From positions 29,978,423-30,042,422 of the forward strand of contig NC_057719.1 in NCBI RefSeq assembly GCF_004010195.1: a DNA stretch of 64,000 bases. The letters are read 5' to 3'. The translations under genes were made by a program, and so were the position numbers. The notes under the pieces were generated by a model that saw nothing but the letters and a program-made list of their open reading frames with translations, was not told the origin of the DNA and did not search any database. This stretch comes from Chiloscyllium plagiosum. Its lineage: Eukaryota. Position 1 is the first letter of the stretch. The number at the start of each line of letters is the position of its first letter. This document shows, in pieces, positions 1 to 64,000 of this stretch.

Positions 1-730
1 AAACTTGCACAGTCTGGCCATTAAAAACCGAATGTTCCAGTATCTTCTGCCAGATGGCAGAAGGGTGAAGAGTTTGAGTGAGGGGTGTGTGCAATCTTCC
101 ACAATGCTGTTAGCCTTGTAATGGAGGGAAGAGAGACCCCAATGATCCTCTCAGCCGTCCTCACTATCCATTCTAAGGTCTTACAATCTGAGACAGTGCA
201 ATTCCCGAACCAGGCAGTGATGCAGCAGCTCAGGATACTCTCAATGAACTCTCTGTAGAATATGGTAAGGATGGGGGGAGGGAGGTGGGCTTTCCTCAGC
301 CTGTGCAGAAAGTAGAGATGCTGCTGGGCTTTCTTGGCTATGGATCTAGGTGAGATTCTCCACCAGGTGTACGTCAAGAAATTTTGTGCTCTTCACGATC
401 GCCATAGGGGAGCATTAATGTCCAGCGGAGAATGGTTGCTCCATGTCGCCCTGAAGTCAACAACCGATTCTTACATTTTGTCCACATTCAGAGAAAGGTG
501 TTGACTCTGCACCAGTCTGTTAGCTGCTGCACCTCTGTATGCTGACTCGTCATTCCTGCTAATGAGACCCACTGCAGTCGTGTCATCAGTGAACTTAACA
601 ATATGATTTGCTGCACAGTCATATGTCAGCAGGGTGAACAGTAGTGGACTGAGCACACAACCCTGAAGGTACCCATGCTCAGTGTGATCGAATTGAAGAT
701 GCCGTACTCAATCTAGACTGAGGTCTTCCA
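1..730 (-). mobile_element. Rex1/Babar-type LINE RT fragment (degenerate)
   Basis: Minus-strand ORFs contain LSPLLFTLLTYDC...IVKFTDDTTAVGLISRNDESAYR and [15 protein letters not shown]...ESILSCCITAWFGNC, typical Rex1/Babar RT motifs; frameshifted. Confidence 0.85.
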
Positions 731-3337
731 GTCAAGAATTCAAGTTAAATTCATAATTTAAATTGCAAATACGGAGAATAGGAGTTCCCAACTGCCTCCC
801 TGAAAATTGTAATATTTTTGCTAAAAGGAAGAAGATTGGGCTGGCCACTCCTGTCTCATTGCCCTGCCCCAAATGCTCGTACTGCTGATGCATGGTTCAA
901 GTCAAATATAAATGGCAACTGCCCAGCAGTTATGGGGTCATGACAGATTCGTGAACTAAATAAATACGAAGCAATGTATGCAGAGACTACATAAAATTGA
1001 CTTCTATTCCTTTCAGCAAAAGTGATTGAGGTATGATTTAATCAAAGTGGTTAAATTATTAGAAGGATTTGACTGTGGACATAAGGAGAATCTTTGTGGA
1101 AAAAAGGATACACATCTAAAATGTGATCCAGGTCATTCAGGAGCAAAATTTAGAAGCATTTATTTTCTGTATATAATGTTTAGCGCATGTTTGGTGCACT
1201 TCTTCACAGATCTGTGGTTTCTGGGTCAACTGAAGCATTAGAGGCTCAGATATTTCAAATTTCTTTGCTGTAACAAACCTTTGCTGGATCAAAGGTGCAG
1301 AATGGTTATTGAGATGTGAGCCATTACCAAACCTTTGGTTGGAATGCTATCTGAAGCTTGCTTGACTTGAATCATTGAATGGCACAGCACAGAAGGGAGC
1401 TGTACTGTTTTGATTGAGGCCCTCAGGTAATTACACATTCATGCTTTTTCCTTAGAGCCCTGTAAAATTTTATCTTTAAAGTATTTATCCAATGCCGTTC
1501 TGAAAGGTACTGCTTGGGGAGATTCAAAATCTGTGTGGAGCTGTTCATCCAATCAGAGATGGCACCTTCCCATGCTTGCTGTTGTAAAGTTCACAGACAA
1601 GTAACCTGTGAATGGGCAAACAGCGAGAAGGTGAGTAGCAGCCATGAGCTAGTCTCAGGGATGCTGGAGCTGGAGCTCAAGCCTGAGGAAGAGCGACTGG
1701 AGCCAGAAGGAGGGAGGCCAAAGCTGGTAAGAGAAGCAGGATGGCCTAATCCAAGAGGCAGATGATGATTCACCTGAGGAAGATAGGGCCTGTATAGTGT
1801 GATTTGTTGTGGGCCCCATATCCATTACAGATGGCCTAGATAGAAACATTTGCAGTATTCTGATTTATATATTAAAAAATATTTATTCTTAAATACCACA
1901 CAATCTTTCTGAATGTTGTGATCAAGAAGATAATGAAGTTGAAAGGAATATTGTGTCACAATGTGTCCCAAATATTGCCTTGGCTTTTGAAAGAGTAATG
2001 AATAGCTCACCTGTCAACTAAATGATGCCATAAAATCAGCATTAAGTAAAATAGTTGCCACCATATTTCTTTAATAAAGAGGTTAATTGGCTAAATACTC
2101 TCTATATAAATATTTGAATTTTAATTCCTAAGTGCATTTCCTTAGTTGAAAAGCAATAAATGCTGAAGTCAGCTTTTGACTGATTAATGCTACACTGAGC
2201 TTGATAAAGAAATAGTTTCTGAGGCTGTTTTCTGCCTGGAATGAATCTATGACTACAGCAAATTGTATATGAGTAATCACTACTGCTGAGTATTGGGATA
2301 ATTCAGCCCTTTAATTTATCCTTTGTTTTTCAAGAATGGGAATCTTATGTCATTTAACATGCCAATTTGCAAACTGCTTCAATTATTTTTAATTTAATTT
2401 GATTAAAAATTAAAACTTTTAGTCATTTCCTGCTGTGTAATTTTACAAATTTCTGTACTTAAGCTACTTTTCACTTCATCTTCCTGATTTTAAATTAATG
2501 ATTGTTGAATGCATAAGTCATTGTAAAAAATATAGAAGGTGGGTTTCTCGATGGTATGAAATCAGAGATTCTGTCATTCATCTGTCATAACTTTATCCTA
2601 ATAATTTGAGGAAAATATCTAGTCCGTTTACAAAAAAATTATACTTTATTTTCCCAGTACACAAGTGGCTTATTGGCTTGGCTTTCTTTATTAATTAATG
2701 GCCTTCTTGCATCTCTAAATAAAATCTAATTTTGCTGTTTATTTTCAATAATATTCAAAATGAAAACATTCATTTTCAGTAATAGAATATGAACCACAGA
2801 CTCCATTTTCATATTATCCTTGCTCTTGTATTACTGTTCCCATTTTTCTTTGCTTCTGGAAAAACAGTGTGAATGTTAATGTTATCCTCTCAGACATACC
2901 TTTGTTTATTGTTTTGCCTAGAATATCTGTATTGAATAAATGTAAACCTGCTGAATAGTGATAATGCATTTTAAGGAGCTGATACATATTATAAAGAGAA
3001 GTTGTTCTTTCTATAAAATTCAATCTGGTAAAACTCTTGAACTAAAATTAATATTTGACTTCTTCATTTTAAAAAAATCGTTCTTAATGATGTGTTTAAG
3101 CTTACAAAAAGGTATAGTATGTGGAGCAGAGAATGTTAGGTCTGTTTTGACAGAAGATTAAGGGTTTCAATTTATTTTATCCATGCAGTTCAGTCTTATC
3201 TTTGTTCATATTATTAATAAGTTATTCCTCCACACAGGTTTAAAATTGAATACTCCAAACATAAAATTAACAGCTATGGTACTTGCTAGTAGTTGAAGAT
3301 ATTTAATATTAAGGTAAAAATAATGTTTATCCTTCCA

Positions 3338-3643
3338 GGGTGGCTCAGTGGTTAGCACTGCTGCCTCACAGCATCAGGGACCCAGGTTCAATTCCAACTT
3401 CAGGCGACTGTGTGGAGTTTGCACATTCTCCCTGTGTCTTTGTAGGTTTCCTTCCACAATTCAAAGATGTGCAGGTTAGGTGAATTGGCTATGCTAAATT
3501 TCCCATAGTGTTAATGGATGTGTAGGTTAATCATGGGTAAATATAGGGTAGAGGAATGGGCCTGGGTGGATTACTCTTCAGAGGGTAGGTGTGGACTTGT
3601 TAGGCCAAAGAGCCTGTTTCCACACTGTAGGGATTTTATTCTA
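3338..3643 (+). mobile_element. tRNA-derived SINE, HE1/V-SINE type
   Basis: A box TGGCTCAGTGG (3341-3351), B box GGTTCAATTCC (3385-3395), V-core-like TGTGTGGAGTTTGCACATTCTCCC, and a CR1-like tail (ggccaaagagcctgtttcc). Confidence 0.85.
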
Positions 3644-3789
3644 TGTTTTAACCATTAAGTACTGTACCTTCATTGCTGGAAGTAAACTCCAGACACTGAA
3701 ATGTCAATTTTCTGATGTGGGTGAAATTTAAACTTGACGTGGTTTTCTTGCTCTGTGAAAATAGACTGGAGGCAGAAGGTTTTTTTTAA

Positions 3790-4050
3790 AACATTCATTT
3801 GTGGAATGTAAGCATTGTTGGCTAGGCCAGCATTTGTTTCCTATTCGTAATTTCTCAGTGGTAGTCATGAATCAGCATATGTGGGTCTGGAGTCACATTA
3901 GGATAGATTTGGTAAGGATAGCAGCTTTGCTTCCCTAAAGGACATTTGTGAAACACATGGGCTTTTACAACAATTGGCAGTGTTTATATGGTCACCATTG
4001 GACAAGGTTTTATTTCTTTTTATTTTAGTTTTCACCATCTACCATTTAAG
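3790..4050 (-). mobile_element. SINE, second family (core ggttcactaatgtcctttagggaagg), degenerate
   Basis: Shares ggctaggccagcattt and cttccctaaaggacatt.gtgaa with the copies at ~6075-6550, 12620-12915, 31540-31750 and 39345-39680. Confidence 0.7.
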
Positions 4051-4371
4051 AGATTCAAGTCCTTAATTTGCAAGGGGGCCAATTAAACCAAATTAATTTG
4101 CCAATTAATAGCTACTTTGAGTGAAATACCATGTGAGTATTTTACTGGCACAGAATTGGCTCCTACCACTTGGGATTCCACCAGATAAGGGGTGGTGGCT
4201 GCTCATCAGGTTCTTAGATGAGGCCTTCCTCTCTGGCTAATCCATAGCTCATGGAAGGTCTCTGCAGTGGTATTTGCCAGGCCCATGGATTTGACAATGA
4301 GAGTTGATGATTCACCCTTCCATTTACTGGGACTTGCCTACCTGACCATAGTGTATTAAATTAAAACTTAT

Positions 4372-4637
4372 TCAGATTTTAGATTAGATTCCCTACAGTG
4401 TGGAAACAGGCCTTTCGGCCCAACCAGTCCACACCGACCCTCTGAAAAGTAACCCACCCAGACCCATCTCGCTCTGACTAATGCACCTAACACTATGGGC
4501 AATTTAGCATGGCAAACGCACACAGACACGGGGAAAATGTGCAAACTCCACACAGACAATTGCCCAAGGCTAGAATGGAACCTGGGACCCTGATGCTGTG
4601 AGGCAGCAGTGCTAATCACTGAGCCACCGTGCCACCC
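4372..4637 (-). mobile_element. tRNA-derived SINE, HE1/V-SINE type
   Basis: Reverse complement of the same family as 3338-3643 (gcaaactccacacag core; gcagcagtgctaatcactgagccacc head). Confidence 0.85.
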
Positions 4638-4954
4638 ACAATCTGTTCTTCTGAAGTGCCTTGACTTGGTACCTCTTTCTTTCGCCTCCTCAATAGTTAA
4701 AATTAGCTACACAGCTAAGCTGGCAAATCTCTGATTGGAAGGGAAGCTCTGAATGGTGAGGTGTCTCCCTCAAGCAGGTAGTGGTACAAGCGACACTTTA
4801 CTAATGGGTAATATCCCGCCTACGAGCCCAGTTATCCATCTGCATAGGTTCTCTACCCAATTTCAGTTTTGACAGCAGAACAGCCAGCTTGGGATTTTGG
4901 AAAAATTCTGCTGATGAGTTCAACCTGAGTTGTAAACAGGCTCTGATGAAATGT

Positions 4955-5179
4955 TAAATAAAAACCAAAAGAACTGGAGATGCTGTAAATCAGAAATAAA
5001 AAACAAGAAGTTGCTGAAAATGTTCAGCAGGTCTGGCAGCATCAGTGAAGAGAAATCAGAATTAATGTTTTGGGTCTTGTTCTGAGGAAGGGTAACCGGG
5101 CCTGAAAAGTTAACTATAATTTCTCTTTACAGATGTTGCCACACCAGCTGAGCTTTTCCTGCAACTTCTGTTTTTTGTT
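4955..5179. mobile_element. Palindromic Penelope-like (PLE) terminal-repeat insertion, degenerate
   Basis: 13-bp TSD tctgatgaaatgt at 4942-4954 and 5180-5192; imperfect inverted arms; decayed hammerhead-like CTGAGGA-AGGGT...GCCT-GAAAAGTT starting at 5082. Confidence 0.7.
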
Positions 5180-6074
5180 TCTGATGAAATGTGCTATTTT
5201 CCTAAAATTAATTCATTTGTGTTGCTACAAATGTAGATTTGAACTTGTATAGAAAGTATATGAAAGGTGGAAGTGTAAAATTATACATAAAGTCAAATTT
5301 TAAAAATTGGAGTTTGGAAAGACATGAAGACATGAAACAAAAAATAGCTTTTGTGAAAGGTGAGAGGAGAAAGGTTCAAAAGGTAATATGAGGATCAGGA
5401 ATGAATTTGCCAGTAATCTCTTGTTTGACTGATACAACAGTGATGATGCTACTAATGTGGTCATGTAAGCGATGATTTTTGCCATTCATTGATGCTGTTC
5501 TGGAGGAGGAGGAATAACCTAGGCCTGAAGAACTTTGACCTCTCTTCAGGTGCCCCATCCCCTCTGAAGGAAGTGCCATTGCAAACAGACAAGTTCCCAG
5601 GGATTGACTGTTCAGGATATTCCCAAGATACCCTCCCATACCACCTTGCACCTATCTCCCAGAAGGCCCTAGACCACCAGATATTATTGCCACTTTTAGT
5701 AAGTGGCTATCTCAAGCTCAGCTCTGGTTTTCAAGGTAACAGAAACGTAGCAGTGGGAACAAAAAGATTAAACAACATTGAAGTTGCCCTGGCTGCGTGG
5801 ATGTTAACTTATGACGATCTGACACTTGATACAAATTTATCAAATTGTACAACAGTGTTATGGTCTCTTTCAGTTTATTAAGACTTCTGACTATTTGTTT
5901 CCTGTGTGGTCGAACTTGAGGGCACAGGTTATTGTACACATTCACATCATGCAAAAAGTAATTCTTGCTGTCCATGGGGAGGAATGTAATCTCTGGAAAA
6001 TGGGAACTGAAGCTAAATGTCTGGGATTAAGGACATAATTGGCAAAGTTTTGCCACCCTACATCTCTTAGTAAA

Positions 6075-6550
6075 GGCTAGGCAATGGCCTAATGGTATTA
6101 TCGCTGGACTGTTTGTCCAGAGACAAAAGGTGTGGTGCAGGAAAAGCACAGCCGGTCAGGCAGAATCCGAGGAGCAGGAGAATTGACATTTGAGCATAAA
6201 ACCTTCAACAGGAATGTTAATCCAGAGACCTCAGCGATGTTTTGTGGACCCATGTTCAAATCCTGCCACAGCAAATGGTGGTATTTGAATTCAATACATT
6301 GGATTGGATTCCAGATCCAATATCTGGAATTAACAGTCTAAGGATGACCATGAATCATTGTTGATTGTCAGAAAAAAACCAACTGGTTCACTAATGTCCT
6401 TTAGGGAAGGAAGTTGCCATTCTTACCTGGTCTGGACTAAATGTGACTCCTGACTCTCAACAATGTGGCTGACTCATGCCCTCTAGGCCATTACAGATGG
6501 GCATTAAATGCTGGCCTAGCCAGTGATGCTTTCATCCTGGTAAGTAAAAA
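6075..6550 (+). mobile_element. SINE, second family, interrupted by a PLE fragment at ~6125-6215
   Basis: tRNA-like head (ggcaatggcctaatggtattatcgctggact ... tgttcaaatcc) and core ctggttcactaatgtcctttagggaagg. The nested insert is flanked by an imperfect duplication gtt(tg/aa)tccagagac at 6111-6124 and 6216-6229. Confidence 0.75.
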
Positions 6551-6601
6551 AAACTCTAAGTACAATTCCCCCTTGTAACACTGAATATCTCCAAACTGAT
6601 G

Positions 6602-7180
6602 ATCAGGAGCTAAATGGATTTGAGGGTTCACCGATACTCTGTACAGGAAAAGGGTACAGTTGTCTCGAGCACCATGGAGCCAGAGAGCCACGGTGCCTGA
6701 TACTTGGGATTTGTAGCCATTGCTGTTCCCTCAGGTACAAGTAGTACTGAAAAGTAGAAACTAAGCATTTTCCCTTGAGGGTTGAATGTCTCTGCACCAT
6801 GATTAGTTCACAGATCTGATTGCTAAACATATGTTAATGCAGTCATTTTCCTCAAATCCAGCTACTACCAGACTCTCTGAGGCCTGTGTGTCTCATTTTC
6901 AGTACTGTCCTGGCTTCTTCAGCATCCTCATTAACAGCATTGATTCCCTCAGTAACTCCATGAAATTTTCTTCTTCTGGACACGAAGGGAGTGACATACT
7001 TTCCTGCCCAGGAATCTGGCTGAGTGCAGTCAATGGTTCCTTGTACCTGAGGGAACAGCAATGGCTACAAATCTCAAGTATCAGGCACCATGGCTCTCTG
7101 GCTCCATGGTGCACGAGACAAACGGTACCCTTTTCCTGTACAGAGTATCGGTGAACCCTCAAATCCATTTAGGTCCTGAT
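6602..7180. repeat. Long inverted repeat (arms 6602-6741 and 7040-7180)
   Basis: 140/141-nt arms differing by about 5 substitutions and 1 indel by eye, with a ~300-nt spacer. The shared peptide YLREQQWLQI.SIRH.GSLAPWC appears on opposite strands in the ORF track. Confidence 0.9.
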
Positions 7181-7191
7181 TGGGAGATGCC

Positions 7192-10100
7192 ACAGAGTCA
7201 TAGAAATGTATAGCACAGACATAGACTCTTTGGTCTGACTCGTCCATGCCAACCAAATATCCCAACCCAATCAGATCCCACCTGCCAGCACCCGGCCCAT
7301 ATCCCTCCAAACTCTTCCTATTCATATACTATCCAGATGGCTTTTAAATGTTGCAATTGTACTAGCATCCACCACTTCCTCTGGCAGCTCATTCCATACA
7401 CGTACCACTCTCTGCAAGAAAGTGCCCTTCTGCCCCTTACGTCTCTTTTATATCTTTCCCCTCTCATGATAAACCTGTGCCCTCTAGTTCTGGACACCCC
7501 CACCCCAGGGAAAAGACTTTGTCAATTTATCCTATCCATGCCCCATGATTTTATAAACTTCCAAAAGGTCACCCCTCAGCCTCCGACGCTCCAGGGAAAA
7601 CAGCACCAGCTTATTCAACCTCTCCCTGTAGCTCAAATCCTCCAACCCTGGCACATCCTTGTAAATCTTTTCTGAAAACCCTTTCAAGTTTACAACATTC
7701 TTCCGTTAAGAAGGAGACCGGAATTGCATGCAATATTCCAACAGTGGCCTATCCAATGTCCTGTACAGCTGCAACATGACCTCCCAACTGCTGTACGCAA
7801 TACTCTGACCAATAAAGGAAAACATACCAAACGCCACCTTCACTATCCTATCTATCTGTGACTCCACTTTCAAGGAGCGATGAACTGCACTACAAGGTCT
7901 CTTTGTTTAGCAACACTCCCTAAGATCTTACCATTCGGTGTATAAATACTGTTCTGATTTGCCTTTTCAAAATGCAGCACCCCCCATTTATCTAAATCAA
8001 ACTCCATCTGCCACTTCTCAGCCCATTGGCTCATGTGATCAAGATCCTGTTGTAATCTGAGGTAACCTTCGCTGTCCACTATACCTCCAATTTTGGTATC
8101 ATCTGCAAACTTATTAACTATACCTGTTATGCTCGCATCCAAATCATTTATATAAATGACAAAAAGTAGTGGACCCAGCACCGATCCTTGTGGCATTCCA
8201 CTGGTCACAGGCCTCCAGTTTGAAAAACAACCCTCCACCACCACTCTCTGTCTTCTACCTTTGAGCTAGTTCTGTATCCAAATGGCTAGTTCTCCCAGCA
8301 TTCTGTGAGATCTAACCTTGCTAATCCGTCTCCCATGGGGAACCTTGTCGAGTGTCTTAATGAAGTTGACATGGATCACGTCCACCACTCTGCCTTCATC
8401 AATCCTCTTTGTAACTTCTTCAAAAACTCAATCAAGTTTATGAGACATGATTTCCCATGCAAAAAGCCATGTTGACTATCCCTAATCAGTCCTTGCCTTT
8501 TCAAATACATGTACATTCTGTCCCTCAGGATTCCTTCCAACAACTTGCCCACCACCGATGTCAAGCTCACTGGTCTATAGTTCCCTGGCTTGTCCTTACC
8601 ACCCTTCTTAAACAGTGGGACCACGTTAGCCAACCTCCAGTCTTCCGGCACCTCATCTGTGACTATCGATGATACAAATATCTCAGCAAGAGGCCCAGCA
8701 ATCACTTCTCTAGCTTCCCACAGAGTTCTCGGGTACGCCTGATCAGGTCCTGGGGACTTATCCACCTTTATGTGTTTCAAGATATCCAGCGCTTCCTCCT
8801 CTGTAATATGGACAATTTTCAAGATGTCACCATCTGTTTCCCTCCATTCTATTTCTTCCATGTCCTTCTCCAAAATAAACACTGATGCAAAATACTTGTT
8901 TAGTATCTCCCCCATCTCCTGCGACTCCACACAAAGGCTGCCTTGCTGATCTTTGAGAGGGGAAAAAGTGAGGACTGCAGATGTTGGAGATCAGAGGTGA
9001 AAATGTGTTGCTGGAAAAGCGCAGCAGGTCAGGCAGCATCCAAGGAACAGGAGAATCAACGTTTCGGGCATAAACCCGATCTTTGAGATCTTTGATCCTT
9101 GAGAGGCCCTATTCTCTCCTTAGTTACCCTTTTGTCCTTAATGTATTTGTAAATCTCTTTGGATTCTCCTTAACTCTGTTTGCCAAAGCTATCTCATGTC
9201 CCCTTTTTGCCCTCCTGATTTCCCTCTTAAGTATACTCCTACTGCCTTTATACGCTTCTAAGGATTCACTCAATCTATCCTGTCAATACCTTACATATGC
9301 TTCCTTCTTTTTCTTAACCAAACCCTCAATTTCTTTAGTCATCCAGCATTCCATACACCTACCAGCCTTTCCTTTCACCCTAACAAGAATACTCTTTCTC
9401 TGGATTCTCATTATCTCATTTCTGAGGGCTTCCCATTTTCCAGCTGTCCTTTTACCAGTGAGCATCTCCCCCTGATCAACTTTCGAAAGTTCTTGCCTAA
9501 CACTGTCAAAATTTGCCTTCCTCCAATTTAGAACTTCAACTTTTACATCCGGTCTATCCTTTTCCATCACGATTTTAAAACTGATTGAATTATGGTTGCT
9601 GTCTGAAAGTGACACCTCAGTCACCTGCCCTGCCTTATTTCCCAAGAGTAGGTCAAGTTTTGCACCTTCTCTAATAGGTACATCCACATACTGAGTCAGG
9701 AAATTTTCTTGTACACACTTAACAAATTCCTCTCCATCTAAACCCTTAACACTATGGCAGTCCCAGTCTATGTTTGGAAAGTTAAAATCCCCTACCATAA
9801 CCACCCTATTATACTTAGAGATTGCTGAGATCTCCTTACAAATTTCTCAATTTCCCTCTGACTATTAGGGGGTCTATAAATACAATTCCAATAAGGTGAT
9901 CATCCCTTTCTTATTTCTCAGTTCCACCCAAATAACTTCTCTGGATGTATTTCCAGGAATATCCTCCCTCAGTACAGCTGTAATGCTATCCCTTATCAAA
10001 AACCCCACTCCCCCTCTTCTCTTGCCTCCCTTTTTGTCCTTCCTCTTAACATTTGTCTTATGGAACATTAAGCTGCCAGTCCTGTCCATTCCTGAGCCAT

Positions 10101-10260
10101 GTTTCTGTAATTGCTGTGATATCCCAATCCCATATTCCTAACCACGCCCTGAGTTCATCTGCCTTCCCTGTTAGGCCCCTTGCATTTAAATAAATGCAGT
10201 TTAATTTATTCGTCCTACTTTGTTCTCTGCTTTGTCCCTGCCTGCCCTGACTGATTCACT
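7192..10260 (-). mobile_element. CR1 LINE, near-complete decayed ORF2 (APE endonuclease + RT) and 3' UTR
   Basis: Motifs [43 protein letters not shown] and KFADDTK; (ctatgact) tail at 7193; several stops and frameshifts. Confidence 0.95.
8961..9077 (-). mobile_element. PLE terminal-repeat fragment nested in CR1
   Basis: Same sequence family as 35646-35863; target gatctttgaga duplicated at 8948-8958 and 9078-9088. Confidence 0.85.
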
Positions 10261-12218
10261 TTTAGTCTGAAAGGACCCAATGGTGACGATTTTCAATGTT
10301 GTTATCATCTTCAGCTTCCTTTTGAGCTCCCTGGTTGCAGAAGGTGGCGGATGTAGGTGCTGGCATCCCTAGTCATGAGAAGAAGTCTCCAGCATTCTCT
10401 TTCATTCATAGCAACACCTTCAGTATCTCTCTCTCTGTACACTGTTTATTAGAACTGAAGACTCTAGTGTCCCTCTTCTGATGCTGCTCATTAATCCACA
10501 GCTGCAGTCCCTGAGCCTTAGATCTCTGATTCTGTTTGCACTAGATATTACTGCTGCTCCTCTTCAACCTCTCCTCAGCATTGCTAGTATAGCTGCTGAG
10601 TTAAGTTGGCCAAGCATCTGACACAGAACTATTGATGTGTTAAAATTGTTTGCTATTCATTTCAGATGTTGGAAACTTCCCCTTTGGGCCTATATCAGGT
10701 TGCTCGTGTGTTGGGTGAAAACCATCCACCACCTCATGGAAGGGTACTTCCTCCATGGGCTATGACTAGTTTGCCCCTTCCTCACTCTTACATGTGCAAG
10801 ATGGTTATAGCCTTGATCTTTCTGTTTGTCGTATGAACGGAAATCTATCTTACTCTTGGTGACCTTCATTATCTCCTGTTATATAGCCATACAACTTTTG
10901 AAATATCCAGTTCACATAATGGTTTTGTTCCCATGTCCCTAACTTTCAGAAACCAGAGCCTGAGAATACTTCTGCCTGGCTCTCTGTGGAATATCCCTGC
11001 CCCAACACCATTACCACTGTTAATGAATCTTAGATGCCCTTTTCTCAGAATTACTTGAATCATAGGACATGGTTGGGACAATGCTGTAAGGAGTTGATGG
11101 ATCTTATTCACCTTTTATTTTGCAGTGAGACAGTACAGTTCCCTCCAGCACTAAGCCCTTAACTGAGTGCTTGCACGATAGTACTTTTCAATTTCGATTT
11201 TGATTCCCCTAGCTGTGCAAACAGGTCTTGGGTGGCCTTCTATTTGTACTGCACATTCTCAGCAAGGGTTTCTTTTGCAAGGCAATTTAGGTGAGAGGTG
11301 GTGGTCAGCAATTTTTAATTCTATTTGTTCATCTGTGATCCTCACCTCTATGCTACACTTTTCTTCCATCACTGCAGATGGCCTTCTCCTTTCGTCTGGC
11401 ATCCCCTTTGTCCTTAAATCTCCCCATTTTACTATTACCTTTGATATCCCTGATCTTCCCCCATCCATCTCATTCCCATTCAGAACCTCATGCCCAACTT
11501 TAGCTTCACACTGCTCCTTATTCAATTTGTTTGCTCTTTCTACCTCCTGAAACATATAATTATTCCATTCTGCTGTCTACCCTAAATATGCAGCAACCAT
11601 CTTCCTTGATGCCTTTGTCCCTACCACTATGATTGCATTCTGCACCCAGTTTCTTCCCTGCATTCTCCAGGATTATTCCAGAGTTAGCAACAACCATACC
11701 CTTTTCAGTTTCATTCCTGCCATTCCTTCGACCTAACCTCCATCTCCGTCTGAGACTTTTGAATTGAGCCCCGTTTGCTTGGCCTGGTTAGGCTTTGTCA
11801 TGTCATTTAGTGTGGCTTCCTCCTTGGGCAATCTTGTTAACCCAGTCAGGCTTCACCCTTACACCATACATGTTTAATAACAACAAGCAAGACTGCTCAT
11901 GACTGATTCTTCTCATGAGCTGATTGACTTGATGAGGCTTTGTTCATTACACTATAAATATTTTCTTCATTATGAAGGAGCAAAGTTAATGAAAAAGTTT
12001 ATACTCATTGGAGTTTAGAGGGAGACGTTCCCTCTGCCCCTCCCCAGCCAGGTATACACCTCAAACATGTAGATGCGTTTGTGAAAATGCACATTACCCA
12101 TTTTACTGCCTCAAGAGGGCGCCAGTGAACCTATTTCCTGTGGTCTGTGCTGTTAATGTGTATTCAAAGCATGCTAATAAATACAAAACAGGTTTCGAAC
12201 TGCCTGAAAGATTCTGAG

Positions 12219-12313
12219 TTAAAAATCACACAACACTAGGTTATAGTCCAACAGGTTTGTTGTGTGATTTTTAACTTTGTACACCTCAGTCCAACACCGG
12301 CATCTCCAAATCA
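12219..12313. mobile_element. Short palindromic PLE-derived insertion (second PLE family)
   Basis: 13-bp TSD gaaagattctgag at 12206-12218 and 12314-12326; inverted aaaaatcacacaaca / tgttgtgtgattttt; related to 56497-56705. Confidence 0.75.
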
Positions 12314-12619
12314 GAAAGATTCTGAGATCTTCATAGCAAAACTTTAACTTGCTGTTTGGAAACTGATTTTTTGCCGCCCATCCAATAAATTCCCTGTGCA
12401 ACCTCTAAAATCTCTGATGGATCATGAAGATTTTACCTTCTGTCTCAATATTTTGTTTCCTGGGTATATATCCTGACCACAATTGGTTCCAATTTCTTTG
12501 AAAAAAATATAACAATGCCAACAGTTTGCAAAAGAAGGCCTTTGATAAAGATTTGTATTATTGTTAGGAAATGTTATATTCTAGGATAGAGATAAATGGA
12601 TTTGATGGGTTAGTTTTGT

Positions 12620-12915
12620 TCATCTGTGAGATGAGGACATCACTGGCTAGGCCAGCATTTATTACCCTTCCCTGATAGCCCAGAGGGTCAGTGAATCAGG
12701 TGGATTTTCCCAACAATCGATAATGGTTTCATGGTTGTCATTAGACTCTCTAAATCCAGACTTTTTTTGAGTTCACATTCCACGATCTACTGTGGTGGGA
12801 TTTGAACTCCGGTTCCCAGAATATTATTTAGGTCTCTGGATTAACAGTCCCATAATAATTATTTAGGTCTCTGGATTAACAGTCCCATAATAATACCACT
12901 AGGCCGTCACCTCCC
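12620..12915 (-). mobile_element. SINE, second family, with internal 35-bp tandem duplication
   Basis: ggctaggccagcattt tail and gggatttgaac B-box complement; exact duplication at 12825-12859 / 12860-12894. Confidence 0.75.
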
Positions 12916-12979
12916 CTAAAAGCTTTTAGATCTGAGGGTGAATTTTTTTTTTTAAAAGTTCAGAAAGTCACCTTAACTG

Positions 12980-15900
12980 TGAGTTCAAAACAGCATTTCC
13001 AAGAAAGCATATGGCTTAAAAAATAACTTTAAAAATGACAGACAAAGGCAATGACCACATGAATCTGCACAGTTACTGCCTTTGCTGTTTGAGTTCAGGT
13101 ATCCCTGGACATAGGAAAACTTAACAAACAGCGAAATTCACAGCTGACCTTGGAGGAACCTGTGTGGGAGAGCTCACAGCACAGGAACAGATAGGCGCAT
13201 AGTTTTTAACTAACCTTGCTGTAAATCTACAATAGTGCGTAGAGTGGGTTGTTTCTTGATTTATATCTTCTATTGATATCTGTATCTTGATTAAATTTTA
13301 AAAATATAAACCATAACTATTAAGTTAGTCTGGAACAGTGTTTCTTAGAGCATTTAAACGGTGCTATTTTCTAGGTCTATAGATTGGGAAGGATCAAAGA
13401 TTGCCTTTAGTAGTGTGATATGCTCTTCCTGTCAGATGTGGGAGTTTAGGGAGAGTTTTCACTTTACTGATAATTATGTCTGCAGGAAGTGTCTTTGGTT
13501 GTAATCCCTATTAGGTCGCATGAATTGGTTGGAGTGGCAGTTAAAGGTAATAAGGAATTTATAGGAGCTGGGGGGTGTGATGGCTGGCAGTTATAGGAAG
13601 GGAGAAAAGCCACAGATACAGTCAAGTAGATAATTTAACTCCAGGAAAGGTAGGAGAGGGCATCTCCTGTAGCTATCCCCGTATTAAACAAGTTTGTGAT
13701 GGACTCTCAGTGGAATGTAGCACGAACAGTTAAGTTTCTTATACTGGGAATGGCTGCAATGTAATGAGGGGTACGTAAGGTTCCAAGCGATTGATTGTGA
13801 TTGGGACACTCTAGTCAGAGGGACAGACAGACGTTTCTGCGGCTGGCAATGAAAAATCAGAATGGTATGTTGCCTCCCTGGTGCCGGGATCAAGGATATC
13901 TTGGAGAGGGTGCAGAATGTTCTCAAAGGGGAGAAGGGCCAGCAGGAGATCATTGTACATATTGGAACTAACAATATAGGAAGGCAAAAAGATGAGATTC
14001 TGAAGGGAGAATGTGGAAAGATAGGCAGGAATTTAAAAAGGAGGTCCTTGAGGGTAGTAATATCTGGATTACTCTTGGTGTATGAGCTAGTGAAGGTAAG
14101 AATAAGAGGATAGAGCAGATGAATGTGTGGAAATGGAGGGGAGAAGGGATCATATTTTTGGATCATTAGAATCTCTTCTGGGATAGAAGTGACCTGTACA
14201 AGAATTGGGAGGGGACTAATACACTGGCAGGGAGATTTGCTTGGGAGGATTTAAACTTGTAAGGTGGGGGGGGGGGGGGGGGGTGTTGGGACTCAGGAAA
14301 TAGTGAGGAAAGAGATCAGTCTGAGCCTGGTACAGTTGGGAAAAGGAGCGAGTCAAACAGTCAGGGCAGGCGGGAACAAAGCAGAGAACAGGTAAAATTA
14401 ATAAATTAAACTGCATTTATTTCAATACAAGAGGCCTAACAGGGAAGGCAGATGAACTCTGGGCATGGTTAGGAACATGGGACTGGGATATCATAACAGT
14501 TACAGAGATGTGGGTCAGGGATAGACAGGACCGGCAGCCTAATGTTCCAGGATACAAATGCTATAGGAAGGATAAAAAGGGGGCAAAAGAGGAAGGGGAT
14601 GGGGTTTTTAAGAAGTGATAGCTTTACAGCTGTACTTAGGGAGGAGATATGTCCAGGAAAGTTATTAGGATGGAACTGAGATCGAGAGAGTCCTTAGAAG
14701 AGTATAAGTGCAGTTGGAATACACTTAAGAGGGCAAAAAGGGGACATGAGAGAGCTTTGGTAAACAGGGTTAATGAAAATCCAAAAGGATTCTATAAATA
14801 CATTAAGGACAAAAGGGTAACTAGGGAGAGAATAGGGCTCCTCATAGATCAGCAAGGCAGTCTGTGTGTGGAGCCACAGGAGATGGGGGAGATATTAAAT
14901 GAATATTTTGAAATTATTCAAATATCTAAAGCATTCGACCAAGTTCCACATTGTAGAGGAAGATTAGCAAGATTAGATCACACGGAATACAGGGAGAAAT
15001 AGCCATTTAGATACAGAACTGGCTCAAAGGTAGAAGACAGAGGGTAGTAGTGGAGGGTTGTTTTTCAGACTGGAGCCCTGTGACCAGTAGTGGATCAATG
15101 CTGGGCCTACTGTTTTTCCTCATTTATGTAAATGATTTGGATGTGAACATGGGAGGTATAGTTAATAAGTTTGCAAATGACACCAAAATTGAAGGTGTAG
15201 TGGACAGCAAAGAAGGTTAGTTCATTGTACAATGGGATCTTGATCAGATGGACCAATGGGTTGAGGAGTGGCAGATGGAATTTAGTTTCAATAAATGAAA
15301 GATGCTGCATTTTGGAAAGGCAAGTTAGAACAGTACTTATACACTTAATGGTAAGGTCCAAGGGAGTATTGCTGAACAAAAAGACTTTGGAGTGCAGTTT
15401 CATAGTTCCTTGAAATTGGAGGTTCAGATAGGACAGTGAAGGTGGTCGGTATGCTTTCCTTTATTGGTCAGAGTATTGAGTACAGGAGTTGGGAGATCAT
15501 GTTGGGGCTGTACAGGACATTGGTTTGACCATTTTTAGAATATTGTGTGCAATTCTGGTCTCCCTTCTATCGGGAGGACGTTGTGAAACTTGAAAGGGTT
15601 CAGAAAAGATTTACAAGGATGTTGCCAGGGTTGGAGGATTTGAGCTATAGGGAGAGGCTGAATAGGCTGGGGCTGTTTTTCGTGGAGCATCGGAGGCTGA
15701 GGGGTGACCTTATAGAGATTTGTAAAATCATGAGGGTCACGGATAGGGTAAATAGACAAAGTCTTTTCCCTGGGGTGGGGGAGTCCAGAACTAGAGGGAA
15801 TAGGTTGATGGTGAGAGGGGAAAGAAATAGAAGAGATGTAAGAGGCAACATTTTCATGCAGAGGGTGGTACATGTATGGCGTGAGCTGCCAGAGGAAGTG

Positions 15901-16086
15901 GTGGAGGCTGGTACAATTGCAACATTTAAAAGGCATCTGGATGGGTATATGAATAGGAAGGGTTTAGAGGGATATGGGCCAAGTGCTGGCAAATAGGATT
16001 GGATTGGGTTGGGATACCTGGTCTGTGTGGACGAGTTCGACTGAAAGGTCAGTTTTCGTGCTGTACATCTCTATGACTCTATGACT
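12980..16086 (+). mobile_element. CR1 LINE with 5' region, ORF1 (zinc finger + SGNH esterase) and internally deleted ORF2
   Basis: CSSCQMWE...YVCRKC near 13420-13495; VCCLPGAGIKDI...IVHIGTNNIG (13862-14113); ORF2 remnants jump from endonuclease to linker (~14680) and to RT (~14915); 3' ctatgactctatgact. The 5' boundary is uncertain. Confidence 0.9.
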
Positions 16087-18753
16087 AGGTAAACTACTTA
16101 GGGAGATAATTACTGAAGTGTTATTAAAGTTTTTACAACCCATAGAAAGAAAGGCAACAGGTCACAACAGATTTAGTTCAGAAGAAGAAAAGATCTATAC
16201 CAGCACAAGGACAGTTGAGGTTTGGCAGTCTTGGGCCCTCTGTGCTGAAAGAAGCGTAAAGCTGTTTTAGTAGTTTTACAATTGGCAATTGGACAGGGCT
16301 GGAAAATGCTCTGAGCTTTGCCTAGAATTGAGCAAGAGAAGCGATTTTGAGAGAGATGTACAGAATCACATCTAATTAGCATGAAGAATATCACGGAATG
16401 GAAACACTTGTGACCTTGTTAGTTATACAAGTGAAGGTGAATGGGCATATTCGCAGGAGTTTGTTTAGTGACTGATCACTGTGGTAATCAAATTGTAAAA
16501 ATGAAACTTAATGTTTCTCAAGCCAGCTTTCACTCTGGAATCTGATTTGTCCAGTAATACCATCAGCATCGATCAGAAGAGGTCACTTCAGCAATTTCCA
16601 CCATGAAGTGTCTTTGTAACCAATAAGGCTAACAGAATTGAAATTCTATACTTTAAAAGAGATAAAAACTTAAGAATGATCTGATTGTGTTCAAGATGAC
16701 AATTGTTTCCAATTCTATGGGTTAGGGCGAACCAAGGATCATAAACTATAGCTATGGAAATCCAGATCATGATTAGATGTCAAGAGATGGTTCCTGCCTT
16801 TCTGTAACAGAGGGAACTTCTATAACAGGTTGTCATTCTCTGCAGTGTTTGCTGATTCACTGACTTTTTTTGGACAAGATCTGGACTTGTTTGAGTAGAT
16901 ATTGCAAACATTGCCTCCTTTGGAAAAGGCCTGATAACTTACAAGCCAAACATCCAATTAGCACACTATTATTGGGCCTTCCACATGATCAGCATTCCCA
17001 TGGTGTTAAGTCACAGGCCAGCAGCTCTTTTGCTTAACAGGACAATTTTTAAGATGCTGGTTGCTTCAGGAATTGGACTAGGATCATAAAGTGGTCAGAG
17101 GTAAGTGACAGTGGGAGGAATTTTGTGAGATGTGTAGAGTCATTGGCAGCTAGGCAGGAGAGTGGCTTTTGAAGGAAAGCTCCTTCTTGATGCCTCGGAC
17201 ATTGTTTGAACACTGAATGTCTGAACTACTGAAGCCCCAGAGACCACAGGCAACCCACACAGGCTTCCATGTCCTGCAGCATGGATGGTGACAGGCCTAC
17301 CTGCTGCTGGCGTAATTATAGTGGCAAAGAAATGAGACCCATAGTGGGCATTAATCACTCGTAGTTCTGTTAGTGGCAGAGTGGGAAGACTTTAATCAGG
17401 GTCCCCATCTGCCACCATCCTGCCTGACTGAATGCCCTCTTTCCCTCCACACCCTTTCAAACCTGGCTTGAAGGAACAACATAAAAGACCATTCCAGCAC
17501 TTGTGGAAGGTAGTTAGTTCACAGAATTCACCTCCCAGACTAGTTTTGAGTCATCTAGTAAAGCCGAGGGGACTTTCCCAGATTTTCTTTCTGTCCAATT
17601 GAGTTTCATTGTTTTTTTATGGTTTTACTCCTCTCCCAAGAGGTGATTTTGGGTAACATGGAAAACATAAAATATCGTGTCACGAAAAAAGTTACAATTA
17701 TTTTTGACAGGCTGGATGGATCAGAGGGCCTTACCTATTATTGTTCATCTGTTTGTATCTGAGCAAAAGGAATTATTGATGTCAGCAGTATAGGGTCCAT
17801 GAAGGGGCGTTCAGCAGGAATAGGGTCAAATGAGAAGGAGGACGGTCTCAGACAAGATGAGATAGTAAAGGGAATGAGAGGTGATTGGAATTAAGCAAAA
17901 GAAAAATATGTTTAGGACTAGGGCAGAGAGGGAGGACCACCAGAGGAAGGTTTGAGTTAGTGGACAAAGGAAAGAGAGGGAAGAAGTGCATACAGACAGC
18001 TGAAAAAAATATTCTCAATCTTAATAAAAGAGACCATGAACTCCTTGCATTTGTTGAGCGGAAGGGGCTGGTAAGGGTCTCTGGAAACAATCAAGAAGGC
18101 AGAAGGTCATGTTTTCATTCCAGAATGATTCCGAAGCAGTGAGCAGGTCTCACTGGTTTTGGATGTGGTCTTACCAGATTTGGTGATGACTGACTATGCT
18201 AGTCTATTCATATACATTCATGTCTGGGTCTCTTAGAATGAAAGATAGGAGCCACACCAGGTGAGAGAGAGTGTGTGTGCATGAGAGAGGGAGAACGTCT
18301 TCAAAGAAGCAAAGATGTTGAAGCCAGCGGTTAGAATCTGATTGAATAGTGTCATCATTCTGCTCAGAGCAGGTTGGAAACCATAGAATCAAATATAAAC
18401 GAGCTCAGCTTAGGATACACCATTTGCAGCAGAGACAAAAACCCAGAGAAAGCAGCAACAGGCCAGATTCTAAAATTAAGACAACCCAATTGAGTTCATG
18501 AATAGCATTAGTGCTATTTGAAGTCCAGAAGTAGCAAAGAGATGGTACACAAAGTGGATTTTTTTTCCCAGGATTCCAAAAGCAGCAAAATAGAAGACTT
18601 GTGTAGCTTAATCCTGAGACTAGTGCTTCCCAAATTTCGTCTCCATGTGACCTCATATTTCATCTCTTCATTTGGAGATTTGTTACGAACCTCAGTGAGA
18701 ATTGTAAGAGAGGAGTAAGGGGTCTGTGAGAGCGGGAGCCTTTTAGAGCAGAA

Positions 18754-21700
18754 ATCATACAGTCATAGAGATGTACAGCATGGATACAGACTCTTCGGTC
18801 CAAGCAGTCCATGCAGACCAGTTATCCCAACCCAATCTAGTCCCACCTGCCAGTTCCTAGCCCATATCCCTCCAAACCCTTCCTATTCATACACCCATCC
18901 AAATGCCTTTTTAAATGTTGCAAATGTACTAGCCTCAACCACTTCCTCTGGCAGCTCATTCCATACACGTACCACCCTCGGTGTGAAAAAGTTGCCCCTT
19001 AGGTCTCTTTTATATCTTTCCTCTCTCACCCTAAACCTATTCCCTCTAGTTCTGGACTCCCCAACCCCAGGGAAAAGACTTTGTCTATTTACCCTATCCA
19101 TGCCCCTCATAATTTTGTAAACCTCTATAAGGTCACCCCTCAGCCTCTGACACTCCAGGGAAAACAGCCCCAGTCTGTTCAGCCTCTCCCTATAGCTCAA
19201 ATCCTCCAACCCTGGCAACATCCTTGTAAATCTTTTCTGAACCCTTTCAAGTTTCACAACATCTTTCCGATAAGAAGGAGACCAGAATTGCATGCAATAT
19301 TCCAACAGTGGACTAACCAATGTCCTGTACAGCCCCAACATGACCTCCCAACTCCTGTACTCAATACTCTGACCAATGAAGGAAAGCATACCAAACACCT
19401 TCTTCACTATCCTATCTACCTGCGACTCCACTTTCAAAGAGCTATGAATCTGCACTCCAAGGTCTCTTTGTTCAGCAACACTCACTAGGACCTTACCATT
19501 AAGTATATAAGTCCTGCTAAGATTTGCTTTCCCAAAATGCAGCACCTCGCATTTATCTGAATTAAACTCCATCAGCCACTTCTCAGCCAATTGGCCCATC
19601 TGGTCAAGATCCTGTTGTAATCTGAGGTAACCCTCTTTGCTGTCCAATACACTTCCAATTTTGATATCATCTGCAAACTTACTAACTTATACATCTTATG
19701 CTCACATCCAAATCATTTATGTAAATGAAAAAAAGTAGAGGACCCAGCACTGATCCTTGTGGCACTCCACTGGTCACAGGCCTCCAGTCTGAAAAACAAC
19801 CCTCCACCACCACCCTCTGTCTTCTACCTTTGAGCCAGTTCTGTATCCAAATGGCTAGTTCTCCCTGTATTCCGTGAGATCTAACCTTACTAATCAATCT
19901 CCTATGGGGAATCTTGTCGAAAGCCTTACTGAAATCCATATAGATCATATCTACTGCTCTGCCCTCATCAATCCTCTTTGTTACTTCCTCAAAAAACTCT
20001 AATCAAGTTTATGAGACATGATTTTCCACGCACAAAGCTATGTTGACTATCCCTAATCAGTCCTTGCCTTTCCAAATACATCTACATCCTGTCCCTCCAA
20101 AAACTTGCCCACCACCGAGGTCAGGCTCACTGGTCTACAGTTCCCTGGCTTGTCCTTACCACCCTTCTTAAACAGTGGCACTACGTTAGCCAACCTCCAG
20201 TCTTCCGGCACCTCATCCGTGACTATCAATGATACAAATATCTCAGCAAGAGGCCCAGCAATCACTTCCCTAGCTTCCCACAGAGTTCTAGGGTACACCT
20301 GATCAGGTCCTGGGGATTTATCCACCTTTATGCGTTCCAAGATATCTAACATTTGCAAGGTGTCACCATCTATTTCCCTCCACTCCGTATCTTCCATATC
20401 CTTTTCCACAGTAAATACTGATGCAAAATCCTCGTTTAGTATCTCCCCCATTTTCTGCGGCTCCACACAAAGGCCGTCTTGCTGATCTTTGAGGGGCCCT
20501 ATTCTCTTCCTAGTTACATTTTTCTCCTTAATGTATTTGTAAAATCTGTTTGGATTGTCCCTAATTCTATTTGCCAAAGCTGTCTCATGTCCCCTTTTTG
20601 GCCTCCTAATTTCCCTCTTAAGTATACTCCTACTGCTTTTTTACTCTTCTAAGGATTCACTCAATCTATTCTGTCTATACCTTATATATGCTTCCTTCTT
20701 TTTCTTAACCAAACCCTCAATTTCTTTAATCATCCAGCGTTCCCTATACCTACCAGCCTTTCTTTTCACCCTGACAGGAATACACTTTCTCTGGACTCTT
20801 GCTGTCTCACTTTTGAAGGCTTCCCATTTTCCAGCCGTACCTTTACCTGCGAACATCTGCGCCCAATCAGCTTTTGAAAGTTCTTGCCTCATACCGTCAA
20901 AATTGGTTTTTCTCCAATTTAGAACTTCAACTTTTTGATCTGGTCTATCCTTTTCCATCACTATTTTAAATCTAATAGAATTATGGTTGCTGGCCACAAA
21001 GTGCTCTTCCACTGACACCTCAGTCACCTGCCCTGCCTTATTTTCCAAGAGTAGGTCACCTTCTCTAGTAGGTACATCCACATACTGAATCAGAAAACTT
21101 TCTTGTACGCACTTAACAAATTCCTCTCCATCTAAACCCTTAACAAGATGGCAGTCCCAGTCTATATTTGGAAAGTTAAAATTCCCTCCCATAATCACCC
21201 TACTATTCTTACAGATAACTAAGATCTCCTTACAAATTTGTTTCTCAATTTCCCTCTGACTATTATGTCTATAATATAATCCCAATAAGGTGATCATCCC
21301 TTTCTTATTTCTAAGTTCCACCCAAATAACTTCCTTGGATGTATTTTCGGGAATATCCGCCCTCAGTATAGCTGCAATGCTATCCCTTATCAAAAACGCC
21401 CCCCCCCCCACCCCCACTCCTCTCTTGCCTCCCTTTCTATGCTTCCTGTAGCATTTTTATCCTGGAACATTAAGCTGTCAGTCCTGCCCATCCATGAGCC
21501 ATGTTTCTGCAATTGCTATTATATCCCAGTCCCATGTTCCTTACCATGCCCTGAGTTCATCTGCCTTCCCTGTAAGGCCCCTTGCATTGAAATAAATGCA
21601 GTTTAAGTTATTAGTCCTACCTTGTCTCTGCCTGCCCTGACTGTTTGAAACTATCTCTCTGGGTCCCATCCCGCCATCTTACTAGTTTAATTCCTCCCGA

Positions 21701-21810
21701 GCAGCTCCAGCAAATTTCCCTGCCAGTATATTAGTCCCCTTCCAATTTAGGTACAATCTGTCCTTCTTGCACAGGTCACTTCTACCCCAAAAGAGATTCC
21801 AGTGATCCTA
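18754..21810 (-). mobile_element. CR1 LINE, decayed ORF2 plus ORF1 3' end
   Basis: ORFs 20641-21417 (APE endonuclease), 20053-20577, 19682-19948 ([16 protein letters not shown]) and 18883-19647 (RT C-terminal region); CR1 3' tail at ~18754. Confidence 0.95.
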
Positions 21811-21919
21811 CAGTTTATAACCTGTTCTGCAGTTATAACCTGTTGGAGTTGAATAGCACCCATTACTGATTCCAAACCCGGGTCTCCAAAAGTTCAGTTT
21901 GTAATCCCCACTTGGAACG

Positions 21920-22340
21920 TTGGCCCTGTCCTAGATGTCTCTTCCACTACGCACATCAACGTCTTTCCATTCAGCATATACACAACTACCTCAGATTTTC
22001 TCATTGAATTCAATATCTGACATTGTCTCACATTTAATTGCATCTTCAAGTTGTAAGTCCTACACCATAATTTATGTATATCTTCCTGAATTTATTTACA
22101 GAAATTCCTTAGCATTCACCAAGTCACTTACATTGTCAGGAAATTTCAAAATTATGCTGCTAATGGCCAAGTCAGCATCAGCAGTATAAATATCAAGAAC
22201 TATGTTAGATTCAGTATTAATCCCAAAGGTACAGCTCTTCCAACACTTGTCTGACGAGAGGGATGCAGAGTGCATTTTGGTGCATATGTTTTTATAGCCA
22301 AGATCTGTGCTGTATATCTCCACTGAATGGAACATTACAT
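21920..22340 (-). mobile_element. Very old CR1 RT fragment
   Basis: IYTADADLAISSIILKFPDN aligns by eye to IYINDLD...SKFADD, and YMLNGKTL to YxLNGKxL. Confidence 0.55.
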
Positions 22341-22384
22341 GTGTGAAAAAAACAGATCTGTAATGTCAATGATGGTACCAGTTT

Positions 22385-22504
22385 CATATTATTTTAATCA
22401 ACCTGTTCAGATATGTTATGCCTCACCTCTGTGGCAGATAGGACTTGAATCTGGACCTTTTGGCCTCTAAATAGGGACACTACGTCTATGCCATTTGACC
22501 CCAT
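22385..22504 (-). mobile_element. Short tRNA-derived SINE
   Basis: 12-bp TSD tggtaccagttt at 22373-22384 and 22505-22516; the minus strand has A-box-like tggcatagacgtag and B-box-like gattcaagtcc. Confidence 0.65.
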
Positions 22505-23641
22505 TGGTACCAGTTTTATGATCACATATTGAATTTTATAATTTACCTTGCCCTATTGGAAATGGTTGTTCTGCTCTATTAGAATCACAATTTCATACTG
22601 CTATTGGATCAATTAGAATTGGCATTTATTAAAGCATTGCACAGTTAAAAGATGCTATTTTCTTATGTAGATCACAGCATTTTGTTTCTGCTTATCGATT
22701 CTCCTTAATGTGAGTAATGATTTTCATTTTTCCTGATAGTCAAGTGAATCAACACACTTTCCCTGCATTTTGGTTGCTTCCGTTTCCATGGATACCAGTC
22801 TAAGGCATAAAAAAAATTGCTCTACCCATTTTCTAACATACATTATGTCTGCTATTTATAAGCTGAAAAACAAAACCAATTCTATCTGTAACATATCTGT
22901 GTAATGTGTTTGTAAAATATTATATTGGCATAAGTCAATTATAATATTTTTTATATTTGATTTGAAGTAAACACATTATTTTGTGGATTTTTAAATAAAG
23001 GTTGCAAAATACTGCTGCAAGTTTATTTCAAAAGTAATTGCTGTTCAATATATTCATATTAAAAAGTATTTAGTTGTATATTTGGTCAATAAAGAGTTTA
23101 AGCTAAGCAAAGTGGAGATATATTGTGTTTACAAGGGGCTAACATTTTCAGATTTTGTCTTGTGGCTGTGTGCCTTGGCTGCTGATTTACAAATTGATTT
23201 CATGTTAAAAGTCATTGAATTCATATTTTACGATGCAGTGTATGTGGTACAGGTGGTCGATATCAACAATGATGACAATAGTTTGGGAAACTGAGCTGTT
23301 AAACTTTGTAATTTAGTGATAGCCAACAAAATATTTTTTGTTCTGTGTACAGAAACCAATAGCCTTAAATAATAATGCATAATATCTGTTTATTTTTTAA
23401 TTACTCATGGTGTTCTGCCATCAGATTTGATTAATCACTTGAATAGCTTACCCTAAGTCTTGGTGAGGCAGCTGCTTTTAATTTGAAAAGAGATTTGCAT
23501 TTTGTTTCAAAGGAAGAGCATTCCCTAGGGCAGTTGTATCGCAGTGCTGATTTGCTGCAGTGAAGACTGCAGCGTTTACATATTGCCCTCCCCTATCCCT
23601 GTTCTGCTTACACCAGTCTCCTGCCAGTACGCACTTCACCC

Positions 23642-23647
23642 TATAAA
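23642..23647 (+). promoter_or_regulatory. Putative TATA box of the internal RTN1-C promoter
   Basis: cTATAAAtg lies 70 nt upstream of the RTN1-C ATG, in a TE-free stretch. Confidence 0.55.
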
Positions 23648-23711
23648 TGCATTGGAATGCCTAACTAAAAAATCTGGTGGTAGAAATAGCTGAGATTTTT
23701 GATGTCCCAAG

Positions 23712-23772
23712 ATGCAGACCAGTGCAGATTCAGCGAAGATGGAATGCCTGTGGAGTTGCTGGAAGAACCATG
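23712..23772 (+). CDS. RTN1: Reticulon-1 short isoform (RTN1-C-type) first coding exon
   Basis: ATG at 23712 (context CCAAGATGC, A at -3) reads MQTSADSAKMECLWSCWKNH plus one G, then the donor GTACTT at 23773. This closely resembles the mammalian RTN1-C N-terminus as I recall it (MQATADSTKMDCVWSNWKSQ). The phase-1 end joins exactly to the exon at 63806 (G+TT = Val). Confidence 0.93.
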
Positions 23773-25419
23773 GTACTTAATTGTCTTACATGTTTTGAAA
23801 GAACTGGATCAGGGAGGGTGGTTTCTGTATTAAGATGCATCTAAATATGCTTTGTTCACCTGTGGGCCTTTCACTTGCTTCTTATTGCAGCAAAGCTGTG
23901 GTTTGTTGTGCAATGTGCTACTGTTGGTAGGTGTGGCGCAGATTATGTTTTCAAAAAACATTTTGTTGAAAGAAAGCATGAATAATATTTTGTTCTTGAT
24001 TGCATTACTATCCTCGCAGGGAGATTTTTTTGGAATTTCATATGTCCATAATAGTTAGGTATTAATGTCAAAGCAAAATAAATTGCATTATGATTATATT
24101 AGAATTAATGCTTGTTATTTGTGTTTGGTTTCGTCCGTCTCATTTTGAGCAGAATTTAACAGTATAGCTATAGAGAATTACTTTACAATTGGACACACCC
24201 ATGGAGGAAAGCTGTGTTTTTCTCCTCAGCCTGTCTTCTGTAAACAGACAAAATCACCCTTTCATCCTTCATTGTCATCAGAATTAACAGCAGATTTATA
24301 TACACTTTTTGTTACCTCATTTTTTTGTCAGATATTTGTATGTTGAGGATTCTGTTTGAAGTAAGTAAAGGAAATCTCTCATTATGATGGATACTGTGTC
24401 ACTGTGCATAGTAAAATAACACATACAGGGATGGGTGAAAGCATCCTTTAGTACAAATGTTTCAAAAGCATCTAGATCAGCACTGGGTGTGGCCATCTGC
24501 CTCCGCTGCAGCGAACATAGGACTTTTTCAGCCATTTTTTTTTCCCTTTCAGCATCATTCTGAATTCTGTCTAGACATTTTAGAAGCTGAGGTGGCCACT
24601 GATGAAGAAAGCTAATTGTGTACAAAAAGGAGTTCCTTTCTGAAGCACTATAATGGGGATAATACTGTTTGTTCACCATATCCTAATCGAATAAATTTTA
24701 TTGACAAGTTTGTGATTTTGCATTCTAAAGCCTTCGAGCATGTTCCATTTATAACCACCTGATATGATCACACTTTTTCAACTCATGATAGATCTGTGGG
24801 CTTTTGTTCCATTGATATATGATCCAGAGATGTCAAATATAGCTTTTTTTGCATTAATGAATGGAAACAAATTAATGATTCTTCAATTTTGCAATATTAG
24901 GATGGTTTATTGTCATGAATCAATCTGACCACAGCAGATTATTTCAACAGTCACTTTCATAAAAAGATTCCAATCTCTAATGGTAGATATGTTTTAACCA
25001 GTTGTTTTCAACTGACTGTGATTAATAATCTATTTTAATACATATAGTATTTCTCCTGTGCTCTGAAATTGTTGCGTCTTTACATGCAATAAGTATCCTC
25101 ATTTTGTTCAATAAAATGTTATTTATAAACAATCCTGGGAGTATCTTGCGAAAACAGAAAAGTTAAGTTCATTAAATGTGCAGATTTCAACATAGATCTT
25201 ACTACCTTATCTGATTAAGTGAGAAAATCTGTCAAGTCATCAGCTTAGCAATTTGCACTGCCAGATATTCTGTTGAAAGAATATTTGTTGAATGAAGGTG
25301 CAGTGTAAGACTTAACAGGCTGGAGAAATATTGATGTCATATCACACTTTAGAAACATGGCTACTGCTAGTTCTATATATAAAAAAGAATGGGCTTTAAT
25401 ATTAACTGTGTGCCTAATT

Positions 25420-25770
25420 CTGCGCATGCTCTTCAGGAAGCATGTCAATGCCTTGAAGTGAAGAATAACCACAATGGTACCAGGGATGCAGAACTTTAGT
25501 TATAGAAAAACTAGGATTGCTCTCCTTGGAGCAAACAGGCTGGGAGGAGAATTAATAGTCATACTCAATTATGAAGAGTTTTGATGGAATGAGTATGGAG
25601 AAACTTTCTACTGCAGGAGGACTAGCAACCAAAAGGACACAGAACTTAATTTAGCAGAAAAAAGGATTATGAGGAAGAGTAGATGCATGGGATGAATTGG
25701 ATAGTTTATAATGCTGACACAGATACTATGGGCCAAATGGCCTCCTGTGCTATAAGGCACTATGATATAC
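25420..25770 (+). mobile_element. Old CR1 3' fragment
   Basis: aatggtaccagggatgcagaactttagttat ... ctccttggagca ... atgggccaaatggcctcctgtgct, a typical CR1 end. Confidence 0.65.
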
Positions 25771-28700
25771 TTTGATATGGAAACAAATTTTAAAGTGTCA
25801 TATTAATCATCATTATTCTGAGAAAATGTTGTGGATTGATCAAGGATAGCTGCTATTTTATCGAATGTAAAGATGAGTATTTTGATATCTATTGGGTGAT
25901 GTGCAAGACAAAAATGTGTGTTTGTTTGCTACTTGCATCTCTTCTGTCAAGCTGAAATTAAGCCCAATGATTTTTATATTCCTTTTAAATCAAAGCACCA
26001 GTATCTCAATAGACAAGTACCACTAGTTTAAAGAGGAGTTGAGGACATCTAGATCTGCAGTAGTACAGTGTGCTTCCACGAGAAATTAACTTTGATATAT
26101 ACATCTAGCTAGAACCAGAAATGATTACATTGAAATATGTGAATGATGGCAATATTTGATCCATGTCAGGAATCGAGAATGTATTGAATGGAAAAATAAG
26201 TGTTATCAAAGTGACATTGCGTAAAACCCTATAATAATAGCAAATGAATATGCAAGTTATAATAACAACACAATATTTAATTGTAAAACATTAGCCACAG
26301 TAGCCTGGACAAAGAAGGTTTAAAATTTAGTTCTCTCCTGCTGGCTGATACAAGTTACATTATTGAGTATTTTATGGATGTTTGGGGGTGGGGTCAGTGG
26401 GATATGTTGCTGCTGGTTCATTACTTTTGAGGAAGCACAATGTTGCCAATATTTTTCTTGCTGCTGGTAAGGAGCTGAATATTAAGTATATTTTGAGTAT
26501 ATAAACCTCAGCAACCTAATATTGTGGCAATGTGGCGTGTAATATTGTGGGAGTGGTGCTTTGAGTGTATTATGGTAGTAAATTGTAATTTGACAAGGGC
26601 TGGCTTTCTCATTAGTCAACCAAAGTCTGTATTCACTGTTTCATACCCCAGCAGGAAGTAGAAAGCCTGACTCTTTGTTTAGGGCTCCATTCAGCTGTAT
26701 GATTCCACAATGGCAGCATTTGGTCAGTAATACTTACTGCTTCACTTATTTAGTAAAGAAAATGAAATATTGAATTGTCTGTTTCTTTGTTTCTGTATTT
26801 GACACGTTAAAGTGTTGTGGAGTATCTGGATGTAGTTAGTTAATTACAGTGTAGTGCAAGTGACTGTAAATGGTTGCTGTCTTGGGTGCTGGAATCACAG
26901 TAGAGTGGGGTTTTTTGTCTCTAACTTAAGAAAACAAATCCTGAATGTGTATGAAGTAGACAGCATAATTAATTCTTGATGGGGCAAGAGAGTACTTTAA
27001 AAAGTTTTATTCATATCTTATTTTCAGTGAGGGAAAATATTAATTTAATAATAGGAAGGGCTTCACGTCTTGACCTTGGGTAAAGAAACACAATACCCTT
27101 GCGTTGTAATTTGATGCAAAGAAGACAGCTGAACTAGGGCTTAGCATGCAAGAAACCTATCACATCTTCAAATGTGACTGGTTCACATTACTAATTTTAG
27201 AACGTGGATCAGTGGGATAGGCCGAGGTCCTTCTAAGATTCTGCTTTTTGCACTAATCTCTAAAGAAGGGCTGTAATTCAGATTTAATGCAATATCTTGT
27301 GTTCTGGGATTAACATCTTTTTCTTTTCAAATTACATTATTTTAACATTGTTTCTTTTGCTTTCTTTGGAGCTAACTTTTAATGCTTTGAACCCATGGAT
27401 CCTGAAAAAATTTGTTTGGAACATTATCAGAAGCCAGATGCTGGCATCTTTAAAATGACATGTACAGGCTGCATAAGAGTGAAACAGATAAACATGCCTC
27501 CTTCCTTATAAGATATGGGCCTGGTATCTCCAGTGACCATAGATTGAGCACTAGAACCTGCTCCATAAGAAGTTGTAGGTGTCACTGTCACTGTCTCCTG
27601 ACATTCTTCCACCAATGTTGCTGTAGCAGCATTGTAACGTCTTTCAAGCTATTTTCCCTTTGCTCCTCTTCCAAACACTGCTCCCCAGTCTTCATTCTCT
27701 TCATTTGGTGTGTAGCTTTTATTCTTTATTACTTTTGCAAACTTAACTTGGAAGATATAAGAAGGGATGAGTTGCAAAATGTTGTTAATAGCTTGTAGTT
27801 GCTACTTAAAAGAAAATTCATCCCTGTGCACTCTTAATCCCACTTTGCTTTATGATATTAAAGCTGAAGTATCCACTGAAAAATAACTTAAGTTTTATGT
27901 AGAAGTAGGAACAAAAAGCAGCTGTTCTTGAATCTCCTTATCTAATATTTCATTCATACTATAACTGTAACAATTCAAAATGTATGCCATCAGCACAATC
28001 TCAAGGACAGCCTATCGACAATGAATGCCAATCCTGTTGGAAACACCCATGTCTCAAAAATGAATGAACTAAGTAAATTGAGTCAGGTTTGATAACATGG
28101 AAAAATGGGCTCCGCTATTGTGATCTTAGCTCATTGATAGCGGTCCAGGCCTAACTGCATGCTGTCTACTTACTTGCATAGTTTTAGTGCCCAGCCAGCA
28201 TTAAACTAGTTGTTGTTGGTTGGACACTGAAGTGTAAGGATCCAGAAGGCTTAATGCTGAGGAATGTCTTAAACAGTGCCCAATATAAGGATGTTGTATG
28301 CATTCAGTGGAGAGCAGCTCAGGATTTCAAAGAAGTAAGACGTACCATCTGGTTCTTGCACCGAGACATTGTTACACAAGCTAATAAGTCAGTGTAACTT
28401 GTACATAATTACTATCATAGAATAAACTGCTTTCTGTTTAGGATAAGAACCTCTTGTTAGATTAGCATATAGTTTTCCTGTACCATACTAGGCCAAGCAG
28501 GTCTTTCAGGAAAGATGATCATGGCAGTAGATCTAGCAGATAGTTCATGTGATATGATGAGCAGTGTCAAGGATTCAGCTTCAACACAGAGGGCCAATAC
28601 CGTGAATGACTTGAATTACTTAATAACAGGTACTGAGTCATGCAGGAAGTACTTCTGACCTAAGAAAATTTTTAAAAGATGCAAAATTACACAGACCACA

Positions 28701-31539
28701 AGGTTTTCAGATACTGCTCCAGAAGCCTTAGTGGAGGAAGTGGGAAGGAGATGAGAGATCCTGAACCTGTAGAGGTCAATGTGCCCTCCAGACACACAGC
28801 CTGAAGACAAAAGGAGCAGATAGTCATTGAGGTCATTACCATGCACCAAGGAGCTGGATGCAGGAGTGAAGGAAGTTTAATTACCTCACTTAATCCATAA
28901 AAATAAATTGTGTGCATCTGTGAAGAGAAAGCAGAGTTAAAGTGTTGAGTCCAGTGATCCTTCTTCAGAACTCACATCCTCCTTCCACCAATCGCTAAAT
29001 CCTTTCTGCTTTACAAACTGCCGATGGTGTAAGCATGCATCATTTATCTACACAATCTCACCCTGATGCCTTTCTGCTTCCAAAATGGAAGAACAGAATG
29101 GCCTAACAGTGAGAATATAGTAAGAAGACAGTAAGATGAAACTGTATAGTCAATCAATTTCAAACTTGCAGTTACTAATTCAGATACTGACTGTGTGTAA
29201 GGCAGAGGATAGAAAGGAGGTAGAATTTACACATGGTAAGACATGGGCACAAAGGCAGTACAGGTGCCAGCTCACCAAAAAGTGAGGTCATACATGTCAT
29301 GCTGCAGTTTTCATGCAGGGCAGCCTATACAGTAACACTGTTATACACATTAAACCATTTGTTATGTCACAAAACCTGCTGAAAGCCTTGAACTAGTGTC
29401 AAGGAAAATAGCGAAATCTGGCATCAGCTTATCACAGGATTTGCACAGAAATCGAAACCCACCTTTTCCATTGTAGAAGTTTTGGTCAGTTGCACTCAGA
29501 ATTCAGAATCTACTGTGATACAGCATCTGAAGGCCAGTGCACTAGATTCCAGTGTAGCATAAACAGCACGTCATACAATATGAATACTGTTGTGGAAGCG
29601 CAGACTGGTATCTTGCAAGTTTAGGTTCCTGTTTTACAATCTCAGATTGCATTCATCATGGCTGTGCATTAGTGTTCAAGGGATTTGCATAGTGCCTCAG
29701 CAATCCAATAATCTGTCCCCAACATATTGTGGGTTGCTGAGGCATATCCCCTTGGCAGTGACAGTGATTTAATGGATCACAAATCTGCTGTTCTCTCTCA
29801 GGAAGACAAACTTGTCGTCACACCCTTGCCATTGTGCCCATGCACCTCCTGTTTTCCACCAGCCAGAGTTAGCTGCTGCTGCCCGTGCTAAGATTATATA
29901 GTTCAGAGCCGGCTTTCAAAATCCAGAGGTGCTTGAGATTATCCAATACGACTGTGGCAGTCTTCTGCACTGGAAGCTCACCAGCCTTGCTGCATTCACT
30001 AGAGTAACATTGCAAAGGAGTGCTAGAACAGACAAAAACATACAGAATGTGGACGCTAAGGAAATAGACAAGGTGTGATTGGTTAACTTTTTTTGTACAA
30101 TATGGCATGATTTTATTTGTAAATTTAATTTTGAATTTTTATTTTGTGGTGGTTTTTACTTTTTGCATTGTAACCTAGAAGACAATATAACAGAACAAAA
30201 TACTACAGAAAGTGGAAATCCAAAAAGGAAAGAAAATGCTGGAAATATTCAAGTTACATTGTGTCTGTAGGGAAAAAAACAGAATTAACTGTCAGAATTT
30301 TACCAGCCCACTGCTGACAAGCTGAGAGGTACAAAAATTGGCAAAATGGCTCAAGAAAGTGCTGGGATCATGCTCATGGCTTTTTGCCATTATGCCTTGA
30401 TGCAAGTGGAGGGATATCTGACAGATGTGGTGCTGTGAGGGAGCCCAGTGAGCCACTAAAGTGGCCAATTAAGGTCTTCACCCCTACACAGCATGCATTT
30501 TGCCTATTTGGGCCCACCAAAGTGTGCAGAGGTCATCCTGTGAAACTTGGGGCCTCTTGCTTCCCACATTGATTCCTCCTACAACCCCCCACACCCCACC
30601 TCATCAGCCACAGATGGGGAGTCCTTCTGTTTGTGTGTTCAACGGCACAGAGAGGGGCCAAGACAACAGTACCACCCACTTTGACAAATCCTGCCTTTAT
30701 TGACAAAGCCTGTGTACCTTGCCCAAGTGAACACCCAATATCACTTACCCACCTTGAAGATAGCCTTGATCATTGATGTCTCCTTGCAGCTGCAGCCTTA
30801 GCATTGGACATGACTAGCAGTGGTAAGTGCTACCACCTGATTGGTTCAGCAGCATTTAGTGGTGAGGAGCTTCCCTTAGTAGGGACAGGAGCCATTTAAT
30901 TTGTCAAAGCTCATCATACATTCCTGGGTCCCACAGATTGCAAAAGCACTGACTCTTTTCAGCCCCAGCAGTGAGACTTCAACCTGTAACAATGCAACAT
31001 TTCAATTTGATGAGCTTTCGTCAGAACAGAAACACTAAGAGGAACCTTGTTGAGGTAATACAGCTTTCTCATCTGCTAGATAGACAGCCAAGGAAAAACC
31101 CACATTGCCTCTGACGCAGAAGCCCAGGTGAATCACATGACAATCAGGCAATGGTGAAGACACCTTGGTCCTTTCCCAGGAATCAAGACCATTGGGGTCC
31201 AAAATCACTCTCAGCAAGAGCTGCTAGCCAGTCAGCTCTTTCTTTCGATAATGTCATGGAGGAAACTATGGCTGCTGCCAGAAAGGCACTCCCCGGAGCC
31301 CCTGGGTAGTGGAGGAATCAGTATTAAGTAATTTGCTGGGAAAGGCTTTCTGAGGTTGGGGATATAGGCAGAGGAGGTAAAGGGGGTTCAGAAGCAAGGA
31401 TAGAATGTTGGCTTCCAGCAGGATTCCCCAGTCATGTGCCCAGTTCTTTGATCAGGTCATTGATTGCCTTTGAAGGGCACTCATCACCAAGGTGACAAGG
31501 TGGGTGCTCAGATTAAACTAGCATTTAGAGTCCTATGTA

Positions 31540-31750
31540 AATCATAAGGTTCTGATTTGCATCTGGTATTAAAAGTCTAACAATGACTATTGTTTGTCTG
31601 AAAATTCCTGCTGGATCACTCGTCCTTATCTCGTCTGACCTACATGCGACTTCAGACGCAGAGCAATGTGTTTTATTCTTAACTACCCCCTTTGCAATTA
31701 GGGATGGGTAATAAGTAAATGTAACACCCACGTCCTGTGAATGAATAAGA
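31540..31750 (+). mobile_element. SINE, second family, partial
   Basis: gacctacatgcgacttcagac ... caattagggatggg, shared with the other copies. Confidence 0.6.
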
Positions 31751-31929
31751 AGGATGTGTTTTTAGCATCAAATTTTGCTTCATTATACATCTATGAAATG
31801 CTTAGGATGTTTTATTATGCTAAAGGTACTATGTGTCACTGTTATTGTTGAAGTATCTGAATTAATTATAATCTACCCTTAGCAGCCAACTAGTCAGAAT
31901 TGATATTAGGTAATATCTTCACTGCCTAT

Positions 31930-32236
31930 TTGATTTGATTGGATTTATTATTGTTCCATGTACCAAGAAAAGGGAAAAGTATTGTTTTGCATGCTATCCA
32001 GGCAAATCACACCTTACATAAGTACATCAGCTTAATGTAACAGAATGCAGAATGCAGTGTCACACCTGCAGAGAAGGTGCAAAGAAAGATCAACACTAAT
32101 CTTCAAGAGGTCAACTGAAAAGTCTGATGACAGCAGGGTAGAAGCTGTTCTCTGATCTGTTGGTACGTGTTTTCAAACTTTTATATCTTCTGCCCAAAAG
32201 AATAGAGTGGAAGAGAGTATAACCGGGGTTGGAGGG
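31930..32236 (-). mobile_element. Rex1/Babar-type LINE 3' end
   Basis: (tttga)n tail complement followed by agtctgatgacagcagggtagaagctgttc ... cttctgccc, matching the C-terminal LLPSGRR-type region on the minus strand. Confidence 0.6.
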
Positions 32237-32693
32237 ATCTTTGATTATGTTGGTCCATACCCTACTATGCCCTTGCATTTTAAGTACTCATCCAGATGCT
32301 TCTTAAATGTTGCACATTTACCTGCCTCTGCCACCCTGTCAGGCAGCATATTCAATATTTTTACCGCTCTGAATGAAAAAAAAATTCAGATCTTCTGTAA
32401 ACTACTTCTTCCTCACCAGCCCTCTGGTCTCTGGTCTTATAAGCTACTTCGTCTATGTCTCTCATAACTTTGTATACTTCAATCAGATCTCCCCTCAGCT
32501 CCAAGGAAAACAAACCCAGCCTGCCCAGTCTCTCCTCATGATAGGCTTTTCATCCCAGGCAACATTTTAGCAAATCGCCAAAATCTCCAATCCTCCAGTC
32601 ATCTGGCACTTCACCTGTGGCCAGCTAAATATTAAATATATCTGCCAGGGCTCAAAAGATCTCCTCCCTTGTCTCCCAAAGCACCCTGAGATG

Positions 32694-33067
32694 CCGTATA
32701 TACTTATGTATAGGTGGAATTATGAAGGCGGTTTTTTAAATCTGAAATTATGGGGTCGACTTATAAACAAGGTATTGTTTTCAAAGGATGAATATTTATC
32801 TACAAAATAGATAAAATGGGAAATTTTCTTTCCCAACAGTTCCCTCGTACTGGAACATTCCCTGTAATATGTTCAGGCCGCGGTAAGCCACGGGTAACTG
32901 AAACTGACTCTACAGTTATGGTGACAGCTGGTAGACTGTAAGACCCAGAATGGAGCAGTACAGCAAGCAGACTGGAAAGCCAGACTGACTCGTAAATGTT
33001 GATCTGTAACTGTGAAGAACTAGGGTCAACTTATACATGAGATCTACCTATACATGAGTATGTACGG
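32694..33067. mobile_element. Non-autonomous Tc1/mariner-superfamily (Tc2/pogo-like) DNA transposon nested in an old CR1 fragment
   Basis: TIRs ccgtatatacttatgtataggtgga / tctacctatacatgagtatgtacgg, flanked by TG (decayed TA) and TA; internal gggtc(g/a)acttata repeats. The flanks rejoin as CR1 sequence (cctgaga-ta-catctcatcaaggcctggggattt). Confidence 0.75.
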
Positions 33068-34324
33068 TACATCTCATCAAGGCCTGGGGATTTCATTTTG
33101 TTGCAACATGTAAATTTGCATTCCTGTATCTGGGCTTTGTTACTTCAGTGTTTTCTTGAAGAAACATTTCTACATCCTCATCTGTCCTTAGCCCCATTCC
33201 CCAACCTCTAATTATTCAAGAAGGTGAATTGCTCTTAAATGGTGGATGTAAAAACTTGTTGCTGTGGCCCCAATATGCTCTCTCAAAGTCCTATTTGGCT
33301 TGACATGGATGGAAAACTGGGGGTAGAAAATAGACAGTGCTGTCGAACTGAGAGAAAGTTGCCTATGCATAGGAGATCTGCAACATCCTTACTAGCCAAC
33401 CACCGCAGAGCCACATCTACCAAAGACCATCAGATGGCCTGCAGGCACAACATGTTCCTGCCCCACTCTCCCCATCTGCTAATATGAAAGCTTTTACCAA
33501 ATTGAAGGTGTTCAGGAGGATTTGGGAGTTTACTTGCACTCTCAACTTACATCTGCAGTCTGCCGAAACAAAACACCTCTGGCCCACTTAGTGTGCTCAA
33601 ATATTTGGCTCACTCCCTCACAGAGACACAACAAAATGACAGAACTTTCTGAAAGATAAGAGCTTGCCCTGAGAATGTCACCCAATGGCTTTTGTAGCAC
33701 AAGAGTGTTTGGATTTGCTGTAATAGGCTGGAGTTTTTAAAAATGTTGCTTAATGTCGATACCCTCATTATAAAACAAAGTTAAATTAGCATAATCATGT
33801 CCATTTCGTTCTTTCGATCAGGGTTTCTCAATTTATTTACTATTGCGCTACATGTCTTATAAGAATTTTGCTGGCCCCATAACAACTTCTGTACTAAAAC
33901 TGTCAAAGACTATTTGTATATAAGGCTGTTTGTTTATAAGGCTATTTACTAAATGGGGAAAGGCTTCGAAAATCTGAAGCACAATGAGGCAGTTTTAGGC
34001 CCCATATATAAGGAAGGATGTGCTGGCTTTGGAAATGATCCATAGATGGTTTTGAAGAATTATCCTGAGGTTGAAGGACTTGTCATTAGAGGAGTGGTTA
34101 GGGTTTTTTTTTGTTGTGTGAAACCTGATAAAATTTAGTTGGACTTACAATCATGTTCTTCTAAAAGATGATAGGACCACATTAATAGTGTAGCAGGTAA
34201 ATCAAGCTTAAGTCCTAGTTGCATTGAATGGACAGGCTGCAGAGAAATCCTGGTGGACTCAGAACAGGAAATTTGAGATTGCAGTGGCATAGCAGGATGT
34301 CCTGAGGAATCTGCCCCAGTCTTA

Positions 34325-34740
34325 GAGAGTCATAGAGTCATAGAAATGTACAGCATGGAAACAGACCCTTCGGTCCAACCCGTCCATGCCGACCAGATAT
34401 CCCAACCCAATCTAGTCCCACCTGCCAGCACCCAGCCCATATCCCTCCAAACCCTTCCTATTCATTTACCCATCCAAATGCCTCTTAAATGTTGCAATTG
34501 TACCAGCCTCCACCACTTCCTCTGGTAGCTCATTCCATGCATGTACCACTCTCTGTGTGAAAAAGTTGCTCCTTAGGTCTCTTTTATATCTTTCCCCTCT
34601 CACCCTAAATCGATGCCCTCTAGTTCTGGACTCCCTGACCCCAGGGAAAAGACTTTGTCCATTTATCCTGTCCATGCCCCTCATAATTTTGTAAACCTCT
34701 ATAAGGTCACCCCTCAGCCTCCGACGCTCCAGGGAAAACA
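34325..34740 (-). mobile_element. 5'-truncated young CR1 (3' end)
   Basis: (agagtcat)n tail; 12-bp TSD gccccagtctta at 34313-34324 and 34741-34752, overlapping CR1 sequence by microhomology. Confidence 0.92.
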
Positions 34741-34963
34741 GCCCCAGTCTTAAAATTATCAGTAACCTATGAAAGCTTCTATGTTTCTAAGATTAAACGA
34801 CTTGAAATAGGCAAACATGTCAGCAAAATTGCTTAACATAATTTGCCCTAAATTTTAAAATAAATCAAAAATCCTGAAGGAGTTTGTTCATCTTTATTCA
34901 TTGGTTGGTTTAAAACCACTAGTCATATGGGAGCACAGCGGAGAACCCATTGCAGATAAGAAA

Positions 34964-35094
34964 GGAGAAAGTGAGGACTGCAGATGCTGGAGATCAGAGC
35001 TGAAAATGTGTTGCTGGAAAAGCGCAGCAGGTCAGGCAGCATCCAAGGAGCAGGAGAATCGAAGTTTCAGGCATGAGCCCTTCTTCAGGAATGA
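34964..35094 (-). mobile_element. PLE terminal-repeat fragment with hammerhead-like motif
   Basis: Minus strand reads cattcCTGAAGAagggctcatgcctGAAACttcgattc; same family as 35646-35863. Confidence 0.85.
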
Positions 35095-35645
35095 GGAGCC
35101 TTCCCAACATCCACTTTCTCCAGGCCATTCAGTATTCTGTATGTTTCAATTAGATCCCCCCTCATGCTTTTGTTCGTAGCACTGAATATAGACTCAGGAT
35201 CCTCACACGTTCCTCATATGATAGGCTTTTCATTACTGGGACCATTCTCATGAATACACTCTTTGAATACAATCCAGGACCAATACATCCTTCCTAAGAT
35301 ATGAGGCCCAAAACAGTGCACAATAATCCAAATGTGGTCTGACCAAAGCCTTATAGAGTCTCAGACGTACACCCCTGTTTTTATATTCAAGTCCTCTCAA
35401 AATAAATACCATCATTGCATTGGCCTTCCTGACTACTGATTCAACCTGCAAGTTTACCTTGAGAGAATCCTGGACTAGAACTCCCAAGTCTCTTTGCACT
35501 TAAGACTTTTGAATTTTCTCCCCATTGAGAAAATAGTCCATGTCTCAATTCTTCCTACCAAATGAATGACCTCACACTTTCCCATGTTGTACTCCATCTG
35601 CCACTTCTTTGCCCACTCTCCTAACCTGTCCAAATACTTCTGCAG

Positions 35646-35863
35646 GGAGAAAGTGAGGTCTGCAGGTGTTGGAGATCAGAGCTGAAAATGTGTTGCTGGA
35701 AAAGCGCAGCAGGTCAGGCAGCATCCAGGGAACAGGAGAATCGACGTTTCGGGCATAAGCCCGGGCATAATTCCTGAAGAAGGGCTTATGCCCGAAACGT
35801 CGATTCTCCTGTTCCCTGGATGCTGCCTGACCTGCTGCGCTTTTCCAGCAACACATTTTCAGC
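35646..35863. mobile_element. Young palindromic PLE-derived insertion
   Basis: 16-bp TSD ccaaatacttctgcag at 35630-35645 and 35864-35879; perfect 82-bp inverted arms at 35681-35762 and 35782-35863. Confidence 0.92.
35771..35805 (+). ncRNA. Minimal type I hammerhead ribozyme motif (PLE-associated)
   Basis: CTGAAGA (35774-35780), an extra A, stem II GGGC-ttat-GCCC, GAAAC, and the GTC cleavage triplet (35799-35801). Stem III is replaced by the palindrome ACGT. Stem I pairing is weak (TTC/GAT). Confidence 0.7.
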
Positions 35864-38659
35864 CCAAATACTTCTGCAGCCTCTCCACCTCCTCAATGTT
35901 ACAAGTCCCTCTATCTATTCTTTGTATCATCTGCAAACCTTGCCAGAATATCCTCCATTCTTTCATCTAGATCATTAATGTATAAAGTGAAAATTTGTGG
36001 TCCCAACACACAGCCTTGTGGAACACCACTTGTCACCAACTGCCATCCCGAGAAGGACCCTTTTATCCCCACACTCTGATTCCTGCCAGACAGCCAAGCT
36101 TCTGTCCATGCTAGCAACTTGCCTCTAACACCATGGGCACTAATCTTACTCAGTTGCTTCCTGTGTGCCACCTTGTGAAAGGATTGATTGCCACACCTAC
36201 CATTAGCCATTTCCACTCATGAAATGTATTCTTCTGTTTTTATTTCCCTCTTTTGCAGGGCCTGTACTGGTTTCTCAATATTTGGCTCTCAATTGCAGTC
36301 AATACCTGTGTACTATTGCCAATTTCTGATATGCTGTGTACTGTCCAGCTTTGACTTTTGATATCATTGAGTAATAAATATGTGCCCAACATTACTGGAT
36401 TACCATTCTGCCACTAGAAAGGAAAAGGTCTCTGTTTGTTAGATAATCAAGCTTTTGATATACACCCAAAAATCCTGGAATGAGGTAATTCTAATATTCA
36501 AACAGAATAATGACTGTTAGCAAATTGGAAGCAGGGCAGAACTTAGGAGTCCTCAAACTGTTGAGGAAAACAATAGTGAAACAAAAGCTTGTTGAATCCA
36601 GCAAGATCATTTCTCCAGGAAAATACAAGAAGTGAATAATATCTGAGCAAATAAACTATATGTATAAAATCAAATGCTTATTTGCAGTTTTGTGCACACT
36701 GGGTGTGATTGGACCATTCCCCATCAATCATTTAGGATCCTGTGATGTTTGGTGTGAGGGCAGGTTTCCGTAGAGAGGCTATAAAGGCTTTTTGCTGGTG
36801 GAAAATTAATGCTGCTTTGGATGCTCTACAGTCTGATAGATGTTGATTTTTAGGGTTTGATTACCTCTCCAGCTTCAGAGTAATTACACCAAAATCCTCG
36901 CCTGTATTTAGTAGGCATGGGATCCACTGAGCTATTATTGGCAACTGGTTAGAGTTCTCAAGTTAAGCTGTTAAATCCCCAGCCACACTTCTGAACTCCT
37001 TCTTGGACAGCTAGTAGGTGTGCCCATCCATAATCTTGGATGAGAATTTTGTGTGTAGTTTACATTCATCTTCATATATACAAAATTTCATCTTCCCCTC
37101 TGGGGAAATGTTGATTTCAGCCCTACCACTGAATTCAGGAAGTCTGAGCACTATGTCCTTAGTAATAAATGTGTTATGTTGGCTCTTAACTAGGCAAGCT
37201 TTAAATAACCATTGCTAAACATATTAAAAATGTTGATATTTATACTAGGACAAATTTGCAATTCAGCAAGTTTAAAAAAAAACTTCTCAAAATGATCTGG
37301 TGAGTTGCTAATTGTAGGAACCAGCAACGTGTCCTTCTATATTACAGTACTTACTGCACATTTGTGGAGATGATAAAATCCTTCAGAAATCACAAGGCAC
37401 ATTGAAAATCATACTTACCTACATTTTCTTTCCCTTGAAAAATGAAAGCAGTCTAGATATCTGCCATTTGTCTCATAAACAAGTTGATTTGTTTTATTAA
37501 AATAAGGAATTCTTTGCTGTGTGCCATTGTTCTTGTTTAAAAAGTTCTCCAACATGGGAAAGTATAGATGCTCTGGCACCGGAGGCATTTGTGAAGATCT
37601 TAATTTAAATTCAGAGTTTCTGTTTACCGTGGCAAGTAGCCTTTATTTCCAAGAGCTTGGTTTAACAAATGTTGCTCTCTGAGACACAGGATTATTGTGA
37701 GTACCATGTATAATTTGTGCTGCACTAAAGTCCAACTGTTATTAGGAAGTTACATTTGGTGAACTGAAAAACCCCTTTTTACACATTTCGTGCAGTGCTC
37801 TTGTGATTAATTGTCTATCCCACAGGTTAGTAGATTCCACAGACAGCAGATGGCTGCATGCATGCTTACAATGGATAATTAGGCAGTGGGGCACATTTTA
37901 ATTTAGTTTTATTAGCTGAGCTCTCAGCATCCAGACAAAAATACAATTTATTAGTAATGTTTAAATACATGTTCTTTTGTTTCATATGGACTTTAACAAA
38001 GGCTAAGTTAGGTATCATCAACACATTTAATGTTGAACTTGTTTTTTTAATTGTTAAAAATGAAGTCACCAGAAAGAATGCAGCTGTCTCTTATTTATTA
38101 CCATCATGTAACAGTTAGTCCAAGCGTTACCATATCAACAACAAAGTATTTGCTAATAGGGAGCACCATAATTTTTTTTGCAGGCATGTTGTGAAAACGA
38201 ACCTTGAAAAGACAAAAGGACAGTTATATAATCAAACTTTTTTAGGAAAATAGCTTGCACATATCAGGCATTCACTACAGTGGTTCTATTGTTTACCTGA
38301 AATCTTACCATTGGTGTGACATTAAAATCAATCAAGTAAACTGCAGCTCATTTTCATACACACATTTATTTTACTTTTTTATCCCAACATGCCCTCAGTG
38401 CTAACTGAATTATTCCTAAAATGAAGGAATTAGCTTTCCCACTCCCAGCCATTGTTTCCTTTTTTTATGGGTGAGACAAGCAACAGTCTCTTGGAGTTCT
38501 GCCAGTGCCATTCATAAAGTTACCGAAAGATGCAAAAGAGAGCTTTAAGCAGCTCAGATTGCAGTAAATATATATACCCATTTGCAACATGTACATATTG
38601 ATAGGGTGAATGTTGTAAGCTTCATTTTGGTTGCAATTCCTTAGTTGACAATACTAATT

Positions 38660-38990
38660 AGTTTTGGATTCAGGCCCTACTGCAGAACTGAGTATATAGT
38701 TTAGGCAGGATTGAGAGAGTGCCGAAAAGTAGAAAATGTAGTTGCTAAAGTAAGTCCTGTGTGCCTGTCCTACTGCAACAGGTAAACTTTCAAGATCTCA
38801 AAGAAGCATAAGGAGCTCTCCTGATGCCCTGGCTAACTTTACTTCTACTAACCAAAGCAAATAAGGACAATTAATTGTTTTTTCTGAGAAGGCGTTATGT
38901 AGAAAATAGTTAACATTTTTATATTTAAAGCAGATACTGCAGTTCCAAATAACTTATTGTAATTAAAATTGTTATATGCGGTTTCTGAAA
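38660..38990 (+). mobile_element. Ancient Deu-domain-like SINE remnant
   Basis: aaagaagcataaggagctctcctgatgccctggctaactttacttctactaacc resembles the Deu-SINE core as I recall it; heavily diverged. Confidence 0.4.
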
Positions 38991-39344
38991 TCTGTAATAA
39001 TTAGCATACTTCATTTAATTTAAGTATTTTAAGAGGGACTGATGTTTAATCGGTAAGGAAATCTATAGCCATGGATAAAGGCAACAAAATGGAGTTGAGG
39101 GTTATCAGCTCAGCCATGATCTCATTGAATGGCAGATCAGACTCAATGGGCTGAAAGGCCTATTCGTTCTCCTACGTCTTAGTCTTATAGCCTTTCATTA
39201 AAATATTTTACATTTCATTTTTGAATTAGAAATGGAAACACTGTTGTAATCTGAATGTTTTTCTAACAAAGAGACATTTTACTTTACATGAAAGTTGTTA
39301 ATGCTGTGGAATAGAACTCATGTACCATCCTGCCTTTTTATGGT

Positions 39345-39680
39345 AGCTGGTAACATAGTCGTAATGTCACTGGACTTGACATCAAGAAGCCTATGCTAAT
39401 GCTTGGGGAACATGGCTTCAAATACCACGAAGGCATCTTGTGGAATTAAAATTGGTTAATAAAATCTGAAAACTAGTCAACAAACTATCAATTTTCCTAT
39501 TTGTTTCACTAATGTTCTTTAGACGAGGAAATTTGCTATCCTTACTTGGACTGAACTTCTGTGATTCCAGACTCTCAGAAACTGCCTTTTGAGATAACCT
39601 TGCAAGCAATTAAGTTCAAGAGATAATAGGGATGTACAACAAATGTTGGAAATGTTTGCCAAAAATGACCCTATCCCCTG
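39345..39680 (+). mobile_element. SINE, second family, degenerate
   Basis: Head ggtaacatagtcgtaatgtcactggact and core gtttcactaatgttctttagacgaggaaatttgctatccttac. Confidence 0.65.
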
Positions 39681-40473
39681 AAAGAAATGGGGGGAGAAAT
39701 ATCAAACATATAAAATGTATAGTAAGATATAGCTAGGTTGAGTTTGAACAAGTTTAATTTATATAAAACTCTTTAAATTGACTGAGGAAGGAAATGCTGA
39801 TTTCCTTCATTGTGTGTTTCTAGGTTCCACAAGTAAGACAATATGATGCTGTTAACCACCATCCTGCTCTCTCATTAAGCTAATCATTCATCTATCCCTT
39901 AATTAATTCTGTAATTGTAAGTTACAAGAGATGCCTGAAGCAAAAGAGATAATCTCTGATAATTCATTTGGTAATTTTGAATCTAATGATTCCTTGTTAA
40001 GTTTAACATTTATGTGGCAGTGATAGTTAAACAGTTCAGTTTGTGTGGAATATTTAATGTGATATAGCAGGTGACTGTTTTTCCCCCAAATGGATGATGG
40101 ATTCCAAGGCTACACAGATGAAATATCTTGCCTCTTAAGGAAGATTTATGTTAAAAAAAAATTTAAAAATCTGAAAAATCTGCAATAAACCTTTTGCTTA
40201 ACACATTTGCTTCAATATTTTGGAGGATGCAAAAGGATTTATTTGTTGAATTTTAAAGTACAATAAGAGGTCACTTGTCCCATTGTCTCTATGGAAGAGC
40301 CATCCCTGCTCTGTTCTCTCTTCAGAACCCAGTAAAATTTAACTTAAATCTAAGAATTAGTTGGTGTTGAGGATGGTATTGAAGATGTATGCTATGCCAA
40401 TTATTACATGATTACTGGAATCGGAATATCAAAGACAAACCAGATAAAGATATTAGTTACATTGCACAGTTTC

Positions 40474-43400
40474 TGAAATAACTCCATAGAAGCTGGTATC
40501 CTGTCACCAAGTCCCCCTTTAGTTGCACGTGGAGAGTCCTTGATGCTGAGCCAGCTCCCTCAGAGTGAATAGGATGTCTAACAGTTCTGTTTTTCTTTTG
40601 AGTGAACAGGATGTCTGACACTCCTGTTTCTTTTTCTTAAACTCCTATTTTTTTCCTTACCCCTACACTATCGCCTAACTGCAGTAGTGCTTATTTTTCC
40701 CCCACACCCATGTTGTGTGTGTGCAGGTGTGAGACACAGTGAAGGACACAAGGTGTACAAGTCTTTGTTCAGTGTCCACCACCAGGAAGAAAAGAAACAC
40801 CAATTGGCCAGTGACAAGCAGTGCCCTTCATATCAAATGACAATGCTGCGTGATCACCAGTGAAGGGGAGGGCAGGGATTAAATCAAAAACAGTCCTGTA
40901 CTTTTTTTTTTGTTTTTCTTTTTTTTTTCTTTTTTACATTTTTTTTTCCCCACACTACCGCCTAACTGCGGTAGTGCTTATTTTTTCCCCAGTACCCATG
41001 GTGTGTGTGTGCCGGTGTGAGACACAGTGAAAGACACAAGGCGCACAAATCTTTATTCAGTTTCCACCACCAGGAAGACAGGAAAACACCCGAGTGGCCA
41101 GTGACGAGCAGTGCCCTTCACATCAAAGGACAGTGCTGTGTGATCAAAACAGTGAAGGGGAAACAGTCCTGTTCATTTTTTTTTTTGTTTTTTTTTGTTT
41201 TATTAAACCCCCACACTACCACCTAACTGTGGTAGTGCTTATTTTTCCCCAGCACCCATGGTGTGTGTGTGTGTGTAGGTGTGAGACACAGTGAAAGACA
41301 CAAAGTGCACGAATCTTTATTCAATTTCCACCACCAGGAAGATAGGAAAACACCCGGGTGGCCAGTGACAAGCACTGCCCTTCACATCAAAGGGCAATGC
41401 TGTGTGATCAAAATAGTGAAGGGGAAACAGTCCTGTTCTTTTTTTCTTTTTTTTCTCTTTTTTTCTTCTTTTTTTTTATATTAACCCCCACACTACCACC
41501 TAATTGCGGTAGTGCTTATTATTACCTGTTTATTTTTTTAAAAAATAATTTAACCCCCACACTACCACCTAAGTGCGGTAGTGCTTATTATATATTTTTT
41601 TTTTCCCCAGCACCCATGGTGTGTGTGTGCGCAGGTGTGAGACACAGTGAAAGACACAAAGTGCACCAATCTTTATTCAATTTCCAGCACCAGGAAGATA
41701 GGAAAACACCCGGGTGGCCAGTGACAAGCACTGCCCTTCACATCAAAGGGCAATGCTGTGTGATCAAAACAGTGAAGGGGAAACAGTCCTGTTCTTTTTT
41801 TTTGAAGGGGAGAGCAAGGAAACATTCTTGTTTATTTATTTATTTATTTTTTCAGTGACAAACACTGCCCTTCACATCAAAGGGCAGTGCTGTGTGATCA
41901 AAACAGTGAAGAGACACCATTTTATTTTATTTTTTTTTTCTCTTCTTTTTCCCCCACACTACCACCTAAGTGCGGTAGTGCTTATTTTATCCCCAGAACC
42001 CATGGTGTGTGTGTGTGCGCAGGTGTGAGACACACTGAAAGACAAAGTGCACGAATCTTTATTCAATTTCCAGCACCAGGAAGACAGGAAAACACCCGGG
42101 TGGCCAGTGACGAGCACTGCCCTTCACATCAAAGGGCAATGCTGTGTGATCAAAACAGTGAAGGGGAAACAGTCCTGTTCTTATCTGTCAGCCAGGGCTC
42201 CCCAATTGGACCAGATTAACAGCCCCAATTAGAGAACTTATTAGGGAATTCTATGAGGTTCATCTGACCTTGTTACAGTCACTACTTCCCTCCCCTTCTG
42301 AGTCCAAGGAGATCCTCGTGGAGTGTTTTAGCACAGAGTTTAGTTCCTCCACCTCTGCCAATGATATGGGCAGCTTGTAACACACAGTAATTTGCCTCTT
42401 GGGCTTGGAGTGTCTTGGAAGAAATTCATTCTCTTCTTAAGGCAGCAAATCTGTCAAGGTGGCAACATCTGCTGTCTCCATCTCAGATTCCAAGGTATCA
42501 TCAACGCTTGACAGAGAGGGAGAACCCATTGGATTCAGAAGAGTCAGAAATGTTATTGAGAGGCAGGCATGTTTTGCTCCTACCTGGTTTGTGGGTTTAC
42601 AGCTTTCATACAGTCCACATGCTTGTTCAGGACCATTGCACCAACCCAAACTTTATATGTCACGACCTGATCTCATGTCGACAATGCCTCTTACCATGCA
42701 GAGCCATTCCATAGGTTCCTACACCAAACTTTGTCCCCTAAAGTAAACTGCCTCTCTTGCTTAGTGGAGTCTTGTGTTCGGCATTGATGTTCCTGATGCC
42801 GTTTCACAAACCTCCATACCCCAGGCCTGGGAAGATCCTATTTAACCTGTTTCAGAGTCTTCTCCCCATTAGCAACGCTGCTAGAGCTAACCCTGTAGTT
42901 GCATGAGAAATAGTCCTATAATCAAATAGAAACCGAGATTGTTAGTATTTAATGAATCCGCAGGCTGTTTCTTTAAGCTTGCTTTCAAAGTTTGGACTGC
43001 TCTTTCCACAAAATCATTGGTTGGTGAATAGTATGGAGTTGTCCTTATATGTCGAATGCCATTCGAATTTACAAAATACTCAAATTCCCTGCAGTAAACT
43101 ATGACCAACGTTTCTGGAAGTTCTGTGTATCGCAAAAGATACACACAGTTTTTCTATCATCATTCCTGTGTTTGATGAATGAACTCAATGCACATGCAGC
43201 TATTTTGAATGGACAGGCACAATCACTAAGAACATTGAGCCCATGAAAGGACCTGCATAGTCGATGTGTAACTAAGTCCAGGGTTTATCTGGCCATTCCA
43301 ACAATTATGGGAAGCTGTTGGCAGTAATTTTTGTCCTTGTTGGCATTCTGGGCACTGCCCCACCAACATGGCGATGTCTACATCCAATCCTGAGAGCCAG

Positions 43401-45808
43401 ACATACCTCCTCACCAATATCCCCATTTTGGGAACACTTGAATGAGGCTGGTAGAGTTCAGCCAGTATCTGGCGATGATCTGAGCTCGGAACAATCACTC
43501 TTGCTCCCCATAATACTATGTGATCTGGTTTGTCCGGGTTCAGAAAGGTTTCAATTCTGGTTGTGATGGCCCTTTTGTTTCCCCTATCATCACCAGCTGT
43601 TTCACATTTGCCATGTGAATAATTGTGGACTCTTTAAGTGATGGTACCACTGGTGGTGTATCTGACAGCGGGAGATGGTGCAATGCCACCCACATTTGTT
43701 ACTTGACTACCTGGACAGTTTTCCAACTTGCAATTATACGCACTTAGTGGTAGAGCCCACCGATGAATTCGGCCTGAAGCTATGGGTGGCACTGCCTTGT
43801 CCTCTTTAAGTAGATCTAGAACCGGTGTGTGGTCCATTATTATTACAAAAAGTCACTTGAGATCATTGTGGCAGCACCTTCAAGGATGATAGCTGTTTCT
43901 TCACTTCCCTAAAAGCTATGGCTTGGCTATGCAACCATTTCCAAGCTGACCCTTTTTTAAGAGTTGATGCAAAGGTGCCAGGATGGAAGCCAGGTTATGT
44001 ATGAACTTTCCATTATAATTCACCAGCCCAAGGAAAGACCGAAGCTGTTATACAGATGTGGACCTATGATTGCCCTCACTTTATCTTGCAACAGATATAA
44101 CTTAGTTTTGTTGACTCTGTGGCCCAAGTAGGTCACTCAGGATGCCTGGAATATCCATTTTTCCTGGATTATGTCATGTTCTCTAAGTGCTCCTTAATGG
44201 TTTTCCCTGTTTATTAGTGTGTCATCTTGATAAATAGCATCCTGGGGTACACCTTGTAAAATGTTCGTCATCTGCTGAAAAATTGCACAGGTTGACAATA
44301 CCCCAAATGATGATCTTGTATATTGATACAAACCTTTATGGGTGTTAATTGTAGCATACTTTTGGGAATCCTCATCTCACCACAATTGCAGGTGTGGATG
44401 GCTCAAGTCCAGCTTCGTGAAGGACAGCACCCCCTGCCAATTTTGTGTATGAGTCCTCTAGGCGAGGGATTGTGTATTTATCCAGTTGTGAAAAGCAGTT
44501 TACAATTCCCCATGAAGGTGAACTGACATGTTGGGCTTCACAATTGGTATGACTGGTGCTGTCCATTCCACAAACTAGATTGGTTTGAAGATTCCTTTGC
44601 TTTCCGGCCTCCTGAATTCTCCCTCTACTTTTGCCCGTAAGCCAAAGGCACTGGACGGGCCTTGCAGTATCATGGAATTGCTTCCTGGTCCATGTGTGAA
44701 GTAGCCATGGCTCCTTGATAGTCCCTAGACGTTCCTGAGAAGCTTCTGGGTATTTAATTAGAACTTCAATCAGTCAAAAAGATTCTAATTGAGAAATGTT
44801 AAACCAATCTAGGTGAATCTTTCTCATTCAATGTTGCCCCATCAATTTTGGACTCGAGACTTTTACTATAATTAGTGGTTCTGAACTAGCAATTCCTCAT
44901 AAGAGACCAGAGCCAAAGTTGTACCCTTAATCTGTAAAGGTTCCCTGGTATAGGTTCTCTGTCGGCTGAGGTCTTGTGCAAACTGAAGGGTTACAGTGCA
45001 GTATGAATTTTGTTAAAGACTGATTCTGTGATCTCTTAAATGGCTGCGCTGGTATTGATCTCCATTAGAAGAGATAACCATTTAACCTGATGTGTATTTT
45101 GAATGGTTCTGGTTTTGGATGTTGCTAAGCAAATTAACTGTCCCATCCGGATGTAAGTAGACTTTACAGAGTGTGCACTCTCCTGGATTCTGGCCTATGA
45201 GTTCTCTTTCACAATTTAGGTCGAGTGGGACTCTTTGCTGTCTCGAGTTCACATACCAGGCCTGGATCCTGAAGAAATTTTTAACTGTTTGTCTGAGGCT
45301 TGGCTTTGTTTTGGGGTTTTATTGTGGGCTGACCGAGAGTTCCTCTGTTCAGGATACGTCCTGAGTCAGGCTAGCAATTGCCCTTACTCAAGTGGTGTTC
45401 CCCAAGCTCGGTTGGACTGGCAAGGGTGTCCACTTCCATTGGAGTACCCTGCAACTCATATGCTCCACTTGCTGCACTTTCTAATGATAAAGCCAGTTGC
45501 AGTGCCTGTTTGAAGTCCAGTTGGCCTTAGCTTTTGCATAGTTACATCATTAGTCGCACTCTTATCGCCACTGAAATAGTTCAACAGAGGCTGATAACTT
45601 GTCACCAAGTCACCCTTTATTCACACGTGGAGAGTCCTTGACACTGATCCAGCTCCCTCAGAGCCCAGCTGCCAGAGTGAACAGGATGTCTGACGTTCCT
45701 ATTCTTACCTGTCAGCCAGGCCTCCCTGATTGGCACAGTGAATCTGGTCCAGTCAGGGAACTCATGTTCTACCAAGTCCACCTTGCTGATCTCATTACAA
45801 TCATTACA
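40474..45808 (-). mobile_element. Decayed Ty3/Gypsy LTR retrotransposon
   Basis: Homologous LTRs at 45572-45808 and 40474-42286 (the latter split by a tandem array). PBS-like TGGCGATAAGAG (minus, 45559-45570) and PPT GGGGAGGGA (minus, ~42287-42295). Remnants in the order PR (~45050) - RT (~44000-44600) - RNaseH (IASGRIHRWALPLSAY) - integrase zinc finger (RRYVWLSGLDVDI...CPECQ) - integrase core (GIRHIRTTPYYSPTNDFVERAVQTLK). Confidence 0.9.
40660..42180 (-). repeat. Tandem array of ~230-240 bp units separated by T-rich tracts (5 full + 2 partial)
   Basis: Full units at ~40660-40901, 40948-41174, 41208-41438, 41554-41794 and 41951-42180; partials at ~41485-41520 and ~41853-41911. Confidence 0.92.
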
Positions 45809-47138
45809 GGTTTGTTATAAATACCTTTAAAGTAATGTTCACAAAGTTAAATTAAGGAAAATTTCAAATAAGAGAAGTCTTTTTAAGCAAGTACCATAGA
45901 TTTATATTCATAGGAGCAATGGCCACATTTCATTCCTTGCCCCTTCTCTTCCCCTATACTATGAAATTGAGAACGGGACTGAGCTGCAACTGAAGGTCTA
46001 AGAAGAATGGGCAACCTTTGGCTATTCTAATGGTAATTTCAGACAGACGCATTGAAATCAGACTTTCCTATCTTATTTCCATGGGTGCGTTTGCTATAAT
46101 TTTGTTGCAGATGAAAGTACATTGCTTGTTTCACCTATTTGCAAAAGATTTGGAAATGGAAATACAGCATCAAAGGTTATGGAGATGGTTCTCTGTCCCT
46201 TTTCCCTTCCCATGAAATTTATGAAATGAGCATTGTCCAATTTCTGCAGGAAGGAATATTAGGGCTACCACAGAATCAAAGTGAGTTTTCTTTCAAGATG
46301 GCGGAAATATACTCCCTTTTTTTATAATAAGAGTAACATTGCAGAAAGGTGTGTCAGACTCTTCGAGCCAACAGTGAAAACCCCTTTGTTTGAATTTGAC
46401 ACGGTTATTGAAAGGTTATTGAACAATCACAAACAAATGGAACATACAGTAAACATGTATGGTATCTGTTTAATTCTCAGCTGACGTTTTACATTTTTAT
46501 GAAAGAATTGCCATTCAACAAGTGTCAAGGAACGTGTGAGAGAAGGGTATTTTTATAACATAGTTTTTTCTGAAAAATACATATTTTGAGATGTTTATAA
46601 CTGATCAAATCTATTGAAGTGTGTAAAATAAGTTGCTGGTTGGCTGCTGTGCAGTTGTCTTCACCAGTCCAAGTGTCTTGACTGTCCAGTCCATTAGGAT
46701 AGAAAACAGCTTGATTTAAAACAAAAGCAAACAAGGTCATATTGTTGGTAACACAATTGGAGAGCTGATGGAACATTTCCTGGAATTATACTGCAGAGAT
46801 GTTCGAGGAAAATCTGCCCATAATGGCAACACTGGATATCAAACTCATGGTGGAGAGGTCACATGTTACATTTGTGGAAGAATCTTCTGAGTTATCGGCA
46901 AAAGTGATAAAACTAACGTAGTATCACTTTTAGTGGAATGGGTTTCTTTGTTATGGCTGAAAAAAAAATGGCATAAAGTGCAACAGGAACAAAAGACACA
47001 TCATTAAATGTGTATTTTATCCAGAAAATATTTGAGACTTATTACCAAATCCATTTAAGATTCTGTCCTAATTTCTGGCAATATGGACATTCCTAGATAG
47101 GATGTCTTCGAGGTGTCTGCAAGATTTGATTAAAAACT

Positions 47139-49100
47139 GGGTTTTGGTTAAGAAAAAGAAGGAAGCATATGTAAGGTATAGACAGAATAGATCGAGAGAA
47201 TCCTTAGAAGAGTATAAAGGCAGTAGGAGTATACTTAAGAGGGAAATCAGGAGGGCAAAAAGGGGACATGAGATAGCTTTGGCAAATAGAATTAAGGAGA
47301 ATCCAAAGGGTTTTTACAAATACATTAAGGACAAAAGGGTAACTAAGGAGAGAATAGGGCCCCTCAAAGATCAGCAAGGCTGCCTTTGTGTGGAGCCACA
47401 GAATATACGGGAGATACTAAATGAGTATTTTGCATCAGTGCTTACTGTGGAAAAGGATATGGAAGATATAGAAAGTAGCGAAATAGATGGTGACATCTTG
47501 CAAAATGTCCACATTACAGAGGAGGAAGTGCTGGATGTCTTGAAACGCATAAAGGTGGTTAAATCTCCAGGACCTGATCAGGTGTACCCTAGAACTCTGT
47601 GGTAAGCTAGAGAAGTGATTGCTGGGCCTCTTGCTGAGATACTTGTATCATCAATAGTCACAGGGGAGGTGTCAGAAAATGGGAGATTGGCAAACGTGGT
47701 GCCACTGTTTAAGAAGGGGGGTAAGGACAAGCCAGGGAACTATAGACCAGTGAGCCTGACTTCGGTGGTGGGCAAGTTGTTGAAGGGAATCCTGAGGGAC
47801 AGGATATACATGTATTTGGAAAGGCAAGGACTGATTCAGGATAGTCAACATGACTATGAGTGTGGGAAACCATGTCTCACAAACTTGATTGAGTTTTTTG
47901 AGGAATTAACAAAGAGGATTGAGGGCAGAGCAGTAGATGTGATCTATATGGACTTCAGTAAGGTTCCCCATGGGAGTCTGGTTAGCAAGGTTAGATCTCA
48001 CGGAATACAGTCAGAACTAGCCATTTGGATGCAGTACTGGCTCAAAGGTTGAAGACAGAGGATGGTGGTGGAGGGTTGTTTTTCAGACTGGAGGCCTGTG
48101 ACCAGTGGAGTGCCACAAGGATCGGTGCTGGGCCCACTACTTTTTGTCATTTACATAAATGATTTGGATGCGAGCAAAAGAGGTACATTTAGTAAGTTTG
48201 CAGATTACACCAAAATTGGAGGTGTAGTGGACAGTGAAGAAGGTCACCTCAGATTACAATAGGATCTTGACCAGATGGGCCAATGGGCTGAGAAGTGGCA
48301 GATGGAGTTTAATTCAGATAAATGCGAGGTGCTGCATTTTGGGAAAGCAAATCTTAGCAGGACTTGTGCACTTAATGGTAAAGTTCTAGGGAGTGTTGCT
48401 GAACAAAGAGACCTTGGAGTGCAGGTTCATAGTTCTTTGAAAATGGAGTCGCAGGTAGATAAGATAGTGAAGGAGTTTGGCATGCTTTCCTTTATTGGTC
48501 AGAGTATTGAGTGCAGGAGTTAGGAGGTCATGTTGCGGCTGTACATGACATTGGTTAGGCTACTGTGGCGTGCAATTCTGGTCTCCTTCCTATCAGAAAG
48601 ATGTTGTGAAACTTGAAAGGGTTCAGAAAAGATTTACAAGGATGTTGCCAGGGTTGGAGGATTTGAGCTATAGGGAGAGGCTGAACAGGCTGGGGCTGTT
48701 TTCCCTGGAGCGTCGGAGGTTGAGGGGAGACCTTTTGGAGGTTTACAAAATTATGAGGGGCATGGATAGGATAAATAGGCAAAGACTTTTACCTGGGGTT
48801 GGGCAGTCCAGAACTAGAGGGCATAGGTTTAGGGTGAGAGGGGAAAGATATAAAAGAGACCTAAGGGGCAACGTTTTCACACACAGGGTGGTATGTGTAT
48901 GGATTGAGCTGCCAGAGGATGTGGTGGAGGCTGGTACAATTGCAACATTTTAAAAGGCATTTGGATGGGTATATGAGTAGGAAGGGTTTGGAGGGATATG
49001 GGCCGGGTGCTGGCAGGTGGGACTAGGTTGGGCTAACTGCTTGGTGTGGATGGGTTGGACCGAAGGGTCTGTTTCCGTGCTGTACATCTCTATGACTCTA
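47139..49100 (+). mobile_element. 5'-truncated CR1 LINE (RT + 3' UTR)
   Basis: Consecutive ORFs 47102-48953 carry CR1 RT motifs broken by stops; 3' tail ctatgactcta. Confidence 0.95.
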
Positions 49101-49518
49101 AAAACGCAACCTTTGTTATAATGGATTGATTGGTATCTAGATTTATTTTGAAGATAACTTCGGTGTTGACCACTTAGAATTAAACAAGTCCCCCTGGTGG
49201 CAGAATTCTTGTTTCAGTCTTTAAAACAGAATTGAAAAGATCAAGTATGTGTCTTCATAGCTGTACTTTCACAACCGTTTTGAATTCATCATTATTCAGA
49301 TGTTGTGCCTTCTGGCAAGGAAACAGATACTGGTTCATTTGTCACATTTATCTGGAGTTGTAGTTATTTAAAATAAATTACTAACATTTTTTCAAAGCAT
49401 GTTTTGCTTGAAAAGTAAAAACACAGCCAAAAAGTCCCCACGATGAAATCTGGTTGGAAGAACCATTCGCTACGTATCAAAGTGACATATTTCCATATCC
49501 AACTATCCTTCTGCATGA

Positions 49519-49956
49519 AAAGAACATCTCATCCTCAGACTAAGCACCTTATAGCCATCTGGACTTAATATTGAGGTGAACACCTTCAAATTGTGACTCA
49601 CTTCTTCCCTTTCTTCTAGCTTGTTACATTCTATTCTCATGCCGTCACTCACCACCCCATAGTGGGACTATCTGTCCTTTCAAGCCTGGCAGGAGATGCC
49701 CCTGTGTTCTACCATTCTCACACTCTGATAACCTAATGTGAAATACCAACATCTTTTATCCATCAGCAGCCTACACCCACCAACCTGCCCACCCCCCCCC
49801 CCAAAACTATAGCATAAATACTGTCCCCTCCACACTTCGCTAGTCCTCTAGACTCAAAGCGTAGCTTGCTCTCTCTCCATGGCTGCTGTCTGACCTGCTG
49901 TGATCTTCAGCATTTGTTGTTTTCAGTACAGATTCCAGCATCTGCAATACTCTGCT
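49519..49956 (+). mobile_element. Older Penelope-like element 3' end (GIY-YIG C-terminus + terminal repeat)
   Basis: 49519-49587 translates KEHLILRLSTL*PSGLNIEVNTF, the typical PLE ORF end (E.HLIFRL.TL.P.GLN). It is followed by a pyrimidine-rich UTR and gctgtctgacctgctg...cagcatctgca, like the other PLE repeats. Confidence 0.7.
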
Positions 49957-49981
49957 CGTAAATTCATTGTATATTTCAATC

Positions 49982-52900
49982 TTAGAACATTACAGTGCAG
50001 TACAGGCCCTTCGGCCCTCACTGTTGCGCCACCCTGTGAAACCAATCTGAAGCCTGTTTAACCTACACTATTTCATTCTCGTCCATATGCCTACCCAATG
50101 ACCATTTAAATGCCTGTAAATTTGGTGAGTCTACTACTGTTGCAGGCAATGCATTCCACGCCCCTACTACTCTCAGTAAAGAAACTACCTCTGACATCTG
50201 TCCTATATCTATCACCCCTCAATTTCAAACTATGCCCCCTCATGCTAGCCATCACCACCCGAGGAAAAAGGCTCTCGCTGTCCACCTGATCTAACCCTCT
50301 GATTATCTTAGGTCTCAATTAAGTCCCGCCTCAACTTCTCTCGAACAAAAACAGCCTCAAGTCCCTCAACCTTTCCTTATAAGACCTTCCCTCCATACCT
50401 GGCAACATCCTAGTAAATCTTCTCTGAACCCTTTCCAAACCTTCCACATCCTTCCTATAATGCGGTGACTAGAACTGCACACAATACTCCAAGTGTGGAC
50501 GCACCAGAGTTTTGTACAGCTGCAGCATAACCTCATGGTTCTGAAACTCGACCCCTCTGCCATTAAAAACTAACACACCGTATGCCTTCTTACCAGCCCT
50601 ATCAACCTGGGTGGCAGCTTTGAGGGATCTATGTAAAAGGACACCGAGATCTCTCTGCTCATCTACACCATCAAGAATCTTACCATTCGCCCAGTACTCT
50701 GCATTCCTGTTACTCCTTCCAAAGTGAATCATCTCATACGTTCCTACATTAAACTCCATTTGCCACCTCTCAACACAACTCTGCAGTTTATCTATGTCAC
50801 TCTGTAACCCACAACATCCTTCGGCACTATCCACAACTGTACCAACCTTAGTGTCATCTGCAATTTAACTAACCCATCCTTCTACGCCCTCATCCAGGTC
50901 TTTTATAAAAATGACAAACAGCAGTGGACCCAAAACAAATCCTTGTGGTACAAAACTAGTAACTGAACTCCAGGATGAACACTTTACATCAACCACCACA
51001 CTCTGTCTTCATTCAGCTAGCCAATTTCTGATCCAAACCGTTAAATTGCCCTCCATTCCATGCCTCCACATTTTGTGCAGTAGCCTATCATGGGGAACTT
51101 TATCAAATGCCTTACTGAAGTCCATATACACCACATCAACGGCTTTACCCTCATCCACCTGTTTGGTCACCTTCTCAAAGAACTCAGTAAGGTGTGGGAG
51201 GCACAACCTATCCTTCACAAAACTGTGTTGACTATCCCTAATGAACTTATTCCTATTGCGATGGTTATAAATCCCATCTCTTATAACCTTTTCCAACACT
51301 TCACCCACAACTGAAGGAAGGCTGACTGGTCTATAATTACCAGGATTGTCTCTATCCCCTTCTTGAACAAGGGAACAACATTTGCAACCCTCCAGTTTTC
51401 TGGCACAATTCCTGTGGACAACGATGACACAAAGCTCAAAGCCATGGCTCGGCAATCTCCTCCCTGGCTTCTTAGGGAATCCCAAGATAAATCCCATCTG
51501 ACCCAGGGGATTTATCTATTTTCACACTTTCCAGAATTTCTAACACCTCCTCTTTGTGAGCCTCAATCCCATTTTGTCTGGTAGCCTGTTACTCAGTATT
51601 CTCCTTGACAACATTGTCTTTTTCCAGTGTGAATACTGACAAAAATATTCATTTAGCGCTTCTCCTATCTCTTCTGACTCCACGCACAACCTCCCACTAC
51701 TATCCTCGATTAGCTCTAATCTTACTCTACTCATTCTTTTATCCCTTATAAGAGATAGGATTTATAATCATCTCGCAAGCAACAATTTGATTGGAGATAG
51801 TCAACATAGTTTCATCAAGGGCAGGTTGTGTCTCACAAACCTCATTGAGGTTTTTGAGAAGGTGACCAAGCATGTGGATGAGGGTAGAGCAGTTGATTTG
51901 GTGTACATGGACTTCAGTAAAGCCTTTGATAAGGTTCCATGTGGTAGGCTTTTGGAGAAAATGCGGAGGTATGGGATTGAGGGTGATTTCGCAGTTTGGA
52001 TTAGAAATTGGCTTTCTGTAAGAAGGCAACGAGTGGTGGTTGATGGAAAATATTCAGCCTGGTGTCCAGTTACTAGTGGTATGCCATAAGGATCTGTTTT
52101 GGGACCACTGTTTGTCATTTTTATAAATGACTTGGACGCAGGCATAGGTGAATGGGTTAGTAAGTTTGCAGATGACACTAAAGTCGGTGGAGAGGTGTAC
52201 ATTGTGGAACAACATTGCAGGTTGCAGGGAGGGGGACTTGGATAAACTGCAGAATTGGGCTGAGAGGTGGCAAATGGAGTTCAATGTAGATAAATGTGAG
52301 GTGATTCACTTTGGGAAGAATAATAGGAAGGCAGAATACTGGGTCAATGGAAAGATTCTTGGTAGTGTGGATGTGCAGAGGGATCTTAGTGTCCATGTAC
52401 ATAGATCTCTGAAAGTTGCCACCCAGGTGGATAGTGCTGTTAAGGCAGCATGCGGTGTGTTAGGTTTTATTGGTACAGGGATTGAGTTCCAGAGCTGTGA
52501 TGTCATGCTGCAACTATACAAAACGCTGGTGCGGCTTCACTTGGAACATTGTGTTCATTTCTGGTCGCCCCATTAAGATGTGGAAACATTGGAAAAGAGG
52601 AGATTTATCAGGATTTTGCCTAGTTTTATGTGGAAAGGCTGAGGGACTTGGGTCTGTACTCATTGGAGAGAAAAAAGCTAAAAGGGGGTTTAGTAGAGAC
52701 ATACAAGATGATCAGAGTATTAGATAGGGTGGACAGTGAGAGTCTTTTTCCTATGATGATGATGTCGGCTTGTACAAGGGGGCATAGTTGCAAATTCAGG
52801 GGTGATAGATTTAGGACAGATGTCAGAGGCAGGTTCTTTACTCAGAGTGGTAAGGGCGTGAAATGCCCTACCTACCAATGTAGTTAACTCAGCCACATTA

Positions 52901-53465
52901 GGGGCATTTAAACAGTCCTTGGATAAGCATATGGATAATGATGGAATAATGTAGGGGGACGGGCTTAGATTAGTTCATAGGTCGGCGCAATATCGAGGGC
53001 TGACAAGCCTGTTCTGTGCTGTATTGTTCTATGTTCTATATATATATATCTATAAAAAACTTTAGCCTTTTCCCCAACTATCCGCCAACAACTTCTCATG
53101 TCCCCTCCTTGCTCGTCTTAGCTCTCTCTTTAGGTCCTTCCTGGCCACCTTGTTCCTCTCAATCACCCTAACTGAGCTTCACATCTCATCCTAACTTAAG
53201 CCTTCTTCTTGCTCTTGACAAGAGATTCAACTCCTTTGTAAACCATGGCTCCTGCACTCAACAACTTCCTCCCTGTCTGACGGTACATACTTATCAAAGA
53301 CACACAGTAGCTGTTCCTTGAATAAGCTCCACATTTCTATTGTGCCCATCCCCTGCAGTTTCCTTCCCCATCCTTTGGATCCTAAATCTTGTCTAATCGC
53401 ATCTAATTGCCTTTCCCCAGCTTTATCTTTTGCCCTCCGGTATATACCTATCCCTTTCCATTGCT
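49982..53465 (-). mobile_element. CR1 LINE (second subfamily), split by a nested CR1
   Basis: RT motifs in ORFs 50469-50834, 51009-51497 and 51540-51734; the sequence resumes at ~53050 (aacttctcatgtcccctcc) after the nested copy. Confidence 0.9.
51746..53040 (+). mobile_element. 5'-truncated CR1 nested in opposite orientation
   Basis: [26 protein letters not shown] and KFADDTK on +; tail tgttctatgttctat at ~53025-53039. Confidence 0.92.
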
Positions 53466-54130
53466 AAATTAGTTCAGTGAGAAGAGTCAGTGTATTTTAT
53501 TGCATGATATAATCTGACAAGAATAATAAATTATTGTTGTACTTAGGCATAGCCACTATGAAATTCATAAGATTTTCTTACCTATGTTCTGGGCAGTAAA
53601 TAATCTGTAAATTCTTGTAGCAGCTAGATCTATACACCGTTTTCTTTGAACTGCATTTCAGTAGTGTAAATATAATTTAGTACCATTTTCGGGCACTCAG
53701 TTTTAATATGGTGAAGTTGTGATAGGGTTGTATCACAACCCAGGTGCACGCTAGGAAATGATAGAAGAGCCATCCATTTTCTGTTGTGTGGTACTGATCA
53801 CAGTTGGCGCTGTGATAGCTGCATGTGTTAAGAATGCTGTTTGCAGAATCATGTCTGGTAATGATCAGATCCAACTGGTGTCAGTGCCCTGATATTGGAT
53901 GTCTGCAGGACACTTTGTGTCATGGTTTACATAGAAAGAAGGCAATAATTACACAAAGCTTGTGGTAGCAACAAACTCCAGTATTCCTGTCCATTCTCAA
54001 CCTGTCTGCAAGGCTGTCTATGCTCACTGTCCTGTTGAACTGTTGTGACAATAAAGAGGTTCTGACTTAGGGAAACGCAAACTGAATGTCCCAAATTGGT
54101 AGGAGTAGGCAATTCAGCCCTTTATGCCTG

Positions 54131-54218
54131 TCCTCGGATGCTGCCTGAATTGCTGTGCTCTTCCAGCACCACTAATCCAGAATCTGGTTTCCAGCATCTG
54201 CAGTCATTGTTTTTACCA
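54131..54218 (+). mobile_element. PLE terminal-repeat fragment
   Basis: cctcggatgctgcctgaattgctgtgctcttccagca...cagcatctgcagtc; TSD cctttatgc(c/t)tg at 54119-54130 and 54219-54230. Confidence 0.75.
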
Positions 54219-54334
54219 CCTTTATGCTTGTTTCACCATTCAAGCTGATTGCTGCAGATTATCCAACTCAGTGCCCTATTCCTGCTCTCGCCCCATACCA
54301 TTTGATCCTTAAGAACCATATCTAAATTTATTTG

Positions 54335-55350
54335 AACAATATATGTGGATAGGAGGCATGATTAGTGAGATTGAGGACGACACCAAAATGTGATATAGGT
54401 ATAGTGGACAGTGAAGAAGGTGATCTAAGAGTGCAGCTTGATCAACTGGGCCAGTGGATGAGGAATGGCAGATGGAGTTTGATTTAGATTGATGCAAGTG
54501 TTGTATTTTGGTAAGACAAACGAGGTAAGACTGATATAGTTAATGAGTCAAGATGTTTCAGACAATGAAGGGCTGAAGGAATGAAGGGCTTTTGCCTGAA
54601 ATGTCGATTTTTCCTGCTCCTCGGATGCTGCCTGACCTGTTGTGCTTTTCCAGCACCACTCTAATCTTGACTCTGATCTCCAGCATCTACAGTCCTCACT
54701 TTTGCTTTTACACAGTTAATGATACTGGGGAGTGTTGTCGAACAGAGACATAGGGGTGCAAGTACATTATACATAGAAAATGGCATCACAGATAGAGTGA
54801 TGAAGAAGGCATTTGGCATGCTTTCCTTCATCGGTCAGAGCATTCAGTACAGGAGTTGGGGCATCATGTTACGGCTGTACAAGACATTGGTACGGCTACA
54901 TGTGGAGTACTGCGTACAATTCTGGTCGCTGTACTATGGGATGGATGTTAAACTGGAAAGGGTGCAAAAAGATTGACAAGGATGTTACTGAGACTGGAGA
55001 GTTTGAGTTTTGAGAAGAGGCTGAATAGGCTTGAACTTTTATTCCTGGAGCATAAGAGGCTGAGAGGTGACTTTATAGATGTTTATAAAATCAAGACAGG
55101 CATTGATAAAATGGATAGCCAAGGTCTTTTCCCCATGGTAGGGGAGTCCAAAATTAGAGGGCATAGGTTTAAGGTGAGAGAGGCAACATTTAAAAGAGAC
55201 CTGAGGGTCAACCTTTTCATACAGAGGGTGGTGTGTATATGGAACAAGCTGCCAGAGGAAGTGGTGGAGGTGCAATATCTAAAAGACACTTGAACAGTCA
55301 CATGGATAGGAACGGTTTCGAGGGATATGGGCCAAATGCAGGAATATGGA
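54335..55350 (+). mobile_element. Older CR1 RT/3' fragment with nested PLE fragment (~54550-54707)
   Basis: LYKTLVRLHVEYCVQFWS and RLRGDFIDVYKI. The nested piece has atgaagggcttttgcctgaaatgtc (decayed hammerhead) and is flanked by repeats of agttaatga. Confidence 0.85.
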
Positions 55351-55589
55351 ATTAATTCAGTTTCTCTCTCTCTATCTGCTTGGCAATACAAGGTCACCAA
55401 CTCACCAGTCCTGGTGCATATTAGTTCCATTAGTATGCAATGCATGTATTGATTTCTGTATCAAGTGACAGATCAATAAGATGGTTGCTGATGATTATAG
55501 AGCCTGGATATCTTCAGCAATCAATAATCTCTTGTGTCACGTTATCATGCATTTATTGCAAAAATCATTAATGGCTACATAACTCGCCC

Positions 55590-55900
55590 CCATTCAGATG
55601 GATGGATGATGGCCATGTACCCAATGTCCTTCCATACGGTGAACTGGCCTCGAGGTTATGACCTCTTGGGCATTCTGCCAGCAATGTCGGATGATTGACA
55701 TTGAAATCTGGGAGACAGTCACTGATGGCTGAGACCTCCTAGAGGCTGACTGTTTGTTTGGAAAGATGTTAGAAAGGAAGAACAAAAACTGAAAATCTCA
55801 GTTGGAGAAGGCCCAAGGTACAGAGGCAAGTGAATGACAGTATGTCCACTGTTTTACTGTACAGCAGATGTGTCAGAGTTTACCATAGTAGATTGGGGTT
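55590..55900 (+). mobile_element. RTE-clade LINE 3' fragment
   Basis: From 55602 it reads MDDGHVPNVLPYGELAS, later IDIEIWETV, matching RTE RM.D.R.PK.LLYGEL and ID...WE motifs. Confidence 0.6.
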
Positions 55901-56496
55901 CCTATGCCACACTAGGTAATATTTTAACACAAAGTTGACTAGCACAGTAAAACTACCATCTTATGAAACAGTGTGGATTGACAAAAGGGATATCCTTTGA
56001 AAGTAAAAATTACTATGAAATATATTGAAATAATTATTTCATTGCTCGAATGCAGATGTATTGAACTGCTGAAATAGTTTAATTTTTTATTTCTTCAAAT
56101 TTAATAATACAATTATGTTTTTAAAACCTACTATATGCAATATTGTATATCTATGATCTGACTTGCCCAGTAGCTCCATCAACTGGGATCATGACACTGC
56201 CCAAAGTGTATACTATGTGACTGGCTATGGAAGCTATGAGGTGGGTGAAGTGAGGGGAATGGAGAAAAATAGGGTACATGGAAGATGGGTAGAAGTTAGG
56301 AATTTGAGAGCCTGACATTCATCACTACCACTGAGCCACTGTCCCAGTAAATTGAGGCAGGTGTTCAAGCTGGCCGCGCAATCCACCCTATTGCATTGCT
56401 ATCTCAGCTGTACCTACAGAAGCATTGGAACAACTCTAATCTGCCCTGCTTCCCCTGGAATGAGAATATAGTGGTTGGGAGCCCTTTTAAAGAATA

Positions 56497-56705
56497 TTGA
56501 AAGTCACATGACATCAGGTTATAGTCCAGCAGATTTAGTTTAAATCACAAGTTTTTGGCCTACTGTTCCTTCGTTGGGGAAGTCACCTAATGAAGGAGTA
56601 ACACTCCAAAAGCTTGTGATTTTAAATAAACCCATTGGACTCCAACCTGATATCATGTGACTTCTGGCTTTGTCCACCCCAGTCCAACACTGCCATCTCC
56701 ACATC
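56497..56705. mobile_element. Palindromic PLE-derived insertion (second PLE family), degenerate
   Basis: TSD ttaaagaata at 56487-56496 and 56706-56715; inverted arms aagtcacatgacatcaggtt / aacctgatatcatgtgactt; decayed hammerhead CTAATGA-A-GGAG-taaca-CTCC-AAAAGCTT at 56587-56615. Confidence 0.75.
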
Positions 56706-57271
56706 TTAAAGAATAATGGTCCATTAGTCAGGACGTAACTGACCCAATCTTCCTGACTTTTCCATGAAAGTCCAGTACTTATGTCTGTTTACCGATCATC
56801 ACAATGTCCATTTTGTTTAAAGATGTGTAGGTAACCAAGCAATTTGGATAGCTAAATGGCTGCCAAAATACACCAACTACTTTTTGCCATGTTTTGGAAA
56901 TAAAGCACTAGAAAGGAAGTTAGTGGATTATTGGCAGATTTTCTCTTGTTATTTCGAGGCTGTAAGAGGGCTTTATAAAGATACGTTACATAAAACGATA
57001 AAGGTATAGAATAAGCTTAATAGATTTGCTCAGTTATCACTTCTGCTGAGGCCCCAGGAGTTCCGACCTGAATTGCTTTAATAGAACTGAATGTTACGAT
57101 TTGGCTGTTTTAAGTCTGATTGCATAGTGTGCCTGATTCAGTTTCTCGAGAGTGCTAACAAAGACTAAGGAAGCAGAGCAGGATGGGCCCGTGGGATTGT
57201 TATATTTGAGCTAATGGCTCATGGATTCAGTAATGTTAATGCTTCTCATGGGGAAACCATTGGAAAGTTGT

Positions 57272-58095
57272 TCATAAGATATAGGAGCAGAATTAGGCCA
57301 TTCGAACCATTGAGTCAGCTCCAGAATCTGATCATGACTGATATGCTCCTCACCCTCATTTTCCTCCCTTCTGAACATATCCCTTCAACCCATTACCAAT
57401 TAAAAATCTGTCTAATTCTTCCTTAAATTTACTCACTGTCCCAGCATTCACTGCACTTTGGGATAGTGAGCTCTACAAATTCACAACCGTTTGAGAGAAG
57501 TAGTTTCTCCTTAACTCTGTTTTAAATTTGCTACCCTTATCCTAAGACTATGATCTCTTGTCCTAGATTGCCCACAAGAGGAAGCATCCTCTCCATATAT
57601 ATTTTATCCATTCCTTTTATCATCGTGAATACCTCAATTTGATCTCTCCTCATTCTTCTAAATCCCAGAGTATAGGCCTAAACTTTTCAATCTCTCTTCA
57701 TACAAGAAACCCTCCATCTCTTGGATCAATTTAGTGAACCTCCTCTGAACTGCCTCCCATTACATCTTTCCTCAAATAGGGGACCAAAACTGTGCACAAT
57801 AGTTCAGGTCCGGTCTCACCAATACCTTGTATAGTTGCAACAATACTCCCTTACTTTTATATTTTATCCCCTTAGCTAGAAATTCTAATAATCCATTCAC
57901 TTCCTTTATTAACTGCTGTACCTGCATGCTAGTTGTCTGTGACTCATGAAAGAGTACACTTAGATCCCTTTGCATTGGAACATCCGGGGTGTCTCCCGGT
58001 TAAGATAATAGATCGCCTTCCCATTTTTTTTCGACCCAAGTGCATGACCTCGCAATTATCCACGTTAAACTTGATTTGTCACATTTTGGTCCATT
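57272..58095 (-). mobile_element. Old CR1 3' fragment
   Basis: QRDLSVL...LYKVLVRPDLNYCAQFWSP; tail cataagatataggagcagaattaggccattcg. Confidence 0.85.
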
Positions 58096-58732
58096 TCAGA
58101 TCAGATAAAACCTATGTAGTTATGAGGGCAGACCAGTATGGATTTGGGAAAAATAGACCTTAAACAGGTCAATAAGGTAGGAACTTTGAGAAAATGACCA
58201 ATAGATTGGACAATGGTCCTCTTGTTGACACTGTATATCTTGTTTTCCAGAAAACAAAGTGCACATTAGGAGCCTATTGAATGAAATGTCATTAATTGAA
58301 GTGAAACTGAATGGGCCAGGGCTGAATGAAACTTCATAAGGCTCCGTGTTTGGGCTGTCACTGCTTTGTGTTTTCATTAATTATTTAGATTAGGAGATAA
58401 ATTGAGTCAATGTTAATTTCACAGGCAGCATAATTATGTTCAGATTAATAATTTAGAAAATGTTGACAGGTTGCAGAGTAATCTAAACAAATTGAGTGAT
58501 TGTCCATTTGTAGCAGATGTCCTTTACTGAAAACATAGGTACCAATGTTTTAGGAATGTTTATACCATTGTAAGAGTGTCTGTTAAGGGTAGTGGATTAA
58601 GAAAAAGATGTTGGACTAGTTGATGACTTCTCATTAACAAGGGACAAATTATATGGCTACAGAGAAAGCCACTAAAATTTTTAGAAATAGTCAGTGTTTA
58701 ATACAATAAAGCATGGTTTAGAGTATACAAGG

Positions 58733-60367
58733 AGAAAGTGAGGTCTGCAGATGCTGGAGATCAAAATTGAAACTTTATTGCTGGAACAGCACAGCAGGTC
58801 AGGCAGCATCCAGGGAACAGGAGATTCGACGCTCCGGGCACAGGCCCTTCTTCAGGAATGAGAGGCAGAGAGCTTCTTCAAGGAAGGCATCCTTGTAAGA
58901 GGATTCGCAGTAGGTTGAAATCTTCGAGGAGAAAGTGAGATCTGCAGATGCTGGAGATCAAAGTTGAAACTTTATTGCTGGAACAGCACAGCAGGTCAGG
59001 CAGCATCCAGGGAACAGGAGATTCGACGCTTCGNNNNNNNNNNNNNNNNNNNNNNNNNNNNNNNNNNNNNNNNNNNNNNNNNNNNNNNNNNNNNNNNNNN
59101 NNNNNNNNNNNNNNNNNNNNNNNNNNNNNNNNNNNNNNNNNNNNNNNNNNNNNNNNNNNNNNNNNNNNNNNNNNNNNNNNNNNNNNNNNNNNNNNNNNNN
59201 NNNNNNNNNNNNNNNNNNNNNNNNNNNNNNNNNNNNNNNNNNNNNNNNNNNNNNNNNNNNNNNNNNNNNNNNNNNNNNNNNNNNNNNNNNNNNNNNNNNN
59301 NNNNNNNNNNNNNNNNNNNNNNNNNNNNNNNNNNNNNNNNNNNNNNNNNNNNNNNNNNNNNNNNNNNNNNNNNNNNNNNNNNNNNNNNNNNNNNNNNNNN
59401 NNNNNNNNNNNNNNNNNNNNNNNNNNNNNNNNNNNNNNNNNNNNNNNNNNNNNNNNNNNNNNNNNNNNNNNNNNNNNNNNNNNNNNNNNNNNNNNNNNNN
59501 NNNNNNNNNNNNNNNNNNNNNNNNNNNNNNNNNNNNNNNNNNNNNNNNNNNNNNNNNNNNNNNNNNNNNNNNNNNNNNNNNNNNNNNNNNNNNNNNNNNN
59601 NNNNNNNNNNNNNNNNNNNNNNNNNNNNNNNNNNNNNNNNNNNNNNNNNNNNNNNNNNNNNNNNNNNNNNNNNNNNNNNNNNNNNNNNNNNNNNNNNNNN
59701 NNNNNNNNNNNNNNNNNNNNNNNNNNNNNNNNNNNNNNNNNNNNNNNNNNNNNNNNNNNNNNNNNNNNNNNNNNNNNNNNNNNNNNNNNNNNNNNNNNNN
59801 NNNNNNNNNNNNNNNNNNNNNNNNNNNNNNNNNNNNNNNNNNNNNNNNNNNNNNNNNNNNNNNNNNNNNNNNNNNNNNNNNNNNNNNNNNNNNNNNNACC
59901 ACCAGCAAGGACCTCAGCTACCGAATGGTCTTTAAAACTGCGTTTTCCTCAGTGTTGAGCGAAAACTCCCATGACTCCAAAGTGTTTGGGATATGGGAGT
60001 GATTCAAACCTCCTAAAATCAGCAAGTTACAGATTGTAAATCAAAACCCTACACAGCAGAAACAGGACCTCATCTGGTCCCTCAAGTGAACCTGTTCCTG
60101 CACTGTGATTGGCCACCTTTCTCCAAACCCTACTCGTCACTATGATTTGATCTCTCCCTGCCTCCTCAATCTCCCCACACCTTGACCTCTTTCCACCTAT
60201 CACATTTCCAACTCCCCTCCTCCAAGTCCCTCCTCCCTACCTTTTATCTTCTCCTGCTGAACACTCTCTGCTCATTCCTGAAGAAGGGCCTGCGCCCAAA
60301 ACGTCGAATCTCCTGTTCCCTGGATGCTGCCTGACCTGCTGTGCTGTTCCAGCAATAAAGTTTCAAC
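58733..60367. mobile_element. Young Penelope-like insertion with tandem and inverted terminal repeats, spanning an assembly gap
   Basis: 15-bp TSD ttagagtatacaagg at 58718-58732 and 60368-60382; two direct repeat copies (~58731-58860, 58928-59033) and one inverted copy (~60271-60369); hammerhead-like motifs at 58828-58855 (-) and 60278-60305 (+). Confidence 0.85.
59034..59897. other. Assembly gap (N run)
   Basis: 864 consecutive N. Confidence 1.
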
Positions 60368-62579
60368 TTAGAGTATACAAGGCCTTGGAACATTCTCACA
60401 CAAAATGCAATGTCCTGTTGTAGGCCTCGAATGATCTTCAGATGGAAAATTAGACTGAGGCCAGTATACTTTGTCAGGTCAATTCAAATGATCGCATATG
60501 TCTGTTCAAGTAAAAGTGGAGATCTTCCCTAATATTTAATCTTCATACAATTTCAGATTGACAGATAATATATTCATTATCTCGTTATTGTTGTGGGACT
60601 TTGTTTGCTATACATTGACTACCATATTTTCTACATCACAACAGTGACAATAGTTTTGATTCTCTGAGCTACAGGATAACTGTGAGGATCAGTGTTCAGT
60701 GGCAACTAATTTGCTACCCCAACCCCAAGAAAGCTTGCTGAATCATGAGTCAATCAGCATGTTAGGATCTCACTTTATAAATCTAAAACCAGAATTTATA
60801 ATTATTCATTTTGTCCTTTACTAACCAAGACTGTGCGACACCTGTGACTGTATTTACCTGCCATTGCCTTGAAATCTGGGTTGTAGTTTGAATCTGCCAA
60901 TCGTATACATCTGATCAATTGGCTAATTGTGAGGTGGATGTGATTCTTGATCTTGATCATCTTCATTTGGTAGAAAGATATCTCTCAGAGGTATGAAGAG
61001 CCAAAGTAAGCTTTCAGTTTAAAAGCACAAGATGATGAGTACTTTTTCCGTTTATGAATCCTCAAAAATTGCTGTCCCTTGATCTAACTTTCAGCTGACA
61101 TTATTTGTTTTTGATTTTTTTCTACTATTTTTTCTGGACTTGGGAAGTGTTGCAACATTTTGTTTTTTAATTGGAAGGACCATAGACTGAGTTTCAATTT
61201 AAATGCATTCCCATCACTGATCATACATTTTTGTTCCTTCCCTGCAGTTCAGAGTTCAGCTCATTCAGAGTAGAGTGTCAGATTTTGCAGCAAAATCCAG
61301 AAGTTGCAAGTGAAGCTAAACTACATGTAACACTTTATTCTGCAACCTGCCTTCCTTTCTCATCCCTTTTTAGATCACTCTGTAGATTATTCAGCTCCTT
61401 AGAAAATAATCTCCAATTACTTTATTATTCTAAACCAAATTTCAGGAAGAATGTTCAGTGTTATATTATTTAATTTAAATATTTACATTCTATAATAACA
61501 TTTTTAGTAACTTAGTTTCTAATGGGCTGGGACATATCATTGTATTTAATGCACTGCATTCAAGTATAAATTGTCAAAGTTTTTTATTCTTCAGGGCTCA
61601 GAATTTAAAGATCTGTGCGAAGACATCCTTATGGAAATGAATTGCTTTGTGTCTCTCTGTATAACTTAGAACCAAATAAATCAAAAGCGTTCTGAACCTT
61701 ATGAAATACAACAACGTTCTTTTAAGAACAAGGATATTTAAACTCTTCAATATTCCAAACATGGTATTAATCAGTGAGTTATATTGGGTTAAATAATTTA
61801 ATTTGGTTAAATGCTATTCAGCATTCAGCTATTAAACTTTGTTGAAAACATTGTCATTCTGATTATGCTATCAGTGCTTAATTAATAATTACATGCAAAT
61901 ATTATTTCATTTTCAATTTCCACATGACACCTAATATTTTTATATTTTGTTACCTGTTCAAAAGCTTTCAGCCTTTCCTTAATTCCTTAATGTGATCAGT
62001 TGGCTTATGTTCTTTGAAGCTGATCAAGTTTCTTGTATGCATATATTGCAATTTTTAAAAATACTTGAACAAGGTAGACAATATATCTAGAATAGCTACC
62101 TCATACCACACAACTGGTTTTTGCCTATTTTAAGTCTTCAAACACTCTGGGTTTTATTATTCAATTAACTTACTCACATGTAGAATTTATGAAATGCCAT
62201 TAGCAGCATGGTTTTACATGCTTGTTAATTGTGTTTTTGTTTGTAATACTTTACTTGGAGAAGGTAATTATTTTCCTATTTAATTGCTACATTGTAGTAC
62301 ACTATTGGAATTTTAATTTAGTTTGTCATAATGTATTGAGTTATAAATTATTAGCTTCATCGTTCAAGTTATTCCTGTATGCAAACCAGTTAAAATGTCT
62401 TGTAAGTATAATTTCATGTTGATATTGGTCCATTTTTCTCCATGTTTCTTTCACAGGTGTAATTTGTAATGTGGATATTTGTATATTCTGATGAATTTTC
62501 TACTGGTTGGAATAGGGCGAGGTAAAGAAAACCAGGCCAATGAAGCATTCAAATAATTTTACCATGCTCATCCCATTTT

Positions 62580-63715
62580 AAGAACATATGAACATCTGAA
62601 TTAGGAGCAGAAATGGGCCATTTGGACCATCAAGCCTGTTTACCATGCAATATGATTATGGTCTGATCTGTTTGTGTTTCAATGTTCATGTTCCCATGTA
62701 TCCCTGATAACTTTTGATTACTTTGTGTAGCAAGAATCTATATCCCTCCCCTTCAAAATATTCAATGACCGTGCCTCCAGTGACTTCCATGGCAGGGATT
62801 CCAAAGCCACACAAACCTAGGAGAGAAAATTTATTCTCCTCATCTCTGTTCTAAAAGGACAATACCTAATTTTAAACAATAGGTTTGGACTTGTCCACAA
62901 AAGGAGCCATCTTTTCCATCTCCATGTTGCCAGGCCTTTCAAATAGGAACAAGCCCAGTCTGTCCAACCTTTCCTCATAGGACAACCAACTCATTCAGCT
63001 ATCAATATAGTAAACCTCTTTTGAACCATGTGCAATGCATTTAAATCCTCCCATCAGTATCCTTACTATTATGTTCAATACCTCTCATACCAAAGGATAG
63101 CATTCCATTAGTCATCTGAATTACTTGTTGTACTTGCATATTGATATCTTATAGCTTCATACAATGGGTCACCAAGAACCCTTTGCACCTTGAAATTCTG
63201 CACCTATTGAAGTAACACTCTGCTTTTTTTTCTTTCATCCTGCCAAAGTGAGCAACTTCACATTTTCCCATACTACACTCCATCTGCTGGATATTTGCCC
63301 AATCGTCTAATCTATCTGTATCCACCTGCAACTGCATTGTGTCCTCTTTACAACATGCTTTCTTACCTATCATTGTGTGATCTTCCAATATAGCTACAAT
63401 GCTTTCACTCCCTCACCAAAGTAATTGATACAAATAGTAAAAAAAACTGGCATCCCAGAACAGACACCTTGCAGGACTTCACTTGTCACAACCTACAAAT
63501 CACCATTTATACATTCACGTTGTCCTCTACAAGCCAGCCAATCTTCTATCTGTACCACCTCCATATTATAATTTCCTATTTTGTGCAATACATTTTACAT
63601 GGCACCTTGTCAAATGTCTTTTGAAAATCCATGTACGATACATCTACAGGATCCCCCTTTTTCCACAGTGCATGTTATTGTTTCATGAACTCCAATAAGT
63701 TGGTTAAACATAAAC
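62580..63715 (-). mobile_element. Old CR1 RT/3' fragment just upstream of the RTN1 exon
   Basis: LQVDTDRLDDWANIQQMECSMGKCEVAHFGR; the minus strand has MDFQKTFDKVP; CR1 tail at ~62580. Confidence 0.85.
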
Positions 63716-63805
63716 TCTTCCTTTTACTTTCCAGAAGCACTCATTATTCATATTAATTGATCTTGTTGTAGCAGATTTATCTTATTCTTTCTTCTTTCTC
63801 CTCAG

Positions 63806-64000
63806 TTATTGACCTGCTGTACTGGCGTGACATCAAGCAGACAGGAATTGTCTTTGGAAGTGTGCTTCTTCTGTTGTTTTCACTCACCCAGTTCAGCGTT
63901 GTGAGTGTCATAGCTTACCTGGCACTTGCTGCACTCTCTGCTACAATCAGCTTCAGAATTTATAAATCAGTGTTACAGGCTGTGCAGAAGACTGATGAAG
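63806..64000 (+). CDS. RTN1: Reticulon-1, first reticulon-homology-domain exon (continues past window end)
   Basis: A pyrimidine tract (cttattctttcttctttctcct) and CAG end at 63805. The exon then reads (V)[64 protein letters not shown]. The [21 protein letters not shown] and QKTDE motifs fit RTN1 better than RTN3 or RTN4. Confidence 0.97.

Follow-up and report, generated by a model that had tools for sequence, protein, structure and literature searches.

The window, i.e. the whole stretch of 64,000 nucleotides of Chiloscyllium plagiosum DNA that was analysed, contained two exons of RTN1 on the forward strand (Table 1); the long-isoform exons of this gene lie upstream of the window, and the named homologs are reticulon-1. 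The insertion at 35646..35863, hereafter the RTN1 stub, had been described beforehand as intronic and sense to RTN1. This is indeed the case, as the + strand exons at 23712 and 63805 bracket it and its right arm has the sense orientation. It is located ~12 kb into a 40-kb RTN1 intron, inside another repeat, which we take to be a CR1-type LINE. The host sequence is itself repetitive, with a high contig depth on both flanks.

Table 1. Features of the RTN1 stub and its surroundings (positions in the window; TSD, target-site duplication; PLE, Penelope-like element)
Feature	Position	Strand	Basis
Short-isoform RTN1 first coding exon	23712..23771	+	
Left TSD, 16 bp	35630..35645	+	Identical 16-mers; empty-site reads from paralogous host repeats
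Tailed arm: PLE terminal repeat, from core position +9 (first G of helix II) to element 3' end	35646..35762	-	
35-nt 'tail', on the tailed arm alone	35646..35680	-	Published tail 30-40 bp
Perfect inverted repeat, 82 bp, loop 19 nt; long hairpin in the transcript of either strand	35681..35863	.	
Junction filler, 7 nt, repeats 35751-35757 (templated slip); competes with helix II	35763..35769	+	
Tail-less arm: from 4 nt before CUGA (modal 5' boundary of the family) to 35 nt short of the 3' end	35770..35863	+	
Helix I 5' strand; partner 35802-35805, one U.U mismatch	35770..35773	+	
Minimal type I hammerhead core; predicted cut after 35801	35774..35801	+	Consensus features in PMC4209133
Core parts: C3-A9 and extra A; helix II; then GAAA and ACGU palindrome	35774-35781; 35782-35793	+	
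Right TSD, 16 bp	35864..35879	+	
RTN1 reticulon-domain exon; insertion in the intron preceding this exon	63805..63999	+	

Direct reading of the window at 35774-35801 gave exactly CTGAAGA-A-GGGC-TTAT-GCCC-GAAAC-GTC, every base of the hammerhead core being as claimed in the preliminary description. The inverted repeat reported there was found as well, 35681-35762 and 35782-35863 being complementary at 82/82 positions around a loop of 19 nt, and the stability of the hairpin was predicted by folding to exceed chance (z = -23; -191.9 kcal/mol in context). The same 16-mer stands at 35630-35645 and at 35864-35879, and copies of the host repeat elsewhere continue across the insertion point with a single one (in each of the three DNA runs, loose ends were seen behind 35645), so that the 16-bp TSD claimed earlier is a true one. 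Each arm of the RTN1 stub has sequence that is absent from the other. Indeed, the tailed arm (35646..35762) represents the last 117 nt of the repeat without CUGAAGA, and therefore holds no ribozyme. The youth ascribed to the insertion agrees with one substitution in 211 arm bases relative to a close family copy (L018); this single difference sits in the left arm, the right arm having 0.

Several related copies were present elsewhere in the window. At 34964-35092, 680 bp upstream, the family of the RTN1 stub is represented by a solo tailed copy that has a mutated core and runs antisense to RTN1; over 94 nt, its complementarity to the right arm reaches 95%, making an alternative long-range duplex possible. 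Another solo tailed antisense copy (8961-9078) ends at helix II, within a LINE fragment. Furthermore, a larger insertion at 58731-60368 belongs to a sister subfamily that has the full 4 bp in helix I and a variant loop on helix II. Two tailed antisense ends in tandem are followed there by an assembly gap and then by a tail-less end in sense orientation, the core of which is changed at G12; what looks like a 13-bp duplication flanks the whole. PLE ends of greater age, which also bear hammerheads and stem from other families, occur at 5082-5165 (family B) and 54127-54702. Lastly, repeated blocks of a few hundred bases each, with similar translations, were seen at 41346-42377.

Judged from sequence comparison, the hammerhead identity is genuine and is backed by covariation, with just four families and hence few independent events. 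A descriptor of the minimal hammerhead, written without helix I and without a requirement for the 15.2/16.2 palindrome, was run on eighty evenly spaced 10-kb genome samples from five large contigs (752,566 non-N bases, ~0.75 Mb); it gave 70 matches, compared with 2 in reversed and 0-2 in shuffled sequence. Rfam at gathering score gave no match in the 64-kb window. Over all loci collected, 203 unique descriptor matches were distributed over families A (152, this being the family of the RTN1 stub and enriched by locus selection), B (8), C (24) and D (9), with 10 unassigned. Helix I, helix II and the 15.2/16.2 palindrome covary between the families, which upholds the assignment to the minimal type I hammerheads with an extra base after A9. 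For example, the palindrome is ACGU in family A and AGCU in 22/24 matches of family C, and helix I has CG in family A and GC in 22/24 matches of family C. Helix I, which lies outside the descriptor, was 76% paired in 41 family-balanced matches, versus 47% after shuffling (0/5000) and 19-49% after sliding. Position 9.1 is A in 149/151 family A matches, and the core CUGANGA, the extra base 9.1, G10.1-C11.1, GAAA and NUH are all present in the RTN1 stub. Its helix I comprises C-G, U-A, U.U and A-U, i.e. three pairs and a mismatch; U.U occupies the third pair in 118/151 family A matches, and the sister subfamily has the full 4 bp. In family C, cleavage is predicted after GCUA or GCUU, and its short copies likewise appear to start 3-4 nt upstream of CUGA. 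In family D, position 9.1 is U and helix II is longer, with a bulge.

Covarying helices, the palindromic 15.2/16.2 and the extra base are among the features given by Cervera and De la Pena (PMC4209133) for the min-HHR of metazoan PLE pseudo-LTRs. In the available text of that paper, these share with the RTN1 stub CUGANGA, the extra base after A9, G10.1-C11.1, GAAA and the palindromic 15.2/16.2, and with its family the lack of helix III, a short helix I, several covarying families per genome, and an occurrence mostly as solo truncated copies with some close opposite-strand pairs. The fixed U.U in helix I of the stub subfamily is unlike the min-HHR presented there. The scale differs as well, with 30,393 exact copies of one core here versus ~4,000-9,000 motifs in coelacanth and Xenopus (PMC4209133); the available text makes no mention of cartilaginous fish.

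The parent element was approached through its reading frames. In L018, a reverse-transcriptase (RT) fragment lies upstream of the same terminal sequence. Similarly, a search with this fragment yielded RT-selected loci of which 24/25 carry the terminal sequence 3' of the RT on the same strand (the exception being L044), in agreement with the claim of a PLE terminal repeat. The reading frames of these loci contain YIDD, a CX4CxxC linker and a GIY-YIG with two internal cysteines (CxxC), the linker and the cysteine pair between GIY and YIG having been read in the translations of L025, L028, L034 and L036. Pfam matches to GIY-YIG (22.3 bits, cut-off 22.6; E = 1.6e-4) and RVT_1 (E = 2.8e-4, under the cut-off) were obtained on 3/4 fragments and none on the fourth, both domains scoring just or clearly under their cut-offs; in the Atlas, GIY-YIG clusters were matched at 0.97. 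A CX2-5CxxC linker marks Neptune or Nematis PLEs (Craig et al. 2021, PMC8557442), and vertebrates with Neptune and Poseidon PLEs appear in a preprint survey (bioRxiv 10.64898/2026.07.22.740005). Named from the linker rather than from a tree, the parent, an EN+ PLE, would be of the Neptune type. A locus with a 46-bp piece of PLE reading frame in about ten tandem copies within a truncated element was also encountered (L042:1027-1479).

The RTN1 stub is one of ~10,000 near-identical hairpin stubs of a young PLE. Indeed, a 32-mer spanning the core had 30,393 exact copies in the 3.56-Gb assembly, a downstream 32-mer had 66,367, and a head-to-head junction pattern had 12,421 matches, the reversed control being 0 in each case. 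Because symmetric junctions match on both strands (11 such pairs among the first 100 rows, by eye), the last figure corresponds to ~11,000 loci. Related segments numbered 115 in the eighty genome samples, with 31 reaching >=90% identity; scaled up to the whole genome, the 115 would amount to about 500,000 segments. Head-to-head repeats with a one-sided tail, TSD and microhomology junctions are known for EN+ PLE insertions, which consist of an inverted 5'-truncated copy and a tail of 30-40 bp (Arkhipova et al. 2013, PMC3846280; Craig et al. 2021, PMC8557442). These hallmarks, i.e. inverted 5'-truncated copy, tail of the 30-40-nt class and TSD, are all present in the RTN1 stub, although its unit comprises two ends of 94-117 nt without an ORF and TSDs in the family measure 13-16 bp, versus 8-10 in the published PLEs as far as the available text of those papers goes. 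The locus-specific meaning first attached to the hairpin was not supported: the structure recurs ~10,000 times and matches the published insertion pattern of an inverted copy plus tail. The inverted copy with its 35-nt tail is the published PLE architecture, which arises as a side product of insertion and not as a silencer. The stub is carried along passively in RTN1 pre-mRNA, and there is nothing unusual about the locus as such. Non-LTR retrozymes (Cervera and De la Pena 2020; bioRxiv 10.64898/2026.07.22.740005) are likewise non-coding, PLE-related and provided with a type I hammerhead. According to the available text they form head-to-tail tandem arrays with at least two active ribozymes, whereas the RTN1 stub has a single core and a head-to-head arrangement; it was therefore not classified as a retrozyme.

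The ends of the copies were mapped in 99 of the first 100 of the 66,367 matches to the downstream 32-mer, within the first 3.5 Mb of contig C1; selection by an exact 33-mer biases this sample towards young copies. The records comprised 52 palindromic ones (37 insertions), 24 solo copies, 17 long copies and 6 at gaps. Two near-identical insertions with equal flanks, L246 and L247, lie 3.7 kb apart on C1, representing a local duplication after insertion. Relative to CUGA, 32/99 of the 5' ends fall at -5..-3 and 41/99 at -7..-1, compared with 2/99 at -38..-8 and 25/99 further upstream; the 31/99 inside +1..+39 are mostly trimmed palindrome arms. Contigs from DNA run X1, possibly the very sample behind the assembly, showed the same step at -4. 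Hammerhead cleavage was rejected as the source of the 5' ends, with 1/99 at the first base past the cut and 2/99 within +27..+31. A splice acceptor at the boundary, as in the Drosophila element, was likewise discarded, long copies having no AG before it. The 3' ends are bimodal, 46 copies being tailed (0-5 nt missing) and 53 missing 28-42 nt. A TSD of 13-16 bp was found in 44/55 records that have one. With the RTN1 stub included, one arm ends at -6..-1 in 31/38 palindromes, and the 38 junctions comprise 22 overlaps of 1-5 nt, 3 blunt joints and 13 with filler.

The context of the 5' boundary is TCATTC, which presumably resembles the initiator consensus; no downstream promoter element was seen by eye. 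A G precedes the start in 6,804/11,746 (58%) of the copies that begin at -4 with a non-native base, against a background of 25-29%, a share that is inflated by palindromic junctions, where 50% is expected. Among solo copies (60 of the first 100 listed places, with most obvious palindromes omitted, plus previously collected loci), the preceding G amounted to 17/44 (p = 0.10), to 14/24 in those with a TSD (a post-hoc subset that includes one duplicated locus), and to 3/4 where TSD and element are separated by one base. These figures are suggestive only of a cap-like extra G before the element 5' end. Alternatively, the pile-up of 5' ends could reflect not a transcription start but a site where RT stops or the RNA is processed, imposed by the folded hammerhead or a protein bound to it. 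In favour of such a site, the boundary falls on the outermost base of helix I in family A, upstream conservation also drops at -3/-4 in family C, and the extra-G signal in solos is weak. However, a polymerase that travels along the RNA from 3' to 5' would first encounter the 3' side of helix II, the near-absence of ends at -38..-8 suits a physical RNA end, and PLE promoters are internal to the pLTR and have initiator-like elements (PMC2377424), so that we regard this alternative as unlikely.

We consider it likely that the RTN1 stub is a young, 5'-truncated, head-to-head terminal-repeat insertion of a Neptune-type PLE, one of ~10,000 alike, with a hammerhead predicted to be inactive, and that it arose by twin priming, the two nicked strands of the target each serving as primer on a sense RNA that had not been cleaved. 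The PLE identity of the 3' end, the copy numbers, the TSD, the tailed and tail-less arms and the position of the 5' ends, on the first helix I base, are the observed parts of this account. The template RNA would begin at that base, uncleaved, and be primed from both target strands. In a first step, transcription from an internal promoter would begin at or beside the A located four bases upstream of CUGA, in the initiator-like TCATTC. Secondly, the GIY-YIG domain would nick the two strands 13-16 bp apart. Thirdly, one 3'-OH would prime ~35 nt inside the RNA end, giving the tail-less arm, and the other at the very end, giving the tailed arm. Lastly, both cDNAs would reach the RNA 5' end and, after trimming, be joined by short microhomology or filler. 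In L1 twin priming, two target-primed cDNAs are joined head to head by microhomology and flanked by a TSD. The joining and the TSD are the same here, but L1 inversions are non-overlapping, whereas in the RTN1 stub the same 82 bases are covered twice, resulting in a palindrome.

Twin priming on uncleaved RNA is favoured by the 5' pile-up before CUGA, by the pairing of a tailed with a tail-less arm, found in 35/37 palindromes (p = 5e-9), and by the fact that either arm can be the longer one: including the RTN1 stub, the longer 5' reach belongs to the tail-less arm in 20/36 cases and to the tailed arm in 12/36, and is equal in 4/36. A fold-back origin, in which the tailed cDNA snaps back at the RNA 5' end, copies itself and stops ~35 nt short, the centre being revised later by an off-centre deletion, accounts directly for the same pairing. 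Some junctions are indeed near-perfect palindromes, and the arms are more alike than random pairs (2.2% differences versus 3.6% between insertions, with 34 variants common to both arms). In addition, an off-centre deletion of a perfect palindrome could also yield the asymmetry of the arms. Yet tail-less ends occur in 16/24 solo copies, so that internal priming is a first-strand event, while tail-less/tail-less palindromes number 1/37; the longer tail-less arms would need a second event each time, and filler of the kind found at 13/38 junctions is typical of end joining. Fold-back with later deletion is thus a fair rival, though an improbable one.

The head-to-head repeat could also stem from self-primed antisense element RNA, as was proposed for rotifer PLEs with the same architecture (Arkhipova et al. 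2013, PMC3846280), and the family has reads in both directions in a polyA run. The present data favour twin priming on sense RNA over that proposal, since solo and paired copies have an equal 5' boundary and equal classes of the two 3' starts, and either arm can be longer. Moreover, priming on sense RNA from the two strands has since been demonstrated in vitro for the Poseidon PLE of the green anole (Frangieh et al. 2024, PMC11167929). Antisense self-priming therefore fits less well and is considered highly unlikely. In the anole system, both strands were nicked and extended, RT starts were internal and uncleaved RNA was used (PMC11167929). This resembles the stub family, in which two RT starts would likewise define the tail and both strands would be extended, with an uncleaved template and no RNA ends at the cut site. 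The anole element belongs to the Poseidon clade, whereas the stub parent has the Zn-linker of Neptune/Nematis, and in the available text of that report cDNA stop sites were not mapped and the inverted copy was not explained. A literature search at the level of titles, with subscription papers and Repbase outside its scope, found nothing on PLE twin priming, a hammerhead start site or the RTN1-stub family in sharks; the supplements of PMC4209133 and of bioRxiv 10.64898/2026.07.22.740005 may list chondrichthyan motifs.

Ribozyme cleavage at the RTN1 stub is unlikely, because helix I is weak (U.U), an intact partner is missing nearby and helix II is buried. In RTN1 pre-mRNA, the left arm would be made first and is predicted to capture the emerging helix II. 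Prediction thus supported the view of the preliminary description that the inverted arm sequesters helix II together with the cut site: in full context, helix II had a probability of 4e-10 and a ribozyme-compatible fold would cost 36 kcal/mol. With the transcript at 35797, before the cut site is made, arm pairing was already predicted with a likelihood of 0.97. The arm as the cause of silencing was not supported, the motif being probably inactive even without it, given the U.U in helix I, the distant partner and the inactive published monomers. Even in a transcript starting at 35770, the predicted probabilities were 0.99 for helix II and 0.06 for helix I. The construct 35765-35830, suggested earlier for a cleavage assay, would be a poor control, as it is predicted to misfold through the junction filler (helix II 9e-5). 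An active dimer was predicted at -9.5 kcal/mol versus -21.9 kcal/mol for the best cofold, and the window contained no intact sense partner core within 24 kb of the RTN1 stub, the other + strand cores, at 5082 and 60278, being mutated and >24 kb away. Equilibrium folding takes no account of proteins. In published work, min-HHR monomers were without cleavage in vitro and dimers were weak (PMC4209133), and the anole Poseidon ribozyme cleaved only with the element protein, insertion not needing cleavage (PMC11167929).

RNA data from a single-cell polyA run of the same species placed 1,197 reads on the insertion, of which 1,192 were partial fits and 0 extended onto unique flank, indicating that they derive from other copies; element and flanks both being repeats, the reads are not locus-specific. 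Head-to-head junctions are crossed by 14 RNA reads. Read ends do not accumulate at the cut site, although a fragmented single-cell polyA library would hardly reveal such an accumulation. At five sites, A-to-G-type changes (element-sense) occurred in one read direction (47/304, 27/228, 27/84, 22/81 and 32/63) but hardly in the opposite one (1/156, 9/172, 0/88, 0/84 and 1/32), with 0.06-1.1% in DNA contigs. Two of these sites are the conserved GAAA adenines (35747-35748, minus strand), changed at ~30% in one direction and none in the other. The change at 35714 (= L018:1549) is present in both directions, and 35756 is a known subfamily variant. On a non-palindromic reference, RNA versus DNA sites numbered 14 vs 4 for A>G, 14 vs 8 for T>C and 16 vs 9 for C>T. 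Editing at the level of the family is possible, but a single expressed divergent copy could explain all five changes, and RNA and DNA came from different individuals. The strongest reading of the preliminary description, which foresaw a dsRNA substrate for ADAR or Dicer, would make the arm a functional off-switch or dsRNA signal for RTN1, acting through cleavage, editing or small RNAs. The great stability of the hairpin and the strand-biased changes in family reads, including those at the two GAAA adenines, would agree with such a role. It is nevertheless extremely improbable, in view of the ~10,000 equivalent palindromes, the position of this young insertion in another repeat 12 kb into the 40-kb intron, the partial placement of nearly all reads, and the fact that C>T and T>C sites are likewise commoner in RNA than in DNA.

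On a wider scale, the stubs may record how this PLE integrates, with a capped, uncleaved RNA from the first base of helix I being primed twice to give tailed/tail-less palindromes, and their hairpins may form a genome-wide pool of dsRNA in which editing can reach GAAA; we put this forward tentatively, as possible but short of probable. The RTN1 locus matters little, because ~10,000 equivalent insertions exist. The family matters modestly, as the mode of formation of PLE inverted repeats is described as undefined in the available text of Craig et al. (PMC8557442) and copy statistics offer a cheap test between models. These statistics predict a transcription start before CUGA, and suggest both that the hammerhead does not set the 5' end of the copied RNA and that the genome may carry a very large load of perfect intronic hairpins.

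Follow-up and report, generated by a model that had tools for sequence, protein, structure and literature searches.

The window, that is, the whole stretch of 64,000 nucleotides of shark DNA that was analysed, contains a decayed minus-strand Gypsy-type element whose left LTR is interrupted by an array of five full units (u1 to u5), three fragments (p1, p2, and a 17-nt piece), and three stutters consisting of a T-run only. On the plus strand, the order is three stutters, u1, u2, u3, p1, u4, the 17-nt fragment, p2, u5, and the remaining LTR, with the features arranged as follows.

40474-40562, minus strand: left (3′) LTR, part left of the target, 84% identical to 45571-45663.
40563-40659, no strand: stutters, in which a T-run alone comes after each of three target copies of 29, 29, and ~11 bp (sequence, motif scan).
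40660-40889, minus strand: u1, retaining ~20 nt more of the parent element; the same extension occurs in dispersed copies.
40890-40947, no strand: target copy and 46-nt T-rich linker (motif scan).
40948-41161, minus strand: u2, with 6 states in common with u1 against u3-u5, and its 5′ junction in common with u3-u5.
41162-41207, no strand: target copy and 33-nt linker (motif scan).
41208-41425, minus strand: u3 (BLAST, alignment).
41426-41484, no strand: target copy and 44-nt linker (motif scan).
41485-41531, minus strand: p1, a 38-nt 3′ tip (~41485-41522) comprising the tail-proximal hairpin; a short remnant of the target, CCTGTT, comes after it.
41554-41781, minus strand: u4, containing an 11-nt AT insertion.
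41782-41833, no strand: target copy, T9, 17-nt internal fragment of the parent element (41804-41820), and degenerate target copy.
41853-41911, minus strand: p2, an internal fragment (inner hairpin) without the 3′ end, 95-97% identical to the units.
41951-42167, minus strand: u5 (BLAST, alignment, run data).
42168-42182, no strand: rightmost target copy, 15 bp; the inferred priming nick TT/A lies at 42182/42183, and joints from other loci land at 42167-42187.
42183-42277, minus strand: remainder of the left LTR, to the right of the target; this LTR family is also high-copy.
42278-45571, minus strand: broken internal region of the Gypsy-type element, with reverse transcriptase (RT) and then an integrase zinc finger.
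45572-45808, minus strand: right (5′) LTR, containing the empty site (nick at 45706/45707).

A preliminary description of the locus had reported five full and two partial units, and these were found by both sequence comparison and BLAST, with u3 as the query giving matches confined to the array within the 64-kb window (E 1e-12 to 1e-98). To p1 and p2, however, a third fragment has to be added, namely the 17-nt piece at 41804-41820, which has a target-like copy of its own. The stuttered host-LTR duplications that had been placed near 40563-40655 were also observed, as three stutters at 40563-40659, and from their letters may be read as tail-only insertions. The proposal of a host motif copy at every unit held for u1 to u5, each showing 0-1 mismatch in 12, but p1 and p2 are followed by remnants only. 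Judged against the empty right LTR, a target duplication of 13-15 bp follows 5 of 5 full units; in the motif scan, the 12-bp target core ACAGTCCTGTTC was found to be exact after u2-u5 and to contain one mismatch after u1, and the degenerate copy after the 17-nt fragment showed 3 mismatches in 12. The T-rich linkers and stutters (n = 10) are 9-46 nt long with a T content of 58-100%. When linker pairs were compared with shuffles, one of 10 fell under 5% (17/500, with a negative score), the likeness being one of T composition alone; the tails were thus found to differ from unit to unit, as had been claimed. Furthermore, the bodies of u4 and u5 are 97% alike, yet their tail junctions differ. Separate insertion events are favoured by these unrelated linkers and by the different tail junctions of the two closest bodies.

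With respect to the host, a Pfam scan of the minus strand returned RVT_1 (E 3.5e-4, residues 374-493) followed by Integrase_H2C2 (E 1.7e-6, residues 694-746), both with weak E-values and in broken frames. The LTRs flank pol and the RT lies ahead of the integrase, which is the arrangement of Ty3/Gypsy elements. The right LTR had been described as uninterrupted, and the empty target, CCTATTCTTACCTGTCAGCC, was indeed located there at 45698-45717, as the counterpart of the filled site at 42174-42193; these are the only 2 matches in the window, with 0.03 expected by chance. The two halves of the left LTR show identities of 0.841 and 0.724 with the right LTR, and the sequences flanking the element (40468-40473 and 45809-45813) agree at just 4 of 5 bases as a target duplication. 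With this flank mismatch and such unevenly diverged LTR halves (84% and 72%), the Gypsy-type element is old or recombinant. An inverted repeat (GAACAGGA ... TCCTGTTC), at 45680-45704 and 40604-40629, has the target at its 3′ foot; the fold of the right-LTR repeat was not better than that of shuffles (z -0.87), and a structural role of the repeat in targeting is therefore unsupported. On the minus strand, which is the Gypsy sense strand, the empty site at 45698-45712 reads CAG/GTAAGA, a splice-donor consensus situated right at the inferred nick.

Pairwise identities between units were 0.972 (u4/u5), 0.967 (u3/u4), and 0.953 (u3/u5), with 0.924-0.934 between u2 and u3-u5 and 0.854-0.889 between u1 and the others; private changes in 207 ungapped columns numbered 21 in u1, 4 in u2, 3 in u3, 1 in u4, and 2 in u5. 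These identities and counts show that u1 is much older, and that u2-u5 came close together, after divergence of the LTRs. The units u2-u5 (92.4-97.2%) are more alike than the LTR halves (84% and 72%), in agreement with the earlier view that the array is younger than the Gypsy-type element. Of the two minus-strand hairpins ascribed to each unit, both fold in u3-u5 (-15 to -16 kcal/mol), but the inner one is decayed in u1 and u2. The whole-u5 fold gave z = -2.0, with 7 of 200 shuffles equally good. In the two stems, non-Watson-Crick cells are G-U in 16 cases (6 pairs) on the minus strand and in 1 on the plus strand, with 3 mismatches; these stem variants weakly favour the minus strand, the copies being related, and a covariation score over 7 related rows was not above that of shuffles. 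AATAAA, said to occur in most units, is present in 4 of 5. As a cleavage signal for the unit tail it was rejected, being too distant at 104-120 nt from the tail.

A search of sequencing runs listed 24 runs, 20 of them matching part of the stretch, from 3 organisms and 9 studies. Four runs were compared with u5 plus 630 bp of its right flank (41912-42800), namely X4, X11 (organism B), X17 (organism C), and a poly(A) single-cell RNA run. The summed depth over the unit was 1.2-4.1 million in X4, compared with 24 for the locus-specific contig (42209-42435, 0 differences), and 0.18-1.1 million versus about 18 in X11; X17 also covers the unit. The unit is accordingly present in roughly 10^4-10^5 copies, an order of magnitude only, depth being no true copy number. 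The LTR part is also repetitive, at about 10^4, with X4 depth ratios corresponding to 51-172 thousand copies of the unit versus 7-17 thousand of the LTR. Since the unit copies are several-fold more numerous than the LTR copies in this run, the LTR is not the sole target, and other targets are needed.

Loose ends at 42166-42167 lead into the extension that u1 retains, u1 running ~20 nt beyond the end of u2-u5, in 454 RNA reads, 69 X4 contigs, and 9 X17 contigs, with median extensions of 42-46, 15, and 168 nt, respectively. Because most dispersed copies and RNA reads continue past the end of u2-u5, the unit is the 5′-truncated 3′ part of a dispersed poly(A) element that is longer, very abundant, and found in three organisms. 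The idea of a distinct ~230-bp non-autonomous retroposon is thus not supported, with most copies running on into sequence kept by u1. The first 30 nt of the extension, on the minus strand, contain a short open frame with a stop just before the unit; it is too short to classify, and by its likeness alone we guess it to be the end of an ORF2. In the poly(A) single-cell RNA run, 97% of the unit depth has the first mate on the plus strand, a bias that fits minus-strand, oligo-dT-primed RNA; priming on genomic A-tails would look alike. Contig depth was also observed to peak at 42122-42151 (the inner hairpin), at 2-3 times that of the 3′ tip, in three contig runs, and to be flat in the RNA reads, reflecting either assembly bias or a second family with this segment in common.

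Joints between the unit and the LTR at other loci provide information on target preference. Among the joints listed (15 of 400 and 12 of 75 rows), 14 distinct ones, all from X4, start within the unit, each represented by one contig. Twelve of these connect 12 different cut points (42015, 42039, 42044, 42059, 42082, 42100, 42109, 42110, 42111, 42130, 42131, and 42137) to 42167-42187, that is, to 21 bp of the LTR; of the remaining 2, one is internal, and the other returns to the unit start via a target-like piece and T9, representing a head-to-tail pair at another locus. None of the 14 lands further right in the LTR or in the internal region, and the chance of finding 12 of 12 in 42167-42187 on a 49-nt background is 4e-5, the joints being single contigs from one run, with a short side of 21-45 letters, and visible only with both sides in 41912-42800. 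Seven landing points (42167-42174) imply 9-16-bp duplications before the TT/A nick at 42182/42183, and 5 lie at 42182-42187, mostly with target-like letters between. Overall, the 5′ truncation varies and the 3′ end is fixed, as seen from the 12 cut points, u1, and p1; the exceptions are u2-u5, which have one 5′ point, and p2 and the 17-nt piece, which are without the 3′ end. The pattern is one of repeated target-primed insertion with target preference. The preliminary description had suggested checking dispersed copies for such a preference, which the 12 of 14 listed joints display. It had also denied that the array is an ordinary satellite, and had proposed that L1/Tx1-type machinery inserts the unit again and again at a target that each insertion regenerates; both views are borne out by the many dispersed copies, differently truncated and joined to the same LTR site, the clade being one that we infer.

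The units are thus quite probably 3′ ends stacked by re-insertion and derived from an abundant non-LTR retroelement with a poly(A) tail, which is likely a Tx1-clade LINE or is moved by one; the unit is probably the 3′ UTR of this parent. An endonuclease would cut the LTR on its plus strand, at ...CCTGTTCTT/A, and the T-ended primer would pair with the poly(A) of the element RNA. Reverse transcription would then halt early, at variable points, and a staggered second nick would lead to duplication of 9-16 bp (sometimes 29 bp) of the target. This duplication would restore the site, allowing later insertions to stack head to tail, each with its own tail. Target-primed reverse transcription from a T-ended nick would account for the tail and the duplication, and likewise for the polarity of truncation and for stutters made of a tail only. 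It does not explain why u5 and p2 carry u2-like states in patches, or why p2 and the 17-nt piece have no 3′ end. A protein search for a link between the unit and ORF2 or RT, made with the longest open minus frame against proteins of 71-2000 aa, gave no match, and a second search with this frame returned one unrelated tandem-repeat protein only. Pfam detected no L1/Tx1 RT among the 39 of 73 window ORFs scanned (at least 90 aa), and the RT fragments of the window that were examined look CR1/L2-like.

Membership of the parent in Tx1 is likely by comparison with known systems. Tx1 falls within the L1 clade (PMC3747384, PMC5203782, in excerpt). It is rather unlikely that the parent is instead a long SINE-like element or another poly(A) element from outside the L1 superfamily (for example, RLE-type or Nimb/Vingi-type): the upstream extension is visible for 30 nt only, with no protein link, but the poly(A) tail, the 9-16-bp duplications, the TT/A nick, and the preference for a transposon target all match Tx1 as characterised in the excerpted text of PMC4494074, and Tx1 is reported from cartilaginous fish, including the whale shark, where a full LINE1 was not found according to the excerpt of PMC8455134. 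Neither a tRNA, 5S, 7SL, or snRNA head nor a defined 5′ end, by which SINEs are recognised, was found in the unit, although such a head may lie further upstream. A Helentron/Helitron2-like DNA element with terminal hairpins, inserting at T-runs, would share the two hairpins, the (CA)n tract, the T-rich ends, and the 8/10 complementarity of the u2-u5 ends, but is exceedingly improbable and largely refuted by the polarised truncation, which varies on one side only, the supposed end being no family end and target duplications being present, whereas such elements have fixed termini and no target duplication.

In crocodilians, Tx1-Mar and SINEU-3 insert at fixed positions in Mariner-N4_AMi and duplicate 16 bp there, SINEU-3 also occurs in tandems whose copies, "sandwiching a TSD", are explained by sequential insertion, and Tx1-8_Crp and Tx1-4_AMi prefer LTR retrotransposons (PMC4494074, in excerpt; Kojima, 2015). 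As far as that excerpt extends, both systems comprise poly(A) retroposons at a fixed site in an abundant transposon, with a ~16-bp duplication, tandems around the duplication, and some families preferring LTR elements. The shark array differs in being found in a different host clade, at a different target sequence, with as many as 8 pieces at one site in addition to tail-only stutters, in having no visible snRNA-derived head and four copies with one truncation point, and in that its RT was not recovered. In the same source, a family is regarded as target-specific when >20% of its flanks are of one repeat type; here, 12 of 14 listed joints lie at one LTR site, set against a unit depth several-fold higher than the LTR depth. 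Tx1L in Tx1D (Xenopus), Kibi/Koshi on (TC)n/(TTC)n, and Keno in U2 snRNA genes are likewise target-preferring APE-type LINEs (PMC4494074, PMC4640811, both in excerpt), and the pyrimidine-rich target of the shark unit resembles that of Kibi/Koshi but differs in being an LTR site. A Keno-type target mimicking U2 was considered and rejected, the 11-nt match to the U2 site having the opposite orientation and the other motif end. Drosophila R1 arrays have in common with the shark array head-to-tail non-LTR copies split by duplicated target; excerpts describe a two-step model of multiple (double) insertion followed by local expansion through unequal exchange (10.1101/158386), and homology-set 5′ junctions in melanogaster-type R1 (PMC2718515). 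R1, however, is a different clade with an rDNA target and full-length units, whereas the shark array consists of 3′ tips. By analogy, the mechanism would be like that of crocodilian Tx1/SINEU and Drosophila R1, already in print, with the shark family as a further case.

The array is therefore real and mostly explained by a known mechanism; the oddity is that four copies are cut at one base. Units u2-u5 have the identical 5′ base despite bodies of two sequence types, and genome-wide their junction is seldom found: no more than ~4-5 of the RNA reads at 42172 are compatible with it, versus 454 running on, and none of the 12 listed target joints in X4 uses it. Rare variants are also held in common, namely a G at 42073 in u4 and u5 (0.4-3.3% of depth in four runs) and a G at 42112 in u2 and u5 (0.2-3.0% of depth), each with a ~1% chance under independent draws, and these indicate local copying or a common private source. 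The preliminary description had set as a check whether the array units form one clade with no dispersed copies; dispersed copies are abundant, but the units do have these rare variants in common. On the other hand, u2 agrees with u1 against u3-u5 at 6 sites, and at one of them, 42099, both states occur genome-wide (A in 2% of X4, 64% of X11, 85% of X17, and 29% of RNA), indicating two source subfamilies. The other five sites are absent among the top 40 variants listed (422 further rows follow), from which the u3-u5 states would be the common ones genome-wide, an assumption being made on how the variant table is ranked.

Resident-guided joining, read-through RNA, or local duplication probably contributed to the common junction of u2-u5. 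The reading that we tentatively favour is that new cDNA pairs with the end of a resident unit exposed by a longer staggered cut. Such pairing would reconcile the common junction, the rare shared variants, and the two subfamilies, and a 29-bp duplication does exist, at 40563-40628. A precedent for resident-guided junctions was found neither in the excerpted text of PMC1920257 nor in the literature searched. More generally, it is conceivable, if doubtful, that a resident truncated LINE tail sets the 5′ junction of later insertions, via either an exposed end that pairs with cDNA of any source copy or LTR read-through RNA, and so acts as a self-templating landing pad. If this is true, random LINE truncations would become equal-length, individually tailed units, and a satellite-like array could arise by retrotransposition alone.

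Local DNA duplication or conversion is possible but somewhat doubtful: one or two insertions would have been followed by local duplication (unequal exchange or slippage) and gene conversion to give u2-u5, the T-linkers having later diverged by slippage. This would explain the identical 5′ junction and the rare variants, as well as the ladder-like identities and the way u5 combines states of the u4 and u2 types, and unequal exchange has been described as a means by which double insertions expand (10.1101/158386, in excerpt). However, the linkers are alike in composition only, although the bodies differ by a mere 3-8%, u2 sides with u1 at the six sites with 42099 polymorphic genome-wide, and u1, p1, the 17-nt piece, and the stutters are not accounted for.

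A contribution of LTR read-through RNA to the junction is less probable, and its fuller version is unlikely. In the latter, a narrower version of the idea in the preliminary description, an LTR-embedded copy would be co-transcribed from the same-strand Gypsy/LTR promoter, with the target at the RNA 5′ end, and re-inserted in trans at a homology-set junction, giving rise to a fixed-length non-autonomous subfamily. The units share the minus strand with the Gypsy ORFs, RNA over the LTR part is biased towards one strand as it is over the unit (58-90 versus 13-16), and both the exact junction and the new tails would follow; precedents are the SINEU-2B master in Mariner-N4_AMi (PMC4494074) and R1 transcripts with upstream 28S (PMC2718515), both in excerpt. 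The few RNA reads that fit the junction and its absence from the listed target joints nevertheless argue against this subfamily, and one junction lineage predicts one body type, whereas two are seen. A truncation hot spot is improbable. An assembly artefact is exceedingly improbable: no displayed contig or long read spans the array, the run comparison having covered u5 and its right flank, but the units differ by 3-15%, the linkers are distinct, and 8 organism A runs from 2 studies contain 42-65% of 228 sampled words from 40300-42700, of which one run may be the source sample.

The parent is apparently an undescribed high-copy elasmobranch family targeting the LTR, that is, a very abundant cartilaginous-fish retroelement with a preferred site within an LTR family. 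No description of it was found in the literature searched, including that on Tx1 in sharks; the family is probably unnamed, or at least undescribed, and a name may exist in Repbase or Dfam, which lay outside the search. Unit motifs gave isolated matches in full-text literature, with titles unrelated to fish repeats among the matches listed. LINEs that prefer a target attract interest both as tools for site-directed insertion and as an example of a transposon for which another transposon serves as a safe place to land, and the present array offers a test case for the origin of tandem arrays by repeated insertion, local duplication, or resident-guided re-insertion. Rfam showed nothing near the gathering score, and no ribozyme or RNA-gene head, in the array and window. 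Exact unit patterns were absent from the prokaryote genomes, metagenomes, and viral contigs scanned, a single 22-nt viral match being taken as chance.

Elsewhere in the window, a CR1-type ORF has rays and sharks as its best named vertebrate relatives (60-68%), which marks the genome as elasmobranch-like. The top match, a protein labelled Proteus mirabilis (P0002) from a 1.7-kb contig, is 92% identical to this ORF and likely represents fish DNA in a bacterial assembly, that is, contamination. Two CR1/L2-type RT copies lie inverted at 50062-52955, with 75-81% complementarity over several arms. At 35681-35863, two copies of a ~95-nt repeat face each other, forming perfectly matched inverted arms of 82 nt that are separated by 19 nt. 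The copy at 35770 has a CTGAAGA-stem-GAAAC-GTC layout, which resembles the minimal hammerhead found in Penelope-like elements and which matched nothing in Rfam at the gathering score. An 864-N gap at 59034-59897 also has copies of the ~95-nt repeat on its flanks.
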